64,000 nt of DNA from a virus: the IMG/VR virus record IMGVR_UViG_3300030107_008258, positions 80,419 to 144,418 of that record; one strand, 5' to 3'. Below, piece after piece: positions 1 through 64,000 of this stretch. Each line of letters starts with the position of its first letter. Positions within the stretch are counted from its first letter, which is position 1. The notes beneath the pieces were generated by a model. The model saw only the letters and a list, made by a program, of their open reading frames with translations. It ran no database searches and had not been told where the DNA came from. The translations under genes and the position numbers were made by a program.

Positions 1-26
1 TCGTCTGCAATATCGACAATTTTCAT
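1..26 (-). CDS. 5' end of a late gene running off the window (MKIVDIAD...)
   Basis: ATG at 26 preceded by the GTGTAAT late motif (37-42); frame open to the edge. Confidence 0.55.
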
Positions 27-64
27 ATAGTATAAATTACACTATATGGAGTTTTTTTGGAAAA

Positions 65-337
65 TTAAGTATGTTCGGCCGGTCTTTCCCCTAAAACCGA
101 AGTATCCCACACGGCACGAACCTCAACCTCCGAAGTAGCGTCGTTAAGGGCCGTGCTATTTGTCACGTCTCTCAAAGCTTGTTTTTTGGTGGCAACCTCT
201 GTCTTCTTGGATGCATCTCCTGCTTCATCAGCACGTTGATAATCAATATCTAGAGCCTCTAAAAGAGGTTTACGAACTTGACGAAAACGTTCCTTTTGAA
301 GCTCTTTGGCTTTTGGTATATTTACTCCTATTGGCAT
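65..337 (-). CDS. Small tail-fibre assembly/chaperone-like protein
   Basis: R.PLLEALD.DYQRA.E...KQALRDVT pattern typical of fibre-associated small proteins of marine phages; lies downstream of fibre genes. Confidence 0.55.
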   Translation of the reverse strand: MPIGVNIPKAKELQKERFRQVRKPLLEALDIDYQRADEAGDASKKTEVATKKQALRDVTNSTALNDATSEVEVRAVWDTSVLGERPAEHT

Positions 338-340
338 AAC

Positions 341-580
341 TTATGACTCCGAATACTCCCAAGCGTTTCTGAAATACCTATCGGCGGGGAGGTCGCCAGT
401 AGAAATAATTTGAAAAGGAACTCCTGCCGGTACGTCTTTAGCGGCGATTCTGGCCATAAACTCTTCATGGGTTTCGCCTTGTTCAACGGCTTCAGGAGCA
501 GGGACAACTACTGCGACACCGCTGTAACTCTCCCCTTCTGCGGGAGCCGTTGGATAAATAATTCTTCCTGTGATGTCCAT
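341..580 (-). CDS. Small tail-fibre-associated protein
   Basis: IAAKDVPAG.PF.II...DLP.DRYFRNAW motif common next to marine phage fibres; late motif at 590-595. Confidence 0.6.
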   Translation of the reverse strand: MDITGRIIYPTAPAEGESYSGVAVVVPAPEAVEQGETHEEFMARIAAKDVPAGVPFQIISTGDLPADRYFRNAWEYSES

Positions 581-629
581 TTCTTTTTATTACACTTATT
601 TTAATTATTTTTGGTTAAAAGTCCATTTT

Positions 630-1751
630 TTAACTCCCGAAAAATAGTAGATGAACAGGACCGCAGTCTCCATCATTTGTGTCATTGTAGTTTAACACGT
701 CTATCCTAAAAGCTGAAGCTGTGGGTAAGCTTGATCCTTGGCTATTAGCTCCGTAAACATGCATACCGCTTCCGTTTGAGCTATTATACTCTCCCATCGC
801 AACGCAGCAATAATCTGTAGCTCCACTCATAGCTGTAGAAAAATTCACCGTAAAGCTACCGGTTGTATTGTCTGTGATAGACGAAACATTATAACTTGAA
901 TTTATCGACCCGTTTGTTCCTACAAAATTCACCCACGCTTTTGCAATCCTATTATTTTCCTCCTTTAACTGCCCTTCTTCTGTTCCGGTTCCATCTGAGT
1001 CAACTACGATATGTTTCGTGGAGCTTCCTGCTACAGCAGCGGTATAATGAGATGATGTCGGAGGAGTGAAGTTTGAAGTATACCGAGCGACACCCTTCGT
1101 AAGTCTAAAATCATCTAAGTATCCCGTCATGTATTCCGTGCTATGAGATTTACCGATATGTATACCTCCATTAGCGTCCAAGCTTGTAGTATGAGTCCAA
1201 GCAGATCCTTTTTCGACACCGTCTCTGTAAACTTTTATATCGCCACTTGACCGGACAACAGCTACGTGATACCAAGTATCAGCAGAAAGAGTATCACCCC
1301 AATTATTTCCTCCCGCAGTATAGCCATAAGACCAATTGCCAGACCCGCCTCCGCCGCCGTCCCATCTAAAAAGAAAAAATCCTGCACTATCTGCATTAGC
1401 CGCAAGAATATAGTACCCACTACTGGTAACAGTGGAAAATCTTACCCAAAATTCCCAAGTGAAGTCGCCTGTGCCAAAAGTCCAGTCAGCATGATCAGCA
1501 AGAGTTAAATGATCGCTTCCATCTAGATATAAACTACTTGACCCATATTTTTTCTGAGCGGTAACAATTTTGGCATCACCGTTAAAAGTTATGGAATGCT
1601 CTGTAGAACTTCCATCTGTAGTGGAGGTGTCGTTATTAGAACCCTCAAAAGGAAGCATGAGAACCGTTTCTGAAGAACCGGGCGAAGCTATAGACGCTGC
1701 TGAAGCGGGTGTTCCATCTACTTTAATTTTATCTAGTTTAAATTCTTTCAT
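630..1751 (-). CDS. LamG/concanavalin-A-like virion protein
   Basis: FGTGDFTWEFW...WYHVAVVR...GYLDDFRLTKGVARYTSNFTPP LamG signature plus C-terminal AKAWVNF...SYNVSSITD domain. Confidence 0.8.
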   Translation of the reverse strand: MKEFKLDKIKVDGTPASAASIASPGSSETVLMLPFEGSNNDTSTTDGSSTEHSITFNGDAKIVTAQKKYGSSSLYLDGSDHLTLADHADWTFGTGDFTWEFWVRFSTVTSSGYYILAANADSAGFFLFRWDGGGGGSGNWSYGYTAGGNNWGDTLSADTWYHVAVVRSSGDIKVYRDGVEKGSAWTHTTSLDANGGIHIGKSHSTEYMTGYLDDFRLTKGVARYTSNFTPPTSSHYTAAVAGSSTKHIVVDSDGTGTEEGQLKEENNRIAKAWVNFVGTNGSINSSYNVSSITDNTTGSFTVNFSTAMSGATDYCCVAMGEYNSSNGSGMHVYGANSQGSSLPTASAFRIDVLNYNDTNDGDCGPVHLLFFGS

Positions 1752-1754
1752 TTT

Positions 1755-2864
1755 TTAATTCCCGAAAACCATCACGCCGATATAAGCGTCATCTTGAGTT
1801 GAAGAGTCATTATAAGTCACTCTTATTGCTACCCCTGAAGTTGTTCTTGTGCCGTCTAATGATACGTCCCTACCGTTTGTAGTTACGCCGTTATTTCCTG
1901 CACTGCCTGCAAAACAATAATTTGCATCTGTCAAAGCGGTTGAAAAATTAACAGTAAACCTAGCTGTGTCCGTGTCTGTTATGCTACTTACGTTATAACT
2001 AGCATTGATAGAAGGAGTTCCTGACCCGGTAAAGTTCACCCACGCTTTTGCAAGCCGCACTGGATTTATACCACCTGTTCCAACTATGACCCCATCAGCA
2101 TCTTCGTTAACAATGATTTGCTTGAGAGAATCACCTCCAGTAGTTAGATGCGCAGTAGTCGGTGCAGTAAAGTTAGACGTATACCTAGCTAAACCTTTAG
2201 TTATTCTTAAATCGTCCAAATAGTACTTAGCTCGTCCGGACGCGCCCCCACTAAGCTGATCCCCAAAAGCCATACCAGCAGTCCTTCCGAACTGACCCGT
2301 ATGACTTTGTGTGTTAGAATCAGCAGTGCCATTTATGTATATTTTTAAAGTACCACTATGCCTAACTAGGGCTATATGTGTCCACGCCCCAGTAGACACC
2401 GCAGGATTAGCTGAATGAAAAACACTAGTGCCAGCGTAATACCAACTAAGCCTCCCTGCAGTTCCAGCGGAAGTTTTACCCATCCATATTTGGTGTCTAG
2501 TACTACCGCTAGAATCCCATTGGTCAAACAACGCATAACTCTCAGAAAAATCAGTGAAATAGAACCAAGCTTCCATGGTAAATTCTCCAGTGCCCATGTT
2601 AAATCCGTCACTAGAAGAAAGCTCTATGCCGTCAGCAATATATATACTAGTAGCGCCAAACTTTTTTTGGGTGCTGCTTAATTGATCTCCTGTAGCGTAA
2701 GAAAGAGTAAGGTTTTTATTGCTTGCATCTAATCCTGTCGTAGTAGTCGCCGTATCACTACCATCAAAATTGAACATCGCAGTCACTTTTGAAAAATGTG
2801 TATCTCCAGCTTCTGCCGTGTCCGCTGGTTTCAATTGTCCTATTCTTAATTTTTGTAAATTCAT
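1755..2864 (-). CDS. LamG/concanavalin-A-like virion protein, paralogue of 630-1751
   Basis: Same two-domain layout (MGTGEFTMEAW...LDDLRITKGLARYTSNFT; AKAWVNF...SYNVSSITD). Confidence 0.8.
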   Translation of the reverse strand: MNLQKLRIGQLKPADTAEAGDTHFSKVTAMFNFDGSDTATTTTGLDASNKNLTLSYATGDQLSSTQKKFGATSIYIADGIELSSSDGFNMGTGEFTMEAWFYFTDFSESYALFDQWDSSGSTRHQIWMGKTSAGTAGRLSWYYAGTSVFHSANPAVSTGAWTHIALVRHSGTLKIYINGTADSNTQSHTGQFGRTAGMAFGDQLSGGASGRAKYYLDDLRITKGLARYTSNFTAPTTAHLTTGGDSLKQIIVNEDADGVIVGTGGINPVRLAKAWVNFTGSGTPSINASYNVSSITDTDTARFTVNFSTALTDANYCFAGSAGNNGVTTNGRDVSLDGTRTTSGVAIRVTYNDSSTQDDAYIGVMVFGN

Positions 2865-5800
2865 TAGTATATGTGCCTCACCATTATTTTATCTCCGCTT
2901 GCTATTTCCCCATCTGTAAAGTAAAGGCCTGTTCCAGCGGTAACTGAAAAGTTTGCGCCGCTGTCCTGAACCAAGCCATTAACGAAAACAAAAATTTCAT
3001 CCGCGGTTGAAATTGATCGACTCATTTCAAACCCGCTAACCACACCATTTCCGGTAAATCTTTCGGTTAGATAACTAATATCCGCCGAAGCTCCCGCCGT
3101 TCCCGAAGGCCCTAAAGCTAAATGTCGGAAACTAATTTCATGCCCGCTTACAACTCCTGTCGTAAAAGAAACACCGGTTGCCCCTGCTAATGTATAATCT
3201 ATAATTGGGGTTTGAATCAAACCCTCAACTGATACCAGCACATCCCTTGCGTTAGAGACGTTCTCTGAAAGTGCGTAATTAGTCGTGGTTCCATCCCCAG
3301 TATATACTTGATCGAAAGCTATACCGTGCCCTAGTGCGCCTAATTTATTAACATTTACGTAAAGTCTGTCGGGAGTAAAAGTATTATCCGACAACTTCTT
3401 AATCATTAGTTGGGAGTTAGACAGTTTTTCTATGCCATAATCTACATCACTATCGTCTATGCCGCCAATTTGACCAATATACTTATTTTCTGTAATGCCT
3501 GCTGATGTCGGGTGAGCGGCGGACGTAGGGGTAAAATTACTAGTATAACGAGCAAGTCCTTTTGTAACCCTGAAATCGTCTATATAACCTTGGAATCCGT
3601 AACCCCCGTCAAGACTTGCGTTATGAATGTTGCCTATCCTAAATGGTCTGGATCTATCAAAATCAGTAGAGTTAGAGCCGGAACCTCGAGCTGTTCCATC
3701 TATATAAAGAGTCATCGTAGAACCTTCTCTAACTACAGCAAAATGTTGCCATTGGTCATTAGTTTGATGATCTTGATTTATGTCAATGACATTAGAACGA
3801 TTTACAGCGACTCTTAATTCATCGTTCCCGCCGCTCCCCAAGTATAAACCTATTCCATCAGTACTAGTAGTATCCTCTCCTCCTCTTGTTTCAAATATAT
3901 ATCCATAGGCAGTATGAGTCCTATAAACCCACATCTCTATGGTAAAATCACCTGTGCCAAAATTAAAATCAGAACTTCCAGCTATAGTAACGTGGTCGTT
4001 ACTCCCTCCCGGTAAATAAAGACTACTCCCTCCGAACTTACTTTGCGCTGTAGAGATATCGGCGCTACCGTTAAAGCTTACGGTATGATTACTATCACTT
4101 TCGTCCGTGGTTGAAGTGGCGTCATTCGCACCATCAAACGGAAGAAGTAACTCTACTTTATCAAAATTTGAGTCTCCAACAGCCGAGTCTCTCTCCTCTA
4201 TGACACTGACATCAAACTTATTATCTGCAAGATCAAGGTTAGAAATTGTACCACTTGCGTTTTGTAATATCCCAGTTCCTGTCCCTCCTAAAGTTAGACC
4301 GGTAAAATATCCTTGTTCAACAGATTGATGACCAGATAAAGTAGAAGTGTCGAAAGTTGTTTCTACTGCATTTCCTGCTGAGTTAACTGTTAAAACTCTA
4401 TTCGCAGTAAATGATCCCGGCGTATCGCTTAAGCCAACGAATGTAGACGAGCCTCCTCCTCCGCCGCCGCCGCCCTCAAATACAGAACCGCTTTGGTATA
4501 TAGTGCCCGAGATTTCAATATCACCAACAACGTGGAATTTTTTCGAAGGGGTTATTGTACCTACGCCAACGTTCCCATCACCATTTACAATTAAGTTGTT
4601 CGCATGAGCCGTGTCGTTCGGTCCAAAAGCTCTCGCGCCACCTTCGGCGACAATATATGCTGTAGTGTCGTTATCTGAAACGGCAATCTTAGCCCTGTTA
4701 GTTCTACTCTTAACTTTTAAACCTATTTCAGTTCCACCTTCAGAATTGAAAGTGACTACCTTTGTTTGTCCGCTAACAGAATTACCAACTTGAAAATCTA
4801 CTGATGGATCAGTAGTTCCTATACCAATTTTCCCTCCCGGTAGAATTGTAAGGCGATCAACTAAAGTATCATCTGACGCTCCCGGAGTTGCAAAAGCTAT
4901 TTTGGCAGGAGCAGAAACAGTATTTGCCGCTCCATAGCGAGTAACGACTATCGCCGCAGAATTTCTATAAGTAGAACCACTAGGAGCGTAAGCCACATAA
5001 GAAGTTGTCCCAACAATATCTCCATCACTTGTTCCTGTTGGGCTAGCTTCTGTTCCGGTTGACCTTTGGAAAAATTGCCTTACTGCACCCGAACTGTGTC
5101 CAGACCCGCTGTAATGCAACATAAGGTGACTCCCGTCTCCGGCCGAAATTTGTAATGATTTAGCCGGTGCATCAGTTCCTATGCCGACTTTAGCCCCGTA
5201 GGGGTTTATAACTAAATCATCGTTGCTCTTGGTTTGAATCCATGCATAGTTTCCTCCGTCATGCGCCCCAATATTTAACCCATTAGTAGCTGTTCCAAAA
5301 TGTACGCCATGTGTGCTGGCCGATCCATCTGAAGAGTCAACTACCACTTGGAGCTTTGTGCTTGGGCTATCTGTTCCTATACCAATTTTGCCGTCAGCAG
5401 TTATACGCATCGCCTCACTAACAGAAGTTCCGTTATTAGTTGTTAAAAACGACAGGTACCCATTAACCGCACTATCGGTATTGGACTGAACTCCTCCTCG
5501 AACTTCAGAATGGACTATATTAGCCGTACCATCATTATCTTTCCCTAGGAACTGAATGTATCCCAATGCTGCATCATCAGCAGGAGATGCGGCGTTATTG
5601 TATAATTGTAAGGTTACTGCGTTATCAGTTCTTTCGAATTTGATAGCGTCTCCAAGGACATGAAGCTTTTGGGCCGGTGCATTAGTCCCTATGCCAACTA
5701 AGCCATCCGCTTGAACGCGCATTCTTTCTGCTGTGGAATAATAAATAAAATCATTAGAAGCAGAATAAAACATCAAATCGTTAGAAGTACCGCCTACAAG

Positions 5801-8800
5801 AGAGGCTTTAGTTCCAAAAGATCCCACATCAGTAGCACCCCTTAAGAAATTTATATGAGCACCTTTAGCCGAATCGCTTCCTCCTTGTAATTTTACTATA
5901 ACATTAGCGTCGGTAGCGGAATATAAATGAAGCTTCGACGCTGGGGCGTTTGTCCCTATACCGACGCTACCACTTGAATCTATCTTAACTGCTTCAGTAA
6001 TCCCGCTGGTAGTCCCAACAAAAAGTGCTAAATCAGTAGCGGCAGATGCCCCTCCATCCAACGCGTACATTCCAGCGAATTCCTCTCCAGAATTACCTAA
6101 AGAAATACCACCAATTATATTATTGTTCGAGTTAGCTCCCCCACTAAATCCTAATTTAAGCCCGAGGTTTAAGGCGGTTGTGGTGGTTAAGGCAGTAACA
6201 GCTGAACCGTCTTGTCCTACTGCTGGGTAAGAAATATGAAGCTTGGTAGTGGGAGCTGCTATTCCTATACCAACATTACCTCCGGTCATGAAAGAAGCAT
6301 TGTCTGAATCTAAACGAACAGTCTCAGTCCCTCCATCTTTCTTTATAGACAATCTTCCATCGCCCGCCGATTGACGGAACACGAATAAACTATCTCCATC
6401 ATGCGCAGCTATTTGTAAAGGGTTGGTATTATTATCTATACTTTTTATAGAAAAAGCATTGTCAGGATCTGCAGCTTGATTAACTCCAACTACTGCACCA
6501 TTATCTTGCATGGCCCCGGAAGTTAAAGTATTGCTATCAGACCATCTTGCCACGTAGCCTGCGACTCCCGCACCGTCCGTAAAGTTACCAGTCATCGAGG
6601 TATCAATTAAACTACCAGTTTCACTATCTAAAGTAGCAAGACCGCTGAGAGTTGATATCTCCGAAGTAAGAGTTTGACCCGTGGTTATCAAGTTACTGGT
6701 CAGCGTAGTAATATCACTATCATTACTTGTGATCTGCGTTTGCAAAGTTTGACCAGTAGTAATCAGATTCCCGCTAACGTCATCTACAAAACTTCCAGTA
6801 GAGACTAAGTTACTAGTTAACGTAGATATGTCAGAATCGTTACTCGTGATTTGAGTCTGGAGTGTCTGGCCAGTGGTAACTAAGTTTGGAGCAGTCGCTA
6901 CAAGACTTCCATCCGCAGCTAGGGGAAAATTCAGCTCGAATCTATCTGTAGAATCGTTAAATAAAATATTTGCATTTGCCGCGCTTCCCCGATTTATCGT
7001 AATACCCCCAGAAACCAAGGTAATCCCAGCGCCAGATTCACCACTGTTAATTTCAATTAAGTTATCCTTAATAGCAAGATTTGTAGCGGTGATAGTTGTT
7101 TGAGTACCTGTTACATTTAAGTCTCCTATAGTTACTGTATCGCTAAAAGTTTTATTGCCCGCAATAGTCTGGTTAGATGTAAGCTTAACAGTTGTGGTAT
7201 CTAGAGTATTACCTGTTGAAGCCAAATTTGAAGTTAAAGTAGTTATATCACTATCATTTGAAGTGATTTGAGTTTGTAAGGTTTGCCCCGTGGTTATTAG
7301 GTTCCCGCTAATATCATCAACAACTGCCCCGGTTGAAACTAGGTTAGAGGAAACCGTATTAATATTAGTTGTTAAAGTTTGCCCAGTAGTAACCAAGTTA
7401 CTAGTCAAAGTAGAAATATCAGAGTCGTTACTAGTTATCTGCGTCTGTAACGTTTGACCAGTGGTAATCAGATTACCACTAATATCGTCAACAACTGCTC
7501 CGGTTGAAACTAGGTTGCTAGTTAAGGTCGTTATGTCAGAATCATTGCTAGTTATTTGCGTTTGCAGAGTCTGACCACTAGTAATAAGGTTTCCACTAAC
7601 ATCGTCGACTACTGAACCCGTTGAAACCAAATTAGTTGAGACTGTGTTTATATTAGTGGTCAATGTTTGACCAGTCGTGACTAAATTACTTGTTAGCGTC
7701 GATATGTCTGAATCATTACTAGTTATCTGAGTCTGTAATGTCTGCCCTGTTGTTATAAGATTTCCGCTAACATCATCAACCACACTACCTGTTGAAACCA
7801 AATTACTCGATACAGTGTTTGTGTTTGTTGTTAAAGTCTGCCCGGTAGTAACCAAATTAGCGGATGTAGCAAAAACTCCTGTTTCAGCATCTGTGACCAA
7901 AGTTCCCGACTCTAAAAATTCGACAGAATCCCCTGCTGAATTAACAGCGAGCAACCTGCTAGCGGTCAAAGCGCCGGGAGTATCACTCAATCCAACAAAT
8001 GTCGAGCTTCCCCCTCCTCCTCCAGCACTTACTCCTGAAAATATCAATCCATCTCTATCGGCATTTACCACGACAGATTGGCCTACTGCACCCAAACTAC
8101 CCGGAGTATCATCCAAATCTAGGAAGTTTACTGCAAAATCCCCCGTCATGGACGTATCAACTAAATTACCAGTTTCAGAATCGAGCGTTGCGACTCCACT
8201 TAATGTATCAATTTTGGAGTCTAACGTACTTCCAGTTGAAGAGAGATTAGATGTTAATGTTGATATATCTGAATCATTGCTGGTAATTTGTGTTTGCAGC
8301 GTTTGGCCGGTGGTAACCAAATTAGAAGTTAGAGTAGTTATATCACTATCGTTAGAAGTTATTTGGGTCTGCAGAGTTTGGCCCGTTGTTACTAAATTGC
8401 TTGTAATTGTAGATATATCGGAATCGTTAGAAGTAATTTGTGACTGAAGTGTTTGTCCAGTTGTAATTAAATTACTTGTTATAGTTGATATATCTGAATC
8501 ATTGCTTGTTGTTAAACCTGACACTATAGCTATTTCGTCAGTTAATGTTTGTCCGGTAGTTATTAAATTAGAAGTAACGGTAGCTAAATCGGTATCGTTC
8601 CCCTGAGTGAGTCCTGAAACTGTTACTATATCAGCGGCTAAAGTTGAACCTGTAGAAGCTAAATTAGTAGTTAAAGTAGTTACTTCAGAATCCAAGGTTG
8701 AACCTGTAGAAGCGAGGTTGCTAGTTAGGCTTGAAATGTCTGTATCGTTAGAAGTTATTTGTGTTTGTAAAGTCTGCCCTGTCGTAATAAGGTTTGCAGC

Positions 8801-11026
8801 TTCGGCAAAAACTCCTGTTTGACTCTGTTTGACTGCTAGACTTCCCTCAACAGATAAGGGAAAATTAACTTCAAACTGATCGGTAGAATCATTAAATAAG
8901 ATATTGGCGTCGGTAGCGCTTCCCCTGTCTATAACAAGACCTCCTGAAGAAAGCGTTATTCCAGCTCCGTCTTCACCACTATTCAAAACAATAATATTGT
9001 CTTTAATGGCCGTATCGGTTGTTTCAACAATTGTACGAGTACCAGTAACTGTTAAGTTTTTGATTGAGACATCACCAAAAGTAATAGTTCCTGTCGTATC
9101 GAATTTTATTCCTCCTTCTGAAGGAGATGATAAAGTTGCTTCGCTTCCTATTTTAATTGAGTCTGAGGATACAATTAAATCGTCAAAATGTCCGCTCCTA
9201 AACGGTAACGAAGGAGACCCTAAATTAATAGTCCCACTTGCATTAGGTAAGATTTCTCCCGAAATTGTTCCCCCCGCTTTGTTAAGTTTTATATCTTGTA
9301 TCTCTCCTGTAGCAGTTTGTAAGGTAGAAATATCGGAATCGTTACTGGTAATTTGGGATTGTAAATTATTTCCCGTCGATATTAAGTTGCCGCTTACAGT
9401 ATCAATATCATCTTGAAGATTTTGGCCTGTCGTAATTAGGTTTCCGCTTAGGGTATCTCTTTTGCTATCTAGGGTGTTACCAGAAGAAATCAAATTACCG
9501 CTTAGGGTATCTCTCTTTTGATCTAAGGTATTACCTGTTGAAATAATGTTTCCGCTTAAAGTATCCCTTTTCTCGTCTAGAGTATTTCCTGAAGAAATTA
9601 AATTTCCGCTCAATATATCTCTTAACGAATCAAGATGATTACCTGTAGATATAATTGTGTTAGTGAGTGTTGTGCCTGTTGTTATTAAGTTACCACTTAA
9701 TGTAGTTATGTCGGCATCATTACCAATAATCTGATTCTCTAAATTATTTCCTGTAGAAATTATGTTTGTATTAATTGATGCAATGTCTGAATCATTGCTA
9801 TTAATTTGGGCCTGAAGATTATTACCTGTTGAAATAAGATTCCCACTTAAAGTATCACGCGAAGCATCTAGGGCATTTCCCGTCGATATTAAATTCCCAC
9901 TTAAAGTATCCCTTTGTGAATCTAAAGTATTCCCCGTTGCGATTAAATCGGGGTCAGTGGCAAAAGTTCCAGAGTTTAAATATAGAAGAGATTCGCTTGA
10001 TGAATCAACAGCTACTAGCCCTCCATTGGCCGGAAATTGAGTTTGCAAGGAAGAATAATCATTGGGCGCATCAACTAAACCTGTGAACTTGACCGCCCCA
10101 CCACCTTCTCCACCTACTCCCGTAACAGGGGGTATATCGTAGGCAATTCCATCTCCCGCGCTATTTACTTTTAAATATTTTCCTTGGTTTCCTGCTAATG
10201 TTACATCATCCAAATCTTTTATATGAGTGGCAAAATTGCCCGTCATGGAATGAAAAACAGACAAGCCGCTTAAGGTGTTTACTTCTGTAGTAAGGTATGA
10301 TCCTGTTGAAGCAAGATTAGTTGTTAAGGTTTGACCAGTAGTTATTAAATTAGCGGCTACTGTAGACCCTGTCGATTGTAAATTAGTTGTAAGATTAGCG
10401 ATATCTGTGTCATTGGTAGTAATTTGGCCTTGTAATGTTTGTCCTGTTACTACAAGGTTGGGAGCTAGCGCTAACTCGCTCCCGTCTACCGCAACAGGAA
10501 AGTTTAATTCAAACCTATCAGTATTATCGTTAAAAAGTATTGTAGCATTTTCTAGAGTTCCCCTATCTACAACTAATCCTCCCGAAGTAAGAGTAATTCC
10601 CGCTCCAGCTTCACCGCTATTTATTACAATTATATTATCTTTGACCGCGAGATCAGTAGAACTTATTATAGATTGAGTTCCTGTTACAGTTAGATTCTTA
10701 ACCTTAATATCGCCAAAGATAGTTTCTCCCTCGGTATCGAAACTAAACCCCCCTCCCGGTCCTGCCGAAATCGTAGCCTCATCTCCTAATTTTAAAGAGT
10801 CAGCCGCAAGATGAGCTGTCTTTGCATAAAGATTCAAAAACCGCTTGGAAGGTGAACCTAAATCTACCGTATCAGTTTGGTGGGGAAGAAGAGCCCCAGA
10901 AATAATACCTCCCTTTGTCCCCAGTTTATCTTCCTGTAGATTTGTGGTGACGATAGCTGTCGATGTTTTTCCCTCTACCGACGTTTCGGTTTTGCCGCTG
11001 ATTACAACATCTACAGAAATAGCCAT
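2864..11026 (-). CDS. Giant (2720 aa) tail fibre: coiled-coil repeats, GNVGIGT repeats, LamG domain
   Basis: Many NL(I/V)(T/S)TGQTLQTQITSNDSDI repeats, three copies of a KDNII.INSGE.GAGITL module, G(N/K)(V/I)GIGT repeats, LamG block near the C-terminus. Confidence 0.8.
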   Translation of the reverse strand: MAISVDVVISGKTETSVEGKTSTAIVTTNLQEDKLGTKGGIISGALLPHQTDTVDLGSPSKRFLNLYAKTAHLAADSLKLGDEATISAGPGGGFSFDTEGETIFGDIKVKNLTVTGTQSIISSTDLAVKDNIIVINSGEAGAGITLTSGGLVVDRGTLENATILFNDNTDRFELNFPVAVDGSELALAPNLVVTGQTLQGQITTNDTDIANLTTNLQSTGSTVAANLITTGQTLTTNLASTGSYLTTEVNTLSGLSVFHSMTGNFATHIKDLDDVTLAGNQGKYLKVNSAGDGIAYDIPPVTGVGGEGGGAVKFTGLVDAPNDYSSLQTQFPANGGLVAVDSSSESLLYLNSGTFATDPDLIATGNTLDSQRDTLSGNLISTGNALDASRDTLSGNLISTGNNLQAQINSNDSDIASINTNIISTGNNLENQIIGNDADITTLSGNLITTGTTLTNTIISTGNHLDSLRDILSGNLISSGNTLDEKRDTLSGNIISTGNTLDQKRDTLSGNLISSGNTLDSKRDTLSGNLITTGQNLQDDIDTVSGNLISTGNNLQSQITSNDSDISTLQTATGEIQDIKLNKAGGTISGEILPNASGTINLGSPSLPFRSGHFDDLIVSSDSIKIGSEATLSSPSEGGIKFDTTGTITFGDVSIKNLTVTGTRTIVETTDTAIKDNIIVLNSGEDGAGITLSSGGLVIDRGSATDANILFNDSTDQFEVNFPLSVEGSLAVKQSQTGVFAEAANLITTGQTLQTQITSNDTDISSLTSNLASTGSTLDSEVTTLTTNLASTGSTLAADIVTVSGLTQGNDTDLATVTSNLITTGQTLTDEIAIVSGLTTSNDSDISTITSNLITTGQTLQSQITSNDSDISTITSNLVTTGQTLQTQITSNDSDITTLTSNLVTTGQTLQTQITSNDSDISTLTSNLSSTGSTLDSKIDTLSGVATLDSETGNLVDTSMTGDFAVNFLDLDDTPGSLGAVGQSVVVNADRDGLIFSGVSAGGGGGSSTFVGLSDTPGALTASRLLAVNSAGDSVEFLESGTLVTDAETGVFATSANLVTTGQTLTTNTNTVSSNLVSTGSVVDDVSGNLITTGQTLQTQITSNDSDISTLTSNLVTTGQTLTTNINTVSTNLVSTGSVVDDVSGNLITSGQTLQTQITSNDSDITTLTSNLVSTGAVVDDISGNLITTGQTLQTQITSNDSDISTLTSNLVTTGQTLTTNINTVSSNLVSTGAVVDDISGNLITTGQTLQTQITSNDSDITTLTSNLASTGNTLDTTTVKLTSNQTIAGNKTFSDTVTIGDLNVTGTQTTITATNLAIKDNLIEINSGESGAGITLVSGGITINRGSAANANILFNDSTDRFELNFPLAADGSLVATAPNLVTTGQTLQTQITSNDSDISTLTSNLVSTGSFVDDVSGNLITTGQTLQTQITSNDSDITTLTSNLITTGQTLTSEISTLSGLATLDSETGSLIDTSMTGNFTDGAGVAGYVARWSDSNTLTSGAMQDNGAVVGVNQAADPDNAFSIKSIDNNTNPLQIAAHDGDSLFVFRQSAGDGRLSIKKDGGTETVRLDSDNASFMTGGNVGIGIAAPTTKLHISYPAVGQDGSAVTALTTTTALNLGLKLGFSGGANSNNNIIGGISLGNSGEEFAGMYALDGGASAATDLALFVGTTSGITEAVKIDSSGSVGIGTNAPASKLHLYSATDANVIVKLQGGSDSAKGAHINFLRGATDVGSFGTKASLVGGTSNDLMFYSASNDFIYYSTAERMRVQADGLVGIGTNAPAQKLHVLGDAIKFERTDNAVTLQLYNNAASPADDAALGYIQFLGKDNDGTANIVHSEVRGGVQSNTDSAVNGYLSFLTTNNGTSVSEAMRITADGKIGIGTDSPSTKLQVVVDSSDGSASTHGVHFGTATNGLNIGAHDGGNYAWIQTKSNDDLVINPYGAKVGIGTDAPAKSLQISAGDGSHLMLHYSGSGHSSGAVRQFFQRSTGTEASPTGTSDGDIVGTTSYVAYAPSGSTYRNSAAIVVTRYGAANTVSAPAKIAFATPGASDDTLVDRLTILPGGKIGIGTTDPSVDFQVGNSVSGQTKVVTFNSEGGTEIGLKVKSRTNRAKIAVSDNDTTAYIVAEGGARAFGPNDTAHANNLIVNGDGNVGVGTITPSKKFHVVGDIEISGTIYQSGSVFEGGGGGGGGSSTFVGLSDTPGSFTANRVLTVNSAGNAVETTFDTSTLSGHQSVEQGYFTGLTLGGTGTGILQNASGTISNLDLADNKFDVSVIEERDSAVGDSNFDKVELLLPFDGANDATSTTDESDSNHTVSFNGSADISTAQSKFGGSSLYLPGGSNDHVTIAGSSDFNFGTGDFTIEMWVYRTHTAYGYIFETRGGEDTTSTDGIGLYLGSGGNDELRVAVNRSNVIDINQDHQTNDQWQHFAVVREGSTMTLYIDGTARGSGSNSTDFDRSRPFRIGNIHNASLDGGYGFQGYIDDFRVTKGLARYTSNFTPTSAAHPTSAGITENKYIGQIGGIDDSDVDYGIEKLSNSQLMIKKLSDNTFTPDRLYVNVNKLGALGHGIAFDQVYTGDGTTTNYALSENVSNARDVLVSVEGLIQTPIIDYTLAGATGVSFTTGVVSGHEISFRHLALGPSGTAGASADISYLTERFTGNGVVSGFEMSRSISTADEIFVFVNGLVQDSGANFSVTAGTGLYFTDGEIASGDKIMVRHIY
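7200..9950 (-). repeat. Degenerate coding tandem repeats (SGNLI(S/T)TG / QITSNDSDI units) in the giant fibre
   Basis: Seen in the translation; 11- and 18-residue units with synonymous divergence; boundaries approximate. Confidence 0.85.
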
Positions 11027-11027
11027 T

Positions 11028-11411
11028 TTAAGAATTAGATGGTTGAGTCACTTCAGGAAAGACATTGAAATCGCCTTTCATTAATTTTACTACAGCGCCA
11101 TTAGCGTCTTCTCCGGCTCCTGTTGGGTATCTTTCTATATCATAAACAAATTGACCCACGGGCAAGTCTACAGTTTGAGTTCCACTTAAATAAATGTCAA
11201 TTAAACCACTTATCCATGCGTCTCCATTATTTCCCGAAACAATAGTAGGCGAAAGATCTATAAGAGAAGAAGCGCTACTGTAACGATATTTAACTACTCC
11301 TCGAGCTCCATAACCGCTCAAATCTATAGCGTTTCCGTTCGTGTCCTTTACATTTAACCGAACACTTAATTCCGAACCTTGAGAAGCGTCAAAATTATAA
11401 ACCGTTGCCAT
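11028..11411 (-). CDS. Fibre attachment/adaptor-like structural protein
   Basis: QG......L...D.NG.AIDLSGY...G.YVYDIE...G...V.PEVT pattern; directly upstream of the giant fibre; late motif 11421-11426. Confidence 0.55.
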   Translation of the reverse strand: MATVYNFDASQGSELSVRLNVKDTNGNAIDLSGYGARGVVKYRYSSASSLIDLSPTIVSGNNGDAWISGLIDIYLSGTQTVDLPVGQFVYDIERYPTGAGEDANGAVVKLMKGDFNVFPEVTQPSNS

Positions 11412-11450
11412 ATAGTTTTATTACACTATATGCAGGTTTTTTTTGAAATA

Positions 11451-11816
11451 TTATCTTCCTTCTGAAAGTATTTTCATGCCTTCGGCATTTATCTTCGCAT
11501 TAGCATCCGGTTCTGTGATGGGTTTTTTATAAGCGGATACATGTTTTCTAAATTCTCGCATTAACCTTTCCCTTAACATTCCTCTATTATCAATAGGAAT
11601 AATACCTACCCTAGAAGCATGACTTTGCAGGTCTGACATGTTCATGTCGTCTAAACGCTTTTGATATTGCATGTCATCCATCGTACCATACATACTGCTT
11701 CCATCGTCTCCCCATATTTGGTCTAGAGTAGTTGCCTCAAATTTTTCTACTTTTGCATGAGTTTGAGACATTTTTTTAACAGAAGTCTTTTTTGAAGTTT
11801 TCCTTTTTGCTGCCAT
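11451..11816 (-). CDS. Hypothetical protein with basic N-terminus
   Basis: 121-aa ORF with late motif at 11843-11848. Confidence 0.6.
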   Translation of the reverse strand: MAAKRKTSKKTSVKKMSQTHAKVEKFEATTLDQIWGDDGSSMYGTMDDMQYQKRLDDMNMSDLQSHASRVGIIPIDNRGMLRERLMREFRKHVSAYKKPITEPDANAKINAEGMKILSEGR

Positions 11817-11868
11817 AATCTTATTCCTTATAGTAGTAGAAAATACACTTTTTTTCCAAAAAATAGAA

Positions 11869-11894
11869 AACCCCGACCCTTACGGGCCGGGGTT
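11869..11894 (-). terminator. Intrinsic terminator after the major capsid gene
   Basis: AACCCCGACCC-TTAC-GGGCCGGGGTT hairpin followed by a T-run on the minus strand. Confidence 0.75.
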
Positions 11895-11916
11895 GCTAAA
11901 TGTTATTTATTAGCGA

Positions 11917-13008
11917 TTATGGACGCTCAAACACTAAACCAACCAAAACACGAGCATCAAGAAGGACACGTCCTTCTTCGATACCGCCGTAAAAGCCGGT
12001 CTTGTCTTGACGTTGAGCGAATTGGTCATCCGGAAGAGCGGTGAAAGTACCACCTGTCTCAGAATTCCGAGCAACTGGACGAACCAATGCTTCACGAGAA
12101 CGATCCACACCTACAACAACCTGATCATCACCAGTAAAGGTACCTCCATAAAAGGTGCCAAACAAAGTGTTGTACTTCTGGCCATTACCGAATTCGATAA
12201 GATCAATAACATTGATACCGAAAAGGTTCTGGAATCCAGCGGTGCGATACATTTCGTCCTTCACGCCGTCTCCAACCTGCTCAGCACTAGAGCTAAACGG
12301 ATTGAAGGCAAGGTGACGGATGTCTCCTACGATCTCTGGAGAAACGAACAAGTCCGTAATTCCACGAGAATAAGGAGCAGCTGGAGTACCACCAGCATAA
12401 GAAGTATTAAGCCTCTTCATCTTTACCATCATATCGTTAAGATAAGCTAAGCTAAACTTAGCGTCACTCTCAGATGTCTTATCAACAACGTTATCGCCAG
12501 CAGAACCACTACCAGTGGCGCCTTTAGCTTCTGCAAGGCCCTTCAAAAGAACTGCCCAAGCGTTACGATCCTGCTTGACCAATACTTCGTTAGCCATACG
12601 CTCAACTGATTTGCTTACGACGTCCAAGCGACTCTTACGAGCATACTTTTTAAGGAAGCTTACCGCACTATCAAGTTTGTAAGTTGAGATTTTCAACTCA
12701 GCGTTACCTGCAATTTGAGAAGATGGAAGACCACCTGCCATTTGCTGGGACCAAATAGTAACGTAGTTATCAGTTCCACGTTGATCATAGAACAAATCTA
12801 GCGGATAACTAGGATTGTCGTCTTCATCATACTCTACGTTAGTATAAACATACGCAGCCGTATTTGCTTGATCTAGAACCTGCTGAACAACTGGTCCGAT
12901 AAAAGCGGCAAAAGCCTCTGTTGCCGGACGAGAAATATCTGGGTTCTTGGAGCCCATAGCCTTGATTAGTTCGACCTGCTCCGGAGTATTTTTAAGTTTT
13001 AATTTCAT
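11917..13008 (-). CDS. Major capsid protein
   Basis: 363 aa; follows protease/scaffold and decoration genes; AGGAG SD; downstream terminator; HK97-like C-terminal pattern (TDLFVSPE, GFYGGIEEGRVLLD). Confidence 0.75.
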   Translation of the reverse strand: MKLKLKNTPEQVELIKAMGSKNPDISRPATEAFAAFIGPVVQQVLDQANTAAYVYTNVEYDEDDNPSYPLDLFYDQRGTDNYVTIWSQQMAGGLPSSQIAGNAELKISTYKLDSAVSFLKKYARKSRLDVVSKSVERMANEVLVKQDRNAWAVLLKGLAEAKGATGSGSAGDNVVDKTSESDAKFSLAYLNDMMVKMKRLNTSYAGGTPAAPYSRGITDLFVSPEIVGDIRHLAFNPFSSSAEQVGDGVKDEMYRTAGFQNLFGINVIDLIEFGNGQKYNTLFGTFYGGTFTGDDQVVVGVDRSREALVRPVARNSETGGTFTALPDDQFAQRQDKTGFYGGIEEGRVLLDARVLVGLVFERP

Positions 13009-13026
13009 ATCAATTTTCTCCTTTTA

Positions 13027-13614
13027 TTAACCTTGGGTGAAGTCGAATTTAACCAAAACTGAACCGTCCGCATCTGGACCGCCCAAAGTTCTGCCGATTC
13101 TGTTATTAGTAGCCTTGGCTCCCAAATTGGTTACCTGACCACTACCTGTAGCGAAAACGTCTTGATCCTGAAGGATGCCTGCAGAACTAGCCCATGCACC
13201 AGTTGCCATAAGGAAAATTCCTCGTGTAGCAATTGGAACTGCCTGACCTGTTAAACTGCACTGCAATTCAGCCTGCTTACGCGGGTTGAACTTCAAAGCT
13301 TCTCCGTTTTCGTCATATTCCCGAACGTCATAAAGCATAATGCCTAGAGCAGCTTCATCAGCTCCTCCATCAGTATACTGAACGTCCGCCGCCACTCCCC
13401 ACCGTGTAGAAACGGTGTTTGCGTATCCAGCACCAACATTGCCAATTTGGCTTAGCTCATTGGTATTGCTCCAACCTGTCAAAACCTTAACACATGATCC
13501 AGCATAAACTACATCACTTGTGCCAAGTGCTTGATTGGGGTCACCAAAAGCGAACAAATTGATAACATCGTGCTCACTGTAATCCCTAAAGGGCTTTAGT
13601 CTTTCGTTTGCCAT
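13027..13614 (-). CDS. Capsid decoration/cement protein (putative)
   Basis: Between scaffold and MCP; Gly-rich beta protein with GQAVPIATRG and RIGRTLG motifs; AGGAG SD. Confidence 0.55.
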   Translation of the reverse strand: MANERLKPFRDYSEHDVINLFAFGDPNQALGTSDVVYAGSCVKVLTGWSNTNELSQIGNVGAGYANTVSTRWGVAADVQYTDGGADEAALGIMLYDVREYDENGEALKFNPRKQAELQCSLTGQAVPIATRGIFLMATGAWASSAGILQDQDVFATGSGQVTNLGAKATNNRIGRTLGGPDADGSVLVKFDFTQG

Positions 13615-13634
13615 AATGTATATCTCCTAATTAT

Positions 13635-15152
13635 TTATTTACTAAAATCGAATTGATCCATAGCAAAAGCTTTGCTATACTTTTCGAAAACCGTAGGTTC
13701 TTCAGCAGGAGAAGATGTCGGAATATTTTCCGTTTCACTTTTAGCGTTATCTACTGCATGCTCAACAACCTCCTTAACTGCAGAAGCGGAAGCTTCTGCG
13801 GGTGCTTCTTCAGCTGGTGTCTCAGCTGGTGCTTCAGCAGGAGCCTCAGCCGGAGCTGCTTCTTCTGCTGGCGCTTCCTCATCCTCATCAGAGTTAGCTT
13901 TTGAGGATAAAAGAACTGAAAGCGTTTTATCCAATTCAGTGAAAGCCTCTTCGTCAAGGTCTCGAATCTGAGAGGCGATAACCTTGCGGTCTTCGTCTGT
14001 CAATTTAAAACGCTCATCGTAAGATGCCATTCTCTGATTGAATGCTTCCAATTTTTCAGCTTCGGCTTTTTCAGCCTCAAGCTTTTCTAATTGAGCCTTA
14101 ATATCTTCCAACTGCGTCTTCAAGGAATCGTGTTCCTTGGAGAGCGTCTCGTGCTGTTCACGAGCGTCTTTCAAGGACTCCTCTTTTTCAGCTTGCTCGG
14201 AGGAATACTCCTCCGAAGCTTTCTTGAGGCTCTCCTGAATAAACTCATGAATAGCAGAAGCAGTTAGCGTTTGTAAAGACTCGTCCGTTATGTCTTTCAA
14301 GTTTTCTATTTTCATAGCTTCTACTTTCTTTGTTTTTACAGTATTATTTGTATTTTGGGAAATCGTTTCTTCCTCAAGAGACTCTTCCGCCAAAGCTTTT
14401 TGTTCAGCAACGCCATTTTCAGTAAGGACACCTTTAACATCCGCAGCTGGATTTTCGGTCAACCCTATACCTAATGGCACTACATTATTGATAACCTTTC
14501 TATAAACATTCGAGTTATCATCAAATTTTCCTTCTCCCCCAAAACCTTTAAGTTTATCCATATGTTTTTCTACTTCTTCGGGGTCAGTTATTTCAAGGGC
14601 GTTTTCTATATTCTTTTCCTCTCCCTCTAAAACGACTAAATTATATTCGCTAAAACCAAGTTCCCAACTTGCGCTAATACCCATATACTCTTCACTAGTA
14701 GGGTCACTAGAGCTTTCAATTTTATCAGCTAAAGTTTCGTTTACTACTTTCCATATAACTCCACCTAGAGTTACATTGAAAGGTTCTTTTAAATTCTTAA
14801 CTTCTTCTTTCTTTAATGGCTCATCACTTCCGAAACGAGAAAACCCTGCGGTTAAAATAGTGCCCACTACTGATTTTCGATTGTGTTCAATATTAATAGG
14901 TTTATTGACAAAGTTATCATACATTGCCACCGCTGTATCAGTATCCACCACGTCCCCATTTTTATTTACTCTGTTAGCTACAAAAGCATTAAAGGCTACG
15001 GGGAGAAGGTCTACGTTTTTTTCTACATCAACGTCAGGAAGAAACTTTTCCAGCTCTACCATTGAAGCCAGAGCTAAATATTTATCCTTTTCTTCGGAAA
15101 CTACCGGTTTGATAACCGAACTAAAAGTAGTAGTATATTTAGGTTTTTTCAT
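13635..15152 (-). CDS. Prohead protease-scaffold fusion (putative)
   Basis: N-terminal NKNGD...KPINIEHNR...ASWELGF...GIGLTENPAA protease-like domain; acidic coiled-coil and EAPA-repeat C-terminus. Confidence 0.7.
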   Translation of the reverse strand: MKKPKYTTTFSSVIKPVVSEEKDKYLALASMVELEKFLPDVDVEKNVDLLPVAFNAFVANRVNKNGDVVDTDTAVAMYDNFVNKPINIEHNRKSVVGTILTAGFSRFGSDEPLKKEEVKNLKEPFNVTLGGVIWKVVNETLADKIESSSDPTSEEYMGISASWELGFSEYNLVVLEGEEKNIENALEITDPEEVEKHMDKLKGFGGEGKFDDNSNVYRKVINNVVPLGIGLTENPAADVKGVLTENGVAEQKALAEESLEEETISQNTNNTVKTKKVEAMKIENLKDITDESLQTLTASAIHEFIQESLKKASEEYSSEQAEKEESLKDAREQHETLSKEHDSLKTQLEDIKAQLEKLEAEKAEAEKLEAFNQRMASYDERFKLTDEDRKVIASQIRDLDEEAFTELDKTLSVLLSSKANSDEDEEAPAEEAAPAEAPAEAPAETPAEEAPAEASASAVKEVVEHAVDNAKSETENIPTSSPAEEPTVFEKYSKAFAMDQFDFSK

Positions 15153-15153
15153 A

Positions 15154-15642
15154 TTAAAATTCTCTTTCTAACCTATAGTTTATAATGTTTTGAATTGACT
15201 CTTTACGTGTTTCTATATAAAGATCATTAACACTTTCAAAGTTAAATTCTAAATTAAGCTCTTTAAGCTCTTCTTTTGCTTGTGTAACATATGAATCCAT
15301 AGTGGACACATTAAAATCTTTTCCTTCCGCTACGCTTAAAAAACGATTAACGTTAGCCATACACCATGTAGGAAGATTATAGGTAGAGTTGGGCACGTAG
15401 GATTCTTCTGCGCTTTTATAAGTCTCTATTAGTGAATCGACTCGTAACTTTGCAGGACTCTTTTTTACCTTTGATTTAAAACACTTTATTAAATCAGAAG
15501 AAAAAACAATATATTCATCAATCTCAACTTCTTTACTTATAGAAGGCGAAGACTTACCATAGACATCAATCATTTTAACATTTTCCCCTTTTGGAAAGGC
15601 GTCGCCCGTAATGTCAAAATCTAGTCTGTCTAAATTACCCAT
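15154..15642 (-). CDS. Hypothetical head-associated protein
   Basis: WCMANVNRFL resembles a W.MARVN.FL motif of phage head-module proteins; first gene of the head operon. Confidence 0.45.
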   Translation of the reverse strand: MGNLDRLDFDITGDAFPKGENVKMIDVYGKSSPSISKEVEIDEYIVFSSDLIKCFKSKVKKSPAKLRVDSLIETYKSAEESYVPNSTYNLPTWCMANVNRFLSVAEGKDFNVSTMDSYVTQAKEELKELNLEFNFESVNDLYIETRKESIQNIINYRLEREF

Positions 15643-15740
15643 TGTTACTATATATTCTACACATTCTTTTACAAAAATGGAAAAAAAGAAAGCCCTAGAC
15701 CCCCGGCCTAGAGCTTCCTCACAAAGGAATTGTATTTAAA

Positions 15741-16046
15741 TTACTTCTTCCCGATAGTAACCTTTTTGTCTCCCCTACCTAAAGACACACCGGGAAATTC
15801 CCAATCGAACTTAAAATAAGGAAGCTTGAAGGTGACGCCGCTTTTGCTGCATTTGAAATCGAAAGATGCGGAAACATCTTTACCAGCACAAGCAGTTGGT
15901 AACGGGGCTTTTACCCCTAGAAAAGGAATGGTGAAATGGGGATCAGGCTTAACGCCTGCGCCAAACCACTTTTCCTTTTTACCCTCAGCTGCTGAGAGAC
16001 TAGTAGTCAATCCCAGCAGTATTATTAATGCGATAATGTTTTTCAT
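15741..16046 (-). CDS. Secreted hypothetical protein
   Basis: Signal-peptide-like N-terminus MKNIIALIILLGLTTSLSA. Confidence 0.6.
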   Translation of the reverse strand: MKNIIALIILLGLTTSLSAAEGKKEKWFGAGVKPDPHFTIPFLGVKAPLPTACAGKDVSASFDFKCSKSGVTFKLPYFKFDWEFPGVSLGRGDKKVTIGKK

Positions 16047-16050
16047 ATTA

Positions 16051-16287
16051 TTATTCGTTATCTATGTTATTCAACTCAATCCTTGCGGCTTGATCTGAAA
16101 TTGTTTTTAAAGCGTCGCGAGTAAATTCAGGGACATGTTCCCAAGCTTGTTCAATTTGCGGATGGGTCATCATCCTTTGAACTATGTTTTGGGGAACCTC
16201 AGGAATAGAAGTGACTTCAGCTTTCGTCGTTTTGCACCCGCTCACGAGAACGAGACTTAGCAGCGTTAAAAGCGCGGTCAATTTCAT
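16051..16287 (-). CDS. Lipoprotein, putative o-spanin
   Basis: MKLTALLTLLSLVLVSGC lipobox; start overlaps 16217-16432 in another frame. Confidence 0.55.
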   Translation of the reverse strand: MKLTALLTLLSLVLVSGCKTTKAEVTSIPEVPQNIVQRMMTHPQIEQAWEHVPEFTRDALKTISDQAARIELNNIDNE

Positions 16288-16432
16288 CTTGAGTATGCGT
16301 CCAATCATCTTTTACTTGCTTTTTCTCCTCTTTCTTAATTCTCGCTATTTTCTCCTCCTCCGTCAATGTTTTTTTATCTAAAACACTAAAAAAGGATTTA
16401 AGTATAGATAGAATAGAGGATAGCCAACTCAT
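16217..16432 (-). CDS. Putative i-spanin-like protein
   Basis: Hydrophobic/amphipathic N-terminus then a charged helix; between the holin-like gene and the lipoprotein. Confidence 0.45.
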   Translation of the reverse strand: MSWLSSILSILKSFFSVLDKKTLTEEEKIARIKKEEKKQVKDDWTHTQDEIDRAFNAAKSRSRERVQNDES

Positions 16433-16626
16433 TACTCAGCAGGCTTATCCGTTGTTTTAGCGGCCTCCGAAGTAACTCCTTTACGAAGGAATACTACCAT
16501 AAGGGCCGCAAAACAGCTTTGAATAGTAACTGTGAGATCTACCTCTCCAGCGAAATATGCGCCGAGAGCCGTTAAAACCGCTGCACCAGCGGTAAAATAG
16601 GTTTTTTTGCCTGAAAGTGCTTTCAT
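16432..16626 (-). CDS. Putative holin
   Basis: 64 aa, two hydrophobic segments, GKKTY start and LRKGV end; late motif 16638-16643. Confidence 0.6.
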   Translation of the reverse strand: MKALSGKKTYFTAGAAVLTALGAYFAGEVDLTVTIQSCFAALMVVFLRKGVTSEAAKTTDKPAE

Positions 16627-16651
16627 ATCAGATTATCTTACACATTGGAAA

Positions 16652-17158
16652 TTAAGTCATCCACTTTTTTTTGATCTTCTCAATATACTCATAACTATCA
16701 GAAATAGCTTCTACATAGTCTTTTCCTTTATACTGAACAAAAGAATCCATTGTATATTTTAAAATTTTATGGACTTGAGGGGCTGACATTTGAGCCGCCA
16801 TATCATCTGAGAAAAAAGAGGCTAATGTGAAAAAATACTGAGCGTTTTCCTCTGTATGCTTTCGCGGCACTTTAGTCTTTATTCGTTTAGCCATCATAAT
16901 CTGAGGATAAAAAACTCCTAGAAAATCAGAAATATAATTTTTATATTTTTGATCTATAGTTTTAGCCTCTTTATTCACTAATAATTTAATAAAAAGGGGA
17001 AAGGACAATTCAATCAGCTCTTTTCGAGTGAGTCTTTTAGTGCCGAGTTGCTCTAAAACTAAATCACCATCTCCTTTTTCCTCGAAAAGAAGATGGGTTC
17101 TTTCCTTACTCAATTTTGTTTTCTTGCTCAGAAAACTAATGTCGCTGACCGTCAGCAT
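16652..17158 (-). CDS. Hypothetical protein
   Basis: ORF; ATG at 17158 chosen because the upstream 140 nt look like structured RNA. Confidence 0.55.
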   Translation of the reverse strand: MLTVSDISFLSKKTKLSKERTHLLFEEKGDGDLVLEQLGTKRLTRKELIELSFPLFIKLLVNKEAKTIDQKYKNYISDFLGVFYPQIMMAKRIKTKVPRKHTEENAQYFFTLASFFSDDMAAQMSAPQVHKILKYTMDSFVQYKGKDYVEAISDSYEYIEKIKKKWMT

Positions 17159-17313
17159 AATAAAGTGGCTCACCCTTTTGTTTTTTTTGCTACCGTCGCC
17201 GCCAACTGGGTGAGGCTCTACTCGCTCGCAATGAGCCAAGTAGCAATAGGTTGCGTCAGCTTTGATTTAAGGTAGCTCAAGTTGCAACTACTACTTTTAA
17301 ATTACACTATTGT

Positions 17314-17342
17314 TTGACATATTTCTAAATTACCGCTAAAAT
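17314..17342 (+). promoter_or_regulatory. sigma70-type promoter of the glycosyltransferase
   Basis: TTGACA-17 nt-TAAAAT, ATG 8 nt downstream (leaderless-type). Confidence 0.7.
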
Positions 17343-17350
17343 AATTACGC

Positions 17351-18004
17351 ATGAAGAATATTGTTTTTGCGATTCCGGGTAGGGAGTTTTCAGGAAATTT
17401 TTTACAGTGTTGGACTGACACGGTTTTAAAATGTATGAAGAACGGAATCAACCCATTGCTTTCTAATAGGTTTTCTTCAATGGTAAGTTATGCACGATGC
17501 CTGTGTCTTGGTGCTGATGTAAGACGAGGTATTCATCAGGCGCCATTTGATGGCAAAATCGATTACGAATATATAATGTGGATTGACTCGGATATAGTTT
17601 TTAGCTTCGATCAAATTCAAAAATTAATTTCCTACGATAAAGATATTGTATCAGGCATTTACAAAACCGAGAACGGGCAAAGCTTCGCCTGTGTCAAAGA
17701 CTGGGATCAAGATTTTTACAGAAAGCATGGGTCATTTTATTTTCTGCAGCAAGAGGACGTAGTAAATCATCGCGGCCTTATGGAAGTCGATTATAATGGC
17801 ATGGGTTTTATGTTAATTAAAAAAGGAGTATTTGAAAAAGTTGAGTACCCATGGTTTTGCCAACTTAAAAAACAAATTGGTGACCTAGAAGATTACTGCT
17901 CCGAAGATGTTGCCTTTTGTCACCTTGCAAAAAAAGCTGGATTTAAAATTTTTATTGATCCACAAATTGTTGTGGGTCACGAGAAAATGAGGATACTAAC
18001 TTGA
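17351..18004 (+). CDS. GT-A fold (GT2-like) glycosyltransferase
   Basis: YIMWIDSDIVF DxD motif, GMGFMLIKKGVFEK, SEDVAFC, VGHEK. Confidence 0.8.
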   Translation: MKNIVFAIPGREFSGNFLQCWTDTVLKCMKNGINPLLSNRFSSMVSYARCLCLGADVRRGIHQAPFDGKIDYEYIMWIDSDIVFSFDQIQKLISYDKDIVSGIYKTENGQSFACVKDWDQDFYRKHGSFYFLQQEDVVNHRGLMEVDYNGMGFMLIKKGVFEKVEYPWFCQLKKQIGDLEDYCSEDVAFCHLAKKAGFKIFIDPQIVVGHEKMRILT

Positions 18005-18367
18005 TTTAGGGTACGTAGCTTTTACGCCACTACAGCTCTGAAACCATTGAGAGCTCTTAGCGCTTTCGCCGAAAACTCCTGACTGTATATCCCAATAAAG
18101 CATATCTAATTGATCCGAAACTGGGGCATACCCTGACACCGCTTCAACTCGTTGATTTCTATACTGCGCGGCTTCTATTTCTGCTTCTATAATATCCCAC
18201 GTAGACTCAAACTCTTCCTTTGATTTTAAGGGCGCGTTTCCCGTAGGCCAATTGGCAGCTAGGTCTTCGTATGTATTGTCACTAGTTGAACAAGGACCCC
18301 ACCATGTTTTAGGTCCGACATAATATCCCAATCTTCTTAGGACAAGTGGTAAATGCATTTTTCCCAT
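17996..18367 (-). CDS. Tail-fibre-associated small protein
   Basis: YRNQR...Y.PV.DQLDMLYWD...VKATYPK motif typical downstream of fibres. Confidence 0.65.
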   Translation of the reverse strand: MGKMHLPLVLRRLGYYVGPKTWWGPCSTSDNTYEDLAANWPTGNAPLKSKEEFESTWDIIEAEIEAAQYRNQRVEAVSGYAPVSDQLDMLYWDIQSGVFGESAKSSQWFQSCSGVKATYPKSS

Positions 18368-18386
18368 AATTATTTATATCTGTTTA

Positions 18387-21300
18387 TCAAGCTACTCTCC
18401 AAATTTGTACACTAACATAAGTGTCGTAATCGTAATCTATTCCTGCAGTAGGAGATTGAGTACCACCTTCTAAAGGTCTTCCTCCTCCATAAGTGTTTGT
18501 CTCGGCAGTGTTCGCCCAGTGGTAAGCTATTACCTCGTGACCGTTCGTGGTAATAGCGAAAGTACCTTCGGACATAGCCACTGCTGGATTCGAAGGTGAA
18601 GTACCTTTAGTGCTCATAGGGGCTGTCAGCAATAAAGTATTACCGGTAGTTACGTTGGCTAAATTAATTTGTTGTTCATCTATATCGTAAGCTACAGCCC
18701 AAACTCTAGCGTAATAAGTTCCCGCTTGGAGACTGATCTTATTACTACTTAAGGAAGCCCAAGCACTACCGGTGGTATAATTGTTTACAACAGTAGTATT
18801 TAAAATTCTAGTGTTCCATTGTCCCCCAGAAAGAGCCCCTCCTGAACTTCCGTCATCATAACGTTGAGCAAATAATGCGTAGTCACCATAATTTAAGAGA
18901 CCTCCTGCCCATTCAGCTGTTCCCGCGCTTGCATACGCTAAGAATTTAAGGTCGGCGCCATCTGCTGGTATATGTTTATAGCCGTTTGCAGTGCTGTGCG
19001 TTATTGTTCCGCTAGTGGTTATAGTGCCGCCGGTTATAGCGCCAGAAGTTGCCACTGAAGTAACTGTACCACTTCCTCCGCTTACTGTAGCCCATGTATT
19101 ATCTCCTCTTAAATAGGTAGAAGAACTAGCTGTCCCCGAACCTAATCGAGCAGTGGGAACTGTCCCCGAGCCTAAATTACTTGCATTTAAACTGGTTAAG
19201 CTCGCGCCGCTTCCACTAAATGTCGTAGCAGTGGCCGTGCCGGTAATAGTGACCCCTCCAGTATTAGATATTGACAACACGTTTGTGCCGCCACTGATTG
19301 CCGTGGCTCTTGCACCCAAATAATTAATGTTAAATGAATTTGGATTAGCGTCAGCAAATATGCCCCAAGTTTTATCCGCACTGCCAGAACTTGCGTGGAT
19401 CTGTAGCCCGCCCTCACGAGTTGTTCCGTCAATTGTCGTTGGGCCAAAATTGGCATAAACTGTAGCACTAGCCGTATTGTCAATTACGGATAACGGATTG
19501 GTGGGGTCATTTGTTCCTATACCAACTAACTTACTGTTAGTGATTGACATTGAAGGGACGCTAGAACTTCCTGTAAAAAATTCTAAAGTATTCTCACCTG
19601 TCGCTCCGTCATTACCAATCTCGGCCCAGTTATTATTAGAATCATTAGCGATTTTATAACGAAGGTTTGTGGCACCACGTAACGTCATGTTACCTTTTAC
19701 TTCGAGTAACTCTGACGGTGCATTTGTTCCTATGCCAACATTACCGTCACCCTGAATGGTCATCTGATCTGTGCCCTGCAGATCAAAATGCAGGGTAGCA
19801 TTCGTATACAATCTACTTATATAAGCGTGTTCAGCATTTTCGGAATCATACTTAATTTCCAATGCGCTGTTACTTGCCTTCCCTCTTCCTAATTTTAGAG
19901 CCGCTACATAATTGTTCCCACTTGGAGAAGTTCCGCTATAAAAATCAACTTGTTTTTGAGAGGCAAAATATATATTAAGGGCAGACCCCGGACCAGTTGT
20001 TCCTATACCAACATTACCGTCGCCAATAATCCGCATTGATTCCCCCGTATCGCCAGTAACAATTGCCAACTCTGAATCATCGGCTCCGCTATCGATACTA
20101 ACAATACGGCACCCACCTACACTTGATGACCTATTACGTAAAAGAAGTTGCGAAAACGATCCAGCCGTTGTGGATTCGTTGTTAATCATTAAGGTTGAAC
20201 CCTCATCTCGTTGATGACTCGCTTGACTTGCGTCATAAACGGTATTATCGGAGTTGCTTACCATTAACTTACCGCCATTAGTAGTTGCGGACCCTATAAG
20301 AACTTGGCCTCCGTCTACGAATTTTACATGTTGAGTTATACCAGTTTCTACAAATTTAAGTCCGCCGTCATAGGCCATGTACCATTCCTGCCCACCTGTA
20401 TCATGAAAGTATAGAAGATTACTAGTAGTTGCGTTTGCTCCTCCTATTATCACGTCGTCATCAAAAGCTGTAGTGCTTCCCGAATACGACGTAATAGAAT
20501 TTACTGTAAGATTCCCAGTAACGCTAGTAGTAGGGGCATCCAGAACTACCTGCGAACCACTATGGCCATTCTTAATAGTTAGATGTGTATTTCCGCTGGA
20601 CCCATATCCCATCCATCCTTTTTCAGCTCCCGCTGAATCGAGAAAACTAACATACCCCACCTGAGAAGCGCCAGTGTGGTCGGTGTCCTTCATTATTAGT
20701 ATAGGGGAACCAGTATTTATTTGAACTTGGGTAGCATATGCTGTGGTACAAGCCATAGTCCCTGCGAATGTGGCGTTTTGTGATGCATTTATAGTCAAGG
20801 CGGCTGTGCCGCCGTTAGTGCGGAGAATCCATTGGTTTCCCGCGCCATAAACGGTTTGGTAAACGTCATTAGCCCCATCTAATTCTGTGCGGAATATGTT
20901 TGTTCCACCTTGGGATAGATCAATTGCAGGATTGGTGCCAGAGACCTCTAATTGAACTGTAGGATCAGTTGTTCCTATGCCGACATAGCCATTGTTCAAC
21001 ATTGATACTTTGTGCGTAGCGCCGTAACCGAAACGTAATGCGGTTGAATCATCAGCTAATATATGATAATAATCTCCCCCAGATATATCTCCATTAACTC
21101 CATCCAACCAAATGACTGCGCCATTAGACCACTCTCCCAAAGAAACTGAGCTACTTCCTTCCCATACCATTAGCTGCTGCGTTGGATCATTTGTTCCTAT
21201 ACCAACCTCGCCATCGGAATTAATAGTTAACTTAGCATCGCTATTCTCTACGTTGTCGTCATTGGCTGTGTTTTCAGTAGCGAAAATCAGCGAACCTCGT

Positions 21301-23054
21301 CCGTAATTCGCAGTACGCTTAAAAAAGATTCCCCCTTTATTAGCGTTATCATTTCCCGCAAAACCAAATCTTATTGCAGCGGAGTCACCATCCGTGTTGT
21401 GGGTGTTCTGTATGTATAACGCTTTATTATCACCAGTTGCAGAGTCGTCAATGTGCAGCTTTGCAACGGGAGAATTAATCCCTATACCGACTTTGCCTCC
21501 TGTATCTATGTTTAAATTTGTAGAAGCAAAAGAATTACTGAAGCCAAGTGACATTATATCAGCAGAAGCATCTAGACCTACATAGACAGCATCCGTATCA
21601 TCTTTGATAGATATTAAAGCATCATTATCTGAAGATTGAAAACGTGCTATCTCGTTAGTAGTTCCCGAGTTAACAGTCAATGTATAGTCGGGGCTATCTG
21701 TTCCTATACCAACTTTACCACCTTTCGGGTTTAGTATTATAGCCTGTGCTACGGGAGAGGTAGAATTTTGCGCTTGAAACCAAAAATTATTAGTCGCACT
21801 ATCAATATCAATACTTAATCCAATATGTCCGTCTGCTCGACGCAAATTAAAAAGGCTTCCGTAAGTACCTAAATTGGGAATGGCTGCCGATCCCCCACGT
21901 ACCTCTAATTTAGCTCCCGGAGCTGTTGTTCCTATTCCAACATTGCCTCCCTCTTCTATAAAAACTTTTACTGATGAGGTACTTGCGTCATAAAAACTAA
22001 AACCGCCGGGAGCACCATTATAATGGCCTACATACCATTTACCTGTGCCAGCGTTTTCATACACGATTCCCGCACTGTAAGTATCCGAAGACGTAATAGA
22101 AACCCAGTTATTTGCGCTGCCTCCATCAAATCTAGCCAGTGTAGTGGAGGTTGCGGAAACATGAAGTTTGTAGGTAGGACTCTCTATCCCTATACCAACA
22201 TTACCGTCACCCAAGATAGTCATATTAGTGCCGCCACCGTCCTTAAACTTAATTGGTAGTCCAGTGTCAGTATTGAATGAAAACGCTCCTCCACGCATAC
22301 TAATATACCCTCTTTGGGTATTAGCGGAACGCTCAATAATTATTCCGCTTGCGTCGGAGTTATCAACTTTATCTTTGACGTGCAACGGAGCAAGTGGATC
22401 AGTAATACCGTTAACACCAACATTCCCCCCGCTCTTTAATCTTAAATTTTCTACACCTGCACTAACGCCATCGTAGGTGACCAAGCGCATATGGTAACCG
22501 CTTACGCTTTGAATATAACAGTCACCGTTACTCCATGTTATTGTTCCACTGCTTCCCGGTAACCATATATTACCGTTTACTGTTAATGTCTGATATTTAC
22601 CGCTTGTATTAACAGATAAATAATCATCAAATCTACCGTTGCCGTTAACATGAAATAACTCTGCTGGATCAGTTGTGCCTATTCCAACTTTGCCGTCAGC
22701 AGCTATACGCATTCGTTCACTACTACCAGTTTTAATAATGAGCGCTCTACTGGTTCCCCCGTCAGCTGCATCACAGACATTAAACGTAACATCTGAGTTC
22801 TCTGATGACGTAATGTCCAATCTAGTATCTCCTGTAGTATTGCCTACGGTCAAGCCTACTGAGCCAGTAGCAGATTTAAAGGTTCCGGCTAAACCATAAA
22901 GAGCCCCATTATTTCTAATATTAAGAACGGTTGAATCAGAATTATTTTTTAAGTCCAGTAATATATTATCGACAATATCATTACCGCCTTTTGCAGTCAG
23001 AGCTACCGCAGACCCTGCTGCCGAAGTTACAGTTGTGTTTACTAGTGATGCCAT
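18387..23054 (-). CDS. Long tail fibre (1555 aa), GNVGIGT repeats
   Basis: More than ten G(N/K)VGIGT..P...L.V repeats. Confidence 0.8.
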   Translation of the reverse strand: MASLVNTTVTSAAGSAVALTAKGGNDIVDNILLDLKNNSDSTVLNIRNNGALYGLAGTFKSATGSVGLTVGNTTGDTRLDITSSENSDVTFNVCDAADGGTSRALIIKTGSSERMRIAADGKVGIGTTDPAELFHVNGNGRFDDYLSVNTSGKYQTLTVNGNIWLPGSSGTITWSNGDCYIQSVSGYHMRLVTYDGVSAGVENLRLKSGGNVGVNGITDPLAPLHVKDKVDNSDASGIIIERSANTQRGYISMRGGAFSFNTDTGLPIKFKDGGGTNMTILGDGNVGIGIESPTYKLHVSATSTTLARFDGGSANNWVSITSSDTYSAGIVYENAGTGKWYVGHYNGAPGGFSFYDASTSSVKVFIEEGGNVGIGTTAPGAKLEVRGGSAAIPNLGTYGSLFNLRRADGHIGLSIDIDSATNNFWFQAQNSTSPVAQAIILNPKGGKVGIGTDSPDYTLTVNSGTTNEIARFQSSDNDALISIKDDTDAVYVGLDASADIMSLGFSNSFASTNLNIDTGGKVGIGINSPVAKLHIDDSATGDNKALYIQNTHNTDGDSAAIRFGFAGNDNANKGGIFFKRTANYGRGSLIFATENTANDDNVENSDAKLTINSDGEVGIGTNDPTQQLMVWEGSSSVSLGEWSNGAVIWLDGVNGDISGGDYYHILADDSTALRFGYGATHKVSMLNNGYVGIGTTDPTVQLEVSGTNPAIDLSQGGTNIFRTELDGANDVYQTVYGAGNQWILRTNGGTAALTINASQNATFAGTMACTTAYATQVQINTGSPILIMKDTDHTGASQVGYVSFLDSAGAEKGWMGYGSSGNTHLTIKNGHSGSQVVLDAPTTSVTGNLTVNSITSYSGSTTAFDDDVIIGGANATTSNLLYFHDTGGQEWYMAYDGGLKFVETGITQHVKFVDGGQVLIGSATTNGGKLMVSNSDNTVYDASQASHQRDEGSTLMINNESTTAGSFSQLLLRNRSSSVGGCRIVSIDSGADDSELAIVTGDTGESMRIIGDGNVGIGTTGPGSALNIYFASQKQVDFYSGTSPSGNNYVAALKLGRGKASNSALEIKYDSENAEHAYISRLYTNATLHFDLQGTDQMTIQGDGNVGIGTNAPSELLEVKGNMTLRGATNLRYKIANDSNNNWAEIGNDGATGENTLEFFTGSSSVPSMSITNSKLVGIGTNDPTNPLSVIDNTASATVYANFGPTTIDGTTREGGLQIHASSGSADKTWGIFADANPNSFNINYLGARATAISGGTNVLSISNTGGVTITGTATATTFSGSGASLTSLNASNLGSGTVPTARLGSGTASSSTYLRGDNTWATVSGGSGTVTSVATSGAITGGTITTSGTITHSTANGYKHIPADGADLKFLAYASAGTAEWAGGLLNYGDYALFAQRYDDGSSGGALSGGQWNTRILNTTVVNNYTTGSAWASLSSNKISLQAGTYYARVWAVAYDIDEQQINLANVTTGNTLLLTAPMSTKGTSPSNPAVAMSEGTFAITTNGHEVIAYHWANTAETNTYGGGRPLEGGTQSPTAGIDYDYDTYVSVQIWRVA

Positions 23055-26000
23055 TTAAATCCTTTTTTTCAATTCTTGAACCTCTTTATAGAGTTCTTTA
23101 AACCCGCCTAATAATACAGTCACTGCTCGACTATAATTTACACTGGAAGGATTACCTTTTTCGTCCTTCTCGACCAATTCCGGGAACAATTCCGCAAGTT
23201 CTTCCGCGATTAAACCGATTTCTTTTTTCTTATTTTCTTTTCTATTGTATTTTACTGGGCGGATTTTATTTATTATATCTAAGCTTGGAGTATAAGTTTC
23301 AACGTTTTCTTTTATAGCGATACTTGAAGTTTCAGTTAAGGTTCCTGTTACCGTAACGCCAGCTGATGTTGTAGCTATTTTAGTACTACCTTGATACAGT
23401 AAACTAGTAACTCCCGCTTGAGTCATGACTACGTGATAATAACTTGCCGTCCCTAATTTATAGGTCTCATCAGCCAAAACCAATACGCTACCCATAATTG
23501 TGGTAGTTCCCGGTTTATCTATAACAATACCAGACCTCGTACTTGCTGAAGTAAACCTTGCGTTATAATCGGACCCTCCGTTAACATGAAACAGTCTACT
23601 TGGATTAGTTATACCTATGCCGACATTACCTGTAGTCTTAGCAATCGTAAAAGGATCTTTAGTACTGGTAACATCCGTTATTCTAAAGCCATTTGTAAAG
23701 TCACAACTAATGTCGTAGACATAATTTGAGCTTGTAGAATCTTCAAGCCGAAGTGCCGCAGTTCCTCCGTACTTAATGTGAATTGGTTTAGCGGCGACAT
23801 TAGCCACTGACGAGTTACCAAACATTCCAGTCGTAGCCCTAGCTTGGCCATTTACTTCTAGTAAATTAGCGGCATTTGGAGAGACATTAATTCCCACTGA
23901 TGTTCCGTCATCAGTTATTTGAGAGTTCCCTATTGCACTCCCTCCTGTGAATTTAGCTACTTTGTTAGTGGAACCACTTCCGCTTATACTCCCAGCGCCG
24001 GGAGAAGCTTCCCACGCAATTCCTCCTGCGCCATCTGTTGTTAAAACATAACCATCAGTTCCGGCGCTGCCTCCTATCTTCATTTTAGAGGAAGCGATAT
24101 TTACTACTCCATCCCCAGTAATATCCAAAACTGCCCCACTAGAATTTTCAACGTAAAGTAAAGACTTAGTAGCGCTGCTAGTATTCATATAGGAGTGAAT
24201 TGCCTTATTAGTCCCGTATGCGGTTCCTACTACTTTAAGAGCAGCTGCGCCTGATTGGTCTGATGCTACTTGGTTAACTTGAAGCCTGCCTGCTGGATTA
24301 GTTACCCCTATACCGACATTACCCTCTTTATTAATAACCATCCTTTGCCGGATGCCATTAGTCGCAGCTCCAGCTGTGGCAAAAATTAATTCACCATCAA
24401 TCCAACTATCACCATCTCCTGTGCCTAATGGTGATCTAGTATAAATAGCTGCCGTCGCTGCCTTATAAGGACTAGATCCAGCTTCCCTTTTCGCGAAAAG
24501 AAGCATTGGGGAGAACCCGCCTGCGGTAGTGTCGTCATTATATAACACTAAACCGGGTTTTGTTGGGCCAGTCGCACCATTATCTGAAATGGTGATTAAC
24601 GCCCCGAAATCATCAGTATTAGTAACGTAAGGATCGTAGCTGGCATGAGACCCTGTACTAGCAATATAAATGTCATCATTACCATAACTGGCATTGATGG
24701 TATAGTTATTTCCTATTTGTAAGTTACCGGTGGGGTTATCTGTGCCGATGCCGACATTACCTGCAGAGGTAATACGCATATGCTCCGTGTTTGAAGTTAC
24801 AGCAAATCGGATATAATCATCATTCTTACATTGAATCGTCCAACTCCCCCCTGAATCTAAAAACCCTACGTTTCCATTTATGGCATATATATAACCATCT
24901 GTAGTGCCACCACTGTCCTCAAATTGTATTCCTGTCTCACTACCCGAACTTTTTATTTTAAGCGATGAATTCCAACCTCCGCCTACGATTTCTAACTTTG
25001 AATCTGGTGTAGTTGTTCCTATACCAACATTACCAGTAGAGACTATACGCATTGCTTCGTTAGGCCCACCGCCACCTGAAGTACCCAACTTAAATATAAT
25101 ATTACTATTCGCACCTAAATTAGCTGGATTCCCATTAGATATTAATTGTAAATCTGCGCCACCCACCACCTGACTATAAGTATAAGTAGAGCTACCTAAT
25201 GCGATAGCGCTGTTAACATGTATTTTGCTACCTGTATTAAGATCACTTGTCAGTCCCACTAATAACTCACCATCAGCATTTATTCGAGCTCGTTCAGTAG
25301 CATTTGTAATAAAATTTAACGTACTGGTAGTTGGTCGACTCATACCAGTGGTAGTATCGTTGGTGAAAGAAAAAGACGGAGCAGTCACAGCTCCTGAAAG
25401 AGACCGTATTTGCCCACCACTTTCTATAGTAGCTACCTGAGTACTCTCGTATCTTACGCTTAAAACAGTACCAGCTGAAGAATGACGCCCTAGTTCTAAA
25501 GCCGTAGTTTCGTCTGCTGCTATCTGCAATTGACCAGCGCTCTTATCAAATCCCATCCCAGTTTGATTACTAAAACCTGAAGCTATATTAAGAACAGTAT
25601 TACCAAAAAATACATCGTCGCGTAAGTATGCAGTTCCGTTAAGGTCTAGTAATTTACTTGGCGCAGTTATTCCTATACCAACACTTCCACCCCACGGACT
25701 TATTGCTATAGGTTTCTTGGGCGCTCTGTCTGCGCTAGTATCCCAAGCTTCCATGAAAGCGTAATCAGCATAAGTTCCGAACTGAAGTTCGCTATCTTCA
25801 CGAACAGATATTCTTCCTCTAACATCTAGTTTTGCACTATTGGCTGGAGCATTTGTCCCTATACCAACGTTAGCACCAACAATATGCATGGTTTCGGTAT
25901 CGGTGCCCGCCACCATAGTACTAAACGTTAAACGACCATCTTCTTCTGTATCAGTATTATCAACGATAAATGATTCGATAGAAGAATAACGAACGTTATT

Positions 26001-29000
26001 GCCCCCATCATCAGCCGCGTCAAAATATATGAAATTAGCACGACCAGCATCAGTAGCAAAGTCTGTCCTAAAAGTCATGCCCATTGCTCCAGTTCCATCA
26101 TTGTCGAAAAATAACTCTTGAGTAGAAGCTGAATCTGCATGTATATGGAAAATACTTGCGGGTGCATTTGTCCCTATACCGACACTACCCCCTTGAGTCA
26201 AAATCATTACCTCAGTAGCAGGGCTTCCATCGCCATCTAAACCAAAACCTAAATAAATTTTAGCATTAGCGCCGCCAGTATTATTTAATGATGAAATAGT
26301 TAAGCGCCCAGAGCTAGTAGAGTTATATCCAAAATATCCACCTAAAGAGGCGCTACTTCCTCCGGCCTGTAACGCTCCTTCAAAATTATCACTATCAGCT
26401 GCTTGGTAAATGTGAGCATTACGGTAAGGCGTAACGGTTCCTATGCCAACATTGCCGCCTCTAAAATATGAATTCCCGTTTGAATTTAAATTTACTTGTG
26501 TGCCGCCAGTATTGGAGCCGACCTGAAAAACACCGTCAGAGCCGTTGCTATAGACTCCAGCAATTAAATTCCCACTTGAGTTGTCCCATTCTTGAACATA
26601 AGCACTAGTCGCGGCAGCTTTAACATGAAGCGGACTGTCTGGCGCCGTATTCCCAATGCCAACTTTACCTCCGGAAGTCACTATCATTCTTACAGCACCA
26701 TTTGTTCCGAACTGTAAAGGATAATCCCCTGTCCCGGCTACTACCGTTGCGTAGGCTAACGCTCCCGTAACGGTTCCTCCCCCTGAGCTAGACTCTCTAT
26801 AAAAATAACTTGTTCCACCGGTATTGGCCGCTTGGAAACCTGTACGATTAGTCCCCGTGGTGGAACTAACAAATACATCTCCAGCAGCCTGTCTTATATC
26901 AAGCGAATAAGCCGGATCAGTTGTTCCTATACCAATTAAACCACCAACAGGATCAATGCACATTCTTTCTAAAGGTACATCGCTTGAGGTTAGCCCACTC
27001 CCACTTTTAGTTGAGAAAACTAAAAATGCTCGTTCAGACCCCGAAGTGTCATGCAGTCTTGTACCTATCCATGCTTGTGGATGATTATTCCAAGTTGTTG
27101 CTCCACCATTATTTAATAAATGATTAAACGCTATACCGGGGTAGTATGTATTAGCAGTAGTAGACCTAGTGTGCTCTGGCCCCATCATTATTCCCCATGT
27201 CCCAGTGCCGAGAGTTGTAGCTCCCGTGCTTGGACCTTGAGTTGTGAGCATACCCGGGGGAGCTTGAGTATATGCGTTGATGGAAATTAATTGTTTAGCA
27301 CCCGTGATTACAATATCTCCGGCATTAACATGAAGCTTTGCGCTGGGTGTAGTTATTCCTATACCAACGTTGCCGTCATACTGGATCGTCATACGCGAGT
27401 CTGCCAAGGTTGCGCTATTAGAACCGTTTTGAGCGTTGTTAAGGATGTGTATCTTCCCCCTAGCCGCGCCATCCTCTCTTTCAAATGCCAATATAGATTT
27501 TCGGTAATTGGCATTGTTCTCACGATAGCCAAAATGAATACCCTGCCATTTCCCAGCCGCAATTGTTCCTGCGAATGTTACATATTGACCATCTGTGGTT
27601 CCTGTATCTACTTCTAATACTTTTTGTGGATTATTCGTCCCTATTCCAATATCTCCATCATCATATATTACTGAGTCGCCAAGAGTATCCGAATCAACCC
27701 ACTTCGGTACATAATTAGCTGTTCCGTTTCCTCCTACGCCCGAAAGCACATCCTCAATCATCTTCCATTGAGGACCATCTTCTTTGCTTGTTAAAACATA
27801 ACCATCAACTCCTGTGGAGTTTGTTGAGTCATAAAGATAACCGCTGATTATGGCATCGCCAGCAACATGAAGTCTGTGCTCTGGTGATGTATTATTGATT
27901 CCGACATTACCATCTGTATTTATTAAAAACTGAGAGCTTCCACCTTTTTGTATTTGAAAATTATTGTCGCCGTTGCCTGCGAATGATCTATCTAGAATAA
28001 AGTTGTGGTTACCATCACTATCTGAATCTTGATCTGCTACTATTTTACAATTAAGGTCGTCTACATAAAATTCTATATCTTGAGCTGTATCTCTTCCAAC
28101 TACTAATCTAGCTCCATAACTAGGAGATGCTGTAGAGTCTAATATTCTAACTTGCCCACCGTAAACATGAAGATTCCCGACAGGAGCCGTTGTTCCTATA
28201 CCAACGTTACCATCAGTTAAAACAGTTATTTTATCACTAGTTCCCGGCACACCGCTAGTGTTGGAAATCTTAAAAGCTCCCGACTCCGACCTGTCAACCC
28301 CCACCGCCCAGTTGGTATTGTTGTCTCCAAACGAAATATAGGGATCATCATTCCCAGAAAAGAGACGTAGCTTTGTGGCTCCGCTGCTTTTAGTAATGGT
28401 AGTGTCCCCGGCGACCTCTAATTTTGCAGAAGGTGCATTTGTTCCTATACCTACATTACCGTCAGCCTTTATCCGCATATACTCCGTTAGAGTATCTCCA
28501 GAGCCGTTTGCTGAAGTAGAGAACGTAATTAAGCCGTCATCTGCTCCATCGGTAAGGGCTTTAATCGCAGCTATGGAATTTCCACTATTAGCAAATAGAA
28601 CTTGAGCCGTGTCATTTGCACTTGTCCTTTTACCTTCTAGTTTTAAAACAGCAGCATCATCATTTTTATCGTTATGAATATAAATCTGCGTATTACCTGC
28701 GCTTGAATCATCTTCGTAAACAGTTAATAAAGAAGCGGGATCGTTTGTTCCTATGCCAACATTACCGGCTTGATTAATTGAAATATTAGCGGCTCCTGCA
28801 CTGGTGAAAGTTAATGTATGATCTGTCCCACCTGTAACTTGAGTATCATTTTTAATTCTCCATTTTGTGGCGCCTGCCGCTTCCCATCTTAAGGTAACGT
28901 CAGTGGTTGCGCCGGAAGAGTTCAATGTAGCGTCGCCATAAACCTCAAGAAGATATTGAGGATCAGTTGTTCCTATACCCACCTTTCCATCAGCGGCAAT

Positions 29001-31301
29001 ACGAACTCTTTCCTCAGCAACTGCGCTTTGAGGACGAGTTACAAAAGCTAACCCAGCTCCGTAGTCACTCGACCCAACTTCCTTAACTGCGGCTATACCT
29101 GCGGCCGCATTCGCATGATAAGTTCCATTAAGTTCAAAAGCTAAACCAACTGCCGCATTCTGAGTATTGTTGGGGTTACGTACAATTAAGTCGTGCCATG
29201 TAGCGCCGTTGCTCGGGGCAAATGTCGTGCTACGAGATGGAGTAAGTACGTCTACTTTGCTATTAGGGGCACCTGATCCTATCCCTACATTGCCATCAGT
29301 TCTTTTTATAACCAATGCGTTAGTAACGTCGCTTGTATCTATAATAAATTTATTGTTAGCTCCATCGTATCTAAGGTCAACCCCTGTAGTTCCTCCAGCA
29401 TTTTCCCTATAACTTATCTTTCCAGAGTTTGCGCTATCAACAGTAACAGGACGAATTAAAATTGTGGGATCAGAATCGCTCACAACTTCTAATATTTCGG
29501 CGGGCGCATTTGTTCCTATACCAACATTCCCCACACTATTTAAAGTCACCTGCTGCGTTAGCGTTCCCCCTTCCATTGTCCATAACGCTAACTCACCATC
29601 CTCGCTTCCATCAGTTGAGTCTTTTATTTGACTTGTAATTGCGCCATATTCAACATCTTCTGGGGTTCCATTATCATTTTTCCCACGAAACCTAATGACA
29701 CCAATATAATCGTTATCTGCCGCAGACGTAGAACTACGATATAAAACTAGGTCAGGTGCGGTTGACCCTCCTGTTTCGCTGCTTTCAAGTATTAAATTGT
29801 TATTAAGATCTGAGCTAAGGATATGCAATTTACCAGCAGGTGAATTTGTTCCTATGCCAACATTACCGTCGCCAATAATACGCACTTTTTCTGAAGATGT
29901 ACCAGCATTGTCTGTGGAGAACGAAATGTAACCGGTATTGTTAGCTCCCGTAGTCCCCCCTTGAATCATTGCTACTCCACCGACATTATTTCCAAAAAGT
30001 ATTGTACCAACAATATCTGTGGTATTGTTATTGGCATGTTTTAAGAATATTTCCGCCCCTTCGTCATGCGCCCCATCACTTAAAAGTTGTAATAGCGCAG
30101 CTGGAGTATTTGTTCCTATACCGACATTACCGTTAGGCTTTACCACGAACCTATAAGTACCGTTGGCGTTCGCCCCTAAAATAATTCCAGTGCTTGAAGG
30201 GTTGTCTATACGGACCAAAAGGCCGCTATGATTACCTGTAGTCGCAGTGTTATAAATTCTTGAAAGCCAATCTCCCGTAATTGAAGCTTTAACTTCAAGT
30301 CTATAGGCAGGATCAGTTGTCCCTATGCCAACGTTGCCATCGCGCTTAATGACCATGTCGTCATTAGTGCCATCAGGTCTAAATGAAATATATTTTAAAT
30401 CACTATAACCTCCCTGTGCCCCTAGTACGAAATAATGGTTGGCGTGATCTAAAGCGAGAAAAGTTTTATTAGTATCATTATTGGCAAAATTAAGCTGAGT
30501 CCATGTATCGCCATCATTATCTAGTTTTAACTGATCCCCATTATCCCCAACTATATGAAGTTTGTTATCTGGATAAGCCGTACCTAATCCAAGGCTACCA
30601 GTAATATAAGAATCCCCATCCGAATGAAGTTGTATGGTTTGCGTTCCTCCATTTTTATAAGCCCGTATTAAAGCATCGTTAGAACTTTGACGCACATTAA
30701 ATAAAGCATCATTAGAACTATGAACTAAATTTAAAACATTAGTTCCGTCACCGGTAGACTTTACAGCAAGATTTCCGTCTGGAGCCATGTTTATCCCCAC
30801 GCCCCATAAACCGTTATCTTGACTCACTCCAGAAGTTAGAGTATCCTCATCAGACCAACGAGCTACATAATTAGCAACGCCGGAACCCCCAACGCCCGAA
30901 AGAACTGACTCAATATTTTTCCAATTAACACCAGTTGTTCCCTCGTTAGTGAGAACCATACCTCCATTACCTACGGAGTTGTTAGAATCATAAATGATTC
31001 CACTCATGGCAATAGTGTTAACTGAGAGCTTACTGCCATCAAAAGTTAAATTGGCATTAGCCCCGAAAACCCCATTATCATTAAACTGAACTTGGTGGTC
31101 AGCTCCCGCCGGATCAGTACTCCCGCCCCCTCCGCCACCCGCTACTTGAGCCCAGCCCGCGGCCCTTTTAACAAAGGTTTTAAGGTTACCAGTAGATACG
31201 TAGAAAGCGCCATCAAGTACTCCCGTTACTTGAGAGTCGAGGGCCGTAGTAGTATTAACATCTCCTACAAATCTATCTCCTGCGTATCTTGTGATTGCCA
31301 T
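23055..31301 (-). CDS. Giant tail fibre (2748 aa) with C-terminal S74-type intramolecular chaperone
   Basis: About 25 GNVGIGT repeats; ends in SS...KENV...I.PVKY...GLIAEEL...PELV...VNY...L..GFKEL coiled coil. Confidence 0.85.
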   Translation of the reverse strand: MAITRYAGDRFVGDVNTTTALDSQVTGVLDGAFYVSTGNLKTFVKRAAGWAQVAGGGGGGSTDPAGADHQVQFNDNGVFGANANLTFDGSKLSVNTIAMSGIIYDSNNSVGNGGMVLTNEGTTGVNWKNIESVLSGVGGSGVANYVARWSDEDTLTSGVSQDNGLWGVGINMAPDGNLAVKSTGDGTNVLNLVHSSNDALFNVRQSSNDALIRAYKNGGTQTIQLHSDGDSYITGSLGLGTAYPDNKLHIVGDNGDQLKLDNDGDTWTQLNFANNDTNKTFLALDHANHYFVLGAQGGYSDLKYISFRPDGTNDDMVIKRDGNVGIGTTDPAYRLEVKASITGDWLSRIYNTATTGNHSGLLVRIDNPSSTGIILGANANGTYRFVVKPNGNVGIGTNTPAALLQLLSDGAHDEGAEIFLKHANNNTTDIVGTILFGNNVGGVAMIQGGTTGANNTGYISFSTDNAGTSSEKVRIIGDGNVGIGTNSPAGKLHILSSDLNNNLILESSETGGSTAPDLVLYRSSTSAADNDYIGVIRFRGKNDNGTPEDVEYGAITSQIKDSTDGSEDGELALWTMEGGTLTQQVTLNSVGNVGIGTNAPAEILEVVSDSDPTILIRPVTVDSANSGKISYRENAGGTTGVDLRYDGANNKFIIDTSDVTNALVIKRTDGNVGIGSGAPNSKVDVLTPSRSTTFAPSNGATWHDLIVRNPNNTQNAAVGLAFELNGTYHANAAAGIAAVKEVGSSDYGAGLAFVTRPQSAVAEERVRIAADGKVGIGTTDPQYLLEVYGDATLNSSGATTDVTLRWEAAGATKWRIKNDTQVTGGTDHTLTFTSAGAANISINQAGNVGIGTNDPASLLTVYEDDSSAGNTQIYIHNDKNDDAAVLKLEGKRTSANDTAQVLFANSGNSIAAIKALTDGADDGLITFSTSANGSGDTLTEYMRIKADGNVGIGTNAPSAKLEVAGDTTITKSSGATKLRLFSGNDDPYISFGDNNTNWAVGVDRSESGAFKISNTSGVPGTSDKITVLTDGNVGIGTTAPVGNLHVYGGQVRILDSTASPSYGARLVVGRDTAQDIEFYVDDLNCKIVADQDSDSDGNHNFILDRSFAGNGDNNFQIQKGGSSQFLINTDGNVGINNTSPEHRLHVAGDAIISGYLYDSTNSTGVDGYVLTSKEDGPQWKMIEDVLSGVGGNGTANYVPKWVDSDTLGDSVIYDDGDIGIGTNNPQKVLEVDTGTTDGQYVTFAGTIAAGKWQGIHFGYRENNANYRKSILAFEREDGAARGKIHILNNAQNGSNSATLADSRMTIQYDGNVGIGITTPSAKLHVNAGDIVITGAKQLISINAYTQAPPGMLTTQGPSTGATTLGTGTWGIMMGPEHTRSTTANTYYPGIAFNHLLNNGGATTWNNHPQAWIGTRLHDTSGSERAFLVFSTKSGSGLTSSDVPLERMCIDPVGGLIGIGTTDPAYSLDIRQAAGDVFVSSTTGTNRTGFQAANTGGTSYFYRESSSGGGTVTGALAYATVVAGTGDYPLQFGTNGAVRMIVTSGGKVGIGNTAPDSPLHVKAAATSAYVQEWDNSSGNLIAGVYSNGSDGVFQVGSNTGGTQVNLNSNGNSYFRGGNVGIGTVTPYRNAHIYQAADSDNFEGALQAGGSSASLGGYFGYNSTSSGRLTISSLNNTGGANAKIYLGFGLDGDGSPATEVMILTQGGSVGIGTNAPASIFHIHADSASTQELFFDNDGTGAMGMTFRTDFATDAGRANFIYFDAADDGGNNVRYSSIESFIVDNTDTEEDGRLTFSTMVAGTDTETMHIVGANVGIGTNAPANSAKLDVRGRISVREDSELQFGTYADYAFMEAWDTSADRAPKKPIAISPWGGSVGIGITAPSKLLDLNGTAYLRDDVFFGNTVLNIASGFSNQTGMGFDKSAGQLQIAADETTALELGRHSSAGTVLSVRYESTQVATIESGGQIRSLSGAVTAPSFSFTNDTTTGMSRPTTSTLNFITNATERARINADGELLVGLTSDLNTGSKIHVNSAIALGSSTYTYSQVVGGADLQLISNGNPANLGANSNIIFKLGTSGGGGPNEAMRIVSTGNVGIGTTTPDSKLEIVGGGWNSSLKIKSSGSETGIQFEDSGGTTDGYIYAINGNVGFLDSGGSWTIQCKNDDYIRFAVTSNTEHMRITSAGNVGIGTDNPTGNLQIGNNYTINASYGNDDIYIASTGSHASYDPYVTNTDDFGALITISDNGATGPTKPGLVLYNDDTTAGGFSPMLLFAKREAGSSPYKAATAAIYTRSPLGTGDGDSWIDGELIFATAGAATNGIRQRMVINKEGNVGIGVTNPAGRLQVNQVASDQSGAAALKVVGTAYGTNKAIHSYMNTSSATKSLLYVENSSGAVLDITGDGVVNIASSKMKIGGSAGTDGYVLTTDGAGGIAWEASPGAGSISGSGSTNKVAKFTGGSAIGNSQITDDGTSVGINVSPNAANLLEVNGQARATTGMFGNSSVANVAAKPIHIKYGGTAALRLEDSTSSNYVYDISCDFTNGFRITDVTSTKDPFTIAKTTGNVGIGITNPSRLFHVNGGSDYNARFTSASTRSGIVIDKPGTTTIMGSVLVLADETYKLGTASYYHVVMTQAGVTSLLYQGSTKIATTSAGVTVTGTLTETSSIAIKENVETYTPSLDIINKIRPVKYNRKENKKKEIGLIAEELAELFPELVEKDEKGNPSSVNYSRAVTVLLGGFKELYKEVQELKKRI

Positions 31302-31304
31302 AAC

Positions 31305-32210
31305 TTATGAAAAACTAAATTTAAATCCGTAAAAAGCCCCACTGTTATATATTCCATCATTACTATTAAAATAAATTTTTATTTGATGTTCTCCCGCACT
31401 TAATGACGCAGAAGTAAAAGTTCCTTGACCTGCTGTTGTAGTATAGCCAAATCTTCTAGAGTCTTGATCAACAAATTGCGAACCAGCCTCCCCAAAAACA
31501 AAATTTCTATCCGGAGCGGGATTAGGTGTTTGCGTTCCTGCCGAATTAAAGAGTTTTACTTGATTCATGTCCCAATCGTAATAATCATTAGCGGTCCAAT
31601 CTGCAGGAGCCTCGCCTTTGCATAAATGGGTTGAATCTATTCCTAAATGCATTCTATCATGAATTGTAGCTTGATAGATTCTTTCGCCTAATCCTGATAC
31701 TTTAACCTGTAAGGTCTTGGGCGAGTTTAAAGTGAAAGTCCCCACGGCACTACCGCTTTGTATAAATTTATTAAACTGTTCTTGATAGTTTAAATGACCT
31801 GAGTCTGGATAAAGATCATCTCTCTGCAATACTTCACAAGTATCTACATCCGCCTCAAAATAAAAGTTTAACTCTCCGTTAGGTACTGTGTCATTATCAT
31901 TAATAATAAATGGACTAGCCCGGTGATATCCGTTAGTAGGAAACTCACTATTACCATGTAAGAACCATCCCCAATAAGCATCGTCTTCATCCGGTGTCGT
32001 GTTTGTTCCTATATGCCAGTATTCCGGGTGAAAACTTTCCCATGCGTCAGAATAGGTATTATATTCAATAAAAGGAAAATTTCTGGTTGTGCCAACGTTA
32101 GCGATACCATCACCGCTATAGTAAAGATTAAATGACCAATCTATTTCAATGACTCCATCGTCAACCTCAGTAGAGTCTTTCCAAAAAGCTGTTGGAAAAT
32201 TTAATGACAT
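31305..32210 (-). CDS. Virion-associated hypothetical protein
   Basis: 301-aa ORF coupled to its neighbours in the fibre operon. Confidence 0.55.
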   Translation of the reverse strand: MSLNFPTAFWKDSTEVDDGVIEIDWSFNLYYSGDGIANVGTTRNFPFIEYNTYSDAWESFHPEYWHIGTNTTPDEDDAYWGWFLHGNSEFPTNGYHRASPFIINDNDTVPNGELNFYFEADVDTCEVLQRDDLYPDSGHLNYQEQFNKFIQSGSAVGTFTLNSPKTLQVKVSGLGERIYQATIHDRMHLGIDSTHLCKGEAPADWTANDYYDWDMNQVKLFNSAGTQTPNPAPDRNFVFGEAGSQFVDQDSRRFGYTTTAGQGTFTSASLSAGEHQIKIYFNSNDGIYNSGAFYGFKFSFS

Positions 32211-33160
32211 TAGCCAGATGGGTTAACATATCCAGTAATCGCGGAAGCAAAAAGCATTCCATCATAACATGCGAAAGTATAAACGTTCGTCCTGCCGTTG
32301 TCTAAATGAGGAGGGCCTCCCGTCCCTCCCCACAATACTGTAGACCCAGATGTAAAAGTAGGTATAAGTGGAGCGCTGTGTGTATTTTTAACATACATAG
32401 TTAAAGTCTGCCCTGCTAAAGCTTCGGAAAAAGTATACGCAGGTGAAGTAGTGTCTGTTAATGTGTCATATTGTATATTAGAATCACTCCAGTTAACCGT
32501 AAAATCCGTTTCATGAGGCAAGTGTCTAGAGGTTTTATTTATAACTATATTATCTCCAGTCAAGCCTTGGCCATCCGGTATGGTTATCCCCCCATCTTTC
32601 ATGGTCATGTCTCCTGAAACGGGAGTCTCGGTAAGTCGTAGAACTTGACCGCTAATCTCAACGTGACGTCTTCCAGAAAGAATTAGGTCCTCTTGTGCTC
32701 TGAGTAAAATATCAGTAGTATCATTTTTTTGAATCAAAGAATAAGAAGTCCCCTGAAAACGAATCCTGTTTGCAAGAATTATATCATTCCCATTCATGTT
32801 AATATTTTCCGTAGCGTCATAATCCCAAGGAACAGTAGTTGAATCAAACGCTACCCCACTACCCGTCATCAAAAGTCCATCAGATTCTCTAATTTGAAGG
32901 AAAGGATAAGAAGCTACACTTTGATTTGAAGCATTGCCCCAGTTACTTTTATCAATATAAACATCATCACTCCCAGTGAATCCAATAGCGTTTGAATCGG
33001 TATTCCATCCATCAAGAATAAAATTCTTAAGCTTTTGAGCACTTACTTGACAAGTGGTGTAAGTAGAAGGTCCTGTGCCGGAAACTATAGGAAACACCAT
33101 ATCGGTTCCTACTCCTACTGGGCCAAGTTCACTTAATTGAGATATTTTTTTATTCGCCAT
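32210..33160 (-). CDS. Short fibre/virion protein
   Basis: MANKKISQL start typical of phage fibre anchors; beta-rich C-terminal domain; late motif 33184-33189. Confidence 0.6.
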   Translation of the reverse strand: MANKKISQLSELGPVGVGTDMVFPIVSGTGPSTYTTCQVSAQKLKNFILDGWNTDSNAIGFTGSDDVYIDKSNWGNASNQSVASYPFLQIRESDGLLMTGSGVAFDSTTVPWDYDATENINMNGNDIILANRIRFQGTSYSLIQKNDTTDILLRAQEDLILSGRRHVEISGQVLRLTETPVSGDMTMKDGGITIPDGQGLTGDNIVINKTSRHLPHETDFTVNWSDSNIQYDTLTDTTSPAYTFSEALAGQTLTMYVKNTHSAPLIPTFTSGSTVLWGGTGGPPHLDNGRTNVYTFACYDGMLFASAITGYVNPSG

Positions 33161-33193
33161 TTTTCCTTAAACCTTATTATAATATACACTATT

Positions 33194-34618
33194 TTAATAG
33201 GGAGGAATTAGATTTGTTACAAATAGGCTTTCGGTTTCATTTTGAAGGTAAAAACCGTCATCTTCTCCTCCTTCTAACAATATAAAATCTTCTAATTTCT
33301 CCATTCCTAATACCCCGCTTATGAAAAGTCCGTAAGACGATTGGTCATCAGGATTTATTTCAACATCAAAAGAAGCGTCAAAAATTTTATTAGAGCCAAT
33401 AGATGTCTCGTATCCAAAATTATTTAATTTAGCTCCTTTAAAGGTGTATCTCAACGCTTCGTCTTGTCTATTTATCGGAATAGCTCCGGCATTAATGGGA
33501 GCGTCCGTGCTTTTTACACATCCCTGCGGGTCAACTTTTATAGTAAAATCGTAACCACTATTTATAGAAATAACATCCACTAAAGATCCACTACTTCCCG
33601 ACTCTACTACTCCCCCTAAGGCTAAATTAGCAAAAATAGGGCTAGTAGCCTTATTATCTACAGGAAATTTATATCCTAAATTATCAAGAGGCTCGCGGTT
33701 TAAATTAATAGAAATATTGTAACTCTGAATATGAAGCTTATCAAAATCTACTCCCAGTCCCGAAAATGAATCAGTAGTTATAGTAATGTCTCCGGGCTTA
33801 AGCGCAGGATAGCCTTCTTCAGAAAGGATTCTTGGTATTACTACATTTTTTTCTGGACTAACCGTTCCGCTTTGAGTTTCGATACATGGAGCCTTAAAAC
33901 CGCTTCCACTCATATCAAAACTAGCGTTATAAGCTGTATACGAGACAGAAGCTCCGGGAACCCTTCCTACCGCGCCTTGAGTTTGATAAGAATTTAGATA
34001 ACAATTACCAAAACTTATAACATGATAGCCGCTTGCATTAGGATCTATAGATTGATAAATATCAGGTGCAGTAAAGTCTTCTTTAAAATAAGCACTATCT
34101 ACATCATCTCCCTCTTGGTTAACAACAAGATATATATTCTTACAATCTCGATATTGATTGACTCCAAAATCTTCCCATGGCTGCCTTAAAACATAATTTT
34201 TATTCTCCTCAAAAAACCCTTCCAGAAGAGATACGTCTTCATTTACTGTATAATAAGGCGCCCCTTCTTTGGGAAAGGTAAAAACAGGATGATTTACATT
34301 TAAACCTAATCGAGCCTCATTCTTTGTACCACACAATAAATAACTAAAATTTAGGTCAACTGTAGGATGATTGATAATTGGCCTGTCTACCGTTCCTCTC
34401 TGATTTAATTTAAGGACATCGGTATGTGGTACATTAATAGAATAAGATACGCTCTGAACTCTATCTATGGGTTTTAGCCTATTAAGCTTGCGAACTAAAG
34501 AGCTATAATCATTAGTAGGAGGGCTTCCCGGCCTATAGGATAAAAAGTTATCCCCAGTTTCAGGCGTCGGTCCGACGAACAAGGCCTGACAATTGTAAAT
34601 TACCGTTGGCCTTGCCAT
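33194..34618 (-). CDS. Structural protein, possibly tail-tube-like
   Basis: Directly after the portal; beta-rich with RVQSVSYSINVP and HIQSYNISINLNRE duplicated halves. Confidence 0.4.
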   Translation of the reverse strand: MARPTVIYNCQALFVGPTPETGDNFLSYRPGSPPTNDYSSLVRKLNRLKPIDRVQSVSYSINVPHTDVLKLNQRGTVDRPIINHPTVDLNFSYLLCGTKNEARLGLNVNHPVFTFPKEGAPYYTVNEDVSLLEGFFEENKNYVLRQPWEDFGVNQYRDCKNIYLVVNQEGDDVDSAYFKEDFTAPDIYQSIDPNASGYHVISFGNCYLNSYQTQGAVGRVPGASVSYTAYNASFDMSGSGFKAPCIETQSGTVSPEKNVVIPRILSEEGYPALKPGDITITTDSFSGLGVDFDKLHIQSYNISINLNREPLDNLGYKFPVDNKATSPIFANLALGGVVESGSSGSLVDVISINSGYDFTIKVDPQGCVKSTDAPINAGAIPINRQDEALRYTFKGAKLNNFGYETSIGSNKIFDASFDVEINPDDQSSYGLFISGVLGMEKLEDFILLEGGEDDGFYLQNETESLFVTNLIPPY

Positions 34619-36492
34619 TATTTATCTCCTTCATAAATACTTGAATACAATATCCCTGCTAAAAAATCATCTACTTGGTGCTCGAGAGCAACGTCTTGAA
34701 TTTTTTTAACCCTTTCATGATTCCTATCTGTTGGTTCGGCCGCATATCTCCCTGCTTTAGCCAGCCAGTTTTGAGGCTCTTCGTTAGCTATAACAATATT
34801 GGTTATTTCGCGAGCCACCTCTTTCTGCTGTTTACTCAGTCTTTTGCGATTATGAAGTTGCCTTAAGGAAGACTCCACTTCCAAATTAAGCTTATCAGAA
34901 AGATTTAAATTATCCTGTATTTTTGATAAACTAAAATTTAAGGCAGCTTTAGTTCCAACTGGAGTTTTTGTATCATTTTCTTTAGGCTTTTTGCTCCCAG
35001 ATGGTCTTCCACTCATTTGAGGAGCTTTAGCTCCCCCTATGAGGGGTTCATACAAACCCTCATTTTTAAGCTCTTTAAAACGTTTTTGAGCTTCTACAGA
35101 TTCTTCAGGAGTAGGAAACCGTCCTGACTCTATAGCTTGCATTCCTTCTTCCGCTGTAAGAACCCCAAGCTCAATTAAACGACTATAAATTCTAGAGTAT
35201 ACTGAAGTATCCCTTAAATCTACGTCTTCAAAATGAGCAGTAGGATAATTCTTAAAACCTAATTCTTTAGAAACTCGTCTTATTTCAGGCATTAAGAAGT
35301 TTTCTAAAAAGACCCTTCGACCTTGCTTCAGTCTCTCCATGAATACTTGCACTTTAATACTTGTGTTCGCAAACTTTTCATCACTAAGCAAGATGTTATT
35401 TAATCCCATTTGAATGTCTTGATTAACTACATCATATTTTTTAGGGTCAAGAATATTGCCAATATCTGGAATTACAAATTTAGCATCTGTGGTATAGTCA
35501 GAAATTAAAACACGACCTACAGATTCATTTTCAAAGAGCTTTTGCATGGCCATCAAATTTCTTTGATTGACTCCTCCATCAGCTGGCTTTGCTCCCATTG
35601 TGACTAATAAAATAGCTTGATTAGTGGTTCTGGCTACAGCCATATCCATTTGTTTCATCTCTTGTTTCCAGTTTATATCCTCCAAAACTGGATAACCCAT
35701 TGGAACAGCAAAAGGTTCGTAATCCTGTTTTTTGTAAAAAACGGCTACTAACTTTTTAGTATTGAGGGGTATAGTCACTGCTGACATCCCCACGTTTTTA
35801 GTATCCTCTATAAGTTTTTTAGTTTCATCTGGAAGACTGTCAAAAACTTCTTTATCCTCTTCTGTCTGGGGATACCTTAAACGTTGCAACTCGTAATCAG
35901 TAACGACTTTATAATAAACGCCGCTACTAAATGAAATACTTCCTTGTAATTGAATATCCGAAGGATTTAAAATGATATATTTTGACGGAATTTCAAGATC
36001 TTCAGCTGCCTGACTTATGCCAAAAGTCTGGTTGATTTTAAAAACATCAGACTTTTCCATTTTTGCATTAAAACGATAAATAAAAACATTCCCAGAACGA
36101 TAATATTCTCTAAAGAAACGGCTCTGTAAATCATCTATATTTATTTTTTTAAATAGGGTCTCAAAAAAGTCTCTCGATTTTTTACTACCTCCAGTGTAGT
36201 AAAGATCGCTAATAGAAAACTCGGTCATTAAATCGATAGTGTTTCTAAAAACGGAAAAGTTATAATAAGCTTTTTGACATAGAATAATAGTGTCCCTAAC
36301 GTCAATGTTAGAATTGTTAGAAACTCCATGGGAATATTTGAACGGAATCATTCCGTTTTCGATATTTCTAAAACGATCAGTCCGAGGAATATCAGCGGCC
36401 TTGTTACGTCGCGTGCGAGTGGAGTTAGCCACCGCCTCCTGCATCGCCATCAAAGGCTCCGCGCCTTGTTCCGTTTTCTTCCTTACAGCCAT
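34618..36492 (-). CDS. Portal protein
   Basis: 624 aa directly after TerL; FRNTIDLM, FFREYYRSGNVFIY, YEPFAVPMGYPVLEDI portal-like motifs. Confidence 0.8.
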   Translation of the reverse strand: MAVRKKTEQGAEPLMAMQEAVANSTRTRRNKAADIPRTDRFRNIENGMIPFKYSHGVSNNSNIDVRDTIILCQKAYYNFSVFRNTIDLMTEFSISDLYYTGGSKKSRDFFETLFKKINIDDLQSRFFREYYRSGNVFIYRFNAKMEKSDVFKINQTFGISQAAEDLEIPSKYIILNPSDIQLQGSISFSSGVYYKVVTDYELQRLRYPQTEEDKEVFDSLPDETKKLIEDTKNVGMSAVTIPLNTKKLVAVFYKKQDYEPFAVPMGYPVLEDINWKQEMKQMDMAVARTTNQAILLVTMGAKPADGGVNQRNLMAMQKLFENESVGRVLISDYTTDAKFVIPDIGNILDPKKYDVVNQDIQMGLNNILLSDEKFANTSIKVQVFMERLKQGRRVFLENFLMPEIRRVSKELGFKNYPTAHFEDVDLRDTSVYSRIYSRLIELGVLTAEEGMQAIESGRFPTPEESVEAQKRFKELKNEGLYEPLIGGAKAPQMSGRPSGSKKPKENDTKTPVGTKAALNFSLSKIQDNLNLSDKLNLEVESSLRQLHNRKRLSKQQKEVAREITNIVIANEEPQNWLAKAGRYAAEPTDRNHERVKKIQDVALEHQVDDFLAGILYSSIYEGDK

Positions 36493-36512
36493 AATTTACT
36501 TTAAATTTACAC

Positions 36513-38345
36513 TTAACCAAGCATTCTGGGAGTAAATGTATGGTTAATTTGTTGCACTTCTGTATTTTTAAGATCATTATAGGCTTTAACGGCCCAATTT
36601 CCTAACATTAAAGTGGTGTAATTATCCTTACGAGCACGATTAGCCGAAGTACTTCTTTTAAGGTGCTGGGGCAGGTCAAAGGTTTGAATTCCTTTGGCTG
36701 TAGTCTTAACTTCAACTAACGCACATTGCTTTCTGGTTTGATAAATAATGTCATCTTGGAACTCTATCAAATCACCTTTATTTTCATAAGGCATTAATTT
36801 AATAGGAACGGCTTGAGACGAAACTTTGTCAAAAAAACTTCCACATGCTGCCGTACGAGAACCAAACCAAATCCTCTTATGGTCGATTGAAGCTTGAAGA
36901 TATTCATTAGCTTCTCGCAAAAAAGTACTAGAAAACAACTGTTTAAAACAAATAACATTCTCTTTTTTATTATACTGCTGTTTCGCTGTGAGTAGCATTT
37001 TCTGATAATCTGTTCCTTCCTTATCGCTATTAAAACTAAAAAACTTTAAGTTGATATGAGAATCTCGAAATAGCTCTGACTCATTAGCGCTATCTATAAA
37101 TTGATATCCAGCATTATCAATTATAATCAGTGAAAAATTAAAATGAGTCACTAGATAGTGAAGGTACTTTATGTGGTCTTTAAGATCCCCTCCAGCAACC
37201 GCATAAGCATGAACCAGAGTAGACTCGTTTTTCTTTTCGGGATCCAACTCTAAAACAGACATTGCAAAATAGTCGGAGCTAGGACTATTACTGAAACTAG
37301 GGTCAATACCTAGAATGTATTCTTTATCTTTCTCCCCCTTGATTAAAGTGTGTTGTTTTTCTCCGTCAGGAATGGTGCAGTCGTGCATTTTTTTAGCGCT
37401 AAAGTAGCTGTCGCTACCATCAGTGAATTGAGCACAATATTCCCGTTGAAAAGAAGAATTAGAAGAACCTCCAGATTGAGCTTCCTCAATAACTGTGCTA
37501 TCAATCATGTCGCTAGGGATTGAATCGAACGCCATCTGCGATATGAAGTAATTAGACTGTTGAACGTCTTCAGAATAGATATTGTTCATCCATTCCTTGT
37601 AAGTCTTAAAAAGATTTTCAAAACTAAAACTAGCTGAAGAAAGTGCAATCATTTTAGAATTGTTCTCAAATTGAATTCTATCTTCTTCCTTCATTTGTCC
37701 TTTTTTAATTAAATCGTCTTCCATCTCACGTATTTTAATACGTTCGGCCATATCTTGAGGAGCGACCAAAAAAGGCATTAGAACTGTTTTAATAGTTTCT
37801 TCGGGTAATAATAAAAATTCATCAAGCACTAATATGTTTGCGCGAAAACCACGAATCTTTTCACCGCTTAAAGGTATAGCTGTGATAGTCCCTTCGTTTA
37901 TCTTCCACTCAAACTGATCATTACGTTTAGATTTAGCCCCAAAGGCATGAGCAAGCATTTGAGCTTCTTTAGATTCAACTATTTTTTCAAGGTTATTAAA
38001 TATAAACCTTGCAGTACGAAAAGTAGGTCCCGCAATAAGGATCTTGGTTCGGGGCTCAAAAATACATTGAAGAAAACAATATACTGCAGCGATGAAACTT
38101 TTTCCACAACCACGACCCCACACGCACATGCTAAAATTTCGATTGAAAAAAGCTTTTAAAGTAATTTCTTGGTACAGGGCTAATTTTATACCCGAAAGAA
38201 GTTCGGTAGTGAATCCCAAGTTAGACCGCATGAATTTAGCTAAACTTATTTTAGCCTGACGATCAGGAAGCTCCCCTTTTAAATTAAGAAATTCTTCATT
38301 TAAATTAGGAATAGATTTTTTGTATTTATCTGGACAGTACCACAT
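36513..38345 (-). CDS. terL: Terminase large subunit
   Basis: Walker A GRGCGKS, IRGFRANILVLDE Walker B, FQREYCAQF, nuclease LGIDP and KDNY. Confidence 0.92.
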   Translation of the reverse strand: MWYCPDKYKKSIPNLNEEFLNLKGELPDRQAKISLAKFMRSNLGFTTELLSGIKLALYQEITLKAFFNRNFSMCVWGRGCGKSFIAAVYCFLQCIFEPRTKILIAGPTFRTARFIFNNLEKIVESKEAQMLAHAFGAKSKRNDQFEWKINEGTITAIPLSGEKIRGFRANILVLDEFLLLPEETIKTVLMPFLVAPQDMAERIKIREMEDDLIKKGQMKEEDRIQFENNSKMIALSSASFSFENLFKTYKEWMNNIYSEDVQQSNYFISQMAFDSIPSDMIDSTVIEEAQSGGSSNSSFQREYCAQFTDGSDSYFSAKKMHDCTIPDGEKQHTLIKGEKDKEYILGIDPSFSNSPSSDYFAMSVLELDPEKKNESTLVHAYAVAGGDLKDHIKYLHYLVTHFNFSLIIIDNAGYQFIDSANESELFRDSHINLKFFSFNSDKEGTDYQKMLLTAKQQYNKKENVICFKQLFSSTFLREANEYLQASIDHKRIWFGSRTAACGSFFDKVSSQAVPIKLMPYENKGDLIEFQDDIIYQTRKQCALVEVKTTAKGIQTFDLPQHLKRSTSANRARKDNYTTLMLGNWAVKAYNDLKNTEVQQINHTFTPRMLG

Positions 38346-39284
38346 TTATAATAATTTTAAATCATAGGCCAACTGTAAGTCGTACCTTTCCCTTAAGGCT
38401 CCCGAAAGTAAAAGCTTTTTTACTATTCTTACGCACTCATTCCTGCCGTTTACGAAAAGAAATTGTATGTGAGGAAATTCTTGAATTAAGTCTCTAACGT
38501 TATGAAAAATGAAATCAGGAGTAACTCGTGTATTCTTTTTGTAAACATGTTTAAGTCGATTAAAAGCTAAACAGTCAGAAAGATTTCTTTCCACTAAAAC
38601 TACCATATAAGCTTTTTCTTCCGCAGCTCTATTTATTTCATTTTTAAATCTTTCGAGACCTGAACTTAAAGTCCCTATCAAGTCTGGAACAGATTTTCTT
38701 TCTATATAAGTATTGCGGGTTTTTTTCTTATCGTTTAAACAATAATCACCAAATTTGAGTCCTTTAACTTCTGTGGGAAAATCATTTATACGTAAAGGAT
38801 TTTGCTCGCGTGAATCAATATAAATAAGGTGGTCTTTATTAAAAGTTTCTCTGTAATTTTTTTTGATTGGAATTTTTTTAAATTTATTTTTATATCCTAT
38901 CTCCTCACATAATTTATAGTAGCTACCGAATAATTCTTCATAAAAAGGAATAGGTGGCATCGGTAATGTACGTAGTTCTACTTCAGTCGGAGAATAAAGA
39001 AGTCCTTTTTCTTTCTTTCTATTAACAAGGAGATCCCTACAATAAGCTTTGGCATCAGCCAGTGGAATTTTTTTGAGCCAATTTTTTAAATTTCTTTTAT
39101 TATTAAAGTCAGAAGAAAAATACTGTTCTTTATTTTTAAATTTAATTAATTCTTTTGTATACTTATCGTAACGAGGAAAATACTTATGGTAATAGTTCTT
39201 AATAGATAATTTATGCGCTTTAATATGAAGGTGGAGCCCCCTATCTTTATCAAACTCTTTATTACAACTTCTGCATTTAACCAT
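38346..39284 (-). CDS. C2H2 zinc finger + ERCC4 (XPF/Mus81-type) nuclease
   Basis: CRSC...HIKAH; IDSREQ...GDY...IERKS..DL catalytic signature. Confidence 0.85.
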   Translation of the reverse strand: MVKCRSCNKEFDKDRGLHLHIKAHKLSIKNYYHKYFPRYDKYTKELIKFKNKEQYFSSDFNNKRNLKNWLKKIPLADAKAYCRDLLVNRKKEKGLLYSPTEVELRTLPMPPIPFYEELFGSYYKLCEEIGYKNKFKKIPIKKNYRETFNKDHLIYIDSREQNPLRINDFPTEVKGLKFGDYCLNDKKKTRNTYIERKSVPDLIGTLSSGLERFKNEINRAAEEKAYMVVLVERNLSDCLAFNRLKHVYKKNTRVTPDFIFHNVRDLIQEFPHIQFLFVNGRNECVRIVKKLLLSGALRERYDLQLAYDLKLL

Positions 39285-40386
39285 TTAAAACCTCTTCTTC
39301 GCTAATGCCCATAATACGCGATTTGATATCTTCCATTGAAGATAATCTTTCTATTTCAGATGATATGTTCTTTTTACGTATTTCAGCTATCTTTATCATT
39401 TTATTCCTTGACTCTTCATCTTTCCAAAGTTCTACAAGGTTTAAAATAGAAGCGGATTCTTGAAGCACTTTACTTAGGCGTTGACTTCTCTTTTCTTTTA
39501 ATTCGTTAAGAAGTTTGGTCTGTCGATTAACGCATTGGTTGTATTCTGTTTGAGCTGTATTAATGGCTTCCACTAAACTCATCGCCATGCGTCTCCCCTC
39601 TGTGTCTTCGGCATTTTGATCTAATAAAGTCTGTAGTCTCTCAACCCTTCGTTGGATATTTGAAGCTATGACGACTTCCGCAGAAAGAACTATATATTGA
39701 TCTACCTCTTCTTGAGAAAGATCCGATTTATCCCATGTATACCTTACAAAGCTACTCTCAAAAAGCTCCCTATCAGTTTCAACTGAATAGGTACTAATTT
39801 GATGTAAAAAACGAAAAGTATGCATATAGGCAATTAACGTAGATAAATTCTTTTTTATTTTAGGAGTAATCTTTTCTTTATCAATTCCATTATGTACGTA
39901 CTTATTAACTCTCACGACAGCGCGTGATTCTGATTTTGGTGGAGCGTATCCTCCTTCAGCTGGAATCTCTTCGCTGTTATCGCTATATTTAACTTGATTA
40001 GGTATAGTGTTTATAAAGTCCGCCACGACTTTGTAACGCAAGTCTAGTGCTGAAATTTTATTATCATCAAAAATGAGTCTTGCCATATCCATTGGTTTCA
40101 TGGCGCTGCAATTATTGGTAATAAATTCTTTTTGATCTTCGGTGAGTTCTACTTTCTCCTTGGGATAATACTTATGAGAGACTTTTGCTGATAGACTTTT
40201 TTTAGCAAGAAATTTCTTAACAGCCCTCCCGTATTTAGACCTACCGTCTCTTTTGTTTTCGGGAATATCGGGGAAAACAAGTTCTATTAATTCTGCAATG
40301 TAAGGAGGGTCGTCCACCCTTTTATTCCACTCTTCTAGAATAGCTAATTCTTGATCTTCATTTAATTGTATAGTATTCTCTTTCAC
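39277..40386 (-). CDS. Hypothetical protein, candidate terminase small subunit
   Basis: Position upstream of TerL; helical, C-terminal coiled coil; no diagnostic motif recognised. Confidence 0.35.
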   Translation of the reverse strand: MKENTIQLNEDQELAILEEWNKRVDDPPYIAELIELVFPDIPENKRDGRSKYGRAVKKFLAKKSLSAKVSHKYYPKEKVELTEDQKEFITNNCSAMKPMDMARLIFDDNKISALDLRYKVVADFINTIPNQVKYSDNSEEIPAEGGYAPPKSESRAVVRVNKYVHNGIDKEKITPKIKKNLSTLIAYMHTFRFLHQISTYSVETDRELFESSFVRYTWDKSDLSQEEVDQYIVLSAEVVIASNIQRRVERLQTLLDQNAEDTEGRRMAMSLVEAINTAQTEYNQCVNRQTKLLNELKEKRSQRLSKVLQESASILNLVELWKDEESRNKMIKIAEIRKKNISSEIERLSSMEDIKSRIMGISEEEVLNG

Positions 40387-41066
40387 AACATTTCTATTTC
40401 TCCATTAGAAATAATCTTTTTAACTTTTTGTATAATAGCTTTTTTTACATTTTTAATTTGTTTATAACCCGGGACCCTGTTTTTTTCATTAGTCTTATAC
40501 CCCATGAGGGAAGCTGCTTTTTCTTCAGATAAATTGTCTATATAAAGCGCTTTATAAATTTTCCATTCGGCAGGCTTAAGCACTTCTTTCATTTTCTCAT
40601 TTAGCTTTACCATTAAAGAAATAATATCTATATCATTATATTCAGCAGCATTAATTTCTGTAGAATGTTCGTTAATAGAAACTGGGAGCTTAGCATCGTA
40701 AGCTTGTTTTTTAGTTCTTACCCAATTAGCAAAAAGGGGACACGTTTCAGATTGTTTCCCATAAATATAGCACAAATCTCCCGATTCTGCAGCTGCGCAC
40801 TTTAAACATGGCCTACAATAATTACCGTAATTGTTACGTATTAGATTTTTAATCTGATTGGATATAATCCTATTGATCCACGGATTAAGTGGCTTTTTAG
40901 TGTCATAAAGATGCCACTTTTTAAATATATGAATTCTTAGAATTTGGGAAACGTCATCGAAATCCATCCACGAAAGCGCAGTCAAGTTCCACTTGGATTT
41001 TCTTTTTTTTATTTCTGCATCTATCTGTTCTATATAATCTTCAAATTTAGGTTTAGGTGTCGGCAT
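40383..41066 (-). CDS. Phage sigma70-family (ECF-like) sigma factor with Cys-rich insertion
   Basis: Region 2-like DDVSQILRIHIFKKWHLYD..KPLNPWINRIISNQIKNLIR; region 4-like LKPAEWKIYKALYIDNLSEEKAASLMG. Confidence 0.75.
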   Translation of the reverse strand: MPTPKPKFEDYIEQIDAEIKKRKSKWNLTALSWMDFDDVSQILRIHIFKKWHLYDTKKPLNPWINRIISNQIKNLIRNNYGNYCRPCLKCAAAESGDLCYIYGKQSETCPLFANWVRTKKQAYDAKLPVSINEHSTEINAAEYNDIDIISLMVKLNEKMKEVLKPAEWKIYKALYIDNLSEEKAASLMGYKTNEKNRVPGYKQIKNVKKAIIQKVKKIISNGEIEML

Positions 41067-41442
41067 TATCGCGGCGAGATGAGCCAGCGTCCCGAAGGAA
41101 GTCCTGTTGTATAGTGTCCTTTGAGTAACTGGGGTCTACCTCCCTCTGATAGCCGTCGTCTAAAGCGTTAGGATTGGATCCTGCAATATCTTGAATTTTA
41201 TGAGAACTAAGTCCTATTTGGCCCTCTAGTTCAAAATCTAATTTATTAATCCTCGGAGGCGAAAATTTCTCTTCTTCCTCGATAACACTATCTTTTGTAA
41301 TCTTTGGTGAGTTAGTTTTAAAAACTTTTGGAGTAGTGGACTGACCCATTGAACCAAACAAACTACCGCAAGAACCACAAAACTTAGGTTTCTGAAGAGA
41401 ATACTCTGTCCCGGACCCACAAGTTGGACAATATTGTTTCAT
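41053..41442 (-). CDS. Zinc-ribbon protein
   Basis: YCPTCG...KFCGSCG. Confidence 0.7.
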   Translation of the reverse strand: MKQYCPTCGSGTEYSLQKPKFCGSCGSLFGSMGQSTTPKVFKTNSPKITKDSVIEEEEKFSPPRINKLDFELEGQIGLSSHKIQDIAGSNPNALDDGYQREVDPSYSKDTIQQDFLRDAGSSRRDNADT

Positions 41443-41506
41443 GAATGATATTACACTAAATATATTATTAAAAAATATAGGTTTTTCAAAAAAAGTGTAT
41501 ACCTAT

Positions 41507-41782
41507 ATGGATATGGAAAATGTCAAATTCAAGACTTCGGATGGTGTAGAATACGAGTTAATATGGAAAAAACCCCACCATACTTATAATGCTGATGGCT
41601 TATGTTATTCTCCAGAAGCTGATAATCCTAAAATTCTTGTTGACCCAAAACTTAAAAAAAGACGTAAAATGAGCACTCTTATAGAAGAGGTTACTCATGC
41701 ATTCTTTTGGGACAAGACAGAAAAAGAAGTAAGAAAATTCTCCTCTGTTCTTGCCGGGTTAATAAATAAACAAATTAAATAG
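41507..41782 (+). CDS. Small zincin-like protein with degenerate HExxH
   Basis: GLC...I.VDPKL...TLIEEVTHA (E in place of the first His); late motif 41495-41500. Confidence 0.5.
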   Translation: MDMENVKFKTSDGVEYELIWKKPHHTYNADGLCYSPEADNPKILVDPKLKKRRKMSTLIEEVTHAFFWDKTEKEVRKFSSVLAGLINKQIK

Positions 41783-42536
41783 TGTCACAATCTGCTAATT
41801 TTGAAACGATAAATTTAGTCAACTCTGATCGAACAATATCTTCTTCACTAAATTCAAAAGTGTGAATGCCCATGTCCCTGCTCTCTTTATTATTGAAAAT
41901 ATCATAAAGTTTGACAAACCCTCCCCGATTTCCATTTTTTAAATCGGTTTGCATGGGATCTGCCATAATAATGCATCTTGAATACTTACCGATTCTGGTA
42001 AGAACAGTTACTATTTCCCTAAAAGAGCTGTTTTGGGCCTCGTCCATCAATATAGCTTTTCCGTTCCAGCTCATTCCTCGAGCAAAATTAACAGGATGAA
42101 TGGAAACTCTTTTTTCTTTCTGAAGTTTTCGCACGGTATCTTCACTAAGTAATTCGTCCAATTTATCCATAAAAGGCAAGTTATAATAATGAAGCTTTTC
42201 ATCAGCGTCTCCGGGAAGAAACCCAAGACGAGAGTCTGAACTTTCTACCGCTGAACGCATATATATAACATCTGAAACTTTTGATTGATTAAGTAAGCTT
42301 AAAGATGAATATACTGCCGTTAAAGTTTTTGAGCTCCCTGCCGGACCTTTACATAAAATAAGACGAGTATTTTTGTCTTGAGAAATTTCAATAAAACGTT
42401 TCTGTTTTTCCGTCCAAGGTAATTCTTCTATGTAGAAATTATCCTTAGGTTTAATTGGATCTCGTTGATGAATCTTGATCCGTCCGTCCGCAACTTCGAG
42501 AGAATCAAAATTCCCTGCGCTTTTTACTTTTGGCAT
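41775..42536 (-). CDS. phoH: PhoH-family ATPase
   Basis: GPAGSSKT, RSAVES..LGFLPGD..EK, ARGMSW, MDEAQN, LTRIG, DPMQTDL, DIVRS. Confidence 0.92.
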   Translation of the reverse strand: MPKVKSAGNFDSLEVADGRIKIHQRDPIKPKDNFYIEELPWTEKQKRFIEISQDKNTRLILCKGPAGSSKTLTAVYSSLSLLNQSKVSDVIYMRSAVESSDSRLGFLPGDADEKLHYYNLPFMDKLDELLSEDTVRKLQKEKRVSIHPVNFARGMSWNGKAILMDEAQNSSFREIVTVLTRIGKYSRCIIMADPMQTDLKNGNRGGFVKLYDIFNNKESRDMGIHTFEFSEEDIVRSELTKFIVSKLADCDTI

Positions 42537-42580
42537 TATAGTAAATTACACTAAATTAGTGTAACATAAATAGAAAAGTT

Positions 42581-43072
42581 ATGAATGAATTAACAAACGC
42601 TATTCCCGATATCGTAAATTTAACCTCTAATATACAAAAAGAAGAGGTAAAGGGCTTTTTGGAAAATTTAATCGGCGAATATGGATGGCTCTTGTTTGCG
42701 GCGGTACTAACAATCTTGGCTAAAGATATGATTATGAATTTTGTTCAGGGATTGCTTGTTTTTATGGGGAATGATTTTAATAATGACGACATTATTTATA
42801 TTTCCGGCCGTCAAGCACGTATAGTTCGCGTCGGAATTCGTAATACGGTTTTTTACATGACAGACCGCCGGACTAAAATGTTGGTTCCCAACGAACAATT
42901 AAAATTACTAACTATTGAAAAAAGATTACCTAAAAACGGGGGAGAGCCCTATCTTGCCAAAGGTAGTGATTCTAATTTCATGGGATTTGAAGAAGTTCCC
43001 ATAGCTCCCTCTCCTATGCAGGTGGAAGTAGTAGAGGCACCTTCTCCTCCCTCCAAAAGAACAAGAAAATGA
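42581..43072 (+). CDS. Minimal MscS-like membrane protein
   Basis: TM helix, KDMIMNFVQGL, then F..DDIIYISG..ARIVRVGIRNT.....LVPN middle beta-domain pattern. Confidence 0.65.
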   Translation: MNELTNAIPDIVNLTSNIQKEEVKGFLENLIGEYGWLLFAAVLTILAKDMIMNFVQGLLVFMGNDFNNDDIIYISGRQARIVRVGIRNTVFYMTDRRTKMLVPNEQLKLLTIEKRLPKNGGEPYLAKGSDSNFMGFEEVPIAPSPMQVEVVEAPSPPSKRTRK

Positions 43073-43299
43073 AAAAAATAACAGCATTAGCATCTATCTT
43101 TCTCATGGGATGTACTAGCGTCCCCAACCTTAAAGAAGTTGATTTAAGCATAACAGGATTAGAAATGGAGTTCTATGACAACCGAGAAGCTCCCATCATT
43201 TTTGATTATAATGCGGACATAGAAAGAAGATACCAAGAAAGAAAAAATCGCAATAAAGTCACTAATTATGGAAAATTAATGCCCATGACTAAAAAATAA
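43069..43299 (+). CDS. Small lipoprotein
   Basis: MKKITALASIFLMGC lipobox. Confidence 0.65.
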   Translation: MKKITALASIFLMGCTSVPNLKEVDLSITGLEMEFYDNREAPIIFDYNADIERRYQERKNRNKVTNYGKLMPMTKK

Positions 43300-43316
43300 G
43301 TGTAAAGATTATTGAA

Positions 43317-43859
43317 ATGAAAGAGATAGATTTTACAGAGCAGATCATTAAATGGCGCGAAGAAGAAGCTGCTAAAACAAAGAAGCAGTGGGAAAAGATC
43401 GATACTAAAGAACTTAAACGTGACACTAAAAAAGAAAAGAAGGAGCACGAAAAAGACGCCATTAAAGACGACGAGAGTAAAATCAAAAAACTTAAAAAAG
43501 GAAAGCCATCCGAAAAAAAGAGCGTTGAAATTCACGACATTAAAAAGGACGAGAAGTACGATAAAGCTAAAGCTGCCAAACTAAGCAGTAAGCAAAAAAA
43601 CGATTTGCCTGATTCTGATTTCGCTTATATAGAGCCCGGTGGAAAAAAAGATTCCGAAGGAAAAACAACTCCTCGGTCATTACGTCATCTTCCTATTAAT
43701 GACGCAGCACATGTGCGAAATGCTTTAGCCAGACTCGATCAAACTGATATTAGTGCAGAGGCTAAAAAAGCGGCTCTGAAAAAAATTAAAGCCGCAGCCA
43801 AAAAATTCGGTATTAAGGTTAGCGCGTCAGCTCAAATCGACTATTCTGACTTATACTAA
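43317..43859 (+). CDS. DUF6582-like domain protein with Lys/Glu-rich N-terminus
   Basis: LPDSDFAYIEPGG...RHLPINDAAHVRNALARLDQ...KIKAAAKKFGI. Confidence 0.7.
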   Translation: MKEIDFTEQIIKWREEEAAKTKKQWEKIDTKELKRDTKKEKKEHEKDAIKDDESKIKKLKKGKPSEKKSVEIHDIKKDEKYDKAKAAKLSSKQKNDLPDSDFAYIEPGGKKDSEGKTTPRSLRHLPINDAAHVRNALARLDQTDISAEAKKAALKKIKAAAKKFGIKVSASAQIDYSDLY

Positions 43860-43882
43860 TCTTTCTTTTAGTTTCGCTAAAG

Positions 43883-43909
43883 AAAAAGCCCCGCGACGGC
43901 GGGGCTTTT
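43883..43909. terminator. Bidirectional terminator between convergent genes
   Basis: AAAAGCCCCGC-GACG-GCGGGGCTTTT. Confidence 0.8.
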
Positions 43910-43926
43910 GTTTTATAGAGTTGTGA

Positions 43927-44157
43927 TTATTTAATGCGACGTCTTAAAAGCAGTGGATCGAAGTTATCGTTGCTATCCCAAGCAAAAGGTTCCCATCCTT
44001 TGGGGATATTTTTGCCAGTAGAAGTTTTGAATTCCCACTGTTGATTTGTGTCCCAAGGGGTAATTTCAAGTTTCGATGCACCTGTTCCGAGAACTACAGT
44101 AGCAGTTAATAAAACGCCAATCGCGAACGATTTCCAGTCGAGTAGTCTCATATTCAT
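43927..44157 (-). CDS. Small membrane-anchored protein
   Basis: DWKSFAIGVLLTATVVLG hydrophobic N-terminus, GWEP motif. Confidence 0.6.
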   Translation of the reverse strand: MNMRLLDWKSFAIGVLLTATVVLGTGASKLEITPWDTNQQWEFKTSTGKNIPKGWEPFAWDSNDNFDPLLLRRRIK

Positions 44158-44159
44158 TA

Positions 44160-44675
44160 TCACTCCCCGGGCTCGTTGCCGTCAATAACCTTGTCTCTAT
44201 TGTTTTTAAACTCTTCGCGGATTTCTTTAATCCTTGAATGAACTTCTTTTTGGTGAGCCCTCATTGCTTCAGCCCATTCTTTGCGAGAAGCCTTCATTTG
44301 TTCCCGAAGCGCTGCTTTTTCTTCGTCAGTAGCATCTTTCCATTTGTTTTTGTCGAATCCGACTTTCATTTTTTCAGTAGCTTGTTTAAACGCTTCCTTC
44401 AACTCTTTGATTTTTGCGTCGTCTCTAATAAGCTTGCCAAAAGCCTTGCCTCTATGGTTGACTTTATGACCGCGTTTCTTAGCGTCTCCTCTACGCTTCT
44501 TTCTTTTATCAAAAGCGGCTTTAAGGCGTTCTTTAATCTTCTCGCGATCAATTTTATTTTCAGGACGTGGCTTCTCTGGTTTTTCCTTGTCTTTTTTAGG
44601 TCGAGCTTCCGCGGTTGATAACACTGATGCAATAACTGCGACCAGTCCGTATTTTAGTATACGAGATGTAAACAT
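44160..44675 (-). CDS. Secreted highly charged helical protein (Spy/CpxP-like composition)
   Basis: Signal peptide ending AEA; K/E/R-rich helices. Confidence 0.6.
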   Translation of the reverse strand: MFTSRILKYGLVAVIASVLSTAEARPKKDKEKPEKPRPENKIDREKIKERLKAAFDKRKKRRGDAKKRGHKVNHRGKAFGKLIRDDAKIKELKEAFKQATEKMKVGFDKNKWKDATDEEKAALREQMKASRKEWAEAMRAHQKEVHSRIKEIREEFKNNRDKVIDGNEPGE

Positions 44676-44689
44676 AACATTCTTTACAC

Positions 44690-44707
44690 TGCAGGAAATG
44701 TGCCAAA
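44690..44707 (-). promoter_or_regulatory. sigma54 (-24/-12) promoter
   Basis: Minus strand TTTGGCACATTTCCTGCA matches TGGCAC-N5-(T/C)TGC; predicted +1 falls at the GTTATG start of 44675. Confidence 0.65.
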
Positions 44708-44819
44708 CAATAAATGGGCATTTGTTGGGAATTTAATATATTTGCAAACAAAGCGCGGGTAATAATTCCCACTTAATTAAAATGAGCGGGAAATGTTCCC
44801 CACTAGTGTAATAAATAAA

Positions 44820-45032
44820 GTGAAAAAGAAACATGTCGTTATAGGCGCTATAGTGGCTGCTGTGGCCGTTTTAGCTTTCTGGTTAGTCCGTGGTGAAGAA
44901 ATTAAAGAAAAAGCCGCAGAGACAGCAAAGGAGGCCGCAAAAGAAGCTATTGTAAACAAGGTAGTGGACGAGGCCGCTGACAAAGCTAAAGAAAAACTTA
45001 AAGAAGAAGTTTTAGATAAGTTGCTTCCGTGA
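44820..45032 (+). CDS. Small membrane protein
   Basis: Single TM then Ala/Lys/Glu helix; late motif 44806-44811. Confidence 0.6.
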   Translation: MKKKHVVIGAIVAAVAVLAFWLVRGEEIKEKAAETAKEAAKEAIVNKVVDEAADKAKEKLKEEVLDKLLP

Positions 45033-45380
45033 ATGAAGTTTCATCTCTATTTAAGAGAACTGCGGCAACGTAGATTTAAAGACACTCGCAAACTATGCCT
45101 TATGTTAGGAGTGAGTAAGGATATGTGGCGCAAATTAGAACGTGGAATTAATCCTCCCCCTAGAAGATCAATACTGAGAAAATTTTGCATTTTAGTAAAC
45201 GCTTTAAGCTACGAAGAAAATCAATTATATACTTTAGCTAGAAGATGGGAGCCTCACGAAGATACTAATACCGCCAACCACATTTTAATGGATTCTCGAT
45301 CTAAGCCAGAATGGAAAGAAGCACTTATGGATCAAAACCGTCCCGACTATGCTCATAAATATTGGAAACCTCTAGATTAG
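45033..45380 (+). CDS. XRE-like helix-turn-helix protein
   Basis: LRELRQRR...RKLCLMLGVSKDMWRKLERG..PP. Confidence 0.65.
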   Translation: MKFHLYLRELRQRRFKDTRKLCLMLGVSKDMWRKLERGINPPPRRSILRKFCILVNALSYEENQLYTLARRWEPHEDTNTANHILMDSRSKPEWKEALMDQNRPDYAHKYWKPLD

Positions 45381-45691
45381 CGAATACGAGTTAATAAATC
45401 GTTCAGATTTTCAAAGGCTATACGATCTACCCTTATAGAAGGTGGCCTTACTCTAGTGTTGGCTATACGAAGCCCAAAAATATCATCTGAAGGAGAAATT
45501 ATATCTTCTACAAAATCCCACAGGCCGGTGTGCTTAGCCCAGTTGTAGTAAAGATCAGTATTGTCTTTCTCAGCTTCTAATAATATCTGCCGCTCTTTTT
45601 GAAATATACTTAAATAAAGACATACTCCCCGAATGGCTAATGAGTCACTGGGAGGTTCCACAACACTTTCGTAGAAAATGAGCGAATGCAC
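45377..45691 (-). CDS. Hypothetical protein
   Basis: GTG start with late motif 45700-45705. Confidence 0.5.
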   Translation of the reverse strand: MHSLIFYESVVEPPSDSLAIRGVCLYLSIFQKERQILLEAEKDNTDLYYNWAKHTGLWDFVEDIISPSDDIFGLRIANTRVRPPSIRVDRIAFENLNDLLTRIR

Positions 45692-45706
45692 TCAATGTTT
45701 TACACT

Positions 45707-46417
45707 TTATATATCGTGGTATATTTTAGACCTTAATGGGGATGGCTTTTTATTCAATTCCGTTTTCTTTTCTTCGTCCGGATAATGGTTGTAAAAAAAA
45801 TAAGGACTATTACCATATGATCGATCAATATCTTCTGAAGTCATTTCTTTATCATAGATTCTAACTCTTGGAGGCTTTTCCTTATCATACGGAATAATAA
45901 AATCAGGATTATGCCAGCGCAAAAGATTATTGGGAGGTATGGCATAGTTTCCATCATCCATTTCCAGAAAGTGATAACATTTTGAATCTTGGTCGTTAGC
46001 GTATCCAATATTGAGCTCATTAAGGTCCCCCTCGTAATCGTCAATAGTAAATACATACTTACCAGAACGCCATACTCTGTCGCGGCAGAATACGTCCACG
46101 CGACGGTTTTGCAAAAAACCGAATGTCGTAACTGCGATATCATTATCTTGGCAATCCCACGTCTGTAGGAGCGACAATCTTGTTTGCTCATCTTCAGATA
46201 AAACATCGTAGTCCTCTTTATGACAAAAGGCCGAAATTGGCATCTGCCAAAAAATCGCCCCAAAGCACGATTGGAAATGAAAGTGCATAGGACGATTGAT
46301 CATTGATTTTACACCAAATATGTACCCTTCTGTCAATCCAGAGCTTTCGGGGCCAAAAATATAACTGTTTCTTATAAAACATCCAATGTAGGGAGTGTTA
46401 GCGTTTAGTTGAGCCAT
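45707..46417 (-). CDS. Conserved marine-phage hypothetical protein
   Basis: MA.LNAN.P...PISAF...LQ.WDC...G.Y.FTID...DGNYA..PNN motifs familiar from marine phage proteins. Confidence 0.65.
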   Translation of the reverse strand: MAQLNANTPYIGCFIRNSYIFGPESSGLTEGYIFGVKSMINRPMHFHFQSCFGAIFWQMPISAFCHKEDYDVLSEDEQTRLSLLQTWDCQDNDIAVTTFGFLQNRRVDVFCRDRVWRSGKYVFTIDDYEGDLNELNIGYANDQDSKCYHFLEMDDGNYAIPPNNLLRWHNPDFIIPYDKEKPPRVRIYDKEMTSEDIDRSYGNSPYFFYNHYPDEEKKTELNKKPSPLRSKIYHDI

Positions 46418-46449
46418 TTTTAGTTAATCTCGTGTAATATTATTCTATA

Positions 46450-46737
46450 ATGCCAAGTGATAATAAAAAAATTACTTTTGCGGATCTGGATGGGTTCCTC
46501 AAAATTGCGCCAATATTAGGTATATGTGTTTTAGCTTATCTTCAAACTATGTTTCCAAGTAAAGTGGAATTTGAAAAACTAGAGAATCATTTAATCCAAA
46601 TGGATAAGAAACTAACTGAAATGGCGGTAGTCAATAAAACCATAACTAATAACTCAAGTGAAATAAGAAATATTAACGACAGAGTAAGACAATTAGAAAT
46701 TCAACTAGCAAAACACGATAATCACGACAAATCATGA
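46450..46737 (+). CDS. TM + coiled-coil protein
   Basis: Hydrophobic segment followed by heptads; late motif 46432-46437. Confidence 0.55.
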   Translation: MPSDNKKITFADLDGFLKIAPILGICVLAYLQTMFPSKVEFEKLENHLIQMDKKLTEMAVVNKTITNNSSEIRNINDRVRQLEIQLAKHDNHDKS

Positions 46738-47045
46738 AATGGGCACTACCTCTTCTTTTCGTCGTTAGCTTATACGCGTCCCCCACTATAGATCCAGATA
46801 TAGAAATCAAGATACCGGGTTTGGTTTGTCAATCTTGCGCTATTGGCGTTAAAAGAGGACTAAAGAAGACTAACCTTATTAAAGATATAAAATTTAACGT
46901 CGAAAAAGAAATATGCCTTGTTGAGTACATCAGTATAGAAATTCACCCGAGCCAAATTAAAAAAATTGTTAAAGACGCCGGGTATGAAGTGAGATACATT
47001 AAATGGCTTAAAGACAAAAAACCAAATAGGTACAACAAGCCATGA
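46734..47045 (+). CDS. Secreted heavy-metal-associated (HMA, CopZ/MerP-like) protein
   Basis: Signal peptide; IKIPGLVCQSCA...I...VKDAGYEV HMA signature. Confidence 0.8.
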   Translation: MKWALPLLFVVSLYASPTIDPDIEIKIPGLVCQSCAIGVKRGLKKTNLIKDIKFNVEKEICLVEYISIEIHPSQIKKIVKDAGYEVRYIKWLKDKKPNRYNKP

Positions 47046-47173
47046 TCTGCAAAAACAGATATTGTTTCGACGATACCTGTAAAGGCGAATGCACAAAAAA
47101 ACAAACTAAAAAAAACCTCCCACCAGTTAAGGTGAGAGGTTCTGATTATAAGCTACTCTCAGACAACTAAAAA

Positions 47174-47470
47174 TTATTTAGTCTCAATAGTTAGTCCGTT
47201 GGTGAAATGAAGCACCCAGTTAGCAATCCACGCATAAACTGCGCCTCCTACCCAGCCGCCAATTCCAAATGCTGCGATACTACCTAAGTCAGCAGAAACC
47301 GCCTCACTAATCTTATTTATTCCACCATCAACATCACCTAATGCTCCAGCGCCGATTAAAGCCAACACAGGGAGCACTACGCCTTTGATAGCGCCAGTAG
47401 CTACTCCGAGCAAACCTAAAAAGTTAGCAGCAGAGCGTGTATGTATTTTTGTAATAGTCATTTTTTTCAT
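47174..47470 (-). CDS. Two-TM membrane protein (DUF3566-like)
   Basis: I.KI...SAA.F...G.....A.IANW.....GL.IE pattern. Confidence 0.55.
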   Translation of the reverse strand: MKKMTITKIHTRSAANFLGLLGVATGAIKGVVLPVLALIGAGALGDVDGGINKISEAVSADLGSIAAFGIGGWVGGAVYAWIANWVLHFTNGLTIETK

Positions 47471-47605
47471 AACAGAAACAAACTGTTTAATCACAATCAT
47501 AAACAGTTAATACTATTACACGGCTTAGTTCCTTGAGAGAGAAGGCTGTATAAAAAAATCGCAGCCCCCGAAGAGGCTGCGACTAAGGAACTTATATATT
47601 GATTA

Positions 47606-47812
47606 TTAAGTTGTTCCAGCGCCAACGTTGCCGTCTTCACTAGTACCAATTCCTACATTGCCTTCCGGTTCTGCTTCCGGGGTTGGCTCTGGGTCTGGAG
47701 TAGGCTCCGGCGTGGGAGCGCTTGTACCAGCTCCTACATTGCCACCTACTGGCTTTCCATCTTCATCCACCCCGGGAATTATATTTCCATGTTGATCTAC
47801 GTTATCATTCAT
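47606..47812 (-). CDS. Small acidic protein with three GNVG(I/A)GT motifs and a PEPT linker
   Basis: Seen in translation; AGGAG SD upstream; terminator hairpin downstream. Confidence 0.65.
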   Translation of the reverse strand: MNDNVDQHGNIIPGVDEDGKPVGGNVGAGTSAPTPEPTPDPEPTPEAEPEGNVGIGTSEDGNVGAGTT

Positions 47813-47829
47813 ATTTTTTATCTCCTAAA

Positions 47830-48264
47830 TTAATCTGGGTAAACTTGCCCTGTTACTACTGCTCCTGAGAAGGCAGGAACACAAGCTAAAGCCCATGCTT
47901 GAGCGCCGTTACGAATATCGGAGCTATTAGCCATCCAGCCAGAAACACTATTAGCTGTCCAACTCCAACCCGAAGGAAGAGCTGGGCCGAGTCTCTTGGT
48001 TCCGGTTACTTCGCCGGAAGCCCCAGTTAAATCTTCATAAGGGTAGTGATCAGTACCACTAACCATACCACAAGAGTAACTATTCCATCTTTCGATAGGT
48101 GGTTTCTTTTGGTTGTAGTAATCTACATCGTGATAACCCCAAATATTTACACTTGCAGATTGGTCAGCTTTTGCTGATGAAGATGTATTAACCTCAACAA
48201 TACCAAAATCCCAATAACTAAGTGTCGAGCCAGCGTCCGTTGTAATTGCTTTATAAAGTCCCAT
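47830..48264 (-). CDS. Hypothetical protein, tandem paralogue A
   Basis: Shares YEDLTG.SGEVTG.KRLGP.LP.GW.W..N.VSGWM with 48269-48697. Confidence 0.7.
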   Translation of the reverse strand: MGLYKAITTDAGSTLSYWDFGIVEVNTSSSAKADQSASVNIWGYHDVDYYNQKKPPIERWNSYSCGMVSGTDHYPYEDLTGASGEVTGTKRLGPALPSGWSWTANSVSGWMANSSDIRNGAQAWALACVPAFSGAVVTGQVYPD

Positions 48265-48268
48265 TATA

Positions 48269-48697
48269 TTATTCTCCTGCTGTTAATGCATCGGTTGCTC
48301 CAGAAAAGAAAGGTACACAGTTCTTTAACCAAACGTATGCTCCACTTCTAAGGTCGTCACTTCTCTGCATCCATCCGGACACACCGTTCTCAGCCCAATC
48401 CCAACCAGCAGGGAGATCAGGTCCGAGGCGCTTCGATCCGGTTACTTCTCCAGATACACCCGTAAGGTCCTCATATTCATAGTAATCTTTTGCGCCAGAA
48501 TAGGGACAGTTATACATATTACCATCAACCGAGGGAGCTCCTTGATTACGAAAGGTTTCATTAGTGAATCCCAAGGTATTGATATTGGACCCGTAGTCAG
48601 TGCCCTGTGTGCCTTGGAACCAGTTTTCAACTCGGCTAATTTTCCAATAGTTAGCCTGTTGTCCATCATCCTTGGAAAAATTTACATTTAGTCCCAT
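48269..48697 (-). CDS. Hypothetical protein, tandem paralogue B
   Basis: As above; late motif 48709-48714. Confidence 0.7.
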   Translation of the reverse strand: MGLNVNFSKDDGQQANYWKISRVENWFQGTQGTDYGSNINTLGFTNETFRNQGAPSVDGNMYNCPYSGAKDYYEYEDLTGVSGEVTGSKRLGPDLPAGWDWAENGVSGWMQRSDDLRSGAYVWLKNCVPFFSGATDALTAGE

Positions 48698-48748
48698 GTT
48701 AAAGAATATTACACATTAAAAAAGAAAAGTTCTACTTTTTTTGAAATC

Positions 48749-49714
48749 TTACTTAATAAAGCTATTCAAAACAAGGTCGAGGTCTTTGATAAATTTACTA
48801 TTACTTACTAGGCTTTGGCGGCTTTGTAAATAATCAGATGTTTCTTGTATTAAATCATCGTCTTCGAGCTTTTCCGCCGCTTCATCTAATGAGTAGTAAT
48901 AGAAGGGATAATCTTTACCGAGATACTCTACCACAGAATCAATAGGGTTAACCAAAATGGGAGTCTGGCGAGATATGCATTCAACAACTGCGTTATTTGC
49001 AATAGCATCATATAAATCGAGAAATACTACAGAACGCGACATAATTTCATCGTATTTATCATTAGAGAGCCGATGGTTTATTAAATGCGTGTGATTTTGT
49101 TTATGTCTTGTTTTAAGATTAATTTTACTTAAGAAGTAATCATCCTCCCCATAGCTTCCGGGGCCTTGAAGTAATATTTTTTTGTATTTGGTTTTAAGCC
49201 TAAAAAAAGAATCAAAATTCCTCATCCACCATCCGACATGTATTACCTGACGCCGAAAGTTCTTTATATTAAATTTTACGTCACATTTTGCGGATGGATG
49301 ATGCACAAACCCCACTGGGATATCTACATCCAAATGAGTCAAGGAGTTTTTAGCTTTCAAAGCGTAGTATTTACTAAAAGTAATAAGACCAATACAATTC
49401 TCCATAAAAGCCCTATAGTGTTTATTACCGTACAGGGAAAATATGTTCTGCTCCCATCTTGTGTTCATAGAGCCTAAAGAAGTACAAGGATTATGAAACA
49501 TATTAATCCATTTCTTCTTCATGTGGGGGAAGTAAGTAAAATCCATTTTTTTACCCCTTCCAACGTTAAAAGTGTGTTCGATCATTCCATCTAACATCAC
49601 CTCCGCGTTATCATTATGGAAATGTTCGGCAATTAATGCGCAAACCCCGTTCCAACCCCACCTATGTATTGTCTTCGGGAATGGTTGGTGGTTGTATAGG
49701 TTTATTTTTGCCAT
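48749..49714 (-). CDS. GT-B fold glycosyltransferase-like protein
   Basis: MFHNP, ITFSKY, HVGWWMRN, YDEIMS.SVVFLDLYDA.ANNAVVECI...TPILVN...VVEYLG.DYP. Confidence 0.65.
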   Translation of the reverse strand: MAKINLYNHQPFPKTIHRWGWNGVCALIAEHFHNDNAEVMLDGMIEHTFNVGRGKKMDFTYFPHMKKKWINMFHNPCTSLGSMNTRWEQNIFSLYGNKHYRAFMENCIGLITFSKYYALKAKNSLTHLDVDIPVGFVHHPSAKCDVKFNIKNFRRQVIHVGWWMRNFDSFFRLKTKYKKILLQGPGSYGEDDYFLSKINLKTRHKQNHTHLINHRLSNDKYDEIMSRSVVFLDLYDAIANNAVVECISRQTPILVNPIDSVVEYLGKDYPFYYYSLDEAAEKLEDDDLIQETSDYLQSRQSLVSNSKFIKDLDLVLNSFIK

Positions 49715-49928
49715 AATATGATTTTTTGTAGCCTTTTACCTTTTCTGGATTGTTTTTTTGCCACTCCTTGACTTTACCTACTATTTTATTTTTGTTTTTC
49801 TCGTAATAAGATTTAGCTGTTTTGTTATCGCAACTTTTACAATAATATTTCAAACCGTCCTTAGTACTACTTTGTTTCCTAAATTCGGATAAAGGAAGAG
49901 TCTCCTTACATTTAGTACAAGTTTTCAT
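49662..49928 (-). CDS. Zinc-finger protein resembling the N-terminus of HNH/EndoVII homing endonucleases, no nuclease domain
   Basis: KTCTKCKE.LPLSEF....KDGL..YCKSC; ORF ends at 88 aa. Confidence 0.6.
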   Translation of the reverse strand: MKTCTKCKETLPLSEFRKQSSTKDGLKYYCKSCDNKTAKSYYEKNKNKIVGKVKEWQKNNPEKVKGYKKSYYGKNKPIQPPTIPEDNT

Positions 49929-50277
49929 TATAGAGCATTGTATACTTCCAGCGCCGATTATTCTAAAAGTATTTTTGAAAAAAATACTTGGGAGGCGTAC
50001 CGGGTATTTTTGAAAAAGTAGAATAAAAAAGGTTGCGGAGAATGAAATTAGACACCCCCCGCTCCCCCCGTCTATTTAGAGGCTTTCCCCTTTTAGAAAA
50101 GGGGGGGCTTTCCCTGAGGGGGTAGGGGGTAGGGTACTCAGGAGGCCGGACTCGGTTGGCTCGCTATAGTCCATCTCGTTATCTTCCAGCTTGGGGGGTG
50201 CACCATAGGGAAAATTATTGGATGCGTGCATTGGTAAGTGGTTGCTGGTGTTATCTGTTAAGGCGTGAAATCTCATC

Positions 50278-50571
50278 TCAGTCATGCGTAATCCTCAAAT
50301 CATTGTCGGCAATCGAATCCTCGTAAAAGGAAACCTCAACTACTCGGTGAATGTCACCAGCCAGCACCTTGTTTCCGTCAATGTCTTTCTCTAACACCAC
50401 GCTGTTGTGGTACTTGTCAATCATCTCTTGCTCTGTTGTACCAACCGGATAAGTGCAGCTTGACACTCGGTTGACACGGGCCAAGAAGTGGTTGCCGGTA
50501 TAGGTTGGGTTCTTCTCCACCTTAAAGGTGGCGTTTAAGAATGAATGGTAGAATGTTCTCTCGTCTCTCAT
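50278..50571 (-). CDS. Early hypothetical protein (MRDERT...)
   Basis: TTGACA(50605-10)-17-TATTAT then GTTATGAG start. Confidence 0.7.
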   Translation of the reverse strand: MRDERTFYHSFLNATFKVEKNPTYTGNHFLARVNRVSSCTYPVGTTEQEMIDKYHNSVVLEKDIDGNKVLAGDIHRVVEVSFYEDSIADNDLRITHD

Positions 50572-50587
50572 AACTTGGTAAATAATA

Positions 50588-50818
50588 TCAGTTCTTTTCG
50601 CTCTTGTCAAGCCATTCCGTTTCCTCACTCCATTCAATCTCGGTGAGTTTGTTCTGGATGTTGGACAGCTTTTCCTCCATGTCAGAGATGCGTCTCTGGA
50701 GGTACTTGACGTGTTCGTAGTCGTTGCCCCATGACTCGGCGAGAGCTTGGAGGGTTCCACGTACGCTGGCAATCTCTGCCCCTTGTTTGCCTAGATTGGC
50801 TCTTGTTTCATGTCTCAT
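50588..50818 (-). CDS. Early small coiled-coil protein (MRHETR...)
   Basis: TTGACA(50852-57)-17-TACGAT then GTTATGAG. Confidence 0.7.
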   Translation of the reverse strand: MRHETRANLGKQGAEIASVRGTLQALAESWGNDYEHVKYLQRRISDMEEKLSNIQNKLTEIEWSEETEWLDKSEKN

Positions 50819-50861
50819 AACTTGGTAAATCGTATCAGATGAATCGGTGAATGTCAAGTGC

Positions 50862-51023
50862 TTATTCGCACCACTCAACTACTCGGAACCATTCCCCTTG
50901 TACTCGCCTGTTCAATGGCGTGTAGCTCGTCCACTCATCCAAAGGAATCTCCTTGACTGTCTGCACTCCATCAACCCAAGGCCCCTTGACCTTAACCGTC
51001 TTTACTTTCTTCTTATCCCTCAT
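50862..51023 (-). CDS. Early 53-aa protein (MRDKKKVKTV...), absent from the ORF track
   Basis: TTGCAA(51057-62)-17-TAGTAT then GTTATGAG; open to TAA at 50862. Confidence 0.7.
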   Translation of the reverse strand: MRDKKKVKTVKVKGPWVDGVQTVKEIPLDEWTSYTPLNRRVQGEWFRVVEWCE

Positions 51024-51085
51024 AACTGGAAAAATACTATCTTAAATCTCAGATCTTTGCAAGTAAAAAATAAAAAAAAGGTGGC

Positions 51086-51298
51086 CTAGTTGGCCACCAT
51101 GCTTAGGATTCTGTCCCAGCGGAACCGCTTCCACTCTCCGGTTTCGGTACACTTGGCGGTAATGCCAGCGCACTTGTCCTGCTCCGAGTAGTTCGCAAAC
51201 TGCTCCTCAACCTCAACGTTGTAGTTGAATGCCAAGCCCTTGATGTTTTCACGCCCTTGGTGGACGTCCGGTCTGTAGTAAATAAGGAAGTTCCTCAT
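51086..51298 (-). CDS. Small WYL-like domain protein
   Basis: C-terminal A.C..TGEWKRFRWDRILSM resembles the WYL R.FR.DRI motif; own promoter TTGCAA-17-CATACT. Confidence 0.6.
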   Translation of the reverse strand: MRNFLIYYRPDVHQGRENIKGLAFNYNVEVEEQFANYSEQDKCAGITAKCTETGEWKRFRWDRILSMVAN

Positions 51299-51364
51299 AA
51301 CGCAAATAGTATGCCTTAAATCTCAGAAGATTGCAAGCCCTAAATGCAAAAAAAATAAAAAAAA

Positions 51365-51458
51365 TTTTTATAGTGATTCCCTTGTGGTTGGCATAGCCCC
51401 TGCTACCTCCAACTCCAAGCCTTACTACCATTATACCTCAGCCCCGTGCTTGAGTCAA
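51365..51458 (-). ncRNA. Promoter plus putative ~60-nt hairpin sRNA
   Basis: TTGACT(51453-58)-17-TATAAT followed by CTTG/GTTGG/GTAGC...GCTAT/CCAAC/CAAG stem (51381-51419) and a T-rich tract; only an 8-codon ORF downstream of the predicted start. Confidence 0.5.
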
Positions 51459-51507
51459 CTAAAAAAATAACTTTTTTCAAAAAAAAGTTTTTTTAAAAAC
51501 TAATATT

Positions 51508-51586
51508 GTAAGTCGTTGACTATCAAGGACTTACGCCCTCGGCGCCCCCCGCGCAGCGCCTAAGTCGTTGTCAATCAGTGACTTAC
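51508..51586 (+). repeat. Twin-palindrome element, copy 1
   Basis: GTAAGTCGTTGACTATCAAGGACTTAC + 25-bp GC core + CTAAGTCGTTGTCAATCAGTGACTTAC. Confidence 0.95.
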
Positions 51587-51724
51587 GACTTGAAAAATCA
51601 AAAAAAATGCTTTTTTAGGATGGGTTTCCGTGCCAACTCTGCCGAAAAATAAAAATAAAAAAAATGAAAAAAAATGACTTTTATGCTTGCGTTTTTCTGT
51701 GGCTGTGCTATACTGTTTCCAGTT

Positions 51725-51871
51725 ATGAGAGATATGAACAACACAGATAAGGTTGAGCAGGGTTACGAGGAAGTTTGCACCGGATGCGGCGAAACGGTTT
51801 GCTTGTCAAAGGAAGAGCATGGTCAATGGGATCACGGGTTCGATGCGTTTATGTGCTGGGAATGCGAGTAA
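51725..51871 (+). CDS. Early zinc-ribbon microprotein
   Basis: CTGC...CWEC; TTGCGT-16-TATACT + GTTATGAG. Confidence 0.7.
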   Translation: MRDMNNTDKVEQGYEEVCTGCGETVCLSKEEHGQWDHGFDAFMCWECE

Positions 51872-51913
51872 ACGCTTGACTTTCCTTTAAAATCTGATAA
51901 GATAATTCCCGTT

Positions 51914-52147
51914 ATGAGAGATATGAAAACGTACACGTTGTACTGGAAGAATGAGGATACCAACAGGGTGAGCAGCAAAGACTTCACCAATGAATCTGGT
52001 GTTGACCATTCGGCAATGGACAAGGCTTTGGAGTTGGCCCAAGAAGCTGACACCAATATGTGGCCTTGGATACTGGAAGAGGACGGTTGCGAAATCGCCC
52101 ACGGTTGGGGTGGTGATATGTTGGGAGCCTACCGCTTTCAAGGTTAA
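51914..52147 (+). CDS. Early acidic small protein
   Basis: TTGACT-16-TAAGAT + GTTATGAG. Confidence 0.7.
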   Translation: MRDMKTYTLYWKNEDTNRVSSKDFTNESGVDHSAMDKALELAQEADTNMWPWILEEDGCEIAHGWGGDMLGAYRFQG

Positions 52148-52236
52148 AAAAATAATTTTATTGACAAGTGGCTGAATTGGCCTTAGTTTAGAAGAAGAGG
52201 GGGGAAGCAAACCTTCTCCCCATTAACCCAAAATAA

Positions 52237-52806
52237 ATGAAACGGATGAAAAATCCACAAACACAAGATGATTGGGCTGCGACAAGAGCAGCGTTATCCA
52301 TCCTGCCGCAAGAGCAACACGCCGACTACTTGGCGATGCTCAACGACACCAAAACGAGAGCCAAGGGGATTATGGCCAAAGCCGTCACCCTTGAGGTCAA
52401 GCCCGATAAGGCAACCGGCAGCAAGGTTCAGGAAAAGGCCAACAAGGCCAAGTCCTCGACCAAAGCCAAGTCCTCCAGCAAGAGGGCTGCTGTCGTCCAG
52501 AAGAAGGCGAAGGTCAACGGGGCCTTCATTACCTTCCACCAGTACTCAATGCTCCAGACGGTGCGTGAGTTAGTGGCCAACGGCGTTAACGGTGCAGAGG
52601 GGCTATCCTCAAGCGAGATCGCCGAATACCGCGACTGCGGCGAGACGGGGAGCGAGGTCTCCACCGTCCTTGACCGCCTCAAGGCCTACCGCATCATCGA
52701 TTGGCGGCTAGTCGAGGTGAGCAAGAAGCCGGACGAAAGCCAAACTTGGCCAAGCCGGAACTTCCCTAGTTCCACCAAGCGGCGGGAATTCACCCTATTG
52801 GGCTGA
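52237..52806 (+). CDS. Winged-helix DNA-binding protein with Lys/Ala/Ser-rich linker
   Basis: ITFHQYSMLQTV...LSSSEIAE....GSEVSTVLDRLKAYRIIDW MarR/LexA-like wHTH; terminator hairpin 52815-52838. Confidence 0.6.
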   Translation: MKRMKNPQTQDDWAATRAALSILPQEQHADYLAMLNDTKTRAKGIMAKAVTLEVKPDKATGSKVQEKANKAKSSTKAKSSSKRAAVVQKKAKVNGAFITFHQYSMLQTVRELVANGVNGAEGLSSSEIAEYRDCGETGSEVSTVLDRLKAYRIIDWRLVEVSKKPDESQTWPSRNFPSSTKRREFTLLG

Positions 52807-52848
52807 TCACTATACCCCTCCCCCTTTGGGGGGAGGGATTTTGATATC

Positions 52849-53385
52849 ATGGAAATTTATAGCTTCGACGAAGTAGAGGAAGGCCAGAATGCTGTCAAGA
52901 CGGCTATGGCTGAAGCCGGTTGCTTTGGGCCGGAAATGGAGAAACATTGTGCAGGTCAATCGCCAGAGAAGGATTTAATATCCTCGTTTATTCGATGGCG
53001 TAAAAAAATAACAACCATGCGAATGACGGTAACGGTCACGCAGGGACTAGGCAAGTACTTGGCTAACCTACTGAACAATGGGGATACTACCGGCATCCCG
53101 CCCAAGACTAAACCAAACATCAAGAAGGTGAATAAACCAGCTAATTGGCTGCGCCAGATGGAAGTTGAAGGCCTGTACAAACAATTCGGCGCGGATGACG
53201 TTGATGAAGTCATTGAACGCGTATTCAAGGCCTGTAAGGGCGGCGAGGTGGTCGATATCTCGGACGATGGTGAAAACATCGTCGAAACGGATCTCGACGG
53301 CTTAGACGTCAATCTAGACGTATTGGCGAGAAGCGAACAAATCCAAGCGTTCAATGTTCACTTTACCCCCAAGAAAAAAAGTTGA
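52849..53385 (+). CDS. Hypothetical protein
   Basis: 178-aa ORF filling the gap to the next promoter. Confidence 0.55.
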   Translation: MEIYSFDEVEEGQNAVKTAMAEAGCFGPEMEKHCAGQSPEKDLISSFIRWRKKITTMRMTVTVTQGLGKYLANLLNNGDTTGIPPKTKPNIKKVNKPANWLRQMEVEGLYKQFGADDVDEVIERVFKACKGGEVVDISDDGENIVETDLDGLDVNLDVLARSEQIQAFNVHFTPKKKS

Positions 53386-53432
53386 AAATAGTTGTTGACT
53401 TTTCCTGAAATTCTGATATACTAGTTTCCGTT

Positions 53433-53615
53433 ATGAGAGATACGTTTGATAACTTAAGTTGTGAAGAGGTTTTTGAGTTGAACGCGGTTTGTGACCAGTG
53501 GCAGCAAGAGGCCATCAAGGCTCAAGAGGCTGAGCTTGCCGAGCGCAAGCGCAAGGCCGCTGCTGAAATGTTCTGGTTTATCCAAAAACGCCGCCAGCAA
53601 GGGGATTGGTTCTAA
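53433..53615 (+). CDS. Early small protein, CEE-FE family
   Basis: TTGACT-16-TATACT + GTTATGAG; LSCEEVFELNA. Confidence 0.75.
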   Translation: MRDTFDNLSCEEVFELNAVCDQWQQEAIKAQEAELAERKRKAAAEMFWFIQKRRQQGDWF

Positions 53616-53631
53616 TAAAAAAAACCAAGTC

Positions 53632-53710
53632 GTAAGTCGTTGAACATCAATGACTTAGGCGCCCGGCGCCCCGCGCCGAAATCGTAAGTGCTTGATAATC
53701 AGTAACTTAC
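53632..53710 (+). repeat. Twin-palindrome element, copy 2
   Basis: Palindromes at 53632 and 53684. Confidence 0.95.
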
Positions 53711-53858
53711 GCATCCGTTTTTTAAAAAAAGTGATGTTTTAGGATAGGTTTCCGTGCCAACCTGTGCAAATTATTAAAAAAACTTTCTTGAATAAAAATA
53801 AAAAAAATGACTTTTTAGGGTTGACTTTTTCAGAGTTTATGCTATACTGTTTTCCGTT

Positions 53859-53981
53859 ATGAGGGATAAGATAGAAATGGAAGAGGTGTTCACCGAAAAT
53901 TGGGAACAGTTAATCGATGAGATCATGGGCGACATGGACATGGTCTGGAATGAAGAAGCTAAAAAATTCGAAATAAACTGA
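53859..53981 (+). CDS. Early acidic 40-aa protein (MRDKIEMEEVF...), absent from the ORF track
   Basis: TTGACT(53821)-16-TATACT + GTTATGAG. Confidence 0.7.
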   Translation: MRDKIEMEEVFTENWEQLIDEIMGDMDMVWNEEAKKFEIN

Positions 53982-54145
53982 TGACAGACATAGAAAAAAA
54001 GATCCACAAGTTAAATGTGGATATCGTGCTGAACGGCCCGATCACCTGCCTTGACCCGATCAAGGATCATCGCCTGAAGGTTGCCAAGTTCAACATCGCC
54101 AAGCGGGAATTACTCGCAAAAGAATTTCAAAAAAGTGAGATTTAA
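53981..54145 (+). CDS. 54-aa protein (MTDIEKKIHK...), absent from the ORF track
   Basis: TGATG stop/start overlap with the preceding gene. Confidence 0.6.
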   Translation: MTDIEKKIHKLNVDIVLNGPITCLDPIKDHRLKVAKFNIAKRELLAKEFQKSEI

Positions 54146-54187
54146 GGGTTGACCTTGAGCGTAAAGTGTGATTTAATAAACGGAGTT

Positions 54188-54358
54188 ATGAGGGAAACCT
54201 TAAAAGAAAACAAAAAGTTGGTCTGCCAAGAGTGTGGTAGAGAGGACGGAGCCAAGAGCGATTGGGAAGGCTTCATCAGCGTATCGGAGTGGGGCAATGA
54301 GCATGACTTCGGAACGATCTGCGACGAGTGCCAAGAGGATCAAATTGATAGCCTTTAA
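54188..54358 (+). CDS. Early zinc-ribbon microprotein
   Basis: CQEC...CDEC; TTGACC-17-TTTAAT + GTTATGAG. Confidence 0.7.
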   Translation: MRETLKENKKLVCQECGREDGAKSDWEGFISVSEWGNEHDFGTICDECQEDQIDSL

Positions 54359-54403
54359 AAAGGGCTTGACTTTTTCAAAAAATCTGATAGAATAATTTTT
54401 GTT

Positions 54404-54706
54404 ATGAGAGAAACATATAAACACCCCGAAACCGGAGCCGCCATCTACTACGCCCCATGCGTAGACCACGAAGATGATGTTAGTAAAATCTGGCACGACT
54501 TTCGCGATTGCGAAACCAAAACTTATGCAAACCTGAGCATGGATTGGTCGCCTTACAGAGACCCATCAAAGAACGACATCAAGATGTGGTTCGCTCTTGG
54601 TTGCCCTGACCGCCGCACCATAGGAGACGGCAAAACGGTTGGCTCGCTCGATTCTGACAGACTCGTCGAGGCTCTTGGTAAACAACTTTGTATCGGAGGA
54701 TTCTAA
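54404..54706 (+). CDS. Early hypothetical protein
   Basis: TTGACT-16-TAGAAT + GTTATGAG. Confidence 0.7.
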   Translation: MRETYKHPETGAAIYYAPCVDHEDDVSKIWHDFRDCETKTYANLSMDWSPYRDPSKNDIKMWFALGCPDRRTIGDGKTVGSLDSDRLVEALGKQLCIGGF

Positions 54707-54707
54707 T

Positions 54708-55163
54708 ATGAGAAAAATAATAATAACTTTCGCCGCTGCTGCTACTGCTTTAAGCCTTTATGCAAACACACACAAAAATCACACGCTTTCAAGGGAAACC
54801 AAGGTCATCGCAATTACTATACTGGCGGAAGCCAGAGGGGAAGGACACGCAGGAATGTACGCGGTGGGTGCTGTCATTGCTCAACGAGCATTTGAAAGAA
54901 AACAAACGCCCACAGAGGTATGCCTTAAAAAATGGCAATTTAGTTGTTGGAACGGAAAAAAACTCAAAGACCTTGAGCATTTGCTCAAGGGATCGCAAGC
55001 CAAATACGCAATAACAGTTGCGAAAAATGTGAAAACATTAAGCCGCGAATATGTTGGCTATGCTAACCACTACCACGCGACTTGGATGAAGAAAAAGCCT
55101 TACTGGGCAAAAGGTCAAAAGCCTGTTAAGACAATCGGGCAACACGTTTTTTATAAACTTTAA
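54708..55163 (+). CDS. SleB/Hydrolase_2-family cell wall hydrolase with signal peptide
   Basis: ILAEARGEG..GMYAV..VI..R, QFSCWN, ANHYHA, IGQHVFY; GGAGG SD before ATG 54708. Confidence 0.88.
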   Translation: MRKIIITFAAAATALSLYANTHKNHTLSRETKVIAITILAEARGEGHAGMYAVGAVIAQRAFERKQTPTEVCLKKWQFSCWNGKKLKDLEHLLKGSQAKYAITVAKNVKTLSREYVGYANHYHATWMKKKPYWAKGQKPVKTIGQHVFYKL

Positions 55164-55183
55164 TCTTTCATCCTCATAACACA

Positions 55184-55227
55184 GCCCCGTCGAGTTCTCT
55201 CTCTGCTCGGCGGGGCATTTTTCTTTT
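55184..55227 (+). terminator. Terminator after the hydrolase gene
   Basis: GCCCCGTCGAG-11 nt-CTCGGCGGGGC + T tract. Confidence 0.75.
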
Positions 55228-55272
55228 TGTCAAGTGAAAAAGATAAAAAAAAGTTTTTTAAAAAATAAAGTC

Positions 55273-55351
55273 GTAAGTGACTGATATTCAATGACTTACG
55301 GCAGCGGCGCCCTGCGCCCAAATCGTAAGTAACTGATATTCAATGACTTAT
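55273..55351 (+). repeat. Twin-palindrome element, copy 3
   Basis: Palindromes at 55273 and 55325. Confidence 0.95.
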
Positions 55352-55488
55352 GAACTCGTTTTTCTAAAAACTAAGACTTTTAAAAGGGATTCCATGCCAA
55401 GTAGTGTAAAAAATAAAAATAAAAAAAATAAAAAAGTGAGTTTTTTCTGTTGACTTTTCCCGGAAAGTGTGGTTTAATAATTTCTGTT

Positions 55489-55758
55489 ATGAGGGATATG
55501 TTTGATAATATGTACGAGGTTCGGATCGCCAACTCTGGCGATGTTGCTGGTTTCCCGCGTTCTCACGATGGTCTTGAAAAGGCCATCATGTTGGCCTCGC
55601 GTGAGGGTACTGAGGTCACCTTTGATGGTGATGTCGTCTGGCCGGAGGAGGAGCCGGATATGGATGAGTCCATGGACGGGGATCATGAGTCCGCCTTGGC
55701 CAGTGCCGGTTTCGGCACGGATGAGGATTACGGCTGCTACGGTGGCGATGAGTGGTAA
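55489..55758 (+). CDS. Early very acidic protein (SMDGDHESALASAGFGTDEDYG)
   Basis: TTGACT-17-TTTAAT + GTTATGAG. Confidence 0.75.
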   Translation: MRDMFDNMYEVRIANSGDVAGFPRSHDGLEKAIMLASREGTEVTFDGDVVWPEEEPDMDESMDGDHESALASAGFGTDEDYGCYGGDEW

Positions 55759-55814
55759 AAAACTCATTTTTTTTGTTGACTTTTAAATCTGATTGTTTTA
55801 TACTGTTTTTTGTT

Positions 55815-56009
55815 ATGGGAATTATGAAATCACTATTCATGGAACTCTCCTGCGAGGAGGAGTTTGAACTCAACGCGTGGTGCGACGAACGCCGTGAGGC
55901 CGACATCGCCGCGCAGGATCGCGACATGGTCGACGAGGAAATGGCCCGTCAGTCCGACGCGCAACTCGCCGAGGACGCCGCGTTGGATCTGTTGATCGCC
56001 GCCGGTTAA
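55815..56009 (+). CDS. Early small protein, CEE-FE family
   Basis: TTGACT-17-TATACT + GTTATG; LSCEEEFELNA. Confidence 0.75.
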   Translation: MGIMKSLFMELSCEEEFELNAWCDERREADIAAQDRDMVDEEMARQSDAQLAEDAALDLLIAAG

Positions 56010-56079
56010 TCACGAACCGTGCCAACCAACCCCGCCAAGGCGGGGTTTTTTTGTTTTTAGTTTTTTAAAAAGTGAAGTC

Positions 56080-56158
56080 GTAAGTCGTTGGGTAGCAATG
56101 ACTTAAGGGCCGGGCGGGGGGCGCCGACCCCTTAACTTGTTGATTATCAATGACTTAG
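56080..56158 (-). repeat. Twin-palindrome element, copy 4 (core inverted)
   Basis: Palindromes at 56080 and 56132. Confidence 0.95.
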
Positions 56159-56234
56159 GAATACAAAAAATAATTTAAAAAAGTGAGATTTAAAGGTTGA
56201 CATTTTCTGATTCTGTGGTATGCTCATTTCTGTT

Positions 56235-56402
56235 ATGAGAGATAATGTTACTTGTGAAGAGGTGTTCGAGATGGAGTCCGACGCATGGGTCGCTGATGTG
56301 ACCGTCGCCAACGGTTTCGACGATGTCGAGGTCGAGGAGGTCGAGGAGGTTTGCTGGTGCAAGTTTTTCGAGTCGTGCCCTGAATGTTTTGGCAAAAAAT
56401 AA
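56235..56402 (+). CDS. Early small protein, CEE-FE family, with C-terminal CxC/CxxC
   Basis: TTGACA-16-TATGCT + GTTATGAG; VTCEEVFEM. Confidence 0.7.
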   Translation: MRDNVTCEEVFEMESDAWVADVTVANGFDDVEVEEVEEVCWCKFFESCPECFGKK

Positions 56403-56406
56403 AAAC

Positions 56407-56485
56407 GTAAGTCTTTGCGCTGCAGTGACTTAGGGCTCGGGCAGGGGGCGCCGCGTGCGTAAGTGACTGGTAATCAAAGGGTTAC
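56407..56485 (-). repeat. Twin-palindrome element, copy 5 (core inverted)
   Basis: Palindromes at 56407 and 56459. Confidence 0.92.
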
Positions 56486-56656
56486 GCGCATAAAATCTGA
56501 AATTGGAGTAACGTAAGTTTTTCTTTTTCGGCAAGTCTCACATTGCCCCTTCTTCCAAGAGCCGCACCTATCAGTTATTTGAGGCTGACGGTTTTCCTTT
56601 TTAGCTGCTCTTATTTCACGGTTCTGCGCTTTGATTCCGCAAGCATAACAAATCAT
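56474..56656 (-). CDS. Small basic zinc-finger protein
   Basis: CYAC...CETC. Confidence 0.55.
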   Translation of the reverse strand: MICYACGIKAQNREIRAAKKENRQPQITDRCGSWKKGQCETCRKRKTYVTPISDFMRVTL

Positions 56657-56703
56657 TATTTATTAAAATCTTATTTCTTATTTGATTAATTCCAAATCCG
56701 AAT

Positions 56704-56919
56704 CTAGGAGAGTATTTGTCGAATTTGACCTCTGTATTTATTTATCTCCGAAGCTGTCTCGCTATGGGAAGCGATGTTTCGTAAAGTCTCACGCGTTACG
56801 CTTTCGATCCGCCTTCTTAAAGTCTCTTTGACGGACTCCAAACTTTTAGCATCTTTTATTTTGATGCTGCGAGTTTTCTTTTTCTTCTCTGCCTTTTTCT
56901 TTAAATGTTTAGTTTTCAT
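56704..56919 (-). CDS. Small basic protein
   Basis: 71-aa Lys/Arg-rich ORF directly downstream of the large ncRNA. Confidence 0.5.
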   Translation of the reverse strand: MKTKHLKKKAEKKKKTRSIKIKDAKSLESVKETLRRRIESVTRETLRNIASHSETASEINKYRGQIRQILS

Positions 56920-56932
56920 TATTTTAAATTAA

Positions 56933-57730
56933 AAAATGGTGGTTGGATTAATTGTTTACCAACACCTTTTCAGTACCCAGAAAACAATGTTTCTATCTAC
57001 TTACTTCGGACTCCCCCACGGTTTTCCTCTGCCACTAGGCCGCTGTACTTCCCGCAGTTGCTGCGTTATCCCTTTGGGAGGGATTATTCCGCCACACCGA
57101 TCTCTCTCCGTCGAGAGAGAAAATTGATAGGTTGCTGCCGCACCACCAGCAGTAAAACGGGCGCGAGATCATCAAAACACAGAAAAACTCGCAGGGGTAT
57201 TTAACTCCGTCAACCTAAAAGAATCATTTTAAACGGATCACCCACACATTACAAACTATTAACGTCTTGTTGATCTTTTTCGTAAACAATGGTTAGGAGG
57301 CTTCTACTCCCAAGACTGATTTAATAATGCCCTGCTAGATTACTCTAACAAATCTAAAACAATTCAAATTGATCGCTTTTGAGAAACTTCTCATTCTTAA
57401 CCGTTTCAAGTCGAGTTAACGACTGTCATGCTTTCAACGCGTTTATAGCTCAGAAAGACGTGATTAAGTGCATGGCCCAAGTTTTTTGGTGTTATGAGAG
57501 AGAGTCCCTTTGCGGGACAGTCTTTAGACCGCAAAACTCAAAAGCAAATTTTCAAAGAGCATGGTCGCTTTTTACAGGTGCTACCTTAACTAGGGGGCTA
57601 CCCTAGACGCGACCAAAATTGTCAGGGGTTAACTAGCATTGTATTCCTACCCTAGTCTTTTAAGTCTGCCCTGCCAGACTACCTTACCCAAACACATGAA
57701 CGTATAACTTACAAACATTCCCCGAAGGGA
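56933..57730 (-). ncRNA. Large (~800 nt) structured non-coding RNA candidate
   Basis: Promoter TTGCAT(57760-65)-17-TATACT; no minus-strand ORF of 60 aa or more; many hairpins; ends in a T-run. Confidence 0.7.
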
Positions 57731-57742
57731 AAAACCAGTATA

Positions 57743-58006
57743 TCAGCAACGGTCTGGCAATGCAACCTTTTTCTCAACTTTTTTTTGCTGATCTTCAATC
57801 AACTCTCCATCCTCCAAACAAGCATCCCAAGTCTTTTCCCAATCAAAAGAAAAATACTCATCAAATACCTTTGAAGCTATCCGACCCTCCATGCTTTGAG
57901 TCGCTGCTTCTTTCAGCATCGATCTCATAACTTTGAGTCTTTTCCGCATTTCTTCAGTTCCCGCTTTTGTTCGCGGCCTCAACCAATGGTCATCCATTTC
58001 TTTCAT
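57743..58006 (-). CDS. Hypothetical protein
   Basis: 87-aa ORF coupled to 58008-58652. Confidence 0.6.
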   Translation of the reverse strand: MKEMDDHWLRPRTKAGTEEMRKRLKVMRSMLKEAATQSMEGRIASKVFDEYFSFDWEKTWDACLEDGELIEDQQKKVEKKVALPDRC

Positions 58007-58007
58007 A

Positions 58008-58652
58008 CTATAATACCTTTCGGTTTTTTTTATCTTTTAACTTAAATCCCATTTCTTTGAAGGTGTACTTCTTTCCTTTATTCCAAGGCACTCTCTTTGG
58101 CTTTGGCTCTGGAATGTAAAAAATGTTATAGTGCGGCCCTAGTGCTGTCCTATCCCGAAGGACAACCCGCTCCGACTTATAGACCGGCTTCTTGGTTATA
58201 TCCTCCACAAAAGTCTTATACTTATAAGGGTTATAAGTTGCACCCTTAAACTCATCACCTGACTCTGGGATGCATTTGTCGCACCACTCAAACTCTCCAT
58301 CTCCGCAGTCGCAGATGTTATACTTCTCTACCTTACCACGAACTAGACGATGCCGCTCCTTTTGAACGTCTCCGATGTTGTGGCACTTGCCTACGACATA
58401 AGCGTGAACATTCTTCCGCTTATCCCGAAGTACTCGCTGCCGCCCTGCCTCTTGAACGCGAAACTTTGCATCGTACAACTCAACACGGTGAGCATGGCAA
58501 TAAAGTAGACCCGTCTCCGCATCTATGACTGACAAGCAATCAAGATTTAGATTGTAGTAAACTTTCACACGATCCGGTGCAACCTCGATGCCGTCCATCA
58601 TTTTACGCGGCCCTGCCTTCTCCCAGCTAATGAATCCTTTTGGTTCCCTCAT
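58008..58652 (-). CDS. Conserved phage protein (VY.NL...AGRQRVLR.KRKNVHA.V.G...YNPYK family)
   Basis: Recognisable motif set; own promoter TTGACA-17-TATACT + GTTATGAG. Confidence 0.75.
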   Translation of the reverse strand: MREPKGFISWEKAGPRKMMDGIEVAPDRVKVYYNLNLDCLSVIDAETGLLYCHAHRVELYDAKFRVQEAGRQRVLRDKRKNVHAYVVGKCHNIGDVQKERHRLVRGKVEKYNICDCGDGEFEWCDKCIPESGDEFKGATYNPYKYKTFVEDITKKPVYKSERVVLRDRTALGPHYNIFYIPEPKPKRVPWNKGKKYTFKEMGFKLKDKKNRKVL

Positions 58653-58716
58653 AACTTCAAACAGTATAATCTAGTCGGTCTCTAATGTCAACAGTAAAAA
58701 ACATTTTTTTTTAAAT

Positions 58717-58790
58717 TGGACGCGAGGGAGGGAGTCGAACCCTCAATTGTTCTTTTGCAGAGAACCGTCTTGCCGTTTGACCACCCCGCG
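58717..58790 (-). tRNA. tRNA-Cys(GCA)
   Basis: CGCGGGG/CCTCGCG acceptor, GTC/GAC D stem, GTTCT-CTGCAAA-AGAAC anticodon arm, GAGGG-TTCGACT-CCCTC T arm, U73, encoded CCA. Confidence 0.93.
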
Positions 58791-58883
58791 ATTGTAGGAG
58801 CCTTTGCCCTTCTTCGGACGATGCACCCGCTCGCCAGTGTTCCACCTGACTACTGCGCGGGGCTTTTTAGACTTCTCATTCAC
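58743..58883 (-). CDS. ArfA-like 46-aa protein overlapping the tRNA-Cys
   Basis: RVHRPKKGKGSYNR matches the ArfA KKGKGSY.R motif; promoter TTGACA(58916-21)-16-TATTAT with GTT-GTG start at the standard 7-nt distance. Confidence 0.75.
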   Translation of the reverse strand: MNEKSKKPRAVVRWNTGERVHRPKKGKGSYNRGVVKRQDGSLQKNN

Positions 58884-58984
58884 AACGGGGTTAATAATAT
58901 CATATTTTACACATATGTCAATAGTAAAAAACATTTTTTTAGGGGTTGACAAGTACCCCCATTTACCCTATACTCATCTTGGTT

Positions 58985-64000: not shown

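What the first reader, a model, noticed from the sequence alone, without database searches (positions are those of the whole stretch)
56933..57765. ~800-nt promoter-driven structured RNA near the tRNA
SEEN: promoter TTGCAT-17-TATACT on the minus strand is followed not by GTTATG but by a TTCCC-TTCG-GGGAA hairpin. The next ~800 nt have no credible ORF and many stems: AGTCTG/CAGACT, GGTCGC...GCGACC enclosing CTAGGG/CCCTAG, GTCCC-GCAAA-GGGAC, TGTTAGA-GTAA-TCTAGCA, TCTCTCTC-GACG-GAGAGAGA, ATCCCT-CCCAA-AGGGAT, ATTGTTT...AAACAAT. It ends CCAACCACCA-TTTTTT. KNOWN: GOLLD and ROOL are very large ornate RNAs of phages, often near tRNAs. INFERENCE: this is a GOLLD/ROOL-class or new large RNA, or a polycistron of smaller RNAs. 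It also carries one anti-start box, a possible clue to function.
Basis: partly seen in the sequence, partly recalled or inferred. Interest (0 to 1): 0.75.

Follow-up and report, generated by a model that had tools for sequence, protein, structure and literature searches.

The report
Modular manA-type phage leader RNA
The gene-free ~800 bases are a real, promoter-driven chain of separately folding RNA modules in a marine phage, ending in a divergent copy of the known 'manA' RNA (recently reported to build RNA-only cages in vitro) that runs straight into a tiny basic-protein gene; it is not one giant GOLLD/ROOL-like RNA.

Summary
On the minus strand of 56927-57765, an early-type promoter is followed by about 800 nt with no credible ORF and many real stems.

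It is not a GOLLD/ROOL homologue and not one conserved large RNA. Only the 3' ~190 nt (57118-56932) is constant. It gives a full-length but sub-threshold match to Rfam manA (49.7 bits against a cut-off of 55.2, E about 1e-11).

Related copies occur in at least 120 marine metagenome contigs. 77 unique copies give strong covariation: 99% of cells paired and 16 pairs with compensatory changes.

Upstream lie exchangeable modules:
- a 5' UUCG hairpin;
- a new ~70-nt H-type pseudoknot ("block A"), whose pseudoknot covaries in five ways;
- a small three-way junction;
- hairpins carrying the "anti-start" box;
- a strain-specific 149-nt insert.

In the shortest relatives the promoter feeds block A, or the junction, directly into the manA-like module.

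The module ends in an A-tract, an extended hairpin and a U-tract. The start codon of an orphan basic helical protein ("d1") follows 11-17 nt later in about 65 of 75 loci.

Most likely this is an attenuator-type unit: the main product is a stable structured RNA, and read-through supplies the only mRNA for d1.

This scan found the same kind of unit before in another genome (e1-5733779).

The parts
57737..57765 (-). Early-type promoter: TTGCAT (57765-57760), 17-nt spacer, TATACT (57742-57737). It overlaps the last codons and the stop of the upstream 87-aa ORF. Inferred transcription start is about 57729.
   Evidence: sequence. One search shows the same -10 context and the same 7-nt distance to the first transcribed base as at the GTTATGAG early genes. 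Searches show that relatives with a different upstream gene carry TTGACA-17-TAnnnT at the same place.
57718..57732 (-). 5'-terminal hairpin with a UUCG tetraloop; probably a stabilising 5' cap structure (inferred).
   Evidence: It is identical in L007, and other relatives have a different hairpin at the same place.
57611..57684 (-). Block A, a ~70-nt H-type pseudoknot module:
- P1: 57679-57675 with 57668-57664.
- P1 loop CAGGG (57673-57669) pairs with CCCUG (57627-57623).
- P2: 57657-57652 with 57636-57631.
- P2a: GUA-GGAA-UAC (57650-57641).
- U-rich tail.
   Evidence: In 52 unique copies, 99% of cells are paired and 9 of 19 pairs show compensatory changes. The pseudoknot helix is 100% paired, with 3 of 5 pairs compensatory. 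Slid controls give at most 2 pairs. There is no Rfam match.
57563..57614 (-). Small three-way junction: P1 GGUCGC/GCGACC, P2 CUAGGG/CCCUAG, P3 AGGU-AGC-ACCU, with an A-rich joining strand.
   Evidence: -22 kcal/mol, z = -3.26. One search gives 8 unique copies with compensatory changes in P1 and P3. In L179, L112, L062 and L172 it replaces block A as the first module after the promoter.
57504..57560 (-). Optional hairpin modules: the CUCUUUGA box region, hairpin CGGUC-UAAA-GACUG, and hairpin GUCCC-GCAAA-GGGAC (57518-57504).
   Evidence: L007 keeps both hairpins through G-C to A-U/G-U changes. (shared by 6-16 of 94 leaders).
57489..57503 (-). 'Anti-start' box UCUCUCUCAUAACAC. It is single-stranded and follows a hairpin. 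It is complementary to the GUUAUGAGRGA 5' ends of the early mRNAs.
   Evidence: It is present in 18 of 98 unique leaders, at two different positions. The variant CUCACAAC in L004 is not matched by GTTGTGAG starts.
57375..57440 (-). Optional module E, a set of hairpins shared with L007/L008 and L004.
   Evidence: about 12 of 94 leaders.
57223..57372 (-). Strain-specific 149-nt insert. It holds the TGTTAGA/TCTAGCA hairpin, a terminator-like hairpin (57313-57293) and a promoter-like TTGTAA-17-TAAAAT (57254-57226).
   Evidence: only one other leader, L160, has it. (RNA-library contigs of relatives join 57222 directly to 57372)..
57135..57222 (-). Module F (57222-57185) and hairpin G, CUGCUG-GUGGUG-CGGCAG (57152-57135). 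Hairpin G resembles the canonical manA P5/L5 hairpin (cag-GUGGUG-cug) but lies 5' of P1.
   Evidence: compensatory changes in L004 and L006. (many stem variants, all paired). (50-79 of 94 leaders).
56932..57118 (-). manA-like module, the invariant core:
- P1: 57118-57101.
- GGUG (57098-57095), the 5' pseudoknot strand.
- GAAUAA loop and P3.
- A reduced central domain.
- Penultimate hairpin with AUUGUUU (56988-56982).
- Last hairpin with loop AAACAAU (56957-56951).
- Tail CCACCA (56942-56937).
   Evidence: RF01745, 49.7 bits, E 1.6e-11, model positions 1-192. (77 unique copies, 99.2% paired, 16 compensatory pairs, 0 of 500 shuffles). (loop-loop covariation).
56931..56970 (-). Terminator-like 3' end: A-tract, GGUG+UUGG, a 12-nt loop, CCAA+C+CACC, then A and U6. 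It competes with the long-range pseudoknot for CACC.
   Evidence: -9.5 kcal/mol here and -12.7 in L007, against -3.6 for canonical P-SSM2 manA. (A-tract, both GGUG and CCACCA are invariant). The scanner did not call it because the loop exceeds 8 nt.
56704..56919 (-). d1, a 71-aa basic helical-hairpin protein (KTKHLKKKAEKKK...IRQILS). It is the first ORF after the RNA, with no promoter or Shine-Dalgarno sequence of its own.
   Evidence: start 11-17 nt after CCACCA in about 65 of 75 loci. (AF2 pLDDT 86, two helices). (no family; only 19 representative clusters in 1.84 billion proteins).

Best explanation
The region is one early transcription unit of a marine phage whose main product is a modular structured RNA.

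Transcript layout:
- A sigma-70-type early promoter starts transcription at about 57729, directly at a stable UUCG hairpin.
- The transcript then strings together independently folding modules: the block A pseudoknot, the three-way junction, and optional hairpins. These are cassettes that differ between related phages.
- It always ends with a divergent manA-family domain.

The manA-like domain folds into the family's core: P1, the GAAUAA/P3 element, a 5'-3' pseudoknot (GGUG:CACC), and complementary loops on its last two hairpins. In solved manA RNAs those loops mediate pairing between molecules, so this domain probably self-associates as well (inferred).

In this clade the last hairpin is lengthened by a local GGUG and flanked by an A-tract and a U-tract. 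That gives a moderate intrinsic terminator, which competes with the pseudoknot for the same CACC.

I therefore read the unit as an attenuator:
- Most transcripts stop at the U-tract and yield a stable RNA of about 0.8 kb (0.3-0.8 kb in relatives).
- Transcripts in which the pseudoknotted fold wins read through. They are the only mRNA for the small basic protein d1, whose start codon lies 17 nt further on.

Shown: the modules, their structures, the promoter-like sites, the manA relationship and the linkage to d1. Inferred: the transcription start, termination and read-through, self-association, and any role of d1 as a partner of the RNA.
For: Identity of the 3' module:
- It gives a full-length RF01745 match with E 1.6e-11. 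All close relatives match at 38-46 bits.
- Shared signature elements and pseudoknot complementarity change in step between subfamilies: GGGAG:CUCCC in P-SSM2, GGAUG:CAUCC in S-CREM1, GGUG:CACC here.
- The L8/L9 loop complementarity also covaries: CUGUA:UACAG, UGUCA:UGACA, AUUUGU:ACAAAU, and AUUGUUU:AAACAAU in the window.

Structure: searches give strong covariation for the manA-like core and for block A.

One transcript:
- In L159 and L163, TTGACA-17-TATACT plus 7 nt leads straight into block A, which abuts the manA-like P1.
- In L179-type loci the same promoter leads into the three-way junction.
- 91 of 98 unique leaders carry a promoter-like site upstream.

Terminator:
- The A-tract, both GGUG strands and CCACCA are invariant, and a U-tract follows.
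- The hairpin is worth -9.5 to -12.7 kcal/mol, against -3.6 in a canonical manA.
- The U-tract stays with the RNA even where a further module separates it from d1.

Linkage to d1:
- The d1 family is the first ORF in essentially all loci, starting 11-17 nt after CCACCA in about 65 of 75.
- d1 has no GTTATGAG-type promoter-start of its own, unlike the other early genes.

Other members of the family:
- Canonical manA lies 16 nt before the purL start in P-SSM2.
- It is followed by a terminator-like hairpin in P-HM1.
- It sits flush between two tRNAs in S-CREM1.

Self-assembly of manA RNAs through kissing loops L5-L7' and L8-L9' is reported in preprint 10.64898/2026.07.01.735769.

Presence in RNA libraries: contigs from four metatranscriptome runs (3 studies) lie within 57051-57489, one of them identical to the window at depth 28.
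Against: - The Rfam score is below the family's gathering cut-off in every copy, and the central P5-P7 domain of manA is not matched.
- Nothing here shows where the RNA begins or ends. The RNA-library data are contigs, which may contain DNA and cannot show ends or strand.
- The terminator-like hairpin has a 12-nt loop and a bulge, and it failed the scanner's criteria. All three strands of the proposed switch are invariant, so covariation cannot tell the pseudoknot from the terminator.
- The -35 box of the window's promoter is weak. Read-through from the strong promoter at 58691-58663 is possible.
- No ligand or signal is known for any manA RNA.
- Self-assembly was shown only in vitro, at high RNA concentration and 10 mM Mg, and for other family members.
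Confidence: 0.55

Rival explanations
1. Pure cis-regulator. The manA-like domain, perhaps with block A, is a riboswitch-like sensor in a long 5' UTR. Its only job is to set translation or transcription of d1 in response to a ligand, and the RNA has no function of its own.
For: - Weinberg et al. 2010 (PMC2864571) rated manA as certainly cis-regulatory and probably a riboswitch.
- manA lies 16 nt before the purL start in P-SSM2, and 11-17 nt before d1 here.
- Loops and junctions are highly conserved.
- A competing pseudoknot and terminator is the classical layout of an expression platform.
Against: - The RNA (88% mean identity) is far more conserved than the protein it would regulate (30-45% identity between subfamilies).
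- In S-CREM1 the manA RNA sits flush between two tRNAs, and in P-HM1 it is followed by a terminator, so it is not a leader there.
- In the papers searched here, no ligand for manA is reported since its description in 2010.
- The solved manA RNAs are multimers.
- The exchangeable 5' modules are hard to explain as parts of a sensor.
Confidence: 0.2
2. Stand-alone, trans-acting or self-assembling RNA. The unit is an RNA gene. The manA domain multimerises into rings or cages, and the 5' modules are appendages displayed many times over. Those with the anti-start box would pair with the GUUAUGAGRGA 5' ends of the phage's leaderless early mRNAs. d1 is a basic partner protein, or merely the next gene.
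For: - manA cages have been observed in vitro.
- Loop-loop complementarity of the L8/L9 type is conserved and covaries.
- The core is invariant and the 5' cassettes are exchangeable.
- The 3' end is terminator-like.
- The anti-start box recurs in 18 of 98 leaders at two different positions, always single-stranded after a hairpin. Its U lies opposite the R of the targets.
- Two further boxes in the window lie just upstream of terminators.
- d1 has a lysine-rich N-terminal segment.
Against: - d1 has no promoter of its own, so complete termination would silence a gene that is always kept.
- The box is absent from about 80% of leaders, and its L004 variant mismatches the AUG without matching target changes.
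- There is no in vivo evidence of multimers for any manA RNA.
- The loop-loop pairing could be within one molecule.
Confidence: 0.2
3. One giant ornate RNA of the GOLLD/ROOL class, or a new one, in which the whole ~800 nt folds as a single conserved architecture.
For: - Its size, its position in a phage genome and a tRNA within 1 kb.
- The whole-length fold z = -2.05.
- manA shares cage formation in vitro with ROOL and GOLLD.
Against: - There is no Rfam match to GOLLD or ROOL.
- Only the 3' quarter is universal.
- Relatives have leaders from about 290 nt upwards, with modules swapped, missing or inserted.
- A 149-nt stretch is found in only this strain and one other leader (L160).
Confidence: 0.03
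4. Not an RNA element: a cluster of unannotated small genes, an antisense gene, or a DNA-level site such as an origin or packaging site.
For: - The antisense frame over the manA-like core is open in 58 of 77 copies.
- Plus-strand ORFs of 99 and 75 aa exist.
Against: - Substitutions are compensatory in helices, including two pseudoknots.
- Variable sites show no codon periodicity.
- 19 of 77 copies break the antisense frame.
- The region is single-copy in the 144-kb genome, with no iterons.
Confidence: 0.02

Closest known systems
manA RNA motif (Rfam RF01745; Weinberg et al. 2010, PMC2864571; cryo-EM preprint Ren et al. 2026, 10.64898/2026.07.01.735769)
   Same: - P1 hairpin with a GACG-type loop.
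- GAAUAA internal loop with the P3 hairpin and UAA.
- 5'-3' pseudoknot.
- UCCGAA(G)U core segment.
- Complementary loops on the last two hairpins (L8/L9).
- Marine phage setting.
- Position a few nucleotides before a start codon, as in P-SSM2.
   Different: - It scores below the Rfam cut-off (38-50 bits against 55.2).
- The central three-hairpin domain (P5-P7) is reduced to one hairpin.
- A GUGGUG-loop hairpin like canonical P5 lies outside the core, 5' of P1.
- The last hairpin is lengthened into a terminator-like stem with A- and U-tracts.
- It is always preceded by extra modules and followed by the d1 gene.
- The phage is not a T4-like cyanophage. One binned Enterobacterales MAG contig hints at a gammaproteobacterial host.
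GOLLD and ROOL large phage/bacterial RNAs
   Same: It is long, ornate, phage-borne and non-coding. Members of the manA family, like ROOL and GOLLD, form RNA-only multimers in vitro.
   Different: There is no sequence or structure match. It is not a single conserved fold, and its modules are exchangeable. A protein gene follows without a gap.
Early leader RNAs of lambdoid phages (nutL upstream of the small basic N protein; HK022 put RNA). This comparison is drawn from general knowledge and was not tested here.
   Same: An early promoter, then structured RNA elements, then a small basic protein as the first gene. An RNA structure close to the transcription start could act on the transcribing polymerase.
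   Different: No boxA/boxB or put-like sequence was found. d1 has no detectable relation to N. Antitermination is only an analogy.

Membership tests
manA RNA (RF01745) | Covariance-model score at or above Rfam's gathering cut-off (55.2 bits) | tested here: not met
   The window scores 49.7 bits and seven relatives score 38.1-46.3 bits. The E-values are nevertheless 1e-11 to 3e-6, and the match covers model positions 1-192.
manA RNA (RF01745) | P1 hairpin, GAAUAA internal loop with P3 hairpin, and the conserved UCCGAA core segment | tested here: met
   cmscan alignment. Helices 1, 3 and 4 are 98.5-100% paired with compensatory changes in 77 unique copies. Direct comparison with P-SSM2, P-HM1 and S-CREM1.
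manA RNA (RF01745) | Long-range pseudoknot between the strand after P1 and the 3' tail | tested here: inconclusive
   GGUG (57098-57095) is complementary to CACC (56941-56938). Both are invariant within the clade, so there is no covariation there. Across subfamilies the pair changes in step: GGGAG:CUCCC, GGAUG:CAUCC, GGUG:CACC. A local GGUG competes for the same strand.
manA RNA (RF01745) | Complementary loops of the last two hairpins (L8/L9; an intermolecular kissing loop in the solved manA_A0F1) | tested here: met
   5-8 contiguous pairs in all 25 loop combinations, with compensatory variants. The canonical members have CUGUA:UACAG and UGUCA:UGACA. Whether the pairing is within or between molecules cannot be told from sequence.
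manA RNA (RF01745) | Central multi-hairpin domain (P4 enclosing P5, P6, P7) | tested here: not met
   This part of the model aligns poorly, with many non-pairs and low posterior probability. Covariation supports one enclosing helix with a single inner hairpin instead (helices 5 and 7).
manA RNA (RF01745) | Homo-oligomerisation into pentamer-based rings or cages | not testable with these tools
   Reported in vitro for other members. This needs SEC or cryo-EM of this RNA.
GOLLD / ROOL | Match to the family covariance model and a conserved large architecture | tested here: not met
   No match at the gathering threshold or at E <= 10. Only the 3' ~190-235 nt is conserved among 94 leaders.
Riboswitch / transcription attenuator | A sensor fold that shares a strand with an intrinsic terminator upstream of the regulated ORF | tested here: inconclusive
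   Competing pairings exist, and the hairpin plus U-tract are conserved. The loop is 12 nt, the scanner did not call it, and no ligand or end-mapping data exist.

The most novel reading that the evidence does not exclude
The unit encodes a natural RNA scaffold with cargo. The manA-like domain assembles many copies into a ring or cage. The exchangeable 5' modules are displayed on it many times over. These are the block A pseudoknot, the three-way junction and, in a fifth of the phages, an anti-start seed complementary to the 5' ends of the phage's own leaderless early mRNAs. The co-encoded basic protein d1 binds or neutralises the particle. Such an assembly could sequester early mRNAs or a host factor and so time the shut-off of early expression.
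Probability: 0.1. Interest if true: 0.85.

Novelty: new variant of a known kind. Interest (0 to 1): 0.45.

Why it matters
manA is an orphan RNA. It was described in 2010 as a riboswitch candidate with no known ligand. In 2026 it was reported to form RNA-only cages in vitro, with no known biological role.

This clade places a divergent manA domain in a well-defined natural context that recurs in at least 120 marine contigs:
- it has its own early promoter;
- it carries exchangeable 5' RNA cassettes, two of which (the block A pseudoknot and the small three-way junction) are in no RNA family library;
- it has a built-in terminator-like end;
- it is always linked to one orphan basic protein.

That context yields concrete tests of what manA RNAs do in cells: cis-attenuator, self-assembling particle, or both. 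It also shows that Rfam's current model misses a widespread subfamily.

Tried and rejected
- Close relatives among cultured phages: blastn of the region and tblastn of a 505-aa structural protein against 50,697 phage records found nothing. TerL finds only distant (<30%) matches to Firmicutes phages. No cultured relative or host is known.
- Rfam matches other than manA (scaRNA, snoRNA, CRISPR repeat, histone stem-loop) have E of 0.8-10 and are chance.
- d1 has no Pfam or PHROG family. Its AF2 model is a two-helix hairpin without a meaningful PDB match (best E 2.7, 14-3-3 fragments). A profile search finds only its own small family.
- Anti-start box as the core function: rejected. It is present in 18 of 98 leaders, and the L004/X17 variant CUCACAAC is not mirrored by GTTGTGAG starts. 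An opposite-strand gene start was also rejected: those ORFs are only 4-5 codons (31 in the window), and there is no promoter.
- Block A outside this context: two IMG/VR pattern scans found it only in the same phage group. L183, L184, L057 and L058 are chance or partial matches.
- Other copies in the 144-kb genome: none.
- RNA-library contigs gave no cover over the flanking genes or over most of the manA-like part. Because these are contigs found with this stretch, that absence is not evidence of anything.
- blastn with the S-CREM1 manA found only itself. One literature search was spoiled by word-start matching of 'mana'.
- Hairpin-G loop pairing with the 3' tail: a correlation exists, but it rests on few lineages, so it is kept as a hint only.
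Full report
**What is in the window.** On the minus strand, TTGCAT (57765-57760), a 17-nt spacer and TATACT (57742-57737) overlap the end of an 87-aa ORF.
- They are followed by a UUCG-capped hairpin, not by the GTTATGAG start typical of this phage's early genes. That motif occurs 21 times in the window against 1.85 expected, all but one in the last 14 kb.
- From there to the ATG at 56919 there is no credible ORF.
- The window is the end of a 144-kb IMG/VR virus record. It has large structural genes, a TerL and a block of tiny early genes.
- tRNA-Cys lies about 950 nt upstream.
- The window's stretch is held nearly whole in marine metagenome runs from at least two studies beyond the possible source samples.

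**Known families.**
- At gathering thresholds Rfam 15 finds only the tRNA.
- With permissive filters the single significant match is manA (RF01745) at 57118-56932. It scores 49.7 bits against a cut-off of 55.2, with E about 1e-11, and covers model positions 1-192.
- The ends of the model align well and the central domain aligns poorly.
- There is no GOLLD, ROOL, tmRNA, RNase P or intron match.

**Relatives.**
- The neighbouring L5-gp82-like protein retrieved seven related IMG/VR loci. All carry the same sub-threshold manA match downstream.
- 77 unique copies of the core are 88% identical on average.
- On the RNAalifold consensus, 99.2% of 4376 cells pair. 16 of 57 pairs show compensatory changes (202 cells). 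No shuffle out of 500 reaches the observed values, and slid controls give at most 4 such pairs.
- Variable sites show no codon periodicity.

**Relation to canonical manA.** I compared the module with P-SSM2, P-HM1 and S-CREM1.
- Shared features are P1, the GAAUAA/P3 element, the UCCGAA segment and the last hairpin.
- The 5'-3' pseudoknot changes in step between subfamilies: GGGAG:CUCCC, GGAUG:CAUCC, and GGUG:CACC here.
- The loops of the last two hairpins are complementary in every case: CUGUA:UACAG and UGUCA:UGACA in the canonical members, AUUUGU:ACAAAU in most of this clade, AUUGUUU:AAACAAU in the window and AAUUGUUU:AAACAAUU in L073/L105.
- A July 2026 preprint (10.64898/2026.07.01.735769) reports that manA RNAs form pentamer-based decamers and a 60-subunit cage in vitro, through intermolecular kissing loops named L5-L7' and L8-L9'. 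The covarying loop pair found here fits L8/L9.
- The canonical central P5-P7 domain is replaced by one hairpin.
- A hairpin with the canonical L5 loop sequence GUGGUG lies outside the core, 5' of P1 (57152-57135). It is itself supported by compensatory changes.
- I therefore file the module as a divergent structural variant of manA, not as a member by Rfam's own threshold.

**The rest of the 800 nt.** Alignment of the whole leaders and a coverage count over 94 unique leaders show a mosaic.
- *Block A* (57684-57611) is present in about 55 leaders and in no other context. In 52 unique copies its two helices, a GGAA-capped extension and a pseudoknot between the P1 loop and the 3' tail are 99% paired. 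The pseudoknot covaries in five ways: CAGGG:CCCUG, CUGGG:CCCAG, CGGGG:CCCCG, CGAGG:CCUCG and UAGGG:CCCUA. It has no Rfam match.
- *The three-way junction* (57614-57563) folds at -22 kcal/mol with z = -3.26. It occurs in eight unique forms with compensatory changes.
- *The hairpins around the anti-start box and module E* are shared by 6-16 leaders.
- *57372-57223* is found only in this strain and one near-identical contig. RNA-library contigs of relatives join its two flanks directly.
- *The minimal forms* are decisive for the architecture. In L159 and L163, TTGACA-17-TATACT plus 7 nt leads into block A, which abuts P1 of the manA-like module. In L179-type loci the same promoter leads into the three-way junction instead. 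The 7-nt distance equals that between the -10 box and GTTATG at the early genes. The transcript therefore probably starts at the first module (inferred).

**The 3' end and d1.**
- In this clade the last hairpin is preceded by an invariant GAAAAGGUG and followed by an invariant CCACCA and a U-tract.
- The local GGUG extends the hairpin to eight pairs with one bulge. It is worth -9.5 kcal/mol here and -12.7 in L007, against -3.6 for P-SSM2.
- This stem competes with the long-range pseudoknot for CACC.
- The start codon of a small basic protein follows 11-17 nt later in about 65 of 75 evaluable loci.
- In the few exceptions a further stem-closed module of 130-165 nt, or a small zinc-ribbon ORF, is inserted, and d1 still follows.
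- d1 has no promoter-start cassette of its own.
- d1 is an orphan: it has no Pfam or PHROG family, and only 19 representative clusters match in 1.84 billion proteins. It is predicted to be a two-helix hairpin.
- d1 subfamilies share only 30-45% identity, while the RNA stays near 88%.

**Expression.** Contigs from four metatranscriptome runs (three studies) lie within 57051-57489. One is identical to the window at depth 28. Two are relatives' versions that lack the 149-nt insert. This shows presence in RNA libraries, not transcript ends or strand.

**Interpretation.** The data fit one early transcription unit whose main product is a modular structured RNA ending in a manA-type domain.
- A built-in, probably leaky, terminator competes with the domain's pseudoknot.
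- Read-through gives the only mRNA for d1.
- A pure riboswitch leader, and a purely stand-alone self-assembling RNA, remain live alternatives.
- Canonical family members occur both just before a start codon (P-SSM2) and as free-standing or tRNA-flanked RNAs (P-HM1, S-CREM1).
- A single GOLLD/ROOL-like giant RNA, hidden coding and a DNA-level site are contradicted by the comparative data.

**The anti-start box.**
- CUCAUAACAC at 57498-57489 is complementary to the GUUAUGAGRGA 5' ends of the early mRNAs, with U opposite the R.
- It recurs in 18 of 98 unique leaders at two different positions. It always follows a hairpin and has no opposite-strand gene.
- That argues for selection. However, it is absent from most leaders, and the CUCACAAC variant is not matched by altered starts.
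- It is an optional cassette, not the purpose of the RNA.

**Earlier notes of this scan.** A follow-up on another genome (e1-5733779) described the same kind of unit: a pseudoknot, a three-way junction, a divergent manA and a tiny basic-protein gene. My independent analysis agrees. Other notes led me to the 2026 preprint, which I read myself.

Noticed in passing
window 50567-63774, both strands: Early genes share a fixed cassette: TTGACw, 17 nt, TAtAcT, 7 nt, then GTTATGAGRGA. GTTATGAG occurs 21 times against 1.85 expected. This implies near-leaderless mRNAs that all begin Met-Arg-(Asp/Glu/Gly). The motif is confined to the last ~14 kb of the 144-kb record.
   Followed up: partly
window 55173-55182 (+) and 62957-62966 (-): Two further exact CUCAUAACAC anti-start boxes lie in the transcribed sense just upstream of terminator hairpins of protein genes. 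This is the layout of 3'-UTR-derived base-pairing small RNAs.
   Followed up: partly
L110, L156, L097, L124, L147, L065 (about 10 nt 5' of block A): In these related leaders the anti-start box sits immediately upstream of block A, after a hairpin (GCGCUAGCAAUUAGCGC type). In the window it lies 120 nt downstream of block A.
   Followed up: yes
L091, L096, L122, L140 and L145, L173 (between the manA-like module and d1): Additional 130-165-nt modules closed by a long stem are inserted after the U-tract. The two types share an inner segment (A-tract, CGUGGCUC..GUC, ..UAGUG). d1 still follows.
   Followed up: partly
window 57146-57141 versus 56946-56938: The hairpin-G loop GUGGYG could pair with RCCAC of the 3' tail. 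Y=U goes with R=A in 8 of 9 unique leaders. Y=C or U goes with R=G in the rest, and four GCGGCG loops do not fit.
   Followed up: partly
L059 (Synechococcus phage S-CREM1, OP535465 10132-10501): A canonical manA RNA (100 bits) lies flush between tRNA-Leu and tRNA-Asn in a tRNA array that also holds wcaG and abiF RNAs. tRNA processing would therefore release it as a discrete RNA.
   Followed up: partly
window 56474-56656 (-): The second ORF after the RNA is a 60-aa protein with CxxC...C...CxxC (zinc-ribbon-like). It is 75% identical in L007. A different zinc-ribbon ORF is inserted before d1 in L004, L071 and L093.
   Followed up: no
window 57226-57313 (-): Inside the strain-specific insert, a terminator-like hairpin (57313-57293) is followed by a promoter-like TTGTAA-17-TAAAAT (57254-57226). 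It looks like a small terminator-promoter cassette dropped into the leader.
   Followed up: no
L180 (CAZSAT010000152.1, 2081-2503): The only hit in 185,579 species genomes is a 15.8-kb contig binned in an uncultured Enterobacterales MAG, with block A and the manA-like module. This is a weak hint that the host is a marine gammaproteobacterium.
   Followed up: no
window 56905-57204 (+): The antisense frame over the manA-like core has no stop in 58 of 77 unique copies. There is no periodicity of substitutions and no start context, so it is probably a by-product of base composition.
   Followed up: partly

What the first reader, a model, noticed from the sequence alone, without database searches (positions are those of the whole stretch)
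58717..58921. ArfA-like ORF fused into a tRNA-Cys: tRNA maturation would create a non-stop mRNA
SEEN: a typical early promoter (TTGACA-16-TATTAT) and GTT-GTG start at 58883 open MNEKSKKPRAVVRWNTGERVHRPKKGKGSYN|RGVVKRQDGSLQKNN*. Codon 32 (CGC) starts at 58790, exactly nucleotide 1 of a complete tRNA-Cys(GCA). The TGA stop (58745-58743) lies at the variable loop/T stem, so the ORF is the tRNA's 5' leader. KNOWN: KKGKGSY.R is the conserved motif of ribosome rescue factor ArfA, which binds the empty mRNA channel. E. coli arfA is controlled by RNase III cleavage into a non-stop mRNA that tmRNA tags, so ArfA accumulates only when trans-translation fails. RNase P cuts at tRNA +1. INFERENCE: RNase P may replace RNase III here. 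One cut would release a tRNA and leave a stop-less arfA message ending at ...GSYN, while the full 46-aa form (keeping the conserved Arg) could only come from unprocessed precursor. That would tie a ribosome-binding peptide to host RNase P/tmRNA status. The N-terminus does not obviously resemble ArfA's RF2-recruiting part, so it could be a channel plug or inhibitor rather than a rescue factor. I know of no described example of this layout.
Basis: partly seen in the sequence, partly recalled or inferred. Interest (0 to 1): 0.92.

Follow-up and report, generated by a model that had tools for sequence, protein, structure and literature searches.

The report
Phage ArfA-like gene overlapping tRNA-Cys
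A marine phage carries a real, conserved 46-codon gene related to the bacterial ribosome-rescue factor ArfA whose last 15 codons and stop codon lie inside a working tRNA-Cys gene, so one early transcript is both a message and a tRNA precursor; that layout is unusual and easy to test.

Summary
A GTG-started ORF (58883-58743, minus strand) enters tRNA-Cys(GCA) (58790-58717) exactly at nucleotide 1 and stops at a TGA inside the tRNA.

The fusion is conserved: 35 of 50 marine metagenome contigs with this tRNA lineage carry it. The leader is protein-coding (pN/pS 0.16; 1.3-2.0 in the other frames). The tRNA keeps its cloverleaf through compensatory changes.

The peptide belongs to a large, mostly phage-borne family of short ArfA-like proteins. 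They match only the C-terminal ribosome-docking half of Pfam ArfA. Sister phages have the same gene free-standing, with its own stop.

RNase P cutting would leave a stop-less message, but its 31-residue product would lack an Arg that is invariant in all 208 other family members, and all of the basic tail. It corresponds to ArfA(1-40), reported inactive. tRNA nucleotide 19 is C in all 36 fused copies and T (an in-frame TAA) in all 15 unfused copies. Selection therefore seems to see the frame inside the tRNA, and the 46-residue product from unprocessed precursor is the likely active form.

Earlier notes of this scan report similar ArfA-tRNA fusions on other DNA. I found one independently (tRNA-Arg, L125). 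Nothing on expression, RF2 binding or host could be tested.

The parts
58894..58921 (-). Early sigma-70-type promoter: -35 TTGACA (58921-58916), 16-nt spacer with TG, -10 TATTAT (58899-58894). The GTG start lies 10 nt after the -10 box, so the leader is about 3 nt (GTT).
   Evidence: 11 of 12 matches. The promoter and its spacing are conserved in 19 unique relatives. One search finds 21 GTTATGAG matches in the window (1.85 expected), most of them in the early region (>50 kb); this fits a first-reader note that many early genes share a fixed GTT leader.
58743..58883 (-). ArfA-like ORF: GTG start, 46 codons plus TGA. Core motif K-P-R-A-x-V-x-W-N-T-G-E-R-V-H-R-P-K-K-G-K-G-S-Y-N-R.
   Evidence: Purifying selection in this frame only. 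GTG is invariant, and a 2-nt indel just upstream shifts the upstream frame, so translation starts at the GTG.
58791..58883 (-). The 31 codons that form the 5' leader of the tRNA. This is the piece RNase P cutting would leave as a stop-less RNA ending ...TCC TAC AAT.
   Evidence: variable sites by codon position 9/5/23; pN/pS 0.16, and 0.09 for the core.
58717..58790 (-). tRNA-Cys(GCA), 74 nt: C1-G72 pair, U73 discriminator, encoded CCA. It is the only tRNA in the 144-kb record.
   Evidence: On 11 variants, 100% of cloverleaf cells are paired and 3 pairs changed on both sides.
58743..58790 (-). A 48-nt dual-coding overlap: tRNA nucleotides 1-48 are also codons 32-46 (RGVVKRQDGSLQKNN) plus the stop.
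58772..58772 (-). tRNA nucleotide 19 (D-loop, canonical position 20). It is C here (codon CAA). T at this site would make an in-frame TAA.
   Evidence: C in 36 of 36 fused copies, T in 15 of 15 unfused copies of the same tRNA lineage. On a tree of the flank, the label needs 3 changes.
58663..58691 (-). Next early promoter (TTGACA-17-TATACT), directly after the tRNA. No G+C-rich terminator lies between the tRNA and this promoter.
58008..58652 (-). Downstream early gene, 214 aa, Phage_L5_gp82 family. It served as the synteny anchor to find related loci.

Best explanation
One early, nearly leaderless transcript does two jobs. It starts about 3 nt before a GTG codon. It encodes a 46-residue peptide of a mostly phage-borne family that shares the ribosome mRNA-channel docking motif of ArfA (KKGKGSY.R followed by a basic tail). 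The same RNA is the precursor of a functional tRNA-Cys. The gene arose when a tRNA-Cys replaced the tail-coding 3' end of a free-standing ArfA-like gene, right after the Tyr-Asn codons. As a result the invariant Arg and the whole tail are now spelled by tRNA nucleotides 1-45. The product that selection maintains is most likely the full 46-residue peptide. It is made when a ribosome reads the unprocessed precursor through the 5' two-thirds of the tRNA to the UGA at the variable-loop/T-stem boundary. RNase P cutting at +1 is then a competing, irreversible fate. It frees tRNA-Cys and turns the leader into a stop-less fragment, whose 31-residue product lacks the Arg and the tail and would be tagged by tmRNA. 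Shown here: the ORF is translated, the tRNA is under structural selection, and the fusion is conserved. Inferred: the 46-residue form is the active one, the peptide acts in the empty mRNA channel of stalled ribosomes like ArfA, and RNase P limits its synthesis.
For: Anatomy.

Conservation: 35 of 50 metagenome contigs with this tRNA lineage are fused in the same frame.

Coding: in 19 unique leaders, pN/pS is 0.16 in frame 0 against 1.35 and 2.04 in the other frames. Arg codons switch between CGC and AGA. GTG is invariant.

tRNA function: 100% of cells paired, and compensatory changes in three stems.

Origin: sister phages L003, L004 and L005 have a free-standing gene at the same place, ending ...GSYNRKK(G/S)KKSS plus a stop.

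Need for read-through: Arg at Tyr+2 is present in 208 of 208 other family members, and tails are at least 5 residues, median 12 (alignments). ArfA cut to 40 residues is reported inactive.

Frame inside the tRNA is under selection: nucleotide 19 is C in 36 of 36 fused copies and T (making TAA) in 15 of 15 unfused copies. The T-arm variants are shared by both classes. L057 and L064 are deletion derivatives that lost the ORF, and they carry T.

ArfA relationship: all 16 members of A1 hit PF03889, and relatives pass its cut-off (L095 27.5 bits, L115 27.0 bits). ArfA chains are the top PDB hits to the family profile, at E 0.016. NCBI and JGI name relatives ArfA.
Against: The C/T association could owe much to tight linkage and shared ancestry. 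I can argue for only two or three independent events. A TAA at that site would still leave a 7-residue tail, which is within the family range, so why C is required is unexplained.

The match to ArfA covers only profile positions 25-44. The RF2-recruiting half is not matched, and RF2 binding was not tested.

A GTG start on a roughly 3-nt leader is unverified.

Relatives with terminators inside the ORF (L088, L089, L095) and a second fusion (L125, tRNA-Arg) show that non-stop synthesis does exist in this family. An RNase P-based version here therefore cannot be excluded.
Confidence: 0.55

Rival explanations
1. RNase P replaces RNase III or an intragenic terminator. The cut makes a stop-less arfA-like message that tmRNA normally tags. 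The peptide therefore accumulates only when trans-translation is saturated, and the truncated form is the working species.
For: The cut site is exactly at the codon boundary, with U at -1. The tRNA folds independently of the leader in the precursor's minimum-energy fold. Family members L088, L089 and L095 carry terminator hairpins inside the ORF, as canonical arfA does. A second, unrelated fusion exists: in L125 an ArfA-like ORF has its stop inside tRNA-Arg.
Against: The product would end one residue after Tyr. It would lack the Arg found in 208 of 208 relatives and any basic tail. The equivalent ArfA(1-40) is reported inactive. In L088, L089, L095 and L125 the truncated products would keep 8-15 tail residues, unlike here. 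The model does not explain the C/T covariation at tRNA nucleotide 19. Free-standing sisters have normal stops.
Confidence: 0.15
2. The peptide uses the ArfA docking motif but is not a rescue factor. It would plug or mark the empty mRNA channel, acting as an inhibitor, a tmRNA/SmpB competitor or a hibernation-like factor, without recruiting RF2.
For: Only the C-terminal half of the ArfA profile is matched. The N-terminal half has its own conserved motif (KPR..V.WNTG.RVH), unlike ArfA's RF2-contacting segment.
Against: Bacillota relatives (L119, L120) combine an ArfA-like DPL(F/Q) segment with the FNTA/KKGKGSY core and a long C-terminal extension (hydrophobic in L120), which suggests continuity with true ArfA. 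Relatives show the arfA-type intragenic terminator.
Confidence: 0.2
3. The leader ORF is a decaying relic of a gene destroyed by tRNA insertion, kept only as promoter and spacer for the tRNA.
For: Some relatives have lost it. L057 and L064 keep only the promoter, GTGAATG and about 10 nt. The L006/L041 type has a short untranslated leader. L055 has a frameshift.
Against: pN/pS is 0.16 at a synonymous divergence of about 0.5. Of 37 variable sites, 23 are third positions. The start codon is invariant.
Confidence: 0.03

Closest known systems
E. coli ArfA (YhdL; Pfam PF03889; PDB 5MDV, 5MGP, 5U4I, 5H5U, 7OJ0) and its non-stop arfA mRNA
   Same: A small basic peptide with the same R-V-x-x-x-K-K-G-K-G-S-Y-x-R block, which lies at the start of the segment that fills the empty mRNA channel. 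Relatives of the phage gene carry terminators inside the ORF, the device by which arfA mRNA is made stop-less (PMC8012679).
   Different: The RF2-contacting N-terminal half (profile positions 1-24) is not matched. The peptide is 46 residues, against 72 encoded and about 55 active in E. coli. It is phage-borne. The RNA structure at the 3' end is a functional tRNA. Cutting there would remove the tail rather than only a dispensable hydrophobic end.
Short 'ArfA' proteins of phages and a few Verrucomicrobiota and Bacillota MAGs (for example P0016, P0013, P0029, P0051; L114-L120)
   Same: The same family: 57-88% identity over the core, the same KPR..V.WNTG.RVH.PKKGKGSY.R pattern, 36-60 residues. Some are already named ArfA by NCBI and JGI.
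   Different: They have their own stop codons and no overlapping tRNA, although a tRNA-Cys lies 1.4-3 kb away in L031, L035, L003 and L004.
ArfA-like ORF fused to tRNA-Arg(TCT) in viral contig L125, and ArfA genes abutting tRNA-Glu or tRNA-Lys (L126-L131)
   Same: Independent phage lineages place an ArfA-family ORF directly upstream of a tRNA on the same strand. In L125 the stop codon lies inside the tRNA.
   Different: In L125 the tRNA starts 8 residues after Tyr, so an RNase P product would keep the Arg and a basic tail. L126-L131 have their own stops 4-24 nt before the tRNA. The subfamilies and the tRNAs differ.
Mitochondrial tRNA punctuation, and MALAT1/mascRNA (from my own knowledge, not checked here)
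   Same: Excision of a tRNA or tRNA-like element by RNase P defines the 3' end of the upstream RNA. Reading frames abut or overlap tRNA genes.
   Different: Mitochondrial stops are completed by polyadenylation. Those cases show no evidence that the frame is read into the tRNA, or that the tRNA sequence adapts to keep a frame open.
BrfA (Bacillus) and ArfT (Francisella) (from my own knowledge and PMC8012679)
   Same: Small release-factor-dependent rescue peptides. BrfA is also made from a non-stop mRNA.
   Different: The PDB profile search for this family detected no sequence match to them.

Membership tests
ArfA (Pfam PF03889) | Whole-protein score at or above the Pfam gathering cut-off (25.5 bits) | tested here: not met
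   The window peptide scores 22.6 bits, E 7e-5. Family relatives do pass: L095 27.5, L115 27.0, L119 25.5. Other phage ArfAs next to tRNAs score 29.9-36.2.
ArfA (Pfam PF03889) | Conserved C-terminal docking block K-K-G-K-G-S-Y-x-R followed by basic residues | tested here: met
   Residues 24-32 of the window peptide. K24, G26, G28, S29 and R32 are invariant in 33 aligned members. The block aligns to ArfA chains in the PDB at E 0.016. Met only for the 46-residue form: the 31-residue RNase P product would lack R32 and the tail.
ArfA (Pfam PF03889) | N-terminal segment that contacts and activates RF2 (profile positions 1-24) | tested here: not met
   Every Pfam and PDB alignment of family A1/A2 begins at profile position 24-27 (positions 18-42 only in the tRNA-Lys-adjacent L128/L130 subfamily). 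The family has a different conserved N-terminal motif.
ArfA (Pfam PF03889) | Recruits RF2 to non-stop ribosomes and triggers peptide release | not testable with these tools
No biochemical data exist.
ArfA (Pfam PF03889) | Made from a stop-less mRNA and held down by tmRNA tagging | not testable with these tools
   An intragenic terminator is found in relative L088, and hairpins in L089 and L095. Here the only route to a stop-less mRNA is RNase P cutting. No RNA data were available.
ArfA (Pfam PF03889) | Known distribution: gamma- and some beta-proteobacteria, with BrfA in the B. subtilis group | tested here: not met
   The survey PMC11633108 reports 0 of 211 PVC-group genomes with ArfA. This family is in marine phage contigs, 5 Verrucomicrobiota MAGs and 2 Bacillota MAGs. 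It was not found in 300 other Verrucomicrobiota genomes searched.
tRNA-Cys | Cloverleaf scored by a covariance model, GCA anticodon, U73 discriminator | tested here: met
   ARAGORN. Rfam RF00005 scores 58.7 bits against 29. U73 and an encoded CCA can be read in the sequence.
tRNA-Cys | Structure kept by compensatory change among relatives (so a functional gene, not a relic) | tested here: met
   All 220 cells are paired. Pairs 7-64, 27-41 and 49-61 (column numbers of the 74-nt alignment A3) changed on both sides. 0 of 500 shuffles reach the observed covariation score.

The most novel reading that the evidence does not exclude
tRNA maturation is used as a translational switch for a ribosome-rescue-type peptide. 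Ribosomes and RNase P compete for the same precursor, so the ratio of ArfA-like peptide, tRNA-Cys and tmRNA-consuming stop-less leader reports the state of the host's translation and RNA-processing machinery during infection. The recurrent placement of ArfA-family genes against tRNAs in unrelated phages (Cys here, Arg in L125, Glu and Lys elsewhere) would then be convergent use of RNase P in place of RNase III or terminators.
Probability: 0.2. Interest if true: 0.85.

Novelty: new variant of a known kind. Interest (0 to 1): 0.68.

Why it matters
First, it shows a same-strand, 48-nt overlap between a protein-coding frame under purifying selection and a functional tRNA, with a D-loop base that tracks the presence of the ORF. 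That is a clean natural case of dual coding, and of competition between translation and RNase P.

Second, it places ArfA-like peptides in many marine phages and a few non-proteobacterial genomes. A recent survey (PMC11633108) limits ArfA to gamma- and beta-proteobacteria and the B. subtilis group.

Third, phage-encoded rescue factors would bear on how phages cope with host mRNA decay or RNA-cutting defences.

All three points can be tested with short synthetic constructs in laboratory strains.

Tried and rejected
- BLAST against GenBank phages found nothing, either with the DNA or with the peptide. No cultured relative or annotation is therefore available.
The planned test paired the family with the RF2 of a Verrucomicrobiota MAG (L122); it was not run.
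- P0121 and P0122 are fused-clade variants whose frame runs on past the usual stop. They are not on record in the contig index, so I could not see whether their tRNA has decayed.
- The host is unresolved. The phage terminase has no close match in 301 Verrucomicrobiota genomes, and the ArfA-like gene was found in only 1 of 301.
- L124, from the motif-plus-T-loop scan, is a chance match: it has no Arg at Tyr+2 and no ORF context.
- P0019 and similar long forms are the same ORF read with TGA as Trp by some gene caller, not real variants.
- NCBIfam has no model that hits the peptide. PHROGs gives only a weak hit to an unnamed family.

Full report
**1. What is there**

The window is the last 64 kb of a 144,418-bp IMG/VR virus record (GC 38.9%). 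That record has a single tRNA and no tmRNA.

On the minus strand, ARAGORN and Rfam both place a tRNA-Cys(GCA) at 58790-58717. Rfam scores it 58.7 bits against a threshold of 29. It has a C1-G72 pair, a U73 discriminator and an encoded CCA.

A strong promoter lies upstream: TTGACA-16-TATTAT with a TG just before the -10 box, at 58921-58894. Ten nucleotides after it comes the GTG at 58883. The frame opened by that GTG runs for 31 codons to ...TCC TAC AAT. It then continues with CGC, which is tRNA nucleotides 1-3, and ends at TGA, tRNA nucleotides 46-48.

No promoter-like site lies between the GTG and the tRNA, so the tRNA depends on the ORF's promoter. A second promoter follows the tRNA directly and drives a Phage_L5_gp82-family gene.

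**2. Is the ORF real?**

I scanned metagenome contigs for this tRNA lineage and obtained 50 contigs. In 35 of them, as in the window, an ORF with the same motif enters the tRNA at +1 in the same frame.

The 19 distinct 93-nt leaders differ mostly at third codon positions: variable sites are 9, 5 and 23 at positions 1, 2 and 3. pN/pS is 0.16 in this frame (0.09 for the core) but 1.35 and 2.04 in the other two frames. Arg codons switch between CGC and AGA.

GTG is invariant. A 2-nt indel just upstream of it changes the upstream frame between relatives, so translation starts at the GTG. The leader of this tRNA is therefore a translated gene.

The window holds 21 GTTATGAG matches against 1.85 expected, most of them in the early region beyond 50 kb. 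That fits a first-reader note that many early genes share a promoter followed by GTT and the start codon. The very short leader is thus the local norm.

**3. Is the tRNA real?**

Eleven sequence variants were aligned, both fused and unfused. All 220 stem cells are paired. Three pairs changed on both sides, one each in the acceptor, anticodon and T stems. No shuffle out of 500 reached the observed covariation score.

In the predicted fold of the 170-nt precursor, the tRNA folds on its own, with no pairing to the leader.

**4. Where the fusion came from**

I used the downstream gene as an anchor. Sister phages L003, L004 and L005 have, at the same place, a free-standing gene of about 40 codons. 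It has an ATG 6 nt after its -10 box and ends ...GSYNRKK(G/S)KKSS with its own stop. That stop overlaps the next promoter's -35 box.

- Their tRNA-Cys lies 3 kb away (L003, L004) or is not seen in the stretch fetched (L005).
- L006-type phages have the tRNA at this site behind a short untranslated leader.
- L057 and L064 keep the fused-type promoter, GTGAATG and about 10 nt before the tRNA. They are deletion derivatives that lost the ORF.
- In L007 a different ORF ends with its TAG inside a different tRNA-Cys.

The simplest history is that a mobile tRNA-Cys replaced the tail-coding end of an existing gene, right after Tyr-Asn.

**5. What the protein is**

The window peptide hits Pfam ArfA at E 7e-5 and 22.6 bits, below the cut-off of 25.5. 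The match covers only profile positions 25-39.

All 16 members of a first alignment hit the same model. Relatives pass the cut-off: L095 at 27.5 bits and L115 at 27.0 bits. A family profile finds the six ArfA sequences as its best PDB hits, at E 0.016-0.03. The aligned block is eRvHrpKKGKGSYkR against QRVEKNKKGKGSYMR.

The family is large. It has 570 proteins at E 0.01 or better and 172 clusters at 50% identity. Members are 36-60 residues long and sit mostly on phage-like contigs. Several are already named ArfA by JGI or NCBI.

Cellular copies are few. They occur in five Verrucomicrobiota MAGs, with a GTG start, a normal stop and a terminator about 13 nt later. RF2 was found in two and tmRNA in two of the three MAGs searched; G001 has both. 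They also occur in two Bacillota MAGs, where an ArfA-like DPL(F/Q) segment precedes the core and a long C-terminal extension follows (hydrophobic in L120).

The gene was not found in 300 other Verrucomicrobiota genomes searched. A 2024 survey reports no ArfA in the PVC group (PMC11633108).

The N-terminal, RF2-contacting half of ArfA is never matched. The family has its own conserved motif there.

In summary, the peptide works like ArfA at the docking end. Membership of the ArfA family is borderline for this peptide.

**6. Non-stop design in the family**

L088 has a textbook terminator inside its ORF: a 9-bp stem followed by a T-run at 1606-1628, with the stop at 1666. The hairpin-coded tail KSGKxPDFF recurs in six protein clusters. 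L089 and L095 have strong hairpins followed by U-rich runs inside or at the end of the ORF.

This is the known arfA logic (PMC8012679), and it supports functional kinship with ArfA. In these genes, however, the truncated products would keep 11-15 residues after Tyr. Many other members have plain stops.

**7. Which product matters here?**

An RNase P cut at +1 would give a peptide ending ...GSYN. Four observations bear on this.

- Among 208 family members outside the fused clade, 208 have Arg two residues after Tyr. Tails are never shorter than 5 residues, with a median of 12.
- The equivalent E. coli truncation, ArfA(1-40), is reported to lack rescue activity (Chadani 2011a as cited in PMC8012679).
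- In the fused clade that Arg is tRNA nucleotides 1-3, so it can only come from unprocessed precursor.
- tRNA nucleotide 19 is C in all 36 fused copies (CGG CAA). It is T in all 15 unfused copies (CGG TAA, an in-frame stop) and in the other tRNA-Cys genes of related phages.

Both T-arm variants occur in both classes. The commonest fused and commonest unfused tRNAs differ only at nucleotide 19. On a tree of the downstream flank, the label needs three changes, and the ORF-less L057 and L064 sit among fused relatives.

Recombination and tight linkage could account for part of this pattern. Even so, a site held at C with the ORF and at T without it is what selection on the frame inside the tRNA predicts.

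I therefore read the 46-residue read-through peptide as the selected product. RNase P cutting would be the step that ends productive translation and releases the tRNA. What I cannot explain is why a 7-residue tail, which is what T19 would give, would not do.

**8. Recurrence**

Earlier notes of this scan describe ArfA-like ORFs running into tRNAs in other genomes. I treated them as leads and tested the idea with four pattern scans for the motif followed by a T-loop.

Besides this clade, the scans found the following.

- L125: the ArfA-like ORF has its stop inside tRNA-Arg(TCT), and the tRNA begins 8 residues after Tyr.
- L126 and L127: the stop lies 4-5 nt before a tRNA-Glu.
- L128-L131: the stop lies 8-24 nt before a tRNA-Lys.

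L126, L128 and L130 pass the Pfam ArfA cut-off at 29.9-36.2 bits; L127 scores 24.6, just under the 25.5 cut-off.

The search required a nearby T-loop, so it shows that such cases exist in several lineages, not how enriched they are.

**9. Verdict**

The feature is real and conserved, and I found no description of it in the papers searched. The protein family is already annotated in databases, so this is a new variant of a known kind.

The RNase P non-stop idea is a fair consequence of the layout. For this clade, the evidence favours read-through translation of the precursor.

Host, expression, RF2 binding and rescue activity are all untested.

Noticed in passing
window 56932-57118 (-): This stretch matches the Rfam manA RNA motif (RF01745) at 49.7 bits, E 4.8e-11, below the gathering score of 55.2. 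It lies at the 3' end of the ORF-poor, roughly 800-nt promoter-driven region that a first-reader note flagged as a structured RNA.
   Followed up: no
window 50567-63774, both strands: GTTATGAG occurs 21 times against 1.85 expected. A first-reader note says many early genes have their own sigma-70-type promoter followed by a 3-nt leader (GTT), ATG and AG. That would make the early messages nearly leaderless with no Shine-Dalgarno sequence. I checked this layout only for the two promoters next to the tRNA.
   Followed up: partly
window 58685-58708 and 58915-58938 (-): A 24-nt box, AAAAATGTTTTTTACTRTTGACAT, is repeated exactly at the two promoters that flank the ORF-tRNA unit (0 expected). It is an A-run/T-run element overlapping the -35 box. 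Its role, as an UP element or a weak hairpin, is unknown.
   Followed up: no
L007:2600-2936: In a related phage, a different ORF (a homologue of L003:2727-2998) ends with its TAG stop at nucleotides 8-10 of a different tRNA-Cys. ORF ends that run into this mobile tRNA are therefore not unique to the ArfA-like gene.
   Followed up: partly
L125:4346-4558: A 147-kb viral contig has a 56-codon ArfA-like ORF whose last 12 codons and stop lie inside tRNA-Arg(TCT), within a tRNA cluster. The tRNA starts 8 residues after the motif Tyr, so RNase P cutting would leave a stop-less message for a peptide that still has its Arg and basic tail.
   Followed up: partly
L126:64-313; L127:950-1096 (-); L128, L129, L130, L131: ArfA-family ORFs (Pfam 24.6-36.2 bits; L127 at 24.6 is just under the 25.5 cut-off) end 4-24 nt upstream of tRNA-Glu or tRNA-Lys genes on the same strand, in several viral contigs.
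   Followed up: partly
L088:1501-1668 (also L089, L095): An intrinsic terminator (stem 1606-1628 plus a T-run) lies inside a phage ArfA-like ORF. The hairpin-coded tail KSGKxPDFF is conserved in six protein clusters. This is the arfA-type non-stop design in phages.
   Followed up: partly
L114:2995-3111, L115:3010-3126, L116, L117, L118: Five Verrucomicrobiota MAGs carry a 38-39-codon ArfA-like gene with a GTG start, no visible Shine-Dalgarno sequence, a conserved ...KETTP end and a terminator about 13 nt after the stop. It was not found in 300 other genomes of the phylum. A published survey lists no ArfA in the PVC group.
   Followed up: partly
L119:2932-3123, L120:2944-3135: Bacillota MAG proteins of 64 residues combine an ArfA-like DPL(F/Q) segment, the FNTATK...KKGKGSYDR core and a long C-terminal extension (hydrophobic in L120). 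They may link canonical ArfA to the phage family.
   Followed up: no
L031:5467-5540, L035:3644-3717, L003:5706-5780: Phages whose ArfA-like gene is free-standing often carry a tRNA-Cys 1.4-3 kb downstream in the same early region. The two genes travel together even when they are not fused.
   Followed up: no
L072:2901-2990: In one unfused relative, the tRNA-Cys appears to be followed directly by a second tRNA-like sequence on the same strand. I judged this by eye from the printed sequence and did not run a tRNA finder on it.
   Followed up: no
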